Source: Ascidiella aspersa (lineage: Eukaryota). From it: 64,000 bases of DNA. How positions within the stretch are numbered: position 1 is the stretch's first letter; every line of letters begins with the position of its first letter. The notes beneath the pieces were generated by a model. It was not told where the DNA came from and ran no database searches. It saw only the letters and a program-made list of their open reading frames with translations. Of the stretch, positions 1-64,000 are shown in pieces. A program made the translations under genes and the position numbers. Location of the stretch: the NCBI GenBank assembly GCA_963924565.1, contig OZ004609.1, positions 22,940,001-23,004,000 on the forward strand. The letters are read 5' to 3'.

Positions 1-439
1 TCGGTGAGTCTGCAATGGCTTTTAGTGTATTTACGTTATTATGATGTTTAAACTTTTTTTTACATTAGCTCCAATCATTTAATTAAGCTCATTTAATGTT
101 GTGTGGTATAGCTTCTGCAATTTTACAAGGCCTCTTGAATTAAAGGTTGCACCATTATTTGTTTTTATTAAAAAAAAGTGCATGCATTTTTATTGGTAGA
201 ATAAACTTAATTTCGAAAATAAAGCCATTCAGGCAACGACTTAAGTTGTTTTAAAGTTTTTGCTATGTTGAACAGGGATTATAAAAAATTTCCCGAGATT
301 CGGGTTTGATAATTCGTGGAAAATCCCAGGATTTTCCATTCAAAACATTCCCGGAGAGGAACCCGAATATAAATGCAAATCATACAGATATCAGAGATAA
401 AATGAAAGTTGGTATAAGGCTACTTGGGAGATTAACCAA

Positions 440-469
440 ATATATATATATATAAATATATATATATAT
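440..469. repeat. (TA)n microsatellite
   Basis: Interrupted TATATA run. Confidence 0.8.
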
Positions 470-486
470 CTGATAACTGACAAAAA

Positions 487-786
487 TAGGCGCTGACTGG
501 AATAAAATCCTACCACTTTTTTACAGTATCAATTGAGAAATACTATATACGGATCTGTTCATAAGTTTAATGATGAAAATAACGGCCCAAATAGACGTTA
601 AAAAGTGATAAAGCATGTCGCTTTTAACGTCTATTTGGGTTGTTATTTTCACCATTAAATTGAGAAATAAATATTGGAGTTAATCATACTTGACCAACAC
701 AAACGCAAATACTAACTAGCACCCTAATCCAAAGCAATAAAAAACCCCGGACAAAAATGTGTTGTAGGATTTTAGACCAGCGCCCA
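487..786. mobile_element. Probable MITE with internal ~94-nt palindrome (566-659)
   Basis: Outer imperfect IR (GGCGCTG..AAAATCCTAC / GTAGGATTTT..CAGCGCC). Inner ~40-bp arms TTTAATGATGAAAATAACGGCCCAAATAGACGTTAAAA / TTTTAACGTCTATTTGGGTTGTTATTTTCACCATTAAA. Confidence 0.55.
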
Positions 787-1289
787 AAAATGTGTTAAAC
801 GCTACACAGCGCAAAAAAAGAATGGGAAAAATTTCCATACACAGCAATAAAACATAGCTTTTTTATTGTTTAGAGCAGGTCGAGCCAGCTTCTGTTTGAT
901 TGCGGTCGACTAAAATATTCTCGATCTTCTGGCTTGATAAAAACTCACAAGAACACTTATTAAACATTTTGAGTATAAATTGCATTATGAGTAATAATTG
1001 AAAAATAAAGTGGTTCAACTACCTGTTTATTGCATATAAAATTAAACTCCCAAAATAGTCTAGATTACAACTGTACTGTATTTTTTCTTAATATTTTGTT
1101 TTTTGCAGAATATGATTTGTTTTACAAACACACAAATATAAAAAGTTACAATTTACTTTTTTTAGCTACCTTCCAGAATTAAAACAACAAATTTAAATAA
1201 AATGATCTGTTTTATGTCGGTGCTCTAAAACCTAACATGAATGTATGATAAAAAGATATTAGTATATTGGTTTTATGAATAAGTGTTTA

Positions 1290-1340
1290 AAAAAAAGGCA
1301 TAAGGAAAGGTTGACAAAAAAAGGCATAAGGAAGGTTGAC
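1290..1340. repeat. Short tandem duplication (~26-bp unit) next to a candidate 5'UTR donor at 1354
   Basis: AAAAAAAGGCATAAGGA(A)AGGTTGAC occurs twice; TAG|GTAAGA donor at 1354 and TTTTTAG acceptor at 1467 upstream of the DIS3L2 ATG. Confidence 0.6.
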
Positions 1341-1495
1341 AAATGATCACTAGGTAAGACTTTTGAATTATTTCAGTTTGTAGCAATGTTTGAAACTTTG
1401 CTTAAGTTGTAAATGTGCGACAAATAATGTGAAAAAGGCCACTTCTTATGTTTGTTATATTTTTTAGAACATCAAGATCTATAACATCTTTAAAT

Positions 1496-4400
1496 ATGAG
1501 TGGACGAAAAGGAAAGTTGAGCAAGTCTTCACCAAGCCAAAATTCCAAAAAAATGTTTTCAAACAAAAGGTAACTACCATTATTTGCAGTTATCTTGGCA
1601 AAATGCTTTTATAGTTTAGTTAAAATGGCTATGAGTAGTTTTTATTTAAATGGTGTTGTAATTGGTGTAATAAACAAAATTATTAGAGAAGACACTAATG
1701 TATGTAACAATGTTTAAATGTTTTTTCTATAAGATGTGCACTATTAGTTTTTTTGTTTTAACTGCATTTTATTTAAAAATATGTGTATAAAATTGTGTTC
1801 AAACCCTATTTTTAGTTGTAACATTTTTGATGAAAGATATTTGTTTTATTATCGATGTCTATAAAAACTAATAACAAAAACTGTTTTTTAGCAACACATC
1901 ACAGAACAACATAAATGAAGTGTGGCCGGGTCCAAACCACAGAGTAGTAACATTTTTTTGCAGACTGAATGCGCCAAAATTTAATGTTGACCCTATTGCT
2001 AAATTATTTGGAACAGTTGAAAAGCACACTTGTGTTTCAACCAAGAATTTCAACTTGGTGACTATTTAACGTATATATTTGTTGAAATTGTCTGTAAAGT
2101 ATATTTTTTCCCAAAAAAGATAAAAGTTAGCATTGATACAATCTGTGAAATCTGTCTTAGTAGTATTTGCAATACCAACAATTTTATTAATACCTGTTTG
2201 AATTGATTTTGTTATTTTCAACTTTCGCTTAACAAGTTGTTATTAAGTCCAGGAACATAGTATAATAAATCGATTTTGTTAATAGATAAAGGTTGAAATG
2301 TCTACCAGTGCTGAAGCGATAGCACTATGGAACAACTACAAGACTGTATCATTGCCTGGAGTATTACACGTCACCCCTGATAGAAATCCAGTATGTATCC
2401 TTATGTTTGTTTAGTTATAATATATTATACTAAATAGTGCAATAATATTTAACTTGTAAATACACTAAAATATTTGTAAAGCATAGTATATTTCTGTCAA
2501 TTATGCAGTGATTGAAATATGGTTTACTATAAAAATAACTTTTGATTTGGCTATGAAAATTTTTTTTTGATATTGCATGTGATTTGTTTAGACACTTCAA
2601 AACGAAAAGCATTATGAAGAATTCTGGTCTGAAGCAGATGTTAAAAAGGGTCTTGAAAGTGGAGAACTTGTTTCAGGAAATCTACGAATAAGTTCTAAAA
2701 ACTTTCGTCTTGCCTTTATAAGTGCTGAGGTTTGGTTTAAATTCCGTTTGTGTAGTAATTACCGGCTGTTCACGTAACACACCACATTGTCTTAGAACAC
2801 AAATTATGAATGCCCAACTACTGCGAGAGTCACACTTATATACAGACACAGGAATAAGTCATAAATGTCGCACACAACAATCCTATACACAGGGTTGCCA
2901 TCGAAGTGGACCCCAAAATAAGGACAACCAAAAAATTAGATTAGTATTTAAAAAACGTTTTTGGACATGCATTGTATTTAAACGAGCCATATCATATCAC
3001 ACTCCATACTTTTTGCCAGAAACAATCTGCTCCAGCAATTTATCAAGGTTTTTGGTTGTTTTTCGGTCTCCTCCTGTCAATGTTGCTTGAAAAACGCTAT
3101 TTTAAAAATCCGACACATAACGGGATCGACTAGGTGAAATGTGGCTATGAAATTTTCCCATTACCAATCACTTCGCAAAAAAATGCTGCCTTTGACACAC
3201 CCTATTCTGCTGAAGCCTAAACAGCTGCAACCTTGTACTGCTGTTTTCTGCTAAAATGTTTGTCAGCTGCTGTATTCTGGTAGAGCAGCCAAAACAGTTG
3301 TACCACTGCCTTATACCTATCTTTCCACTTAAGACTAAAATATTGAGACTTGTTCGCCACGGGACTACCTTTTCATTTATGATGTCATAAAATCTCGGCG
3401 CAAAGCATAATTTTAGAATATTATTTAACACTGGGTACCAAAGGAAAATAATCAAAGTTCTGCAGTTGTTGAAAATAAGACAAAATAATGACACACTTTG
3501 AAAATAAGAATATTTCTTAGAAATAAGGACATTTAATTTTTCTAAGACCTGGCCCCTTAAAATAAGGACAAATCTTAGAAATAAGGAAGGTATGGCAACC
3601 CTGCCCATACAACACCATATCACATATAAATAACTCTACAGTTCATATATCTGGTAATAGCATTATTATTTTTGTGGCCACATGGAAATAATCTTTTAGT
3701 TTCCTTTAATTGCATTGTACCAACAAAATAAGTATGTATAGATTAAAATTGTGTTTATGAATAATGTATATACAGAGTGGGCCAAAAGTAGGCTTACAGT
3801 TATAAAAAGCCCCCCACCCACCCACAAAAAAAAGAAATCCATTTGTGTCAGGTCAGGTGAGCGTGGTGGTCATTCAATGCTACCTCAGAAATGTTTAATA
3901 ACGGTAAGCCTACTTTTGGCCCACCCTGTTTAAATAAATTGTATAAAAAAGAACACTGTTCTCAACACACAGTGACATAATTTTTGGATATTTAAACAAG
4001 CTGGGTATTTGTTCGGATAAAACCAGCAGTAAATGTTTTTTTAAGGTATGGTGGCAATTGTGTTTGCAAATTTAGACTGCTTTACAGCTTGTGGAGCAGG
4101 CACCTAATGCCTGCTTAATACTAAATGTTACAAATTATGTACACAATAACAAACGATTCAGAAGCAAACTAAATGTTATCTTGCAGAATGGCAAAGATGT
4201 GGTTATTGTCGATTTACTTGCTCGGAATAGAGCCTTAGTAAACGATGTTGTTGCTGTAAAGGTTAACAACGAATCTCAATGGCTGGTAAGGCTTCTTTAT
4301 TTGTAAGAGTCATTTAATAAGTATATAAGAATTAACAGGGTGATTTATGTAAAATGGTTTATGTTTCCACCTGTAAGTGTAGCCAACATTAAAGATGGGA

Positions 4401-7400
4401 TAATTTACAAATACTAATTCACCTTTGTTGCAGTTTCTTCCTAAGGTGCTTAACATTAAATAACATTTGTATGAAAAGACATGTTCTCATTAAGAGACCT
4501 ATTTCATGGTCAGGTGTCGTTTTAACTTACCACACCACATTTTTGCATCAATAAAGTTGCATTTTTCCAGCGTCCAGAAGACAAGGGTGGCAACAGGGAA
4601 GGTGTATCAAATAACACTTCTGGTGATCTTGCAGAAGGTTTAAATAAATTGTCTGTGAATGCTTCAAATGGAAATCCAGCAACATCCCCAGGTAATGGTA
4701 ACTTAAAAAGTAAAGAGTAATGTCCGATACTTGACATTTTATTCCGATATCGATAATTATTGATATTTTGGACAAAAAGTATTGCAATATAATCCATGAA
4801 CAAACGACTTTATTACTATGCTTAAACAATCTAGGTTATTAGGCCAAAATTTAGTGTTCAGAAGTTCAGTAACCTCCAACATTTAACCTACTATTGTCTG
4901 ATAAATTACCTTTAAATGTAGTTGGATCACAAATCATGTCCAAATTTCTGTGTTAATTTGGTATCGATCAGCACCAATACAACCCAAGTATCGAACTAGT
5001 AACTATACTACCACTTTTGATTGGGTATCTGCTCCAATCCTATATTGTCAAATGTTCCTAAAAGTAAATGGACATAAGAGCCCCTCGCATCCTGATGTAC
5101 ATTTACACACCGAAAAATCCAAACAGCAAACTCTTTCCTAAAAACTGTGTCAGTCATTTATCACATTTCCTAAAATAAGGGATTTTAACTATTGCCTTAC
5201 CTAGAGATTTTAATGTTGTTTGTAATGACAGGTAAGAACAACTTTTCGAGGACAACAAACTTTAAAGACGTCAGAAAGACGGGACATGTAGTTGCCATCC
5301 TTGAACGGAGGCATAATCGTATGGCCAGTGGCAAGCTGACCAAGCAGGTAAGATATCTATGGGTTGTTGTTATGATATAAGCGCAATATATTTGTTATAT
5401 GTGTGAATTTTGTGATGAGGTATATTTTTAAAGTTATTTCTCGTTTTGTTGTTAATGTAAAAAAAATGATAACAGTTTTATTTTAGTACTTTATATTTTT
5501 ATAAATTAGGTTGTTTATGTTACATCAGTCAATACAAAAGTATTTACCAGATAATATCAATTCTATAGGCTAACCAGTACCGCTTCGAATCCACCAACTC
5601 CACGTTCCCGCGAATTTACATCCCCAAACAACAAGTGGAGGCGAAACTCAACAAGCAGAATTACACCAACGTGATGTTTACCGCGAAAATTACAGATTGG
5701 GATAAAACAAGTCTGTTTCCCCAAGGGTAGATTTGGCCAAAGTTTTTCATTTAGTTTTAAATTTTGACTTTAAACGTCCGTAATTTAGTGCCATTTGTGT
5801 CAGCATCCGGGTTTCGAGTGTGTTACACGTCGTTGACAATGTTTTCATTATTTGAAAATTTCACTTAATAACATCCACTGGGTTTTGCAATCTAACTCCC
5901 AAGTGAGAGTATCGGTACCCGTCCAAACTAGGGTGGTATTGATGTCGATCCGATAGCAAATTACTTAAAAGTAATCATTTGAGCTTGGTATGGTTTGTAA
6001 TATAACTGAAACTGTTTCCCAACGCCCGCGATTTTTTGCTTGAAAAGCATCACGTTTGTACGTTTCATTTTAATTCAATGTTGCTTATTTCACCATGATA
6101 ATCATGCAACTTGGTTTTTGAGAGGATTGACGGTACTTGGCCAAAATATGGAGTATCGATTTTGAAATGTATTACGCAATATCGGACATCAGTACTCGTT
6201 ACGAATTTCTACCTCAATTTAAAAATAAAAAACATTATTTGAAATTTATTTAATTTTTCGCGTCCCTTCAAAAGATTTTTATTCCCACTGCTACCCTAAC
6301 GCGCCTTTTTTCGTCGCCTTTGACGACGATTTTAACGCAGTGCTTTGGTTTTGTAGGGAACTGTGCGAATGCATTGGAAACATGGGCGAAATCGAGGCCG
6401 AGACGCGGGCCATTCTGTTCGATCATGACGTCGATTCTGAGGAATTTAACGAATCGGTAACCGACTGTCTCCCCAAGCAACTGCCCTGGTCCGTACCACA
6501 GGTCGGTCGATTTTTATTACGGCGTGTACTTATGTCAGTGCACCGTAAAGTCTAAATTTATCTGTCTGCAAATTTTGCTTTGTCGAAGAAAGGGTCAACT
6601 GTATACAGTATATACTAAAATGACCATATGTTTTATAAGTAAAATATAATATATCGGAATGCTTCGATTTTTCAGGCCGAAAGAGAACGCAGACGTGATT
6701 TCACAAACGAGTGCATATTTTCCATCGATCCTTCGAGCGCCAGAGACTTGGACGACGCGTTGCACTGCAAAGCTTTAGGAGAGGGTAGCTTGTGTTTTTG
6801 CATTGAGTCGGTAATGCTCGTTGTGTGACGAGATATTTTGCATTTTTAATCAAAATAACCCTTCTGGCAATTAATTGTTTTTGTTTTAAAACATTTTGAT
6901 TCCTACGTACAATGTACGGCGGGAGAGCTATTTTGATTAACATTAAGACTGATAGCAACAGTTTATCTATTTGGTAGCTTTATTGGTAACTTGGCCATTC
7001 AAATACCCTCTCGTATTTAGTTGTTAAATTATAACTTCTACCTGGGATAACATCACATCCCGATATAATTTGATTGGGGCACATTTTTTTTACAAACTTG
7101 CCAAAAAAAAACAGTAACTTCAATCAGCTTTCATGGGATAAATGTATTTTTGACATATTCCAATGAAAGCCGCTTTTAGCTGTCGACGATTAATTTGTGG
7201 ACCATAAGCGACCTAAAGATGTGTACTCGGGCATTTAGAGTTTTTTCCAGTAAAAGTGAAAGATATCTTTCAACTTAAATCAAAGCGTGTCAAGTTGTCA
7301 ACTATACACCAACTTGATTCAAAACTTCGCCTTTCTCTAAAATTTGTTGAAACAAAGATCGCCTATAGTTGTCTCAGTGTGTTTATTTCTCGCGACAACC

Positions 7401-10400
7401 CCATAACAGTCTTCCCGCACCTTTTCCAGGCAAGTACGAGGTGGGTGTGCACATTGCTGATGTGAGCCACTTCGTGAAGCCCGGCACGGCGGTAGACCAG
7501 GTGGCCAACCAGCGCTGCACCTCGGTATACATGGTACAGCGGGTCGTGCCCATGCTACCACGACTGCTGTGCGAGGAGCTGTGCAGTCTGAATCCCGGCC
7601 AGGAGCGACTTGCTTTCTCCGTTGTTTGGACTCTTAACGAGCAGGGAAAGGTGAGCAGGAGTCTTGGAGCGGATTGCTGGCTTGATTCGTTTTTATACCG
7701 GGAAAGCCAGGTTGATTGTATGGGTGTGACCGAATAGTTTTCTCTGTTCGTGTGCTATTTTAGTTTTCGTTATTGTACTGTTTTATCTTGAGTTTCTTAG
7801 ATCGCAAAATAAGATGAATCTGAATCTGGACCATCGCTAATGTTTCAAGTAGTGCTAGAAACTGTATTAAGTGTACGTCGCCTGAACGTAGGTTGAACAA
7901 CATTTTATTAATCGGATCAAAAATTGAATTTTCTTGTGAAGTTTTAACGAAATCAGTCTGCCTATTATATAAACAATTTAAAAGCATGACAGTGCCCCAA
8001 CCGTTCTTCGGTCGTGTGTTAATTCAACATGGCAATTTTTACTACAATTGTAAAGTGAACTTGCATCTTCCTTTTGATATTTCCTTGGATCGGGTCGCTT
8101 TATTTTGTGTAATCTTTATGGCGAACAGACTAGCAAGGTTGAACGAACGTTTTACTTTGTGCCAGGTCTTCTCGCAATGGTTCGGCCGCTCGGTGATCAA
8201 CTCGTGCGCCAAGCTGAGCTACGACCACGCCCAGTCCTTCATCGAAAAACCCGAGCGCGACTTCGCCGTTCCCGATCAAGCCGCCCAGGAAAAGGAGTTC
8301 CCCGACATTAGTGGCGGCTACTCTCTCAACGTCATCAAGGAAAAAGTTCTCACTCTTCACAAGGTTAGCTGGTGACGAGCTTTAGATAGACACGTGCCCG
8401 CCGTTATTAGTTTGCAAGACAATTTTTTTGTTAACGAAAGAAATGAAAACACTTCTAATAGAAACAATATATTTTTATCTCTTTAAAACAATGTCATTTT
8501 CAGTTGGGAATGTAAAGAAAGCTATTTTATATGAATATAATAAAATCGAAATTTCTCCGTTTTTCAAACGATTCGCCAATATATCTTGTATTGCACAATA
8601 AATATTACCAAACATCAGTGTGAAAATTCAGGTTTCCTTGACTTAAATTTTCACACTGGTCGTAAAGAAAACTGGTAAAATGTTTGAATAAAACAACATG
8701 TTTATTTTACCAAGGGCCGGTGTATTGTGTTCCTGTGTCACTTTTGCGAAATTTACTACTTCACCCAAATACGATTAAATAAATCATCATTTGAAAGTGA
8801 ACACACACCCGAATCACTTAACTTTTTACTTCGTTTTATTTATTTCCCGACAATTAGGCGACAATCTTGATTAAAGCATATTTTTTGTCGTGTTACCTTT
8901 TACATCGAGTAAAGCAATACTTTTCAGAAACAACACGTTAACAATAATAAACAGTATTAAAAGGAAGAATTTAACTTTAGAACCTATCAGAAGATCGCCA
9001 AAAAAAAAAAATTTAACACGATAAAAAAGTATTACATTTAAAGAAATTTACATCGGACAGAATGGAATTCAACTGGGTAGAATCCGTCAGAAAACTACAA
9101 CTGAGATGGTAACATCGATTTTTTGACCAATAGTAAACTAATCTCACGTAGCAAAAGCTGACCAGTAAAAACTGGACAGTCAAGAAACAATTTATCTATT
9201 GGTGTTCATGAAGCAACGCAATAACGAATTCAAACCCGTTTTTTTTTTCAGATCGCTCAGAACCTCCGCGAGCAGCGAAAGCGGGACGGCGCTCTGCGTC
9301 TTGATCAGGTTCGACTCGCCTTTACACTTGACTTGGAAAAAGGCCTGCCCATCGGATGCTACCCGTACCAGTACAAGAAAAGCAACGAGTAAGAGTGTGG
9401 TAACAGGTCCTGGTGTCTGCGACACCTTCATATATAAGCCTGTTTTATCACCTGTTAAACAATATTTAGTGTTCATTCGTTTTCAGTTTTTGGCTGTGCT
9501 TTGTGTTTGTTATGTTGTGATTTTTAAGCCTTCTATTTTACTGCGAATCTAGGAAACTTTATTTAGTTTATCACCTAAAGAATGTAAATTGAAGACTACA
9601 CAAATTCCGCAAAAAATAACAGCGGGTTTCTTAACGGGTTTTGTGCTGCCTTCACTAAGTAGTATATCTACAATGCACCGCCTGATTCTTAGACATTTTC
9701 GTCACGTCTTGAAGTGAAAAAAAAATTTGAAATGTTCATTGCCAACCGATTTCACCTTTTTAGGCTCATCGAAGAATTCATGCTGCTAGCCAACATCGCC
9801 GTGGCGCATAGGATTTTTAAAAATCTGCCCTCTCAGGCGTTTTTGCGTTGTCACCCTGAGCCCAAAGAGGTGAGCGTTAGCGCGCAGTGACAACTTTTGC
9901 GCGTTGAATTTTTCTTCAGGAAAGTTTTATTTTATTTTGAAGTTTTTATCTTCATTTTTAGGAAATGATGAAAGATGTCGTCTCGCATTGCAACGAGATC
10001 GGTCTTCCTATTGATGCAACAAGCTCCGAGACACTGTCGGTTAGTTTGCGTAAGCTTACAACGCTTTCAACTTTGATTTATATACGATACATAGCATGAT
10101 AATGAATTGCAAAGCCAAAAAGGTCTAGTAGCTCGACATCATCTTCAGTTAATGTGTGTACACAGCTACATTACAGATTCGTACATAGTGTACCGAAAAA
10201 AACACATATTATTGCAAAGATAAAAAAGCACATATTGTAAAGCTAGTTCTTGATTATATATACACATACGTATATTTTGTAATTTAGCCCATTGAAGGTA
10301 AACCGGCCCAAAAAATTTTGGCCTGCATAAAACCTTTACCGAGACGAAGCGCCCTAATTAGAGTTGTGCGGTTTTATTTCTTGCTTTGCTTGTTCCTGAC

Positions 10401-13400
10401 AAGGCCGGAGAATTTAGATTTAGTCTTTGAAAAGGAAACTCTATTTATATTGTGCTGCGCTGCTTGCAATTACACATTGATGTTTTGTTTTTTGCTGCGC
10501 TCATATTCTGTAATGATAACTTTATAAAAAAGGGAAAATGAAAAGCTGTTTAGTTTTGTTTCCTATGTTTTGCTAATCCGTTGGTTAGGGCTAACATCCT
10601 CTGTTGTTTGCTGCAGCATTCGTTGGAACAGGCAACCGGCGATGACGAATACTCGACCTGCCGCAAACAAGCCCTTTTCATGCTTGCCATCAAACCACAA
10701 CAGGTAACGTTTTTTTAACGAATTGTTTTTGTTGAATTAGTCAATTACACAGGTTTCGTTTTGGTATAGATGTCTACTCCTTAGAGGTTTACAGTCAACC
10801 TGTTTTGAAATTAGGAATGACTTTTTACCTAAAAATCATGCCAAAGGTTATGTTGCCGGCAAGCTTGTGTTCAAATTTGCTACATACCCGATAAAAAGGT
10901 TCTTACAACCGTGGCCCGGATACAAAATTTTGTCTAGAACTTTGTAATTTAATTCAACTAAAAAGAACGAACAGTTCACCATTTATAGGATATTTTCGTT
11001 TGGGTAAACATTAAATAATAATTTGTTTTTAATCTCGAATCTTATCGAAGTGCGGAGGGTCGTAACAAACACTTTTAGAAATAACAAGTTTAAACCTGGA
11101 CTCTGGAGTCGGATTTTCCATCGTTTATCGGTTCCGAACTAGGTACTGCTAAAGACTCCACACACATAAACCGACTCCTTCGGGGTCCGATTCAAATCGG
11201 GCTCCGCGATATTTGTTTTACAGGCCCCCATTGTACTACTTTCCGCACAGATTATTTATTAGTTTTCATGTCCTAGGGGAAAAACAATACTCCCAAATGG
11301 TTATTCGTTGCTGATCCCGATGTAGTCATCCTAACTGGCATTGTCGTTTTCTGGCTAATCGCTTTTTCGTTTTTCAGCTGGCCCAGTATTTCTGCGCCGG
11401 TGTGTACGATGACCAGAGGCGCTATCGTCATTACGCGCTCAACGTCCCACTCTACACTCACTTCACTTCGCCCATCAGGAGATACGCCGACCTCGTGGTT
11501 CATCGGCAGCTCGCCGCAGTGTTGGGTAATTTCCATTAAATTTAGAAACACTTATGTGAATATAAGAGATAAGGAATCGCTTGCTGATTCTAAGATGTAA
11601 AAGAAAGATTCTTTCGGAAAATGTGCATTTGCTACCAGGCATTGTTTCATTCGTAAAATTGTTCTTCCGGCAAAATGTCGTTAAATTACCAATGTTTCGA
11701 CCACCTATTTGGGAAGTCTTATTCAGGGCAATATAATTGCAACTATGTGCGAAATATATATATACCAGACAAACAGTAAAATAAAACCAACAAAACAAAT
11801 AGTTGTAATTATATTGCCCTGAAAAAGAATGTCCGAATAGGTGGTCAAACGTTGGTACTTTAATAATTTTTTGCTGGAATATAAATTTTACAAGTGAACG
11901 GTTCTTACTTTCGAATCAGTTGGTTTACACTGTTTTGTAAAAATAGTTATAAAAGCCTAAACTATTTCTTGAAATTTACTAAAACATGTATTTCGCTTAA
12001 CAAAATCGGCATCCCCTGTTTAAAGATGCGTTGTGCAAGTCACCCGCCGTTCTCTGCAGACATCTGCAAGCGTTAAACTTCGGTAAACATTTTACATTGC
12101 CTTGACTTGTTGTTTGTTTTTGTACGTTAGTCACTATTAACATTGGATTTTTTTAGGATAACATGGATTAGTTTGCTTGATTCGCGGCCCGGTTGCTAAC
12201 TAAGTTTCACAAGCAGAAAATAGAGTGACCAACCGCTTAACTTTGTACGTTTTGTCGAACTTTTCTTGAATTAATTTTTTTTAATACTATGTTTCCATTT
12301 CTCTCTCTCATGAAAAAAACTCCTCTTATTTCTTTACAATATAATTCAACAAAAAACATTTTTTAAACACTCAGATTTTTTCAGGTGACGATTCCGACTT
12401 TAAGATGATGAACACGCAAGTCGACTCCCTCAACTCGCAAGCGCAGTTGTGCAATCACAGGAAGACAAACTCGAAGAGCGCGCAAGAAGCCAGCGGCGAC
12501 CTCTTCTTTAATGTTCTCGTTAATGTGAGCAATTTTCTTGTTTTGTTTATTAGTTTATCCTTGCTACTATAGTTTTAGTTTTCGCATGCGCCCTGCTTTC
12601 GAGAGAAATTAAGGGGTCTTTCTGAACCAACTGATTAATTTAAATTACTAATAGGTCAGAAACTTTAGTTTGCATATAACTAGTAACTTCATTGGCTATA
12701 ATGACGTAAAATGCCAAACAAGACTTGCACATTCCTACTCTTAATCGCCAGTAATATTTTTGTATGTTTTTTTTTCATTAACCTGAAATGTTGAGCAATG
12801 CTTTCACATTCACAAAACAAATTTACATTTGACAAAATGTGAAAACCTGACTTAGCAAATGTGAAACCTGACTTTTGATTAACAACACAGTTGAATCAGT
12901 TATGCATAAATGCATATTCGAATCTATACTTAAACTAATCGTTGATATTAATTACCACTAAATCGGAATTTATGATTTATTGAAAACCTTAATTGTATTT
13001 ATAATTTAGCTTGCCACTCCATACACAGAAAACGTGATTAACAAGTTAAACCATGATTTTTCTAAAATAGTTTTGTATTACCAATTTATGGCTACGCAGA
13101 AATCGCAAAATTATTGGTTGAAATGCTTGGCGTTAAACCAGATTTTTAACCATTGCAATATTTTTGGGATCGCGGATCAGTTATCGATCGGCAAATGCTG
13201 ACCAAGTATAGTGTTTGTTTGTAAAGTTTCAAATAAAGCAAAAGGTTTTTGTTTAGAACTTCGGACCACTTGAATGTCGTGGTATGGTGATGTACGTCAA
13301 CGATCTGAGCCTTGACGTTCTTTCAGTCGAATATGGCGTCGTGAAACGGGTTTATTTTGACGTGAGTTTAATTCCTATGGTATTCAATTTCCTTAAGTGA

Positions 13401-16099
13401 CTTTGCTATGCATCGCTGTGTATATTGTTTAGATTTTGCTTTAAATAAGTACTTCGTTCATTTAAAAAAAAATTCAATAATTTTTTTTATTTAAAATCTG
13501 AATGAAAATGTTCACTTTGTTTAATATAACTAGTTAAGGCTAAAAACAAGTAATTGAGTTTGAAACGTCGGTTCGCTATGTGGCACGAGTTTGGTGCTAA
13601 ACACTTGTTAACTTAATAACCCTGTCATTATTTCACAGAAACTTCCAATACTTGCTTACAAGCTGGCCGAGCAAAAGGTTACCGGAAAAAATCTTCAAGT
13701 TAATGTACGCATTTTTCGTACAATTTAGTGTTGTTAACTTGTATTTCAATTAATTTGTTTTGTTTTTAAATATTTTCTTGGTTCGCGTGACCTTTAGGTG
13801 ATTTGTTGTCGATATTCTTTATTGAAAGTAATATATATTTATTTATGTAGGTTGTGAAGTTAAAATGGCCGACTGAAGACAACAAGCGGCCTCTTCTTCC
13901 AGAAATGTAAATATTTGAAATCTTATTTTCATTAAAATGAAAGCTTCATAAGCATAAGTGTACACTGTATAACAACTGTGATCTTACCCTTCTGATGTCG
14001 TTGATTAACAATAACGGCTTTCATATTGCAAAATATGTCTTCAACGGACTAACCCAATTAGTCGATTAATTAAGAATATTCATGCAAGCCAGGCTATACC
14101 GGTATGGCCGGAGGTCGTGAGTTTGAAACTCGCCATAGGCTGTTTTTTAGCCTGGCTTGCATCAATGTTCTTAATTAATCGACTGATTAGGTTAGTTAGT
14201 CTGTTGAAGACCTACTGTGTACTAATTTCCACTAGCTATAATAAGACAACTGTTCAGTCTTCACATTTGTTTCATAGCACAAAGGACAAAGGCACGAGAC
14301 CCTCATACGACAGCTGTAGCGGAATCGAACAAGTTATCCAAGTGTTCGACATCCTTCCAATGGTCCTGGAGAAAAGTGACCCAGAAAGCGTTCGTTCAGT
14401 GACGGTAAGTAGAGAGCAAACCACATTTAGGTCCAACAAACTGGATTGTGCAACCCTTTTAGCTATACGTGCCAAATTTGTGTATGCGATTAGACCAAAA
14501 ACCTACGCGAAAGTTTTTCGGGCGGTACACAAGTAGCCTCATTTTTTCACAAAAACTTGAATTCACAACTTTGCGTTTTGTTTATCTGATTTTGTTTACA
14601 AAGAAAAAAGAATTCCCGAAGAGTAGCGCAGTTGCTTTGAAAAGTCGTACAACACTGTGGCACAGTGGGCGTTAATTATGTCAAACGATTGCTGTTGATA
14701 GATATCATCTACTGATTTATAGTTTAAACTACAAATAGCGTTGAATAATGCTATCTATTTTTAGTAGGCCAACATCATTCTTTTGAATAAATTACGATTC
14801 GATCAAGTTAGTTGTTTTTCAAGAAGTGGTACGCGTGACACTACAGAGCGTCTAAGTGGTACGAGATTGTAAAAAGGTTGGGAAACCCTGGATTAGACGA
14901 AGTGCCAAGTCGACCAGATTTGATTTTTCTTAAGTTATAGCGTCCTGAAGTTTCCAAATGTTAATTAGGGTTAGCAGTACTCTATAAAGGTATTACTGAA
15001 AAGTTTCTCACCAACGTACGTTTAAACAAATCCTTTTTTTCCGCCATTGTACAGTTGTAGCTAGGCTTTATACTGAAGCAATCAAACAGTGAGAGGCAAT
15101 ATATCAAACAGAATTTGTGCTATTATTACCAGTAGATTTGCAGATGTTTATTTCAGTATAGATGAAAATTACTCGTCAGCTTTGACACACAGTCTTCTTT
15201 ATTACTCTTCGAATTGATTTGGTATGAAAACGTATTCGAAAAAGGCCTTATGTTTTTTTTTAATTTTCCTGACGGGGGTTCTTAAACTGGGGGCGTGAAG
15301 GGTCTGCAAGGGGGTTCAAAAAGCTCTCCAAAAAAAAACTTCCTTTTCATGTTTTTTGTATTGCTAACGCGAATATATCTTTTTAACTACTTTTTAGTAG
15401 TGATTGTTACACAGTATTTTATTCCAATCACTTACTATACATACTGTACAAGAGCGTACAGTGTTTTAGGTGGAATTGCACCAGTTCTTTTCTTCAAATT
15501 AAATTTACCATAAAAATAAAAGCGAATATTAGGGGGCCGCGGGATATTACTATTATTCCAGTTTTACCACGTAGTTGTGGTCCACGGGATAGCCGTACTC
15601 CGTCGTACAGTAAATTCGTTCTATACTTTATTTTAAAATGGTGTTGTTAAAGTTTTTATTTAGGCTCATTTTTGTATTAAAGGGACACCTAGGCGTTGGT
15701 CCCCAAAATTGTACCTATAGCCAAGTTGAACAGTGTAAATCATAACAAATTTCGCACCTTGCGTGAACTCATTTTAGTTTTAAATAAATCTATTCACTTC
15801 AGCCTAAAAGCGCAATACTTACGCTACAAAGTCCAATTTCTGTTAAATTAAACTAAAAATGCCGTTATTTTGAACAATAGTCGAATGTCTTATATCATGT
15901 GCTTCGCGTTACGTATCCTTTTAATTAGCGTTTTGCCGATTCAGCAAGCAATACACGTTAGTTTAGGAATGCTTAAAACGTCGCATTTCTCACAGTGTAC
16001 TTGACAATAAATCAGACCTATTTCTTTACTTTCCAGACCTCCGTAAAATCGCCACTGGTTGCCCCGACAATCTCCCTTGCGACAGCTTCTTCGCAGTAA
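1496..16099 (+). CDS. DIS3L2: DIS3-like exonuclease 2 (RNase II/RNB family, oligo(U)-preferring 3'-5' exoribonuclease), 23 coding exons, ~920 aa
   Basis: Hand-spliced exons, all AG/GT-bounded and phase-compatible: 1496-1569, 1892-2057, 2286-2390, 2592-2729, 4187-4285, 4571-4691, 5232-5347, 5569-5726, 6357-6501, 6676-6784, 7430-7650, 8166-8363, 9252-9388, 9764-9869, 9962-10039, 10617-10703, 11378-11525, 12385-12524, 13257-13361, 13639-13704, 13851-13906, 14278-14404, 16037-16099 (2763 nt, ends TAA). Motifs: GNLRI..AFI and ARNRA..DVVAV (CSD1), [116 protein letters not shown] and the lack of a PIN domain favour DIS3L2 over DIS3/DIS3L. Exons 1-3 and 20-23 are less certain than the core. Confidence 0.95.
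1892..2390 (+). CDS. DIS3L2 exons 2-3: putative RRM-like N-terminal domain
   Basis: Exons 1892-2057 and 2286-2390 are stop-free and bridge the phase-2 donor at 1570 to the phase-0 acceptor at 2592. They read ...[42 protein letters not shown]|[35 protein letters not shown]. Confidence 0.65.
2890..3603. mobile_element. Non-autonomous hAT-type DNA transposon (714 bp) in DIS3L2 intron 4
   Basis: Perfect 12-bp TIR CAGGGTTGCCAT...ATGGCAACCCTG; 8-bp flanks CCTATACA / CCCATACA (7/8); subterminal AAATAAGGAC repeats near both ends; no transposase ORF. Confidence 0.85.
3773..3928. mobile_element. Tc1/mariner-type MITE (156 bp)
   Basis: ~28-bp TIR CAGAGTGGGCCAAAAGTAGGCTTACAGT / ACGGTAAGCCTACTTTTGGCCCACCCTG (2 mismatches); TA on the left flank, TT on the right. 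Confidence 0.75.
4714..5042. repeat. Degenerate interspersed repeat, with a related copy in opposite orientation at ~5905-6197
   Basis: Shared ATGTCCGATA..ATCGATA..ATATTTTGG and GTATCG-rich blocks seen as reverse complements; strongly diverged. Confidence 0.45.
6676..6784 (+). CDS. DIS3L2: DIS3L2 catalytic exon (RNB motif I)
   Basis: Translates [37 protein letters not shown]. All four acidic residues of the DPxxxxDxDD motif are present. Confidence 0.95.
11073..11208. repeat. Degenerate GGAGTCGG/CCGACTCC-type MITE remnant
   Basis: GGAGTCGG (11105) and CCGACTCC (11171) plus several GACTCC variants in inverted arrangement; boundaries approximate. Confidence 0.4.
11646..11898. repeat. Imperfect inverted repeat (~100-bp arms), possibly Penelope-like retroelement termini
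   Basis: Arm 11646-11745 is the reverse complement of 11800-11898 (e.g. TTCAGGGCAATATAATTGCAACTA / TAGTTGTAATTATATTGCCCTGAA; GACCACCTATT / AATAGGTGGTC). The IR itself is clear; the family assignment is inferred. Confidence 0.7.
14036..14212. repeat. Fold-back element (~60-bp arms) with tRNA-like spacer, DIS3L2 intron 21
   Basis: GTCTTCAAC..AGTCGATTAATTAAGAATATTCATGCAAGCCAGGCTA pairs with TAGCCTGGCTTGCATCAATGTTCTTAATTAATCGACT..GTTGAAGAC; TA on both flanks. Confidence 0.75.
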
Positions 16100-16305
16100 T
16101 CAGATCTGACATCTCGTTTTCACTATTTATATGTAAACCTGGTGGTTTTACTTATATGTTGTTTGTACGTTTTGTCTCTGTGTCGAACTAAGCTTCGTGT
16201 GCAAGGCCTGGCTATCGTAACGATAGCGTGGCGACTCTTATCGTTTTTAGCAATGCGTTTGTTATTTACGTTTTGGTTATTTTATAACCGTCTTAACGCA
16301 AATGG

Positions 16306-16361
16306 AATAAAATCGACGCTTAAATATTTGGTTTGCTTATAGAGTAGAAACTTAAAATAAA
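16306..16361 (+). terminator. Candidate polyadenylation signals of DIS3L2
   Basis: AATAAA at ~16306 and ~16356, 200-260 nt after the stop, followed by a GT-rich tract (gttgttctgtttggtattggtg). Confidence 0.55.
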
Positions 16362-18665
16362 GTTGTTCTGTTTGGTATTGGTGCACAATATCCTGTACGA
16401 AAAAGGAAAAATATATTTTTAATATTGAGTGGAATTAACAAAAAATATCCATTTAATGAGCAAAGCTGTCATATCAAGCTTGAAAGCTTATGGAATTCAG
16501 GCTTACAAGTTCCCAAATAGGACCAAAGTGTTTCTGATTTTGAACAAAATATTCCGCAGACTATTGTTAGGGTTATTTCGAAGGTCACTCTGGCTCACGT
16601 CACATTTCAGGGTCTATTTGACCAATTAAAGGGTTGGTTATGGTATAATACAGGGGTGTGGAACTTTTTACACTGCCGGGCCAAATATGTGTATTCGGAT
16701 TAGACCACGGGCCACTTGCACATACCTCGTCGATCACCTGTTAGTGACTAACACAAAAAAAAAACGTTTTGCTTTTAAAGAATCAAAATCACTTTAATGA
16801 GAGCATTGAAGCTGGCCTGCTTTCCCAACCACCCTATCCAGGTTCACGTTAATTTAAGTGCTGGCAACCCGAAGTCTCCACACAATCTGTTCTGAGCGAT
16901 GTGGGGATTTCATGCACCCCAGTTTAGAAAAAAATGTTCACACACGCACGATGAACCGAATAACGCAATCTTTGAAGTAACAAGTTTTCTGAGCTGTGGA
17001 AATTTATTAAGATCGAGATGATTGCGGTGAAAAAATACTTTTTAGATGCGCAGAGAGATTTTTTTCTTTTTTTTACAACTCACATGAACATTGAAATTGG
17101 TTGAAAAACAATTACAATTCAATTTTTCAAATGAGCGCCCTGTAGAGTGTAGACTTAACCTTTTACCACATAACTTAATAGTAAGTCATTTCAAACCAAC
17201 TTGTTTATAACGACACCAAAGCAAATCGCTTTGAAGGATCTTATAGTTTCCTAGCGGTCTTAGTGATGTATAAGAATATCAAATACTCATGGTTACATTT
17301 GTGTCGGTTTCAAACATCAATGACCAAGCAGTTTAACTAATTAAGATTTATTGACACGATTGCATGGCAAACGTCAAACTTTTATCACCAATGTTGCAAA
17401 CATTTCTCACACATAACAGTAATCAAAAAAGAACAACAACAACAGCAAGTAAGCTTTCCGTCCAGTATATTTTATTTTTATTACTTTTAAACTTAATAAA
17501 TATTGTTAAAAAATCTATTTTTTTTACGTAATTAAGATGACAACACTTAGGCTATGACTTGATACCAGGTTTCTACTGGACATAAACACTCGCGGTAGAA
17601 AATATTGTAAACACCTCGATTCAAGGTCAAGCAGTGGACGGCGCAAACTACTACACGCCATTTGGTGGACGGCAGGTTGTATGCAAATTGCACTAAGGGT
17701 ATTTTACGATTGGACGACAACTTCGATTAATTGGCAGCAGGTTGAATAATAATAATAGACACTAATAGCAGTTCTTATTCTATACGACGAGGAAATTTCA
17801 AATTTTGACACCGTCGTTAATATGATTGCGCGCTTACTAATATCATAGCAGGTTGATTGACGTACCAAAATCAAAGCATAGTGGTGAATATGATTTAGAT
17901 AAACGCTACTTTATGGCTCAATATCGCAAGTTAAAATTTCAGTTTACAAGTAGCAGCCTTTCTGCATATGTGGCTGTTTCCGAACAAATTCGATGGTATT
18001 TGATCACGATAACAAAACAAAAAACAGATTCTTTTAACATGGGTGTATGATATATTACGCTTGATTTTTGAGGCAGCGCATGCCCAATGAACCTAGAATC
18101 AAGTTAGCAAGAAGAACCATTTAAACATTTAGGAGGGGTCAACCAAGATGTTGGCGGTTAGATCAGAGTTTTGTAGTTTGAATTTAAGGTAGAATGGCCT
18201 TCTACTTTTTCTTTCACAAAGAATAAAACGTGGGCAAGCTCACAAGCACATTATCGTTTACACAGTATGAGCACACCACAACGAATCAAGAACACTATAA
18301 TAGTACGGCATAAAAAAAATAAAAGGCTACATGTTGTTCAAGTTTAAATGATTGAAAGCAAAAGTTGGAAGACATTTGATTTTATGGAGATATCGTCTAC
18401 TGGTAAGATTTGATATAAATAAGGTTGACTGTGGATAAAAATACAGCGATCTACTGACAAAAAAACTTGTATTGTAAAGTCATTACATCTTACAAACACA
18501 TCTTGCACCCTGAATAATAAGTTATATAGAGAAGAAAATACCATATATTACAAAGCCGGAATCTTTATTCAATTCATCCGACTTTTTGAAACTACAGGGC
18601 AGGCATTTTTGCAAACGACAAATAAAGTATGAACAAAAAGCAGCAAAACAAAAAAAATTAAATTT

Positions 18666-19540
18666 TCATCGAACCAGGCGCTGGATGTAGGCGGCCACGT
18701 CGGGCACTTTGGAAGCCTGCAAAGCGGCGATCAGCTGTTCGATATTGGCCTGCTGGCCATTGCACGTCAGCCACATTCGCAACATGAACGATCGCTGGCG
18801 AGCCGGCTCCTTGGGGTAGCGCCGCTCCACGTAGCTGATTATCCTTTGCGCGTTGCGCCACTCGTTCCGCACCGGTGACTTGCCGGCGGATGTCGACGAC
18901 GCCGATGACGTCGATGATGAGTCGTCGCTGTCAGTGAGGTCCTTAGCGGGTGGAGCTGGAGATGCTTGAGGTGCCCGGGTCTTAATGTCGGGCAGGGCGA
19001 GATTTGAGACCACTTGCTCTGGCCACTGCAGGTGCTGGCAGAGTGTGGTCCAGTGCACGCCGTTGTCTTCAAGTCCACCCTCGATGTACGCGAATGCCTC
19101 ACGCAAGTCTGTGAGGAAATTCGGGTATATGTTTATATTCCTATGGGCTATTGGTATATATTTTTGCATGAGTATTTTACCAATGAAACCTTAAAACACA
19201 AGTTTACAGATTTGAATATCATTATGGGACAGAAAAAATTGCAAGTAAACTGTATTATATAACTTAAAACTACGTACTGTCTAGCCGAGATTTGAGGACG
19301 AATGTCTTCTCTCTGACGGCGGGTAGCGGGATTCGTAGTTGCACAGATTGCAGTCGATTTCGTAGGATTTCGGGATCGGATTTCTCCAGGTAACGTTTGT
19401 TCCAGGCAGCTCTGCTGTTGTAGAACCTTTCCATTTTCTCTTGTAAGGACGCGGCGTATTCTTCGCTTATCCTCACTTTTTCTTGCATAGCATCAAGATC
19501 CGCTCGTTGGGATCGAACCCGGGACTCCATGAACTCGTAG
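18666..19540 (-). pseudogene. Duplicated copy of the last two exons (19540-19278, 19108-18666) of the death-domain gene
   Basis: Identical translation to 21829-21567 and 21397-20955, retaining the acceptor, intron, stop and AATAAA but with no upstream exons of its own. Confidence 0.75.
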
Positions 19541-20852
19541 CTACGAAAAAAAATACTTATATATACAATTTTCTAAAATTTTATTTACAATGATTTGTTC
19601 AAACATCAATGACCAAGCAGTTTAACTAATTAAGATTTATTGACACGATTGCATGGCAAACGTCAAACTTTTATCACCAATGTTGCAAACATTTCTCACA
19701 CATAACAGTAATCAAAAAAGAACAACAACAACAGCAAGTAAGCTTTCCGTCCAGTATATTTTATTTTTATTACTTTTAAACTTAATAAATATTGTTAAAA
19801 AATCTATTTTTTTTACGTAATTAAGATGACAACACTTAGGCTATGACTTGATACCAGGTTTCTACTGGACATAAACACTCGCGGTAGAAAATATTGTAAA
19901 CACCTCGATTCAAGGTCAAGCAGTGGACGGCGCAAACTACTACACGCCATTTGGTGGACGGCAGGTTGTATGCAAATTGCACTAAGGGTATTTTACGATT
20001 GGACGACAACTTCGATTAATTGGCAGCAGGTTGAATAATAATAATAGACACTAATAGCAGTTCTTATTCTATACGACGAGGAAATTTCAAATTTTGACAC
20101 CGTCGTTAATATGATTGCGCGCTTACTAATATCATAGCAGGTTGATTGACGTACCAAAATCAAAGCATAGTGGTGAATATGATTTAGATAAACGCTACTT
20201 TATGGCTCAATATCGCAAGTTAAAATTTCAGTTTACAAGTAGCAGCCTTTCTGCATATGTGGCTGTTTCCGAACAAATTCGATGGTATTTGATCACGATA
20301 ACAAAACAAAAAACAGATTCTTTTAACATGGGTGTATGATATATTACGCTTGATTTTTGAGGCAGCGCATGCCCAATGAACCTAGAATCAAGTTAGCAAG
20401 AAGAACCATTTAAACATTTAGGAGGGGTCAACCAAGATGTTGGCGGTTAGATCAGAGTTTTGTAGTTTGAATTTAAGGTAGAATGGCCTTCTACTTTTTC
20501 TTTCACAAAGAATAAAACGTGGGCAAGCTCACAAGCACATTATCGTTTACACAGTATGAGCACACCACAACGAATCAAGAACACTATAATAGTACGGCAT
20601 AAAAAAAATAAAAGGCTACATGTTGTTCAAGTTTAAATGATTGAAAGCAAAAGTTGGAAGACATTTGATTTTATGGAGATATCGTCTACTGGTAAGATTT
20701 GATATAAATAAGGTTGACTGTGGATAAAAATACAGCGATCTACTGACAAAAAAACTTGTATTGTAAAGTCATTACATCTTACAAACACATCTTGCACCCT
20801 GAATAATAAGTTATATAGAGAAGAAAATACCATATATTACAAAGCCGGAATC

Positions 20853-20858
20853 TTTATT
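20853..20858 (-). terminator. Candidate poly(A) signal of the death-domain gene (duplicated at 18564-18569)
   Basis: TTTATT on + (AATAAA on -) ~97 nt after the stop codon in both copies. Confidence 0.5.
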
Positions 20859-20954
20859 CAATTCATCCGACTTTTTGAAACTACAGGGCAGGCATTTTTG
20901 CAAACGACAAATAAAGTATGAACAAAAAGCAGCAAAACAAAAAAAATTAAATTT

Positions 20955-23900
20955 TCATCGAACCAGGCGCTGGATGTAGGCGGCCACGTCGGGCACTTTG
21001 GAAGCCTGCAAAGCGGCGATCAGCTGTTCGATATTGGCCTGCTGGCCATTGCACGTCAGCCACATTCGCAACATGAACGATCGCTGGCGAGCCGGCTCCT
21101 TGGGGTAGCGCCGCTCCACGTAGCTGATTATCCTTTGCGCGTTGCGCCACTCGTTCCGCACCGGTGACTTGCCGGCGGATGTCGACGACGCCGATGACGT
21201 CGATGATGAGTCGTCGCTGTCAGTGAGGTCCTTAGCGGGTGGAGCTGGAGATGCTTGAGGTGCCCGGGTCTTAATGTCGGGCAGGGCGAGATTTGAGACC
21301 ACTTGCTCTGGCCACTGCAGGTGCTGGCAGAGTGTGGTCCAGTGCACGCCGTTGTCTTCAAGTCCACCCTCGATGTACGCGAATGCCTCACGCAAGTCTG
21401 TGAGGAAATTCGGGTATATGTTTATATTCCTATGGGCTATTGGTATATATTTTTGCATGAGTATTTTACCAATGAAACCTTAAAACACAAGTTTACAGAT
21501 TTGAATATCATTATGGGACAGAAAAAATTGCAAGTAAACTGTATTATATAACTTAAAACTACGTACTGTCTAGCCGAGATTTGAGGACGAATGTCTTCTC
21601 TCTGACGGCGGGTAGCGGGATTCGTAGTTGCACAGATTGCAGTCGATTTCGTAGGATTTCGGGATCGGATTTCTCCAGGTAACGTTTGTTCCAGGCAGCT
21701 CTGCTGTTGTAGAACCTTTCCATTTTCTCTTGTAAGGACGCGGCGTATTCTTCGCTTATCCTCACTTTTTCTTGCATAGCATCAAGATCCGCTCGTTGGG
21801 ATCGAACCCGGGACTCCATGAACTCGTAGCTACGAAAAAAAATACTTATATATACAATTTTCTAAAATTTTATTTACAATGATTTGTTCAATCTGTATTG
21901 TGTCGGCATAAAACGTTGTGGTGAAGAAAGAAAGTAGTTTTAGAGATATGTTAATTGCCTGTTGTTGGTCTAAAATACACAAATCAAGTACTGTCAAATT
22001 TGCTTACTTTCTGTCGCGTTGTTCGATTTTGGTCCCAAGCATTATTATTCGTTTGCGTAACGCTCGATGACGCGCCCTCAAGTGGTCTACATTTTCCGAC
22101 GTTCTGCGCAAAGTAATCTCCAGCGTTTTTCGTTGGTCCTGGGATCGCTCCAAATCCTAAAACACCAAGTAACGAGTTAAACCGACGGACTTTAAGAGCA
22201 GGATGACAGTTAATAAGAGTACTCAATTAACTACTGTAAGAAGTTAAACAGAGTGAGTAAAATTACACTTATTTAAACTGCTCTCACTTCTCGCATTATG
22301 TCGATGTCGTGCTCCAATGTTTCCAGACGAGTGGAGTTGGTGTGAACTTCTGAGATCATGTGTTCCAATTCGCTGAGAAGTTGCCGGTGTTGCTGTCTCG
22401 CCTGTTTAAAAATATAAAATCGCTAAAAGGCCAGTACATGAAGCTACCTAAGTTTACCGCCAATATGGTATAATCACTGTTGATTTCTAACTTTCCTCAC
22501 TTTTGGAGCCAGTATTTACATAAATTGTATAACAGAGCACAACAATACCTCTTGCCAAAGCCTCTCGGTTTTGATATATCTTCTGTGAGCTCTGTGAAGT
22601 CCAGATTTTGCCTGTCTCGTGTCGAGGACGTCGCGTTTTAACCAGAAGTTCGACTTGTCCGTTACGTCATTGAATTTAGTCAAAACGTCCGGTAGAAGGC
22701 GCAAGATAGCAAATCTATCACAATCGACCAAATCCGCGACCTGAGATTGTTAACAAGGACTGATGAGCAAAACTAAATAGCATATTTGGTTAAGTTTTGG
22801 CAAAAAACCTTTATTATAGAAAAAATTGTCATTATAACTTATAAATAAAATAAAAACACTCAAAAGCAACTTTTCAGAAACTATCGACGTGCGGGGTTGT
22901 TTTCCGTATTATAGTCTCCAGGGATATTATTTGCGGTAATATTTTTGAAAATAATAAATCGACTGTATAAAAAATATTTTAAAATTTTAAATGACACAAT
23001 ACTTTTCCTTTAAATCTTTAAAGGCGGTTATTTATTAAAGAAAAGTTAAATACCTCTGAAAGTTGAAATACTGTTTGCACATCACTTGTTTTAGTTGCCA
23101 AATCATGTTCTGCCGCCTTACCTTCTTGGACACGCCGTGGTTTGAAAAGATCGCGACGTCAATACTGTCTTGAGGAGGCCACAGAAGCTGGCGGATCTGG
23201 TTTAGGGTTTGGACAATGGCGAACTCGATCTGGTGCAGATCGCAGACCGGGTTTTTGTCAAGGTCTTCCGCCGTGTTCTCCTTGGCCCTATCTTTGTTAG
23301 CCCGCTGTTGTTGACCTTTAGACATGCTGTAACGTAGAGAAATGTAAGTAAGCCTGATTTTGGTCCGACTCAGTCGGGGAAGGCGTGACAACCATTACAC
23401 ACTATAACGGTTGTGCTCATGTAGAGAAACTTTCGGGCGATTTCGACTTAGTGAGGTTGAGTATGTTAAGGACTAATACTGTAGGTCAGTTGATGGTATG
23501 GGCGTGTTTGAGTTGGATACTTAATTTTAGCTTTTAGTATAAAAAAAATTTTAGCAGTTAGTATAAATACGAATTCATTTTTCAAAGAGACTAGTCACAA
23601 AAATCGTTGACGCTGTTGTTAAAAAGATTAACATACTCGATCGTTTCATCACGATTAGAAAACAAACACAACTATAGAAAATGCTGACTGACCTTGTCCG
23701 CTGCTGCTTGCAGAAGGTTTGTAAGGGCACTAGCACACGCTGAGAGAAGGTGGACAGCGTGTTTTGCAAAGTGCGCACGTGTCGATCCACGTCATCGACG
23801 AAGCGACGTAACCGGTCGTGACGTTCGCTCACAGCCACGTCATCACCATCGGCGAATGCGGGTTGCGACGGTGGCGAAGTCCTACGGCGCAGCGGCGACG

Positions 23901-26731
23901 CTAACCTGGCGCTGCCGCGGGAGGCAGAAGGCGACAACGAAACGTTGGTGATCGGTGGGTAGCGGACGGCAAGGGGAAGGGGCGAACGCTGCTTCTGAAT
24001 ATGCACTTGCTGCTGAAAGACTGACGGCAGTGTGCAGACGCCGGCGTTCCTGACGTTGCGCTGGGCGTCTTCGGCTTCCTGGCCAAGTCGCGAGATGGAC
24101 TCGCTGCGCGTGCACCCGGTGATGGCGGCGCGGACCACGGACTCGTGCAGTGTGAGCATGAGGCGCAGTGCGTTGAGGCTCGGCGCCGCGTGTTTCCGCA
24201 CGGTGTCGCTGATGGGTTCGCAAGTGTGCGCGGCCAACTCGGCCAGTTGCTTGACGTCGCATGCCGAATCGGCAATCTGCGAAGAAAAAGTTTTGTTGCA
24301 CCATCGAAACTTAGGAGGCTCGGATATCGTTCCGTTTATCGTATTTCCATTAGATTAAAAAACTGGCTGCAATTTAACTTTAATTTGACCGTGGCTTTGT
24401 TTTCCGTTGTCCGTGGTTTTTTTGCAAAACTGCATAAATTTCGCCGACTTTTTAGGAGGAAAAGAGTCATCACAACACAGAACGCAAATAACAACGATTA
24501 AGGTTTTAGGCAATTATTTTGGAATTTTGCTACGGTACCAGAAACCGCGAAGAACCTTTTCCAGGAGGTGATTGGTCGAATGCAAAGCACATCTACTTCG
24601 GCTGTGCCTTTGGTTCGTGCGGCTCGCCATGCTGTGTTAAGGCATTGATTTAGGGCTATGAATTATTTAATGCGTTCGATTTTGTTTTTTCAACAAATAA
24701 ACTTGGTTGGGCATGACGTAGAAGGAGGGATTAAATTTTCTAAGAAAATCCTTCTTACCTTTGTTTAAGAACTTTACCCAATAATGTTGAAAACGTTTGT
24801 GGTTTAATTGAATTGAATGGCGCAAACTTTATTGAGCAGTAGATCGTTAAACTTTAGGAAAGAGATGAATAACGTCAAATATCTTCAAAAACGTACATGG
24901 GCAGTTTATGAAATACTGCGTTTCTTTTTAATCTATTTCGTGGAGGGATATTTTAGGAGGTACAATATCGTAACAAACATTTTGTAAACTTTTTTGCAAC
25001 AATTTGAAATGTTTAACCGGACCTAATCAAGGGTTAATAGTCGTTTTAACATTTTAGTTACCAATTCTGTAAATATAAGTCGCAGATAAGGATATTTGTT
25101 TACTAAATAATAGATAGATCTATGGCTGCAAAGTTAAACTGTCGGCCCTGAACAGGCATGTTAAGAAAATGTCGACAAAGCTATAGGTAACCGCTAAGGG
25201 GTCTCCTTCACGTGAAGGGAACCTATTTATTATTCAAAACAAGATTCAGGTTATCCCGGCGTTTCTACATTAATGCTATCCACGCCCTCAAAGGAGACTA
25301 ACCCTGAAAGTTAAATACTAGGCTTTGGGACTAAATCGTGCACATCGCGGCCAACAAGACGAATGAAAAGGCGAGCAGGTGGCCGGGGGGGTGCTTCGCA
25401 ACGCAACACAGCGCAGTTGCCTTTGACTTCGACGGCTCAACATGCGCTGCATTAATGGCAAGACCATTGCGGCGACTCCCCTTCCGCTTTCCACGCCCTT
25501 ATGACCGCGACACGTCAACTTCTAATTTTAGGCGCCATGGGGAGGCATTTGAGCGGAGCGTGTCGCAATGGAGTCGCCGCGGCAGCAGTCGTCTTGTACA
25601 ACGATTTGTAGCAATGCCGCTAAGCGATACCTTTGTGGAGTTCGGCGACGCTGAATAGTAACATAACAGGTGCGCCCGATCGCGACAGCTGCGCCGTTTT
25701 ACCCGGGGGAGTGTTTTTTGTTGTTAGGCCAATTTAGCGCGACACATGCATTTGTTCTCACCACTTCGAGCAAATAACCCACCAGAGTCCGACCTACTGT
25801 GGATTAGAGGGCAGTTATTTTTACCATCGTACAACGCGCGTAACGTGTTTTCTCACTTCTCAGTATTTGCTTTGCTAATTTGAACTTTGCTCGTTGTAGC
25901 TTCTGTATTTGGATCTCGCGGGTTTGTTTAAAACTTAACAGTCGCACGAAGGCATTCCGCATGCAAAATAAGGGGCTGTGCGCTCTCCCGCGATCAGCAC
26001 GTTTACCACCAGCGCTACTGTTGAATTAAGCAAGAGCCGTCGATGATAAGGCGCCAATCAAACACGCTAAGATAAACAGTGGATTGAGTGACAAACAATG
26101 TGCAAGTACCTTTGGCGATACGGCAACATTGTCACTGTGGGAAAAGCACATAATGGTCGACGTTTAATTAACAACACATCATCATTAACGCCACTTTCCT
26201 TATCGAACGCAAGTTTGGTTATTCCGCGTGCAATTCAGTTAATTTATATGCAATCACTTGTTGCCTATTGCCAAACATCATAAGGGGAAATGTATATTAA
26301 ATTTTACATTGGTTAAAATGTCTGCGACACCTTCTGGGCAGACCAGCTGCTATACGTTGTTTAATAACACAAATTAAACATGACAGATTTACCGCGTGGA
26401 TTTGCATAACGATGTTCTTAAAACCTTATTTCCATTTCTACGATTTCTTTACTTATTTAAACCCGAGACACAGCTGAATTTGAGTATATATTATTTATGT
26501 TAACATATCATTTTCCAGATATCTTCCGTATATTTATCTGCTTACCTCTTTGTGTTGCGACTTGATGTTGGAAAGTGCCGACTCCACGGACTTGTGAATT
26601 GCGTCCAGCGTTATTTCGCCGCGAGTTAAATCCATGATCCGCACTTTTTGTTTTCCGTGGCCTTTGGCCGCTTCATGTGACCAATTTTTTGCTTCGCGTT
26701 TTATCGGCCAGGTCTTGCTTTTAGCGCACAT
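20955..26731 (-). CDS. Uncharacterised coiled-coil protein with C-terminal death domain, 8 coding exons, ~711 aa
   Basis: Minus-strand exons with canonical sites and matching phases: 26731-26546, 24276-23693, 23326-23122, 22740-22549, 22401-22288, 22156-22008, 21829-21567, 21397-20955 (2136 nt). Exons 5-7 are heptad-like (LLSELEHMISEVHTNSTRLETLEHDIDIMREDLERSQDQRKTLEITLRRTSENVDHLRARHRALRKRI). The last exon has death-domain hallmarks (LREAFAYI..G.HWTTLCQHL ... YVERRYPKEPARQRSFMLRMWLTCNGQQANIEQLIAALQASKVPDVAAYIQ). The first exon assignment is the least certain. Confidence 0.8.
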
Positions 26732-29700
26732 TCAACTATTGCACTGTCGTATCTACGTCGCTTTTATTTGGTCTATCTCTGCAACGATATAGTGATAAAA
26801 TAGTAAAACATTTGACAACGACGGCAGAAATCTTTGCAACATTTTTAGGTTATGCCAATAAAATACCTTTCAATACAAATTCGGCCTAGTTTATTCTCAC
26901 TGTTTGAAGTACAGCATAATAATATTACAGCGTTGCTTTTGGTGATAACTTTAAAATAATTCCTTTAATGCTGTGTAATGTAGCGACATATCCCTTTTCT
27001 ATATACCTAGCTTTACTGACAACCCACATAGAAAATGAACAGTTTAAATTTTCTCTAAAAACTTAATCAGTAACAATCAACCATGGAGAACGAACAATAT
27101 TCCGTTCTGACAACAAAACATAGCTCACAACCAAAATTGTCGTACAAAGGATAACATCTATTGCGGAAACATACTCTAAAGACTCGTTACAAACACGTCG
27201 CCCCCAAATGCTCAACTCAATCCCGTAGACTTTTAAAACAAAAGGAGGGTCGTGCGAATGCGTTTTCCACTCAGCGACGACGACGGGACGACTTCTAAAG
27301 AAAAAAGGATCCCCGCCAGAATCGCCCCGCTTTGTCATTAAAGGGAAATAGAAGTCGCCTCGTGTTCTGACACACGACACGAAAGTCAGTGGTGCCTTCA
27401 TCCTCGGGGGCCGCAGCGGCATCGTAACTAAACAAGTTGATTGTGTTCAACGAAACAGAGCGTCGGCTTCCTTTACAGAAAAGTTTCGCGATGATAAGAA
27501 GCGATTGTCGATCACAGAAAAAGCTTCAAATAAATCCGATTTCAGGTATTTTTTGCTGGTCTGCTGCTTTCGCTGTTCAATTATGCGGAGGAACCTTTGA
27601 TGTCATTCTACTGTAAAATCATCCGTTCGTTGTTGTAGTGGAAACGTGAGATGATTTCATACCTTCTAGCTGTTCGCTTATTCTTTATGTTGCAAAAATT
27701 GAATACGCTAATATAGGTTCATTGCACCATACTATTAGAAATCGATTTCAAATCGCCTTATTCAAGTAACGTCGACCTACATATTGCGACGAAGTTCTGA
27801 TGGTAAAACGTCGAATTCGAACAATACATAATGGCAAAGGTGGCAAGTAGGGCGTATCCTTGCTTTGCGACTTACTATTACATCGTACTTTTTCTCTGAG
27901 GTCCTTTTTAAAGGGCCCGCTCCCCAAGAAATTAACGCCAGACTGAACTTGAAAGAGCGAATTACCGCTGAATGATAGCTATTTTTACATTTTGTGATCC
28001 AAAACAATATACGCGGATTCAAACAAGTATAGTGGCAGCGCAATACTGTCCACCATATTAAGTTAAAACAACCCAAATTGTCACAACCTAAAAACAAATC
28101 AAACCCATCAATTTGATATGTGTAGTTAAATATTGTCATAATTCTACTGCAAAACAAAAAATGCAGCATTGTATATGACATCGACTGGAGAATCAACTTT
28201 TTGTGCTTTCCCTATATGCTCAACCACGACATATGAATAAAATTGGAACAATTAGGCATTTACCGCCTGTTATGAAAGGTGTCGTACAGCCACTCTGAGC
28301 TGCGCAACGCATCAAGCCTTCGATCGAACCCGAACGACACGCTCCATCGTAAGTCACGCTTGGGTTAGGATACGGAAGGTCACGTGATGGTTTACCCTGT
28401 TCCGGGAGTTAACATTTCCTTGGGGGTAACTCGGCTTTGCAACTTAAGCCGACGGTGGAACTGACATGAGACGTGCGCTTGTCAAAGATTCTTTATTCTT
28501 GCGAGTGAGGTGGTTAGAACGCCCACGTTATGACGTACATCTGTTGGTGGGGAACGCCGGTGTTGTTTAAAGCATAGAAAAAGTAATCCTTTCGCGCACA
28601 CTTCACTGGATCAAAAAACGCTTCTTGTGCGTTTGTGGATCTGTAAGTTGCCTGTCTATTTTATCTCTTATTAATTTGAATGCACCAAACAATCATCATG
28701 TGACCGATATCATTTGCTTCACAATAAAATATCATAACTTTAAAAACTAACGAGAAATATTAGGGTTGACTAATATGGAACGTGCCTTGCAACATAAATA
28801 TACTGTTGCTTTGAGTAATATTAAAAGCGTAATGGTTTTAGCAAAATATAACTATGAATGTCAAATCAATTTTCACGAAAACGAAGTATAACAGTAATAA
28901 AATATTTCCTATATCACGCTGAAGTTTATATCTGAAAGTTTGGCGTGCGATAGCTTAGATTGCTTTATATTCATCTTGCTAGTACTCTTGAATTACTAAA
29001 TATTGCCGGAATGACTCATTGGTTAGTCAGAGGGAGGTGGCCGCCACACCCGAGACAATTTGCTGCAGATTATTTTAAACACTTTTTCAAGTTGAAACGC
29101 TTGGATGGCAAGCGTGTGTGTGCAAAATGAAGATTGCCAGTTGCTTGTGAGAAACTCTCTTTTACTATGGAGCAATTAATGGCCCGTGCAGTCTTTATAT
29201 AAAGAAAGAAAACTCCGCTACAATTTTGCTAAATTTTTTAACAGACCAGCCAAAAAAAAAAAACATTGAGGAAAGCAACGTTCTTACATTTAGCCAGGCG
29301 TTCATCGTCTACGATAGGTCTTGTTTTAAAATCAACAAGTCTAATTGCCAGTTTGCAGAAAAGCCTGAAGTAGTCACCAGCGGTACGCACTCGTGTTTCA
29401 GTGAACTCCGGCGGACCACCCGATTAAAGAAAACAGGTTCGACTCGGTCTCACGCTCGTAGAATAACGATGTACTGACAGCGATACGTGGAGCGCCAAAC
29501 CGGGATTCTTATTTTAGCCTGGGGCGAGAAAAGCGTCAGATTTTTGCGATCGCTTTGTTGCCATAAGGCGTCACGGAACGGTTTCGCTTTTAAACCGAGC
29601 AAGTTAAAATCGCTCTGGGATGGCGAGAATTCGGGGCGTGGCCCCATCTCGGGTACGGGGTGCACGTAGGCCACACCCCACGGTCCAGACGTCCGGCCCT

Positions 29701-32700
29701 CGGTGCCTGTGGTACGATTGACCGGTTATATTTGCACCTGGTTAAATTCATTAGTAAATAGATCAGGCGTTTTTCCATTAAAGGAATTTCTTTCCAGGCA
29801 AAAAATCAGCCGAAAATAAACGTTTTTTTCCAGTCTGCGCAATGAAAAAACTGTATTTACACAAATGTATGTTACAGGCCTATTTCTTAGATTTAAATTG
29901 TCCTCACAAAAGTCGTGGAAACGTCGTCTACGCTAATTCATGATACAATCCACAACTCGTAATGCGGGGCACAGCCTAAAATAAAATACAACAACACAGT
30001 ACCATCCAATACATTAATGGCGTCTGTTTCGCCGGGCTGACTCAGCACGACATTTAAACCAATGAAGGGAGAGGGCTGCGTTTTGTCAGGATATCGTCGC
30101 AACTCGCAAGTAAGCCGGGAGGCCGCAGGGCACTCCTTGACACAGACCCAGTAAAAGTCATTACATTTAGCTTCACGTTTCACTCTGCTTAATGTAAACT
30201 GCTTTCTTAAGGAGGCCTGTCTGTCGAATGATATCATGGCAGCGAACATAACCACGTCTCAAGGTATCTTTTTCCAACCCCGCACATGATAAAATTTAAC
30301 ACCTTGGTTAGATAAAAAGCCCATTTTCCAAAGCAGACCGTTTTTCGTTCGTGTGGTTATTTAACACCGATTACAGCTTGAAACGTTTACTATACTTGTG
30401 TAGACACGAAAATCGATCTGTCTAGCAAAGGCAACCTGCAATATTAACAAGGTTTTTTATGTTTAATCGTTGAAAACGAATTATGCTAAAATCCGTCTGC
30501 GTGTCATTTTTTTGAAAAACACTACCAACCTTTCCGTATACTTGTAAGATAACCAAAGTGCCATACGGTTCAAAACAATCACATCAAAAATGCGATTAAG
30601 TTTAGCTTGCAAAGCTTGACTGAGCTTTTGCGTGCTGCGGTATGTGTAAGAGGTTCTGGGCCTCGGTCAATTACGACAAGGCCCGGTTACAGGCCTGGCC
30701 CTCATTCATGTGGTCAGAATAAGTCCTAATTCTACTAAACGGCAATTATGTGGCACCATGTTCAAATAGCATGACGTGCTTCCATGCAAATGTTTTAATG
30801 CTAAACGTTAAACATTTCTTGCTTCAATCAAAACTCCTCGTTTAGATGTCGTATACTGGTATGACACATGACAGCAAACACGATTTTAGAATATTTGTAA
30901 AACCCATTAGGCTTAATTGTACTGTAGTACGAAAATAATATTCAACTTTAAGATACTTAATTATACTTTGCTCGTAGCCTTCTCTTGCCCAACGAAGTTA
31001 GAAAACTGTACTATCTGGCCTTTATAACTTGTATGTGCTGACCTTTCTATGTGTGTTATTTATTACATTAATTGAACCGAGCTCTCCTCACCCGCCTTGA
31101 ACTATTCAACTCGCAAAATACTCTCCTTCGACTTGCTTTCTGGATACTACTTCCCAGCGACCACTCGCGCCTTGTGTAAAACCGCCAACGCTACTTTTAA
31201 AAGTCAGGCCGTCTCTGTAACGCATAAAGCCTTACCCAGGCTGACTGCAGACCTGACTACTCACCCTGACGCACCGCGATCCACCCGCGAGAAAAAACAC
31301 TGAACTTTTTCAGGCGCCGGTTCCGCCTGAACCGACTTACCCTGCCGCCTTCTTTCTGTTTAGAGTTATTTTTTCGAAGCAATACAACGCAACGCGATCG
31401 CTCGCTCGCTGTATTCCTTTCACGCACGGGGCAGCATCTGTCGAGCGACCAGCGACTTTATTCTTTGCACAAACCCATGAAAGCTGTTTTGCGCGCAATA
31501 TAATAAATCTTGTTAAAAGTAATACCAACTATTTCCTATTACAAGCTCTTATTCTTATTTTAGCCGAAAATTTTAACTGGTAATGACACAACACATTATA
31601 TAGATTGGGGTGATTGGTTTACAGAAATATTATATGCCATATCGTATATAAAAAATAGTAGCTCAGTGAGTATAAACGCGAAATCGTATCGACGTTTTCT
31701 CCCAATTCCGTGCCTACATCCTGAGCGTAACTAAACTTCCCCTAACGCCCACACATGAATCTACTCTCTCTCCAACAAAGGCGAACTGGAGGTATCTTAC
31801 ACACTAAAGCATCAATCAGACGTTAACCGATCCCCCAAAAATGTGCACGAATTATAAATAATCCCCACAGGCTTTATACATAAAGGGAAAATCATTTCAG
31901 CGAACAAAATACCCGCGACCATATGAAGGCCTTAAGACAATTTTGGGCTTTACGGGATCAGCCATGAAAAAGCAACCATGTTTGTTTTAACGTTGTTTTT
32001 CAACACAGAGAATTCAAAGGCACCTCTTACTTTACATTCTCGAAAACGTATATTCTACAAATAGATATACAAAAAATCTAGTTAAACTATACTTTAATCA
32101 TAGTGAAGCTAAGAAATAAACCAACTAATTTTTAGCAGAAGTTTGATTTTTGACTTACAGTTCAAAATATTTTCTAAATAAACCCGCTTACATTTTTTTA
32201 ATTTGTTATCGCAGATCATTTTCTTTCCTACTTATATCTAGTTATTATGGAATTGTATCCTTGGTTTTCTAAACAGCAACCTTTAAAACAAATTGTGACG
32301 CCCAGTGTACCAGTATGCTGCAGCTGTAATTTAATACATCACGAATTGAAAATTTTACAAGTATTTGCCGAGCGGCTCGTTACGGCACGAATGCAATAAA
32401 ACAGAGTAAACCCAAAGTGACAAAATTGATGGGATACTTCGACGCAAGCTTGTAGCGCGTAACAAGTTAAAGTGAGACCGACGGTTTAGCACAAATACAC
32501 AATAGATTTACGTCCTTTGTTTAATCTAGTCCCTTAAATTATAGCCGAGCCTAAATAGCAAATGATTTTTTAAAACATTTGTTTCTGTGTTAAACTATAT
32601 CGTTGAAACACACAACTCGTAGCAACAGAAACAACACAAGGCTAATGGCCTATTCCTTTCAACGACGTGACGCTATCACAGCGACTTGCACTCTGGCTGT

Positions 32701-35562
32701 CAAGGCAAATGGAAGTCGATTTTAGACGAGGCGTGGTTCGATTAAAATTTGATTTCCCCCGTGTTCTCGCCATCCATTTAACTTCGATCGGTAAAAACCC
32801 TGGGGAGACTGCGAAGCGTTCAGCCCAGCCTGTAAAATCTTCCATAAACAGCGAGAAACAACGAGATTTATCAGTTAAGTCGGCCGCTAGCAGAACGATA
32901 AACAACTGGGCGGACAAATGTTACTGCGGCGTTTTGTCTTTGTAGTATGCTAACTATCTTTTATATTCAGTTGCTCATGTTTCCGAGCCTTGGAAGTTTT
33001 ACTGGCTTTGTCAATTCAATTTGTTAAAAACTTGCGTTTTTGCATATTTGCTGTTATACAATATTTTAGTTGGACCGTGCACCAGTTTTTAAGTATTATA
33101 TAAATTTTTTAAGTATTTTAGAAGTCCGATAACGATTTATCCAAGTGTTTATAAGACTAACGAACAACGAAATTCATGCTGATTCCATTTAGACCAATAT
33201 GTAGTCTATACTCTATGGTGTCATACATGGTACGAATATAACAAAAAAAATCTCTCATAAAACGCACTTTACTTTTACGGCAGCGTTTTCTGTCGGCCTA
33301 TGTAAAGTGCATTGAAACCGGCATCAAAGTCGCTTCCACACCAGGACACTGAGCAAATACAGGAAGGCCGTGAAACGCACGTTAAATCTACAAGCATTCG
33401 GTTCAAAGACGCCTTGTTTTACTTCCTTAAATTCAACTCCATTAGCCGATAGCGACCCTAGGCAACCGAAGCTCTACGATAAAACTACTCAGAAATCTTG
33501 GTGGAATTTGGCTTCGGCGCAAAGCCACCCTAAAGCACTCAGTTACGGCATACAATCACTGTCCCGTTAACAGAACAGCAACCGCACTGGTAAAGTAGCC
33601 GCAATCCAAAACAACTTGCTGGCGATTTTATTTACACTGCAAGCGCCAAAAGGTCTTGTTGAAACAACGCGACGAAATGGGTTACGGGCGCTTTTGCGGG
33701 TATCAAAACAAGTCATTTCCCGATGAAACGTCAATGAGATTTGTATTTGGACTCCATAGTTTAAGAGTTTCCTGAACAAAACTAAGAAAATACAATTAAA
33801 TGAATTAACCGCAGCGTTTAGGGTTTTCACATACGGTAACTGAATTGGATGACGTTTTTGATCTTATCTAGCAATACAACTTAAACCATATCGGTTGCAA
33901 TTAAACCATCAAGGGCTATAGAAAAAAATTGTCAAAGAATACACTAAAGTTAAACCATCCAAAACCGCAGTAAAATGTTGCAGGTGTTCTTGAATTTGCA
34001 GTTTAAAAAGAAGCACCGATCCTGGAACGATTGCGTGCTGCATCTCTTGACTCCTGGGCTCCCAATCTGTTTGTGGTCAAACCGAGCGAAGCTTCTCGTC
34101 GCCCGCATCTAAAGCGGCAGGCGATGCCAAAAGCAAAACACGGTTGCATGCCATTTAAGCATTTGCACGTCCGGTGGCGAACGATAAAGCCCGCAAGGTA
34201 CTGCGTGTTTGGATCGTCGACTGTATGCGCTATCAATACAAAGGCAGCAACTGCTGGGGGCCAGTGTTGAATTGCCGCCCCTCAATGAGCCGATCGTGCC
34301 CCCGCACAAGTGGCTAGTAGGGATTGGGTTGCCGTCTTGAATGGGTCTGGCTGGCTGCCCCATCGCACTTCGAATCGGTCCCCACGCTTCTATTCTTTCA
34401 AGTCAAGTCGAGCAAAGCTGACCGAAACTACCGACGAAGTATCGGCACAATAGAGATGTGTGGACGTGGCCTTTTTACTGCGCCCGGTTTATATATCTCT
34501 GTTGATTTTTGGCGCCATAGCAACGCCTTGGAGGTGGAAATTAAATTATCGTGACATTTTAACGACCCAAAATGACGATAAAGTCATGATTTTACGTAGA
34601 CGGTTAAAAATAAGTTATATGCAATAAAATGCTTGTAACTAACTTTTATAACAGATATTGTCATTACATCTCTCGAAAACAATGATCTAAAGTTCTTCGT
34701 TTTCCGAAATTGTATTTACGCAATTCGTATAGTTATCCTATGAATATAAGGAAATTCAGATCTGAAATCATTGGCTGCCTTTATCATCTATTCTATAGTA
34801 ACCATTACGTCAGTGGATTTGGAAATTTAAGTAACTCCCAAATATATTAGATTTCTCTTTACTCGGCGAAAGTAAACAGCTATTCCCACTCCGACGTTCC
34901 TGCCATACTTGTTTCTTTTAAACCTATTCGGGTTGCGCACAGCAATGTTGACTTGTCCCGGGCACGGATAAATATCGGATTGAGACAGATCCGAGTAAAC
35001 ACGAGTATCGAGTTACCGCGATTGGCTCACATCGTGCACGCATTCTCATCCTGAACACAAGAACTGATCTCGCAACAATGGACCTATCAGCCTGACAGCT
35101 AAGCACTTAGTCTCGCACTCAGGCCAGCGACTATTAAGGCAATTAACACCACCTACGGACAACACGGCCAACGTTGTTGGATTCTTGTCGGATAAGTTAT
35201 CGAAATGATTGCTCCACGTGTAATTAACCGCCGATAAAGCCGAAATGCATGCATTATGATAGTGTATAATTCACGGAATCTCGCAGCCTGAAGAACAACG
35301 TGCGCATGGGACTGAATCCACGTGCCAAGCTATAAGTGACTTGCTACGGATCACTTAGAGTCTTAGAAGGCATGACAATCAATTTAAACAAATTCCTATT
35401 TTTTTTACAAATTTTAATACATTAGGATACAAATAGTTTATTATAAATTATGGGAGGTGTATGATTTACAAAAAACGAAAACACTTGCGTTAACACTTTT
35501 TAGGCAATCTATAATGCAACACAGGATGGCATTTCTTTTATCTTTGACCGGACGCTTTAAAT

Positions 35563-36231
35563 CAGGGGTCGGCAACATTTTGCTAGTCGCGGGCCAAAAC
35601 CAAACACAAAATGTTATTTAAGAATTGTGCTATTAAAATGTTATAACAACTTTTAATCAGGCGGGCCTCGTATCTTTTCACGCACTTAGAAAATGTATTT
35701 AATTGCTTACGGAGGCAGTAAAGTGTACAAGAAGCGTTTGTTTGGTTTAAAATTCGAGTCCACAGGTCGTCATCGATACTACGAATGAAAAGTGTAATAA
35801 AACTAATTTGAAGAAACGAGATAACCTTCATAATTAATGTAGTTCAGTGTTATTAATCTTTTTGTGTCCGGGCGCACCTGGCGAGCGAAGGAGCGCGACT
35901 TTTTTTTATACCGGCATTTCTTATTTCTTGCAAATTTTTATTTTGCCGAAAATAAAAAAAATGTTAACAAATATATGCCCAATATTTTTAATTACGTATT
36001 CCGTTTGTCCGCGACGCATTTGGCAGCCTTCCACAGCGCAACGGTATAGAAACGCTGATCGATTTTAAAAGACAGCTTCCAAACGTAAACCAACCAAACG
36101 TAGAAAGATCATTGGCGCGCAGCGCGAAAACTTTCCCAATTGCGTATAGGTAAAATAGAGAAAAAGTAGGCCTATTTGAAATGGACTCGTGGGCCAGATC
36201 CGACCCGCGGGCCGTAGGTCGCCGACAGCTG
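35563..36231. mobile_element. hAT-type MITE, family A copy 1 (669 bp)
   Basis: Ends CAGGGGTCGGCAAC / GTCGCCGACAGCTG; perfect 8-bp TSD CTTTAAAT; colinear with 54866-55602 (shared blocks such as tgtccgggcgcacctggcgagcgaa and aaaaagtaggcctatttgaaatggactcgtg). Confidence 0.9.
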
Positions 36232-39200
36232 CTTTAAATTGATGCTCTACAAACGACTTGATCCTTTTTTATCATAATTTACATTAACGATTAAATAAGG
36301 CCATGGCCATATTTTGACTACGATTTATCCACGGTCATATAGCAAAACAACAAGGTACAGATCAATTGATGTCTAGGTCCGTTTTGCCATGCGAGCTGGT
36401 CATTCACTTAGCAAGACCAACTTGTTGCTTTTTTGTCACACTATTGCACTTTGCCTATGTTTGATGTCGTTCCGTCACCTAAAATACCATTGCGGGCAAA
36501 TTTAATTAGCTGTGAGGCTGTGTAGGCATGGAGCCTGTGTGCCAGCGACCCAGCAGCCGTTCAAAGCACGGTGCGCGTTTTGCAATTTGTTACGACTTGG
36601 GCTATATTATATTTATTTCGAGGTTGAGTTTGTTGTTTAAATTTGCGGTCGTATAGCGCCTTTGCGGGGGATTCGACATGCGTGGGAATGCCAGCGAGCC
36701 ACGCACGATCGAACGCAGATTAAGGGTAAATACAATAGTTTTTTTCGCAAAAGCTGTATTGCATTTAGAACAGTTTTTTTCGCATTTACTCAAATAATTT
36801 TGTAAACTTCTATAATACGTGAAAAGGGCAAAGAACCAGAATTTAAGTAACTCAATCCTCGAATATATACTACAAGCCATTAAATTGTTTACGGGAGATC
36901 AAACGTCCTCTTTGACATAAAAATGTCTACCGTAAGTACGTAGCGTCAGCAATTATCTTAATTGCGGGGAAAACAAACTTTTCGTCCGCCCCCAGTTATG
37001 TCGTTTGCGTGGTAGGCATTTTCAAAATAAATGGCAGGTTTTAAACTTATGTTTTGTAAACCACTCGTTTTGTCATTCCGTTACGTTATGCACCAGTTTA
37101 GTCAACGCAAAATAAATTCACCCAGTCTTCTGGTGAAATTCAAAACCTTTAATTCTGAGATGACACCGCATATAGAACCTTTTCGCGTAGTAATACTTAC
37201 ACACTCATTCACTTACTATGTAAATCCTCCTTTGATTCATGCTATAAGATATTTAAACTCGTAATTTTTCAACAGAGAAAATAGTATTAAATAAATAGTT
37301 TGGACCAAGCAAATATCTCTCTGTTGGTAAAATTATATAAAACAAGTCATGTGGCGGGGAGTTTACCTGCAACAGAAAGTAGCTAAATAACATTGTGTGA
37401 AAGAAGCATTAGGTAGGGATTTCCAATTCAAGCAATCGAAAAATATTTACACCGCACCCGTTTAGACGCGCTACCCCACTACATTCAATTCGACTTTATT
37501 TTCGACATCCGATGCGCACAATAGTATATTGCCCAACTCGTCATCCCAAGTTCGTGTTTGTTTTACGTTCGGTCGCTATGGCAACCGTAACCGCGAGCCG
37601 AAATAAGTCAGGCTTCCCCGGCGCACAATGAAGTTGCTGCTAGACCATGGGCGTAGCGTGACGCAACTCGGGGTATTTGGGAACGCAGGGGCTTCTCGGA
37701 GCCTTTCAACGCCGTGTGACCCGTGGCTGACAGTTTTTTGAAAGTAAAACAGACTGAGGTGTAGTAAGTTTGGGGGAGAGGAAATGTATATTAACCCTAA
37801 GGAAACTTTTCAAAGTCGTGTAAAATTCAATTTACCTTTTTCAGAGTTGCGTTAAATTGAGTTACCAATTGCTGATTATAATTTTAAATGGCGGAAAAAA
37901 AGATTTTGGTTTGTCGATAAAATTGAATGGTACAAAAGCAGACAAGAATGCCGTAAAATCTATACTTTTCATCTTTGTAGTAAAGTTCTTTCAACAGCAA
38001 CACTAAACCTGAAGCTTCACAAACCACTTTCAAGTTAAACTCGCTGAAAACCGCGGTAATAAATCACCACGCTCCATTCAAAACAACGGTTTTCCCTTCC
38101 CGCCTGAAACAATAGATTTGTCGCCTCGCGGTTGGTGCGAATCCCAGAGAACATTCTTCGTGGCAAAGAACGTGAACGGCAAATGAAAACCGTTCCGTCA
38201 ATAGCGGGGTCGTCCACGCACCATCAACGTCATGCCAGGCGTTCCGGAAACAAAACGTCAATCAGAACGTTTGTTCTTCGCGTAAAACAATACGCGGTAA
38301 ACACCATTGTGCGGGCCGACAGCAAACCGAAAAAAACACAATCGTAAACTCGGAGAAAAAAATAGTAAGCTGTTTTTTTCGCTTGGCTGCTGACGGCTGA
38401 CGGTATAGGGAAAGAAAATTTCCCGTGAAAGATGACAAATCGTCCACATCGCGTTGGATCAACGTCATTTCGGGAAGTACCACACATCACATTCTGCATC
38501 CTTTGGTACAGAACCGAGTTACTTTCATATAGTGTGATGTTGAAATTTTTTTGCAATAATAAATAATTAAAGTCTATCAACATGGTTTAACGTCGTAAAT
38601 ACAAAACGTTCTCATACCAACCAACCAAATTCTACTAAAAGTTTTCAAATATTTACTTTTTTTTAATTCTTATCTCACAAAACAATTTTTTTTAAATCAT
38701 ATAGAAGTTCTAGCCAGTTGTTGCAATTCGTCCAAGCATGTCGCATAATCCATAAAAAATTCCAATAATTTGAAAAACCGGGCATTCCTGTTTCGTGCGA
38801 AAATATGAATCAGCACTATCCCACAGTTTGTAACTCATTGGGCATGCGCGACGTGGCTTTGAAATTTTCAATTGTGAACGAGCCATTTTAAAATACTTCA
38901 CCATTTTTAGAGCGTTTTTTTGTTAACGTACATCGTACGGTCAGCAAAATGCACAAAACGTATCTATTGGATTTTGCACATCATTTGTAGGCTACATATT
39001 TGCATTAACGCTTGAACTTTGTTATATTAAATCACATCAAAATGAAAGCAACACTTATAACATTTTTTTTTACTTTTTTAATGTCGACACTGCACGGTTA
39101 ACTGCTGTAATGTTTTAAAAATCTGTATGGGGGTGCTTTATCCATGCACATAAACTTTATCTCATTAGAATGCTAACTGACAACAAAATCTGGCACAAAT

Positions 39201-42200
39201 TGGCAGCTTAATTTGTTTGCCTCTTCTGAGTAGACTCTTGCTGCTGATGGATACGTTATTTAAATTGCTAACGAATCGATCCTTATTACAATTAGACTAA
39301 TCGATATACGCTGATTGTATATTAAAATCTTTCTGTTTATATTCAGGCGTATACCTTTGCGCTACGACTTACATATTGTGAAGAAATAAAAATCCAAATA
39401 ACAACTCTCTCCCTTCGACATAACAACGTCAAAATGCAAGATCACGTTGTGCTGCTCGGTAAACGAACAGCGCAATTACCTTGCAAGCGACTGGAACGCA
39501 ATTTACGACCTGCGTTGTTCGTCGTTGTGACTTAGCCTGTAGTAAATAGGACTTCGCCGCTGATGGATTTTGTACCTATATGCGCAGCTAAAGATTCGCC
39601 GTATGCCTCGGGCGGTTTGCCTTACCAAAGGTAGTTGAAACCGATTATGCTCGCCAGGACGACAAAATGGTGCAACATTTACGTGGTTCGGCCAATGGAC
39701 TTAGAGTTGACCAATAACTGTGGAAAAAAACTGACCTTTTCTCAGATATTCCATTTAATCCTTAAAACAGCTTAGAGAAACGACTATCCAACCACAGTTT
39801 CCGGCAAGCGTTGCTTGAAGTCGGACATAAAGATTTGTTTTTTTAAATGTAATTTAAAACTGTTTACGCAAACCCAAATGGCTGCATTTAATGTCGTTCG
39901 AAAAATCTCTGCCGGTAAACAATCGTATCTAAACACGTTTAAACCTTCACTACCTTTCAGAAACCGTTTAACTGTTTTGGCTTCGTATTTTTGCAACATT
40001 GTGTATTTAATTCTGTCGACTCTTATGCAGACTTGCCAATTCAACTATTTTATTGCAACGTCATTATTCGGATGAGTTATTGCGCCACTCTTATAACACT
40101 TTCTTCGATTTTAGTTTCGAGCCCAGTGATTTGTTCACATGACTAGCCTGGAGTTATTTGAGGGCACTGGGAAATCGTTTTATTATTTAATCTAGGATTT
40201 GCATAAGACCAGCGCAAACAAATAGTAAGACTCGGTATAAGCCTGTCAATTATGTGGTAGGAGCAACTCAATTCGACATTGCCTACTGGATAATATTACG
40301 CCTAGGGTTTAATATCTGGATTTGAAAAAAGAGTATTAGCAGCCAATCCTATTAACAAACATGAATTAGTAGGCTAAATTATTCATCTTTTTATTTCTTA
40401 TCTTTAAGGTAATTTATTAATATGTAGCACAATTGACTTTTGCGGATTATAGCAATGTGCAGTTTTATTATGTGTCTCATTACTTGAAACATTGGATCTG
40501 TTTTTTGTAAAATTCTGCGAAAGTATAGATGGTGCTTGTTTTTAAATTGAAACACTAGAACTCAGACTTTGACGTTTTTAACGTAAATGCTCAAGCCTAT
40601 ATATTTGATTGTAGTGTTACGATGGATTTAAATATAATTTTTCCCGATTCTAGCACAGCATGACCTACTTGCCGTTGGTTTATATTGTACATCGCTGAAA
40701 AATAAGTTGGAGATGAGTAATAAACTAATCGAAAAATCATGTGAAAATGTTTGGTAATTGTTGTGGGTGCGGTTCGACTATGCGCAGCACATTAACCACG
40801 TAAAACAAGTCGAACTTGTTTCCGATGGCTTTAAACACGCATATATTTACCTGTTTTCCGCACGGATACTGACGCTTAACCTTTAATGAGCAGAAGAGGT
40901 CGGTTAAACATCAGGTAAGCACACTGAATAAACTATAGATAATCATTCTCTTTCTTGACTAAAAAGTGAAAGACTACAAAGGGTAATAGTGCCACAAGGG
41001 GTACTGGTTGGTGCCTGTTTGCCCTTTTCTTGAGTAATCCATTTGGGCAAAGTATATTAGCAAGTTAATCCGACGAACCACCACACGTAAGCAAAATGTT
41101 TTTACATTTGAAAAAAGAGCCCAAACAATATTTTTTCGAGTTTAATATCGTTTACTTGTTTAAAGAGAAACGATGACAGTCTACCCAAGCGTACACTGCA
41201 AACTGCTTGTCATTGCGGACAAGCTGCAGTTTTTAAATGGAGTATGCGTCATTTGTTTCGTGCTGTTGCCTGTTTAGCTTTTGTAAGGTAAATGTGAAAT
41301 TTTATAAAAACGATATGCACAAATTCGCGTTTGGTGGTAAAGAGTAAAACGTTGTCCCCCCCCCCCCAATCCAGGGTATAATAGACAAAGGAATAGGAAG
41401 ACGAAATAGGCTATGGTGTATTATGGGAATAATAAATGTGAGGCGCGCCGTAACATTGAGAAGAAATATAATTTGTCGCATAAATATAGTTTATTGTTCT
41501 TTTACAATCATTGCTATAAGAACAAACTACAGAAAATAAAAACTTTCTGAGCCAAGCGGATTAGACTTATATTTGCTGCCTCTTCCGCATTCCTGCTGTT
41601 AAAGTCTCCCGTGGCGCTACCCTTAATGGAAAGTTCAGGAAAGCTCATGCCGTTTAAAGGAGCTTGCGTGACGAATAAGCTGATACCAGGCTTTACGCAG
41701 CACGAAATAGGCGCGGGGTTTAAAGTTATTAATTCCGGTGCTATTCGTTTCAAGGTTTTACAATTTTCCTGCTATTTCATCGCTAAACTGAACTGGTGAT
41801 TCCCGTTTAATTCTGTATTTACAATAAACATGTAGTTTTCTAACAATATGCTTTGCAAAAGAAATTACTTTTAACAGCAATTGCAGCTTTACGTTTTTTA
41901 CTATCTCCTTAATAGATTGCGTGCCAATACATATTACAGGAACACGTATAGTGTCGTAAGACTAATTAAATCGCTTTATCGAATTTATTCCCAAATACAC
42001 AAACAGAACATACCTTTCCTAATCAATTATAATTAAACATTGGCGGCGTTTTTCGATATTTCTGCGGTTCGTCGCCATCTAATGAAGTGGCAAGCCAAAT
42101 AATCGCTTCGTCTTCCGCAATACGAGTCGACATATGTTTGCTTGCTTTCATCGCAATGCGCGATTTAATGACGCGTCGGCGTCACAAACAAATCATTCGT

Positions 42201-45200
42201 TATTAGCGCCTGTGGCAGCGGGCTGTGCTGTGATGTAAACGACTCAACGTGGATTCCGTAAATCCAAAGTGCATGAGCCACATAGTGCTGGCAGTGTCCT
42301 TTACAACAGTGCTTCTACTTTTTTAGTTTTGGTCACTCCTATAGCATCTATATTCAGTATACTCTTGTCTATAAACAAATTCTCGCCTGTTTACTGAACA
42401 GGTTGATCACCCAGAATATCTACCCTTCTCGCAAGCTATCTTCCATTTCTGACGGTTCACCCTTATTTACCCCTTTTGGTTGGTTCACCCTTGCAAAAAT
42501 GTTATTCACCCTGGAGTGAAATATTCACCTGATTAGGAAACACTGCTTTAGAATACAGAAGAAAAAAAATATTTTATATTGCAGAACTTACTCTTTCACG
42601 TTTTAGTTTAGGCAATATCTGACCCCTACTATCGGGTAATTCTTTAATGTAAGTGTCGATTCATACACTTTTAATGGGAAATTGCAAAACCTATGTCTTT
42701 AAAATACAAAGTGAGTCTAATTTACGTTATGGAAATATATATTAAAAGTAACAATTTATTTAGATAATGATTCATGTCGTTTTATTAAATCAGTCGGTTT
42801 ACTTAGGTTGTATACAAAAAATATTGTTAACAAGGTAATTGTAACAGCGTCCTATGTGTTTAAAATTATTGTGTTTTTCTTACGTGGAAATCGGGTAAAC
42901 GATTTGTTTTATGTGTAAATGGAAAACACGCTCATAATGAATTGTGTATATCTGTCCAACCGCAATATTGAAAGAGCGACGGAAAACATAAGGACAGCGC
43001 GCTTGGCTTATTTAACCTGGTGCCGTTTACACATGACGTTATAAGAGATAATGCAATATTTACAGCTCGACAAAAATGATGCTACTACTCCACACAACAC
43101 AAGAAACCTCAATGTTTAATATTCATATTAACATTACCTTTGACATGTTTGGTGTATATGGTCATTATAACGGCGAATTGTGCTTTTTTCGTTGGAAATG
43201 CCAAATCGATACAGACAAGTGGTATTTTTTTCAAACTTCACCTTCAAGCGACCCAAATATAAACTGCTCTCACGCACTCTTCGAATTACCGCCTCTATTC
43301 AGCGCACAAAGGATCACAAAATGTCCATTTCGCGATTACAAGTTGTGGGCAAGTGCCGATGCCGTGTACGTCATTGTGCGGAGGACCTTCATTATCGACG
43401 CCCGGCCGCACAAACAACTGCCCCACGAGATCCCTATAAGCCGGCACCTAGCGAACCCAGCAATTCCAGCGGGATTTCCGTTGAGCTCGCTCCATCCCCA
43501 GTACATCCCCCTGTATTTTGAAAAGGTTACCTTTCACAAGAATGCTTTGCATCTTCTCGAGAAAGCTAGGGAGGGAGAAAAGAGGACAACTTGCTGTAGT
43601 TTGCAAAAACCCGTATACTTGCATAACATCTGGGCGATAACACGTAGTGGCTGCGTTGACAATCTATCCAATTTTAGCAAATAAAAGCATATCAACCCTT
43701 AGAGAGACAGTACACAATCGGGTAAAATCGCACCAGTTAAAAAAAATTGCACGTGCCTATATGGTTATGTTTGACTAAGGCACTTAAAAACAGGCGTTAC
43801 TCCCAGTAAGATAACCCCTTGGGCGTTGGCCAGCACACGACCAAACCCCCGCAAAGCGTTATCTCGTTTGTTCGCCTTTCGATCCAGACACACATGGTTT
43901 CTTGGTTAGCCTCCGCCAACAAAAATGGCTTATCACGAGTAATTGCAAACAGTTTTGTGCTCGGTTTGATGCGACGGCAAATGCTAGGGGTAAGGCGGGT
44001 GGCTAATCGTCTTGCGACAGCGCTGGGTAACTCCGCGACATGGCAGGTTTGTGTTATAGGTTGAAGTGGGGTCGCCGCATCCGCCGTAAGGACGGCCTCT
44101 CGAATAGGCACTGTCAAGAGTGCGCAAATATTGTCTTACTCCAAGGCTGGGTCTCCGTCTACCAGAGGCCCCTCAATGATAGCCTTGGCTCACCAAAAGC
44201 TTTTCTTCGCAATAGTGCTGGCATACTTACCTAACGTTGCGCATAAAACCTAAAATGCGCAGGGTGGACCCATGTTTAACGTTGTGATTATATAGATTTT
44301 TATAATAGGCGTTCCAGCTAAGACGTTTGAACCGCGAATAACAGTGTCATCCCATTTGGCAAAAAGATGATTCCGGGTATTTCATCGGAATTTCAAATCT
44401 GATTTTAAGTGCTTATTGGGGGAAGCCGAAAAACTATCTGCGGAATCCCTGAGATATTTTGCTCATTAAAGTCAGTAGGCGAAAAAATCGTTATTGGTTC
44501 TTCCCGAAAAATCTTATTACGAAATACAGTTTGTGTTTTTTTGTTTAGTGGTGGTTGATCGCTTAACCTTAACGCACGGCTAAGTATGATTCACTGAAAA
44601 CGTGCACATTGCGCTAATTCCTAATACCGATACCCTGTATAGTTTCTCGAATATTGTTTAAACTGAAATGTACGTCTCGTTTGTAACATGTATACGCAGA
44701 GTTTTAATCTTTATTAATCCACTTTCTAAATTAATTTAAATTGAACAGAATATCGAGGTCCCGACCACTAAGCATTAAATTGTTGGGTGATTGATTGTAA
44801 TAGTATTTGAACACTAAATAATGGTATAGTTCAAGCAAAATTGGCTTTGGGCGTAAAAAGCAAAACAAATAAATAAATGATGAAGATATAGTGTGAAGAT
44901 CATGTCATCAAAGCACTTGAAAATAGTTTACAAATCAGATGTTACTGAAAGTTATTCGATGAGCGTTCTATTTCGGCTTACAACTTCACCGTCAAACGGG
45001 AAAGGCCGCTATAGTTACTAAATTGGCAAATTCCTTTAATATAACTATTGTGCTCAAAATAAAAACGCTAAATATATATTATCCTACAACAAGAAAGAAA
45101 ACACCATATACGCCAAAGGAACCGTAGAGAATTGAGAAACGGTGGAAACCGGTCAAAGCTTGGATGTTACAGTCTAGACTCTAGACCCATGTCATATTCG

Positions 45201-45228
45201 TACGAAATTTATTTTAAATAACGCAAGT

Positions 45229-45418
45229 AACACGTGCGGTGGGCGCTATTACGCATTCGACGCAATCAACAACAAGGCGCTAAATGATGTGCTTGGGCAT
45301 TTGCGCGATGTCGCTCAAAAACAACACGTGCGGTGGGCGCTATTACGCATTCGACGCAATCAACAACAAGGCGCTAAATGATGTGCTTGGGCATTTGCGC
45401 GATGTCGCTCAAAAACAA
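45229..45418. repeat. Perfect tandem duplication, 2 x 94 bp
   Basis: AACACGTGCGGTGGGCGCTATTACGC...GATGTCGCTCAAAAAC starts at 45229 and again at 45323. Confidence 0.95.
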
Positions 45419-48380
45419 ATTCCTACCTTCGCGCGCCTCTCTCAACCGTCGCCGATACAAAGATACGACGTCTATATTGCTATCTAAACAGAGGGTTTGA
45501 TACCGGAGGCGCGCTGTTGTCATTTCGGGACACTTGAGGTTTGCTCGAGTGGGGCTGCGGCGATAACTCACTCAAGGGGTTCATGCCAAGCACCAGATAC
45601 CGGCTGCGCAAAACACGAAAGGACTAATTTATCGGCGACTTGACGTTGGGCTGCGACACTTTGACGCGTACGCGGGTTGCTTGTATTATCTTCGGCACAC
45701 AACTCTTTAATAATTACTTTTTAATTACGCTTTTGCCGAACGGGAAATTGCGCAAATAGACGACGGGATAGGGAACCTGCTGCATTAGGGCGACAATAAA
45801 AACAGCCGAAGGATGTCCAAGAAATAAAGACTAAAAAATTGAATGCTAGCCCTTTCAAATTATATCGATCCAGAAATAAATGGGTAGACCGGGAAAGTTG
45901 TTTTCCAAACAAAACCTTTTTATTTAAAAATATCTTTGTCAGGTTTTGGGTAGCGTGGCGTGATTTTCTTTGTAAACCAAGTACGGTATATGAAAGCCTG
46001 CCCATCGTTAACAAAATGCTGTTGTTAATTTCTAAAACAAGTTGTATTTTTTTCTAAAATAGGAATTGGCTGCAATTAACTATTTGAAATTCATCAAGGT
46101 TTAATGTAATAATATCATTAAAATATATTTCTTTAAATATTACGCATAATGATATTTGTGATTTATTTATGACAGTGTTACTTGAATACCTACATTTTCG
46201 AGAAGAGAGTGCAGTCAAGTTATATCGGCCGAACACGCAAAATCACATAAGGTTTCGGATGCTGTGTCATTTATACCGACGGCAAATACCGACGACTTAC
46301 AAATGCAAACTCTTTAGTGACACTAAGCGGGTAAAGCTGCAAAGCATCGCTCTTCCTCGAATTCGGGGGAATCTTAACGCTTTCAGCAAGCAGCGGCAAG
46401 TCTGGGGCATCTGACCGCCACTATAGGGGTGGCTATCTCGCACGCAACTTGGCATTCCATTCGGCATTGTCATGCAAAAAAGGCCACACCCCGCATTTGG
46501 ACAGAGTCTTGACAAAATGGAAAAAACGCTCACACCCGCTCGGCATCACACGGACTTTTGACCTTGAATAGCGACGCAATTCGGTTCGCCCTTTCGCCGA
46601 TTGACGATGGGCGATTACTTGCCTTTTGCTTGATCCCTGGAAATGTGAACGACATCGATGGATTAATCTTATTGAGAGTTGGTACGAAGTATACGACTGT
46701 GAATTTATCGCCTTTTGGTATATGTGACTCTTTGAGGCCACGCTCCAAATCATGGTGTCTGTTTCTTTTAATCATTAAAACTTCGTCACATCACAGTTAA
46801 TCTTTTAAAAAAATCGACGTGGCTTTAACGAAACTCTCCTAAAGTTTTCTCTTATTTTATGATTTTGTTCTAGTAGCTAAGTTTGCTTTTCCATGCATAA
46901 TGTCATTTGCGTTTTATGCTTTCTCAAACATAATTTGACATTGCTAAAACCTGTGTTGGTGCTGTTGTGTACATACCTACCCAACATGCTTGACATTTCA
47001 CATCTGATAGTCAAGACAATTCGGCATATCGGAATTTTCCCAGTGCAATGTGGTATTTGGGGAACGTGGTTTCACTTTCTCTTTGTTTATGTTTCCTGAT
47101 CTCCTTGAAGGGCGCTTCGTGGACACGCACGATAGTATATTTTTAGAAACTTGTGCATTTGGTTTACGTGTAGCTGTTCAATGCATGATGCTCTGCAAAT
47201 AGTAAGTTTAACTGGAATTTACCACCAACAAAAGTAATTTTGATTTTTGATACTTGAAAATTGATACATTTTATTCACCATAAACGACAAATCCGATGGA
47301 AATTACGCGCTTTGAAAAATATACACAAATCATCAACAACAATTCTACTATTCTCCATCACGTTAAGCTAGGCATTAATAAGGTTTGATTGGAAGAGATA
47401 AAATACTTTGTCAAAACTTTAGGGTGGCGTAAATGGTTAAAAAACTGATCTTTTATATGCAGTCAAATACAAAATGTATCAATAAAAATGCATTAGCAAT
47501 GTATTCTAATAAATATACTAAGTATTCTCGTTTGAAATTTCACTCTGCAATTTCTTAATGTATTCAATTAGCACTGTTTGTGCGAAACAATGATCAACGT
47601 TACGTGGAACAAAGTACTTTCGGTCCTTCGTTTACACAACCGTTTGTTTCAAAACTGACGTTTTAATATTGAAGATTTGTTTTGCTCAATTGTGCTAATT
47701 GAACATCTTTCGATCCTCAATTAGTGTGTGTGTTTGTGTTTCGCATAGGTTGTTCACCCTTGCTAATCCAAAGGTCGATTTAGATCATTGAAGTGTTAAG
47801 CATACATCCTGTCACTGACCTTTGCCATCCTTGTCAAATTCTTCGCATCGACGCTGTAAATGCATATCATGTATACCCACGATTGTTAAAATAGATCCGG
47901 TGGCTTGATCTAGCGTTGAAAGACGAAACCAGCAATCCTACAATTTCTTTAAGAATGTTAGGAATGGTGCGACGACATGGTTTTTAGACCGTGTAGTAGT
48001 GGTTTAAGTCATAAAGTTACTTTGACTAAAGTGTACTTAAGTCACCCTTTTAAAATAAATTGACTTGACAGAAAACATTTACACAAATTACTTGACTTAA
48101 GTTGACCTTTAACCCAATACATTTTAGTAATGTTGTGTTATGTAAGCCAATTTTTTTTTTATACGTTATAAATGTTAACTTCTTAATTGTTGGCTACGAA
48201 TTTAACACGCCAAACCAATTTTTATAAAATATAATATTTTTATTGAAATGCTTTGACTAATTCTTTGACAATGACTTAAACTTGGATTTAAAATTACTTA
48301 GACTTAAGACTTAAGTGATTTCGAAATGACTTGTTGTTTACAACAATGCCCATTGGTGATTATAAATATATCGTATATAC

Positions 48381-48564
48381 CAGTGGTCGGCAAACTGTGA
48401 GCCGCGGCCAAAATGTGGGCCATTTTTACTGGCCTACGAACTATTTGCAAACTACAACCAAACCAAAATTCTGATCTTACCCTGTTTCCGTATTAATCTT
48501 ACGTAGTGAACAGCTCTAGAAAGACCATTTTGGGCTGCGATAAAAACAAGTTTGCCTACCAATG
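48381..48564. mobile_element. Short hAT-type MITE (184 bp)
   Basis: TIR CAGTGGTCGGCAAAC / GTTTGCCTACCAATG (13/15); flanks GTATATAC / GTATATGC (7/8). Confidence 0.8.
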
Positions 48565-51500
48565 GTATATGCGATCCGACATGAGGGATTCATCATGGAG
48601 GTTAATAAGTTGCGATAATCAACCTCATCAACAACACATACTACATCGTACATAGAAGCATGCTAATGGTAACAACAACTTTACAGTATTTTTTTACTTT
48701 TCTATTTTTGCCTTTGTTATAAAAGCATCCTTGTAAAACTTAAAAATAATGCTGTTGCTCGGTATATAACATGTATCTAAATAATAAAAGTAAAAAAAAT
48801 AAAGTTGTAAAAAAAAATAAAATAAATTAAGTAAAAAAATAAAGTTGATACACCAAGTTTTGAATAATAAAGACATAAAAACGTTTCCAACGTTTCTATG
48901 GACCTGGTTTTTATCGCATCCTGCTATCCTTTATTTGTGATTTAATATATTTAATTAACCACAATCAAACTTGTAAGAGTTTGTTTCGACACCAATAAAA
49001 CTTTAAAACAAAAATTAGAAAACGTAAAATATACTTTCTTCGAGTTTTCGTTACATAGGAAATAACTGCAAAAATGTTCCAATTGCAGCTTGTGCCCACA
49101 AATAAGCCTACTGTGATTTGTGCTTCTCGATTGGTCAACCGCAAAACTCTTTTAGGTGGCCGTGCACTTTTAGTGACCTTTCAATATTTTGTATAAATCG
49201 TTTTGTTGTAATTAAATGGCATTTTGTCGTTGTGTTTTTGGTTTTGTCTGTCATACCCTACTATAGCGCCTCTCTATACTGTTGCTCCATGCAAGGTTGC
49301 CTGGTGCATCGCAGGAGGCAAATGAATAAAAATATTGAAACATAAAACATGTATGTTTTACTGTTTTTATACTAGCTTTATCTTATTTATCAAAATAAAC
49401 CCCACAGTGCTTTGACGATATACAAATCTGTGGGATATGCAATAAAGCCTTACAAGCAATTAAAAGAATGGCCTGTCAAAAAAGCGTTTTGCGTTAGTTT
49501 CACTCTGGTGCGCCACGGCGTTCTTGGAGGTCTCGTGCGCTGCTCTCGAGGTTAAAAGAGTACGACAATTGCACCGTAACAAATTCTCGGCAAAAGTGGG
49601 TCCCAATAAAAAAATATATTGCAAAAAGTGATTGCGCCCTAAAGTAGTTTTAGGAGCACTGCTTTACATAAATAAACATAGCTTTAAAGTATTTTGATTT
49701 GTAATTGGTTTGTGTTTCTAAAATATGAATCTTTTGTACCGAGCATATAGGATATCCATGGCCCTATCTTCATATTTCGAAGATTCACACGTGTTATACA
49801 TTTTTTGTTAAAAATACAAACGTCGTGCGCGCAGTTACGGTAGACTTTATTATAAATTTACGTCGAAATTTAAATAAATTATCAAAGGTACACATGAACG
49901 TTTCAAAAACGCTAAGCTCAAATTGATTTAACAAATTACCTCACCGCGACTCACAAACATACATGTCACGCAAAGGGGTCATTACAATGTTTATCAAGTT
50001 GCTATATATGTATACCTGCTTTAAAACGTTATCACCACAACGTGTTAAAGTTCGGCAATTCCTGTAGCTTTATTTGCAGTGTTTTCGCGTGTGATAAGGC
50101 ACGATGGCAGTGCTCTGTATTTCTTTAATAATTACCTTTATGCGCTATTGCCACTACGCATTAATCAATGTACTAGAAGCCTTTATGAGTGGACGAAAAC
50201 GTTAAAACGTAAAATTCTAGCAACTTTTTTGTTTGCTCATCGTCCACACAACTATCTGCTCAGTATTGTTTGGCAACCCAATTGATTGTCTGTTGATGAC
50301 GATGATGGTCATCTTGTGTTTTATAACGACGCTTTGGATCGCCTTATGGCTGCACTAATTGTGCGGCTTTTGCATCCACAACATTAACTTATTAACTGGT
50401 ATAGTAGCTTAAAAAAGATAATTTTTTTTTATAAATGCGTTTATTTTACTTAAGTCGAAAAGTAAACTTCGTTCGTGACAGATTGATTTAAAACAGTTGC
50501 GTATGTTGCTTGCAAAACAATATCCACTCATTTGCGACTAGTCCTGCGTTTAAGGAACCTCGGTAAGCTGTCTAATGCCCATAAAGTAATTTACATACAT
50601 AGTGGCTTGTCGTATAATTGCAGGTGCTAATCCGTATTATTATCGGTGAATTATTATAAAACGTGATATCTAATTACGATGATAGTAAATCCTCTAAAGT
50701 CGTGTTCGAATTTCACCAAGTCCCTTTCTGGTAATAAACAGCGGATGGCGTTATTAAAGCACTTCTGTAGCAAAATGTCTGTCGCAGTCACGTTCTGGAG
50801 TTCGAATCAAGTACGAAAACATTCCACACTTTGTCGAAAGGGATGTGCATCTCGTCTAGGCCTTAGGTCCTTTTTCTTAAAATACAGAATGTGTCACGTT
50901 TTTAGACCAGTGCTCCGCAACCAATGTACCGCGAGACGATGCCAGTTGTGCCGCGACGTTCCCGGAGGTGTGTTATTTGCGTTTTAATTAACGCCATGCA
51001 ATAATCCATGTGTAATGAACTTTCCACAATATTTACAATTATTGTGCGATTTAGTTTTGAATACCTCTTGGTCCACAGTAAGACACATGTAAATTTTACA
51101 GATTACATTATTTATTTATTGGGCATAATGCAATACTTCATCTGAAAGCATAGTATATGGTTTATTAAACACCAAATTTGCAAATCGTGCATCGTGTGAG
51201 AGTGATAAATTGGAGTAATTGGACGCACATTTATTTTTATTATCACAAAAAAAGGAGATTTGGATTTTACCACAGGAATTCATAGTTGTGCAGCAATTCA
51301 AGATGTAATTCCTTCCCAATAGCTTGCAATATTTTTACAATAATAAAATAAATCCGATACTTTCAGGGGCATTACGGCAGTAAACATATTGTCAGTATTG
51401 TTTTTTCCAAGGGAATGGAAAGCTTCGTTTGTCACAACTTTTTCCAAGAGGTTGTATTTGAAGCAAGGCCCAAGTCCCGCTCACAATTGTTTTGTTTTTT

Positions 51501-54500
51501 AGGCGAATATGTGCATTGATTAATTAAGCGTATCTTAGCTTTACAGATGTCTTTAAAATGATCCTGTTCGGGTTGCACGCACATAATCTTACAAAATGAC
51601 TTCTGCGTTTGCCTGTCACCTAGCGGTCAAAAAGGTAAATTTAATAAGTCGTCTCTTAGCTCGTACAGAGGTACTTTTCGAGAGTTGAACACTAGTTTCA
51701 ACTAAGCTGATTTTAATGTGAATTTAAAACAGCGTGGTGAAACCAATACACTAATGCGATTTGCACGACGGGCGATTGAACGGTTTATAGTTTAATCCGG
51801 ATAAGTTGCTTTAGCTTCAATATTTTGAGATGTCACTGAAGTGCATATCTAATAGATAACACTATTTTGCCAGATTCTTAGTGTTTGGACACAAAAAACG
51901 AAACAACACAAAAAAGCCAAAACGTAAAACCACACAATTATAGCAAGGATATTAGATTTTATAAAATTTCATGAAACTTAACAAATATCTGAATCCAAGC
52001 GTGTGTAAATATAAAACAATTGATTAACTGTTTTAGGGTAGTGTTATTGGTTTAGGTTAATTCTCATACTTTTCACCTCCAAAAAAAATTATCAAAAAAC
52101 GTGGCCCAGTGTGAAAATACAACATTGAACAAAAATCCCAAATAATAGTCAAGTGAATACCACAATGTGTTAATTTTTCGCATTTAAGTCTTTGTGTAGT
52201 ACTAATAGATAAACATTATAAAAAATAACACTAATGTTTTAACGCTCACTAGTGACGCGGCACACAGTTTGAAAACCACTGGTTCAGAGACTATTCGATT
52301 TTTCAAGATAAAAGAAAAAAAGCTGTGCATCTACTTTCTACATTGCCCTCAGTTAGAATAACAAATGACTTGTTTCTGTGGGTAACGGAGAGTGGTCCCA
52401 GTAAGAATGCGACCAATTGCAGAAGAGAACAAGGCATCACCGGCTTTCCCATTACCGTCTTTGTCTAGCAGGCACAAGAAGTCGCGGCCTCTTCTGTAAG
52501 GATCAACATCACTTAACGCCCTGTTTCGATTGGCGACCGAGCCGGCAAAGTAGCCATTGAGCACTGAAGCTGGGGACAATCACAAGGGGAAAGCGAGCCC
52601 TTGGAGAGCACTCGGAGAGAGTTGGGTGATGTGGAAAGCAAAGAGAAACAAGTGGTTGTCGTCCCTCTTCACAAGCCTACTCACGCCGCTTAGCGCGTCT
52701 GGTGTATAGCTTCCGTTATTCATTCCATATAAGAAGAGAACATCGTATAGTTACCCAAGCAGATAAAGGGATACACGATTTGTTAGAATAATTCCAAATT
52801 AAATTTTAATCGGAGTTTTTTTATTGGTAGAAGTTGGTTGAATGGCCAACGAAAGTGTTAGAGAGAGAGATTTTGCCGTACATGATCGGCGTCAGGCTTG
52901 ATTACAACTTATATAGAATTGTGATACTTGAGATTAAGACTAACACAATATTAGTGACATTAATATTTTGATATTCAGTAATTGTTGGAAAAAGCAATAC
53001 CACATCTTTTCGTTATGTTTTTAAATGTTTAAACTAAAATTGAGCTGATATTGCGTAAATGTTGTAATGTTCGCGGGTCGACTGGATTAACTTCGGACAG
53101 TGTTAAAAGCAGATTTTGATTGAAAAAATAATTATTTAAAATCTAATCTGCAAACTTTGACTGCGGCAATTTAGTAGTTCCAAATGCCAATAAAATCTAA
53201 CTAAAACAGTCAACCGATATCCCCTGGGAGTTCCGGTAATGTACTTTCCGTACGATCACCGACACGGGCTGTAAAAAAAATTATCATCAGTATGTTTATT
53301 CTGCATACAATGACCAATGGTATCATTTTTGTTCCTAAATCACCTGTCTGTCAAAAGCGAACGAGAAACAAAGGGCGTTTTTAGAATAAATAAAGCAATT
53401 AACTTCGCATTGAGACACACCCGCTTACTGTCTGAAAATATATTACCGACAAAAGACGAAAAAGTCATTCTATAATCTATAACGTGCCTTAGTATTCGCA
53501 AAGTATTCGCAGCCTTTATACGTTCTTCATGTGTTTATTAGATGCACATATCGGTTTCATTGATTTTTGGGTGTACTGCAACCCGGAATTGATCCACCAA
53601 TCGATGTTGTGATGATTGTTCTGCAGTGAGTCATATACCAACCCCCCTGAGTTTTGCAGTTAACGCTTTGTGTATTCCTTTGAAGAGGGGATGACGTTGA
53701 TGCACATGCTGTGTAATTTAAAGTATATCGATCCGAAATGACTCTTCTGCAGTGAAAAGCATTTAAAAAACAGGATTTACCTGTACGTAGCAATATATTT
53801 ACTTGTAACAAAAAATAATTTAGAAAGGAAATGCGTAGCAAGTTTATATCTTCGCATATTATTTTACCAGTAGGTAAATTGCACTAACAAAGTGCTAATG
53901 GCTTCTTTAGAACTTGATTTTTGATGTGTTTCAGTAACGTCATATGGCTTTAGATAAACAGTTAGATGTATTGCATTCAATGCAGGTTAAATAATATCAC
54001 TTGGTGTCTTAGATGAATGCATTGAAATAATTATCTAAAACGATCCAATATATTCGCGTTGATTCCTAGAGCTTATGTGCAATTAGCCTAGATATTGGCC
54101 CAACATTAGCAACATATTTGACAGTGGATACATTAGTTTTTGAAAGTTATTCGTGCAGTTGCATATGGCATTTTTTTACGTTAGTTTTGTATTTTCTTTT
54201 TGGCTTTGGAACTAACCTCTTTGAGAGTACTGCCAGCATTGCGTTCAGAAAAAAAAACAGTTTTCGCTGGAGCTGCGAAATAGTCTTAGGACTCAAGCGA
54301 ATAAAACAAGCATAAATAGTAACGCTTTTAAAGTTGCATAACACAAGGAACTGGTTTACGAAGACCTTAATTATCAATCATTAAAATATATGAAATTAAT
54401 TATATTAGGTACAATCGACACGATAGTTAGCAACATTGTATGAAAAGATAGTATAGTGGCTTTATCCAAAGAAAATGTATCTGCAAGAACTCAATTAAGC

Positions 54501-54635
54501 CTAACTATAATAATTAAAATAAATCAATTATCGTTTTAAAAGTTTTTCTAATTATCGAGAAATGTTTCTAGGTTCGCAAATAATTAGGTACATCACTTTC
54601 ACATTTGTTGTCTATTAGAATTTCTGTTTTAAAAT

Positions 54636-56933
54636 ATGTCTTCACAATTGAATTTCTTCGTCATCGTAATGGTGGCGACATTTCTTTACGGTAGGATTTG
54701 GTGTTATAAAAAAAGATTAATAGCCATAAAGCTTTTTATGTTCACAATAAATTTGTCTTTGTTTGGTTTTATTTCTGTATTAAATAAACAACGAGTTAAA
54801 AATAAGTTTTATTTAACTATTTTGTAACATTTTTATATAAACCAAAGGCAGGTGTGACACTACATCAGGGGTTCGCAACTTTTTCTGTAATCGCGGGCCA
54901 AAACCAAACTCAGAAAGGTCTCTGCGGGCCGCACAAAATGTAAACTAGAAATTGTGTTATTAAAATGTTAGAGCAACTTATAATCTCGTATCCTTTTTTG
55001 CACGTAAAAACGTGTTTAATTACATTTAAGGAGGCAGTAAGCAAACGCGAAAAAAGCTTTTATTTGGTAAAAAATTCGAGTACACACGTCGTCATCCATA
55101 CTACTAATGAAAGGTGTAGTAAAACTACTTTGAAGAAATGAGATACCCTTCATAGTTATTGTTGTTCAATGTAATTAACCTTTTTTTTATGTGTCCGGGC
55201 GCACCTGGCGAGCGAATCGAGCGTGATTTTTTTTTGGTATACCGGCATTGCTTTTAAATTTCTTGCAAATTTTTATTACATTGCCGAAAATGAAAAAATG
55301 TTAAAAAATAGATGCCCAATATTTTTGAAAACGTTTTCCGTTTGTCCGTGACGCACTTGGCAGCCTTCCACAGCCCAACGGTATAGAGGAGCTGACCGAT
55401 TTAAAAAAGAGCCACCAAAGGTAAACGCTAAAAATTTTTTGGACTTGCGTAGGTAAAATAGTCAAAAAGTAGGCCTATTTGAAATGGACTCGTGTCTATA
55501 GTTGGTCAAAGAGGCGGCGGGCCGGATGAATTACATTGGCGGGCGGGGTGCGTCGCAGACAAACGGAAAACGGGCCCGCGGGACGTAGGTTGCCGATCCC
55601 TGCACTAGACAGAACGTATAGGTGTATTAAAATATACTTCTATATATTATGTGAATTAGTAATGATCATGTTGGTACTTTGACAGGAGATTTACTTTTTT
55701 GTCATGTGAATGCACAAGATGAAAACGAAGACAATGGTGGAAATGCAACGGTAACACTTTATTTTGGCATTTCTTATTTTTATGTTTGTAAGTTATCAGG
55801 TCTAAACCGTTTTTACATGTATATTTTATGTTAACAAGTTTTTCGTGTGTCAAGTAACAGGACTTTTAAGTTCGCTATCTAAAGCTATGCAAGTAACTAG
55901 AATTTGTTGTAAAGTATAGTTTTTTTTCGTATTTTCTTTTTCCTACGGCAAAGAAACGCAAAATACATTTCAAATGTATTAATGATTCCGAACTTCCCTA
56001 AAATTGCAGGTGTCTCTGTTATGCTACAATTGTAACGCAACTGAAGATTGTGCACAGAAGCAGAACACTGAAAATTCAACCACAGATGAGTGCGACGAAG
56101 GAGCTCATTGCTGGGTATAAGTCTCCCTCTCTCTTTTAAACAAATATGAATTTATGTTATACAGATTTTACAATAGTCTTATTCTATCACAAGCTTGGTT
56201 AATCCAACGTATAACAAATTGCATCAAAATTGTTAGAAGGTTAAAGGCCAAACCTGTTTCTGATGACGTAGATTAGTGCGGTTCTCAAACTTTTTTAGCT
56301 TGCGCGGTAAGCCTACTGTAAAAAACATAAAATACCCACTGCACACTTTTTGCACAACAACAATTTCATAACTTGACATTCGTCTTTCAATATATGGCTA
56401 GGCATAAGTAAACGTCTTAATATTATCAGTTTTTAAATGGATTGTGTGCATTCTAATATGCGTAATATCCGCATTTGTATTACATAATATATATTTTTTC
56501 AAAACCTTATTCAGTATTTTTCAAAACCAGCATGTTTTAAAGCTTGTTACAAACCTTTGCTATTTCGTTATTCATATAAACCTTCAAATAACACAAAGTA
56601 CTACCGAGTATAGAATTAATTATCTGTGCCTACCAACCCTTACTTCCAAAAAAAAATTAAATTTGTTTTTGCCAGACTTGGAAAGACGAGGACGACGGGG
56701 AGGTTGTGTACAGGAGATCGTGTGGGGAAGCGTGTACCGACGAAAGCAAGGAACTGGACTGCAAGACTTCCAACAACCGTACCGAGTGTGCGCTTTGCTG
56801 TGACGACAACGTCTGCAACGGAGACTTGCTCGACAACGCCGTCTCGCGGATGCCCGGAATGGCTTTATACTCGCTGCTCAGCGTGGCGCTCATGGCAAGA
56901 CTGGCGTCGTACACGCTTGTTGCTACTCCGTGA
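54636..56933 (+). CDS. Ly6/uPAR (three-finger, LU domain) protein, secreted and probably GPI-anchored, 4 exons, 160 aa
   Basis: Exons 54636-54690, 55686-55750, 56010-56114, 56676-56933 (483 nt, phases 1/0/0). Protein: MSSQLNFFVIVMVATFLYGDLLFCHVNA-QDENEDNGGNATVSLLCYNCNATEDCAQKQNTENSTTDECDEGAHCWTWKDEDDGEVVYRRSCGEACTDESKELDCKTSNNRTECALCCDDNVCN-GDLLDNAVSRMPGMALYSLLSVALMARLASYTLVATP. It has a hydrophobic N-terminus, LxCYxC start, CCxxxxCN end and a hydrophobic C-terminal tail. Confidence 0.9.
54866..55602. mobile_element. hAT-type MITE, family A copy 2 (737 bp), in intron 1 of the Ly6 gene
   Basis: Ends CAGGGGTTCGCAAC / GTTGCCGATCCCTG; flanks CACTACAT / CACTAGAC (6/8); colinear with 35563-36231. 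Confidence 0.88.
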
Positions 56934-57082
56934 CCGGAAGGCTGAGGCGCTTGTGCTGCTGTTGTCATTGACTAATTGCACGTGTATTTTTAGCCGATTT
57001 GTGATGGTAGCTGTAATGCGTGAACACGCCACTGCGCGTAATGATCTCGTTTTTAGGTCGCCTGGTAACCACCAAACATGTA

Positions 57083-57088
57083 AATAAA
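57083..57088 (+). terminator. Candidate poly(A) signal of the Ly6 gene
   Basis: AATAAA 150 nt after the TGA. Confidence 0.5.
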
Positions 57089-60000
57089 ACCTATCCTATA
57101 TACACTTACGACTGCTGCACGTCCAGATTTTAGTAATCACTATTTTGTACTCTACTTTAGGTTTTCCTTATGGACCGTTCACCACACAAAGTCGATATGC
57201 CAATTCAAATGCCCGAGACCAAATTGTTCTTCGAATTTAAGAGCAACGTTACGTCAAGTGAGGCGATACACCAGCACGCGTATTCGTGAAGGGGTCGATT
57301 GCTGCATGAGTGCAAAATTAGTCATAATCCGTATTTGGAACACTTTGCCAAAAGCGTGGCAAAAAATAACTTTTTCTGCAATATTACTTTTAATTAGGAG
57401 CGAGAAATGCTGACATTTGTAATTCCTAGAAAGGTTGTGCAACGATAAACTCGGAACGTAATTATAAAAACTACCACTTATAATGCATAACATTTAAAAA
57501 ACACAAATTTAATCTACAACAACGAGCAAAGAAAATTTATTTTGGTAACATCTCGTGGCAAAACACCTTATATGTGTAATCAAGTTTGCATTGCGGCAAG
57601 TGTGCAAATCGGAAATCGAAGTGTGTCGACCGGTAATTGCTAGCAAGCTAAATTTATTAGCACACACATAGCCTAAATATATATTCAATGGTTTACACAT
57701 ACTACAACACGGAAGGGAATCGTAATTTCCAAGCAGGCAGCGGCATAGTTATGTAAACGCGCCGTCCAGTTCCCGCTCCCCTGGCCATTATCTATTGTGA
57801 CGTGACGCTTGTGAAAATGGCCGATCGATAGTTTTTAAGCGATCAGCTGATCCTCTGCGATCAGACCAGATCAACGAATTGTTCCTCCGAAGACGGCCGA
57901 GTGAGCGACAGAGCTGGGATTGTTTGATTACAGGTTTATGATAGTCAATCCTGCGTGCTGCAAAACGAAGCATATACAAGTCCTTGTTACCTGTTCAAGT
58001 CGCGGCAACTCTATAATGGAATCAAAAAGTGTTAAAAAGGTATAGATGCCTATTACGATATTGCTAATTTTTTGAAACCATGATCTTTTTTGCAAAATTA
58101 TTGTAGTGGGGGACGACTTTCCAGCTATAATTTTAGTTTCATTTCAGTATGACGTTTCATTTTACCTCGATTTGTACAACGTAAACTAAAGAGTTAACAT
58201 TAAATTAAGCTACCTGAAAACCAATTTAATTAAGAACAGATAAGAGCCAATTTGACAATAAAAGTTAACGAATCCACAATTACCAGAGAACAGCACGGAT
58301 TTATTTTACCTAGATACAACTTATCGATATATAACGAATCAAATATTTCAGCGATTGTCTTCAAAAAAATTCTACATTTCAAATAAAATAAGGTGCTGCA
58401 AAGTAATGCATGGTTCGTTTGTATGACTAGACACCTTTTATCGATAATATGACAGATTTATATCAATTAACTTCCATCGCCTAACGAAAACAGTTAGGTA
58501 TGCAGGGGCCTTGAACCGATACAAACAGGCAGCATTGCCAAAAATAGCCTACTGTAGAGGCTGATTTACAATTACATGCAAATTATAACGCCAAAACACT
58601 ATTGTAAGTTACGTAAAATGTAAAACAAGTCAGCCTGCGTTTACTTGTTTATAGTATTTTCTCAATTCCGCAACAAAACTTTTATCGCTAAACTATGTTT
58701 GTTTGGATTATGTTGCTAAATGTAGGCAGGTTGCGCAAGTGTAAAAAACAACTTTATTTTTTTAACGTCGACTCATCATATACCGATAGAGATTATATTT
58801 ATAACTTCACAATAGTTGCTAAACATACTATATTTTTAATTGTGCATCACGGGAAAAAGTACGGAAAATTAAATGCGAATTACGTTATAAACATATCAAC
58901 AGTATTTGATTTCCAATTTTTTTTCATCGCTGTTATGTACCGTACCTAAAAATTTTTTAAATACAAAATAATATAACCAAAAATTAATTGAAAATAGAAA
59001 GTTTCAACACTAAACTACCTGTAAAACCGCAGCATCATTAAAACAAGTATACATTATACAGTATAGTTCTATACAGAAGGACCGAAGGGACATTAAATGC
59101 TATTCGATGTAGCCAATATCAACGACAGTGAACAATCCTGAACATGCCAACGCTGGTACAGAAAATGTGGTTTAATAGGTCAATATTTCACACGTTGTGT
59201 TGTTCGTAAAGATCAAACATTCGTTATAGCTTTTTTTTACCAATAATCGAAAAAATGCGCAGATTCTGAAACATAACGTTTTAAGTATAAAAAACGTAAA
59301 CGGAAATCCAGGGCAATACGGGTAACATTGCCGAAAACTGAAGCTGATGCTGGTTTCGGTTGAACATGTGTGCCACGTGGTAAAAGCAAACACTGTGGGA
59401 ATTTCCCCGAATTCACGAACCACAATCGATTACCAATAAAATATACTGCTTGTATTGTGACGAGAACGTGGAGATTTTAATCTCGAGTGGAGGTCTACTT
59501 TGTTTTCTATACAAACTTTCCAATAGTTTGATTTTATTTGTGTACGCGGAGCCTTTGTTATTGTTTTTTTTTTTTTATAAAAGACAGATTAACCACTAAA
59601 CTTAAGGTTCACACAATAAAACCGTTTTTTTAATATATATCGACAATAATTAGAATTATTATATTAACAAAATTTCATATCCTTCTATAAGTATCAACAA
59701 CACACTACCACTAAAAAGCATCACCTGAACACATAGATTGAACGCAACTTAATCAATTAAAATAAATAAAACCACTAAACTTTGAATATCTTGTAATCCA
59801 CTCTGATTTCAACTGGGAAAAAAACATGAAGGAAAATCTTTGGCGCCGCAAATCAATTCCAGTAACAGCGTGTTTATTGTTCGCGCGCTTAAGCGGTCGA
59901 TCAATTTAAAAATAGATCCAAAACTGAGAAAGCTTTGACTAAAACAGGGCTCCTGTCGCCGCTTAGCAATAAATTGGACGGCTTAACGTAATTTGGCTCA

Positions 60001-63000
60001 ATTAAAACACGGGGCCTAAAAAGGCGGACAACAGGATGAAATTGTTTCAGAAAACGTGTTGCTAACCGAAAACTAACCGCGCTGCGTTTTCTTCCAAGGT
60101 CCAATCATGATGCGTTTTTGGGGGGGCGTCTCGCGTAAGAACCCGCACTCGCGTTCACGCACTCGTTTAGTAGTTAAATTTTGGACAGGATCCCTCAACA
60201 TATAGCGTCGAACACGGGCGGCAGTCTGGCCATATTCGGAGATGGGAAATTCCGCGAAACGCCAAACACGGCAATCGCCAATTAGGCCTACCTTGTCGAA
60301 AACGTGCCGCGGCCGATTGAATCGCATGTGCATTTTTTGTTCGGGACCGGAATGCATCGGGGCATTAGCGACTAATTAGGAATATGTAACTTGGCAACAA
60401 AGGCCCCTGATGTACTATAAATAGACGATGCCATGATATCTATAGCGATTTTGGACAAATGCCAATGCTTACCAGTTTGCATTGCGTTCAATTTTCCTTT
60501 TGCATAGAAGAGAAACAAAAATTAAAGTGATATAAATAGCAACATTTGGGAACATTACAGCTTCCGTTGATGAAAAAATGGTGTTTTCCTACTAATTTAA
60601 TATTCTGGTTTCCACTTTAAATTCCAAAGTCTGAGATATAGACCATCAAAAGATCATTAGCATAACGTGTAAACACGATTGCAAAAGGCTTCCGTATTAA
60701 CATTCAACACTTTCAAGCTCTATATTTGTACGAAACGCCGCATACCTGCTAACAAACGCTTGCGCCTTAATCGGATAATAAGGTGACGAACTCTCCTCAA
60801 CGGCACACCCCTTGCTTATATTGAATTGCGAGAATAGAATGTTTGGCGAATTTTATTTTGATTGCCACGGCCGCGTTTATTTTTCTTTAGGGTTGAGCTC
60901 GACGCCCGCATTCAAATTTACAACGCAGCGTTTGAACCGACGAACATTTTTGCACGTTGTTCAACCAAAAGCGAAGCGGGCTAGGAAGGGCGACAGACTT
61001 GTATTCAAAATTGCCCTTGTTTGTTTGTCGACCTGCGCGCTTGGTGGCTTGCTGTGGCCGCTTAGCCAGAATGGCTTGAATTTGTTGACGATCATCGCTC
61101 TGCGTTAAAACGGTGAAAGTTGTTTACGGAGGCGGTTTTTGTTATGCTTTCTGAAGCCTCGTTTCGCCAGAGCGTTAACAAAAGCCGCTTTATCTCGCGC
61201 AAAAACAAAACCGTCCGACGGGCATACTTGGAATGGGTGCGACTTGTTGGGTGTGCCGCCAAATGTTGACATTAAAATAGTTTGCAAATCATGCGTCTTC
61301 TGAACTATAACCGCACCGCTACCGTCCGTATTGTGAGAAAAACATTTTGGTACAACGGTCGAATTCAGTCACAAATAAAATCCCTACCGATATGTGCGAG
61401 TACAAGCATATTGCAAGGAACTCCATACAATTTACTGCTAAGCAAACTGATATTGCTTTTTGTGATGATATTTACTAATAAATTTGGTCATTAAAACGAT
61501 AAGGGGTTAAATTTTTGATTTGAGTATTATTTAAATAGAATAATCTATTCTAACTGATGGCAAGTCACTTTTAATTTCTGTATTAAAAACGAGGAATTTA
61601 AACTACATAAAGATTAGTGAGTCATTTCGTAAAAATTATTTAAACATCTGAGTTATTTAGTAAAATTGACTCAAATTAGTAAATTTACTGAGACACAGGG
61701 ACTAAATGGTAATTTTGCCCATAATGCTAATCTTTCAAAAACCTGCCAAAATGAAATTACTTCGACCAACATTGCTAGTTTGGTAAAAACAAGCTGACTA
61801 ATATTATGCATTAGTTAAAAATCTGCTGTCACAAAACTTCCTCCGACTGTTATAGTATTACGGCCCAAAATGTAACCTATCGTCAAATGATATTTTATTT
61901 ATAGAGATTTCCACGAGCGGTATACATACTGAAAGAATTAAACAGTTTTTGTGGTCAAACAAAAGGCGTATAGTAAGCTGAAAAACACTTGTATACGAAT
62001 GTTTGAGTGGATAAAAGAGTTATTTCTCCTATGAAAAGAAAAACTGTGCAGTTTCTGTCTGTAGCATAATTGTTCAAGGCAAAATAAATACCGGTTTAAG
62101 TATAGATGTATTTTGGAAAAAAAGCAACCAACCAACCATATTTTCAGAAAGAGAAAAGATTCTAATGTTGCAAAATGTTTATTTTTAAAACAGATTATTG
62201 TTGTATAGGGGTATCCGCAATATCTGTAAGTAGACCTATAATACTTCCTCGTGAAAACGTGGGACGGCGTACACCCAAGTTTAAATAAAGATTATATAAT
62301 TATGACTAACGTTTCTCAAATGCGAATTATGCTAATCTTTTAAAAAGGTTGTAAGAAAATAAATACACACCAAATATTTTTTTAAACTGGCCATTGTCTA
62401 ATTTAAATGCTCTAGTTTTATAAACGCGACACTTTCAGCGATTTGCATATTATATTCATGTTTTTATATTCAACTTTTGTAATAAACGGGAATCGGTTTT
62501 CTTGTTTTTAGTAAATAATACCGAAACAGGTAAAATACCAATAGCGTCTATTATAAGCCAAGGCACAACAAAACAGACTATTTAAACATTCGCTTTCGAC
62601 AAAAAACGTATTTAACAACGTATCAACTAAAATTCATTTGAAAACTGATTCCCGCGAGTATTATATATACACCAAAGCCCGCCATTTTGCGTGTGGTGCT
62701 TATGAGACGAGCAAATTGCGTCACAGGGCGCGTTTGTGAAAAAAGTGAGCACATACTTTGCAAACATGTCAACCTTAAAATTTATATAAAATCTTTGGCA
62801 GTCCCTTGTTCCTCTTACAAACTAAATTTGTGCAAAGCGTAATAGCTTAAATCAGGTGTTTAAAATCTTTTACCTCAATGTTTAGAAAGCATAATTCCCT
62901 TATTTATCTAATTTTAAATTTCCTGACACTAAACTTTTAATGATTGGACAGGCGCACTAAAATGTCAGCGAGAAAATAACAATTTTCTTTAATGGAAAGT

Positions 63001-64000
63001 GGTTCTTAAAATAGGTCGTGCGCTCCACCGATAGGGGTTGGGAAAATTGTGGTTGTGTATGGATGTTTCTGTAATTACAAAACAAAACCATATTCTTTTC
63101 ATGTGTAAAAGTTTCGGTGGAATGTGACATTTAAAAACAAGTGGGTTCTGGTCCTATAATATTTAAAAATCTTTGGTTAGGACCCTTCTCAAAGCGGAAA
63201 AAGCAAAATTTTTAAAGCAGCCAAAAATCATTAACTTGGATTTCACCGATCGTTATCTTGTGACGCGCAAAGTATAGATACAAACCTCGGCTGCGTTCAG
63301 CGACACTTACATAAATGTTATTGTCTACATATTTTGCAATCAAGCGATTTTGCCGGAGCCCACCTCCACATAAGGGAGTTGCAAACGACTAATTCTAGTC
63401 ACACTGCCTTCGTCGGTGATTTATCCGTGATCAATGCACGGCTGAAGGAGAAACGTCTCTGTTATTTTGTTAGATTTGCGCTCGACAAAAAACTCACTAA
63501 ATATTTACTGTTGAAAATATGCTACAAAACAATAAGGAGCTTTTCCTATCAGCTTTTCACCAAATAGTTTCACTCAAGTTTCACCATACAGAATGTTTTG
63601 CTCACTTTATTGAAGCAATACACTTGGAACCACTTTTTCTTGGACGATAAAGAACTGTAACATAATAATCACAATTTAATCAATTAGTTATAAGGTCATC
63701 CGCATAATCCATTTAAGTGTGAGATCGTGTGTTTGTCACGCCAGTAATAATGATGTTATAAAGTTGTGAAAGAGCGTTTTTGTTTGAATTGTCGGCGACA
63801 CAAATTTCAATCTATCTAGCGAGTAAAGTCAAAGGCATGAGTATGACTTTAAACGGGCTTTAACTTTCACTCCTCGATAGGTAATTTACATTTTATAGAA
63901 AAAGTCACATGGTACGAGTGCCGATATCGGATTTGTCCTCCTGATTAAGTCATTACAGGGTCTTAACTTCTAATCGCCCGCCAGGTGTTTTGCAAGGACT

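Follow-up and report, generated by a model that had tools for sequence, protein, structure and literature searches.

DIS3L2 clears oligouridylated RNAs, including pre-let-7, aberrant non-coding RNAs and uridylated mRNAs, and loss of the enzyme in humans results in Perlman syndrome. The vertebrate protein, which degrades oligouridylated RNA, is composed of CSD1, CSD2, RNB and S1 domains preceded by a short N-terminal tail only. In the solved structures of DIS3L2, the CSD1, CSD2 and S1 domains form a funnel that reads the oligo-U tail, and it is through this funnel that the DIS3L2 enzymes studied choose their substrates. The N-terminal regions of DIS3L2 differ in length among lineages, and those of the fly and yeast proteins are long and disordered. 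To our knowledge, the DIS3L2 enzymes that have been described carry only a short or disordered region ahead of CSD1.

The DIS3L2 of the tunicate Ascidiella aspersa resembles its vertebrate and fission-yeast counterparts in having an RNB domain and the DIS3L2-specific S1-like domain, preceded by probable CSD1 and CSD2 domains, no PIN domain, a short basic tail at the N-terminus and a single gene copy. It differs from them in that two extra exons place a folded-looking module of ~90 residues between this tail and CSD1. An RNB core with an N-terminal accessory domain before CSD1 is also seen in DIS3/Rrp44 and DIS3L1 (PIN-CSD1-CSD2-RNB-S1), but there the accessory domain is a PIN domain of ~200 residues that serves as endonuclease or exosome tether, whereas the module described here comprises ~90 residues and has no PIN match.

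Among enzymes with other catalytic cores, PARN is an exoribonuclease with an RRM. SDN1 of Arabidopsis and TUT1, which appear in the literature searched (PMC6123492, PMC6240794), are further RNA-degrading or RNA-tailing enzymes that carry an RRM. The likeness to the locus reported here is one of concept, namely an RRM that assists in substrate holding and is attached to a catalytic core. The differences are that PARN, SDN1 and TUT1 are DEDD nucleases or nucleotidyltransferases whose RRMs are recognizable by sequence, whereas here the core is of the RNase II/R type and the RRM is putative. No report of a DIS3L2 or other RNB enzyme fused to an RRM was found in the literature searched, and relative to that literature a DIS3L2 with an N-terminal module represents a new architecture of a known enzyme. 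The presence of the module is established, and it is new to the DIS3L2 family; what we infer is its fold and its function.

Gene structure and identity

The window analysed here is a stretch of 64,000 nt, and as read from the sequence its first 14 kb are occupied by a multi-exon gene on the plus strand; all positions given below are those of the window. A probable CSD1 starts in exon 4 (2592-2729), which on its own matches the Pfam profile Rrp44_CSD1 (PF17216) at profile positions 4-36 with an E value of 0.005 and 17 bits, against a cut-off of 22 bits. The domain continues in exon 5 (4187-4285), where loose read ends at 4285 point to the next exon. A probable CSD2 is found on a single exon frame (open frame 6229-6552) that matches OB_Dis3 (PF17849) with an E value of 1.3e-4 and 22.4 bits, the cut-off being 22.8. 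The scores of single exons for CSD1 and CSD2 are necessarily low, because introns split both domains.

The catalytic RNB domain (PF00773) is matched by six exon frames within the span 6643-11536, with a best E value of 2e-33, and these jointly cover profile positions 1-325. Motif I lies near 6700, and the conserved catalytic Asp motif DxxxxxDxDD is present in the RNB translation. Further downstream, the open frame 13257-13397 contains the start of the DIS3L2-specific C-terminal S1-like domain (Dis3l2_C_term, PF17877; E value 3.3e-11, 43.8 bits, cut-off 31.6). Across the 308.6-Mb assembly, this profile scores above its cut-off at this locus only. Upstream of CSD1 no PIN domain was found, with the 5' end of the gene defined by RNA-seq and exons 1-3 devoid of any Pfam match. 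As the only Dis3l2_C_term locus, and lacking a PIN domain ahead of CSD1, the gene represents the sole DIS3L2 orthologue in the genome, and its original assignment to DIS3L2 agrees with the CSD, RNB and Dis3l2_C_term matches. Judged from these conserved elements, the remainder of the protein looks catalytically intact.

Two additional exons between the N-terminal tail and CSD1

The original prediction was that two exons missed by the ORF track lie between the ATG exon and CSD1 and add ~90 residues in frame. Sequence and translation show exons 1-4 to be bounded by AG/GT each and to share one common reading frame. Exon 1 (1468-1569) carries an ATG at 1496, giving 74 nt of coding sequence (1496-1569), and encodes a basic, Ser/Lys-rich N-terminal tail. 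Exon 2 (1892-2057; 166 nt) encodes 55 residues plus one split codon (NTSQNN...KNFNL), and exon 3 (2286-2390; 105 nt) encodes 35 residues (IKVEM...PDRNP).

Transcript evidence over positions 1000-4400 was drawn from the stranded raw RNA-seq of one run of the same species (X4) and from three sets of Logan contigs. In the RNA-seq run, where joints were listed from 3 reads upward, five joints are seen: 1353/1468 (40 reads), 1569/1892 (60 reads), 2057/2286 (82 reads), 2390/2592 (63 reads) and 2729/4187 (40 reads). All five have GT..AG ends and derive from plus-strand RNA. The three joints that connect the two predicted exons with each other and with their neighbours, for which inspection of RNA-seq had been proposed, are thus all present in numbers, and the existence of both exons is confirmed. 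In addition, a 467-nt Logan contig from a separate study (X3) joins exons 2, 3 and 4. Two other data sets, X1 and X2, resemble genomic DNA in that their depth is even over introns.

Transcripts of two kinds would have spoken against inclusion of the exons, and neither was seen in the RNA-seq run. Depth is 0 at 2140-2253, and transcripts that begin at or after 2286 were not observed. Likewise, none of the joints listed at the threshold of 3 reads bypasses either of the two exons, and depth is even across exons 1-4 (65-81) and 0 in the introns. Exons 2 and 3 together comprise 271 nt (166 + 105), which is not a multiple of 3, and therefore loss of both would shift the reading frame. In all transcripts seen, exons 2 and 3 are a real, in-frame and obligatory part of the ORF.

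A 5' non-coding exon (~1180-1353) precedes exon 1 and is spliced to it by the joint 1353/1468. Its start is approximate and was taken from read depth, which climbs from 14.5 (1114-1227) to 51.7 (1228-1341). Within this exon lies an in-frame ATG (1343), directly downstream of a TGA (1337); initiation at this ATG could extend the protein by 13 residues. From the ATG at 1496, or that at 1343, the ORF runs unbroken via exons 1-4 into CSD1.

The distribution of polymorphism was also considered. Among the single-base differences listed between runs, none falls in coding exons 1-4 (511 nt) and 22 fall in 966 nt of adjacent introns; exons 2 and 3 (271 nt) thus have 0 listed differences, compared with ~6.2 expected at the intron rate (Poisson P ~0.002), a comparison that is indicative only, given 9 further differences beyond those listed.

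Searches for related sequences

The peptides encoded by exons 2 and 3 were searched, profiled and folded separately, exon by exon. Neither peptide matches any Pfam family at E <= 10. This includes RRM_5, RRM_8 and RRM_1, none of which is matched by either single exon, and in general no significant profile match to the RRM clan (CL0221) was obtained with either peptide. Searches of the PDB with each exon (phmmer) returned no relevant sequence relative. A word search with exon 2 among proteins of 30-96 residues gave zero candidates. Here it should be considered that relatives below roughly 40% identity could escape a query of 55 residues. HMMER comparison of exon 2 with 1.84 billion representative proteins yielded a sole match, a tandem-repeat protein (P0001) that aligns over 19 residues only, and this was regarded as spurious.

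Six-frame searches of the A. aspersa genome with each exon recovered the locus itself plus two weak matches to exon 2, and no paralogue. One of these matches, on contig C9 (E value 0.039, 38% identity over 53 residues), contains 2 stops and has a DNA identity of ~50% in AT-rich sequence, and is thus a probable chance match; no counterpart of exon 3 or exon 4 was found near it. Capture of exons from the hnRNP-L-like gene on contig C6 was also considered and rejected, as that gene has its intron at a position other than that in the DIS3L2 module and shows no similarity to it. In the searches made, which compared sequences, the module is without detectable relatives.

Predicted fold of the module

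AlphaFold2 was run without an alignment on each exon peptide. For exon 2 alone the model contains a strand (residues 20-25), a helix (34-37) and a second strand (45-50), at a pLDDT of 49, which makes it unreliable. For exon 3 alone a helix (9-16) and a beta-hairpin (18-23 and 26-31) were predicted at a pLDDT of 82. Foldseek and VIA-align searches with the 35-residue model of exon 3 gave no informative match, the fragment being too short. Of the structural check that had been suggested, by AlphaFold and Foldseek, the separate exons thus supplied a secondary structure compatible with an RRM, while the fold searches with the exon 3 model came back empty.

The elements proposed for exon 2 are beta1 (RVVTFFCRL), alpha1 (VDPIAKLFG), beta2 (HTCVST) and the start of beta3 (KNFNL). 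Those proposed for exon 3 are the end of beta3 (IKVEM), alpha2, a beta-hairpin including beta4 (YKTVSL and VLHVTP) and a linker, such that the proposed beta3 straddles the exon junction. The predicted helix and hairpin of exon 3 fit the alpha2-beta4 segment with which an RRM usually ends. When combined, the predicted order of elements fits an RRM, or any other ferredoxin-like beta-alpha-beta-beta-alpha-beta domain, in which the turn from beta2 to beta3 is short.

The RRM consensus comprises the motifs RNP2, [ILV]-[FY]-[ILV]-x-N-L, and RNP1, [RK]-G-[FY]-[GA]-[FY]-[ILV]-x-[FY]. By eye, and without a statistic, the putative RNP2 (TFFCRL) agrees with the consensus at positions 2 (aromatic) and 6 (Leu). 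In the putative RNP1 (KNFNL/IKV), also compared by eye, the Lys, the aromatic residue of position 3 and the Ile of position 6 are retained; neither Gly is present, and the remaining aromatic residues are missing.

Comparison with PTB-type RRMs

The insertion had originally been read as an RRM1 of the PTB type. The PTB gene of A. aspersa is intronless, and its best named relatives are those of Ciona intestinalis (73%), Clavelina (72%) and Styela (65%); two closer relatives share 83-86% identity with it. A set of 120 PTB homologues collected with this gene was used to build profiles of RRM1-4 singly and of all four together. A canonical RRM profile was built from 23 RRM_1 exons of the same genome, and a mixed profile was also made. 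Each exon peptide was scored, along with 1000 shuffles of each, by HMMER with all filters off.

Against the profile of all PTB RRMs, exon 3 scores 5.0 bits with an E value of 0.0015 (for a single comparison), and 0 of 1000 shuffles are as good. On the mixed profile 3 of 1000 shuffles match its score, and on the RRM1 profile 15 of 1000 do so. The matches always fall on the end of beta3, alpha2 and the following loop (profile positions 46-68). Comparison of exon 3 with the PTB-derived profiles by hhalign gives E values of 0.011-0.04. The canonical profile behaves differently, exon 3 scoring -1.2 bits there versus 5.0 bits on the PTB-derived profile, and both exons score like their shuffles on it (P 0.1-0.2).

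Exon 2 never beats its shuffles on any profile. Its best local alignment, to kfGkVknvkilk, corresponds to the end of alpha1 and beta2 and is colinear with the alignment of exon 3. In 5 of 7 profiles the alignments of the two exons are separated by an implied gap of -2 to +2 profile positions, and only 2-3% of shuffle pairs do as well. BLASTP of each exon against the PTB of the same genome is not significant (E values 2.8-14).

The profile tests were chosen after the proposed alignment was known, and the profiles overlap and are not mutually independent. The matches therefore lend weak support to an RRM-like register, and homology is not proven. The reading as an RRM is plausible rather than established: exon 3 gives a weak match in the proposed beta3-alpha2 register, and exon 2 does no better than its shuffles. 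The same split is seen when an RRM match of any kind is sought with single exons, with a weak match of exon 3 to the PTB-derived profiles on one side and, on the other, no Pfam or PDB match and nothing with the canonical profile.

When compared with RRM1 of PTB (PTBP1), exon 3 aligns to beta3-alpha2 (LEMESEQIAQKMVEDCTIS in the PTB of A. aspersa), with weak statistical support. The order and spacing of elements are also similar to those of PTB-type RRMs, and the beta2-beta3 loop is short in both. The differences are that exon 2 lacks significant similarity, and that the module is single whereas PTB is an array of four RRMs. At the putative RNP2 and RNP1 positions the module has Phe (TFFCRL, KNF) where RRM1 of PTB has His and Gln, and thus nothing marks the domain as being of the PTB/hnRNP-L type. 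The proposed subtype is not supported.

Nature of the module

The extra exons are a real new N-terminal module, which is probably a small alpha/beta domain. The explanation that we favour, with moderate confidence, is that the ~90 residues most likely form a small folded alpha/beta domain of ferredoxin- or RRM-like type that has diverged past ordinary sequence recognition. A more specific possibility, which we put forward tentatively, is that tunicate DIS3L2 has gained a genuine, highly diverged RRM as a built-in second site for pyrimidine- or U-rich RNA, pre-selecting or tethering substrates. The module might instead be folded and not be an RRM, for example another small alpha/beta fold or a domain born within the lineage that serves protein contacts or localization, such as docking to a TUTase or to granules. 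The absence of an RRM-clan Pfam match for either exon, the negative result with the canonical RRM profile and the lack of relatives in all searches made would suit such a domain, as would the strand-helix-strand and helix-hairpin pieces, which are suited to many alpha/beta folds. Nevertheless, the order and lengths of the elements, the FG motif that closes helix 1 and the colinear, if weak, profile matches are in the register of an RRM, and we consider a non-RRM fold rather unlikely. The functional distinction between the two is in any case blurred, given that domains of RRM fold often mediate protein contacts.

It is also conceivable that the insertion is an N-terminal extension that evolves fast and is largely unstructured or marginally structured, has no separate function and is tolerated as the N-termini of the fly and yeast proteins are. 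The variable length of DIS3L2 N-terminal regions among lineages was counted in favour of this explanation, together with the absence of homologues in the searches and the low confidence of the AlphaFold2 model of exon 2. However, the residues do not form a low-complexity sequence, hydrophobic ones among them alternate in strand- and helix-like patterns, the fragment encoded by exon 3 folds with good confidence even without an alignment, and listed polymorphisms are missing from both exons where about six were expected; an extension of this kind therefore seems improbable. Far less credible still is that exons 2 and 3 stay outside the translated DIS3L2 sequence, either because they belong to a 5' UTR with a downstream start or because they represent a minor or aberrant isoform. 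Several short upstream ORFs in the 5' exon could be cited for a downstream start. Against this, the frame that opens in exon 1 or in the 5' exon is uninterrupted up to CSD1, every listed junction includes exons 2 and 3, and the depth of these exons equals that of the CSD1 exons. Moreover, the next in-frame ATG (2298) is still within exon 3, and exon 4, where CSD1 starts, has no ATG of its own ahead of the conserved part.

Possible role of the module in DIS3L2

If the module is a small folded domain of ferredoxin- or RRM-like type, as we favour, its position directly ahead of CSD1 suggests how it might act. The short linker PDRNPTLQNEK would place a compact module at the mouth of the CSD1/CSD2/S1 funnel. 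A module adjoining this funnel, which admits the 3' end of the RNA, might in the simplest model provide an accessory binding surface, either for single-stranded U- or pyrimidine-rich RNA located 5' of the tail or for the docking of a partner such as a TUTase. Either role would bias the choice of uridylated RNAs or raise their local concentration. An RRM fold would suit the binding of protein instead of RNA just as well.

If the module does serve as an added binding surface, it would show that DIS3L2 itself can incorporate a means of selecting or recruiting substrates. Its occurrence may be limited to a narrow lineage of tunicates. DIS3L2 enzymes with and without such a module would offer a natural comparison of how contacts with upstream RNA or with partners affect uridylation-dependent decay. 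Apart from the DIS3L2 locus, the A. aspersa genome carries a DIS3-like gene that has no introns and lies on a different contig (C5).

Related genes elsewhere in the genome

The orthologue of PTB is located on contig C4 of genome assembly G000 at ~12.288 Mb (locus L005:1210-2772, minus strand). Its four RRMs are all encoded within one uninterrupted ORF of 521 aa, indicating that the gene is intronless. The same apparently holds for a DIS3/Rrp44-like RNB gene on contig C5 at ~29.009 Mb (L049:1294-3033, minus strand), which is contained in one open frame of 939 aa, 579 aa of which fall inside locus L049. In this respect the DIS3/Rrp44-like gene is the opposite of DIS3L2, which is divided into many exons. 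The best genome-wide matches to RRM_1 are small genes arranged in tandem clusters on contig C6, at 4.864-4.899 Mb and 27.703-27.713 Mb (L017-L023 and L029), and these look like genes for glycine-rich/CIRBP-type RNA-binding proteins.

A genome-wide search with DIS3L2 exon 2 matched a stretch on the minus strand of contig C9 (6471300-6471458; L002:1501-1659) with an E value of 0.039. The match is ungapped over 53 codons, nearly the full length of the exon, with 38% identity, and GGTGA is found where the splice donor would fall; the stretch is interrupted by two TAA stops. The stretch may be what remains of an exon 2 copy that has degenerated, or the similarity may have arisen by chance in AT-rich DNA.

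Allelic variation and repeats in the window

Within the 5' UTR exon of DIS3L2, a 4-nt deletion allele at window position 1272 was carried by 24 of 52 RNA reads, and is also present in contigs from X2 (a genomic-DNA-like run) and X3 (RNA from another study). Approximately half of the reads show T>A at 1288. The sequenced animal looks heterozygous, with both alleles expressed.

Intron 4 of DIS3L2 contains repeats of very high copy number (window 2830-3965). In the DNA runs, summed contig depth reaches 12,000-33,000 across 3736-3963, compared with 40-95 for unique sequence, and numerous contig breaks occur at 3767-3770 and 3809. These repeats probably represent a transposable element or MITE that is short and abundant.

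Window positions 17500-22100 hold a sequence duplicated in tandem (period 2289 nt), whose copies are 100% identical over the 300-nt stretch that was compared. ORF copies lie at 18666-19169 and 20955-21458 (minus strand); the duplication yields two identical ORFs of 167 aa and two of 86 aa. Either the sequence was duplicated very recently, or the second copy was introduced during assembly.
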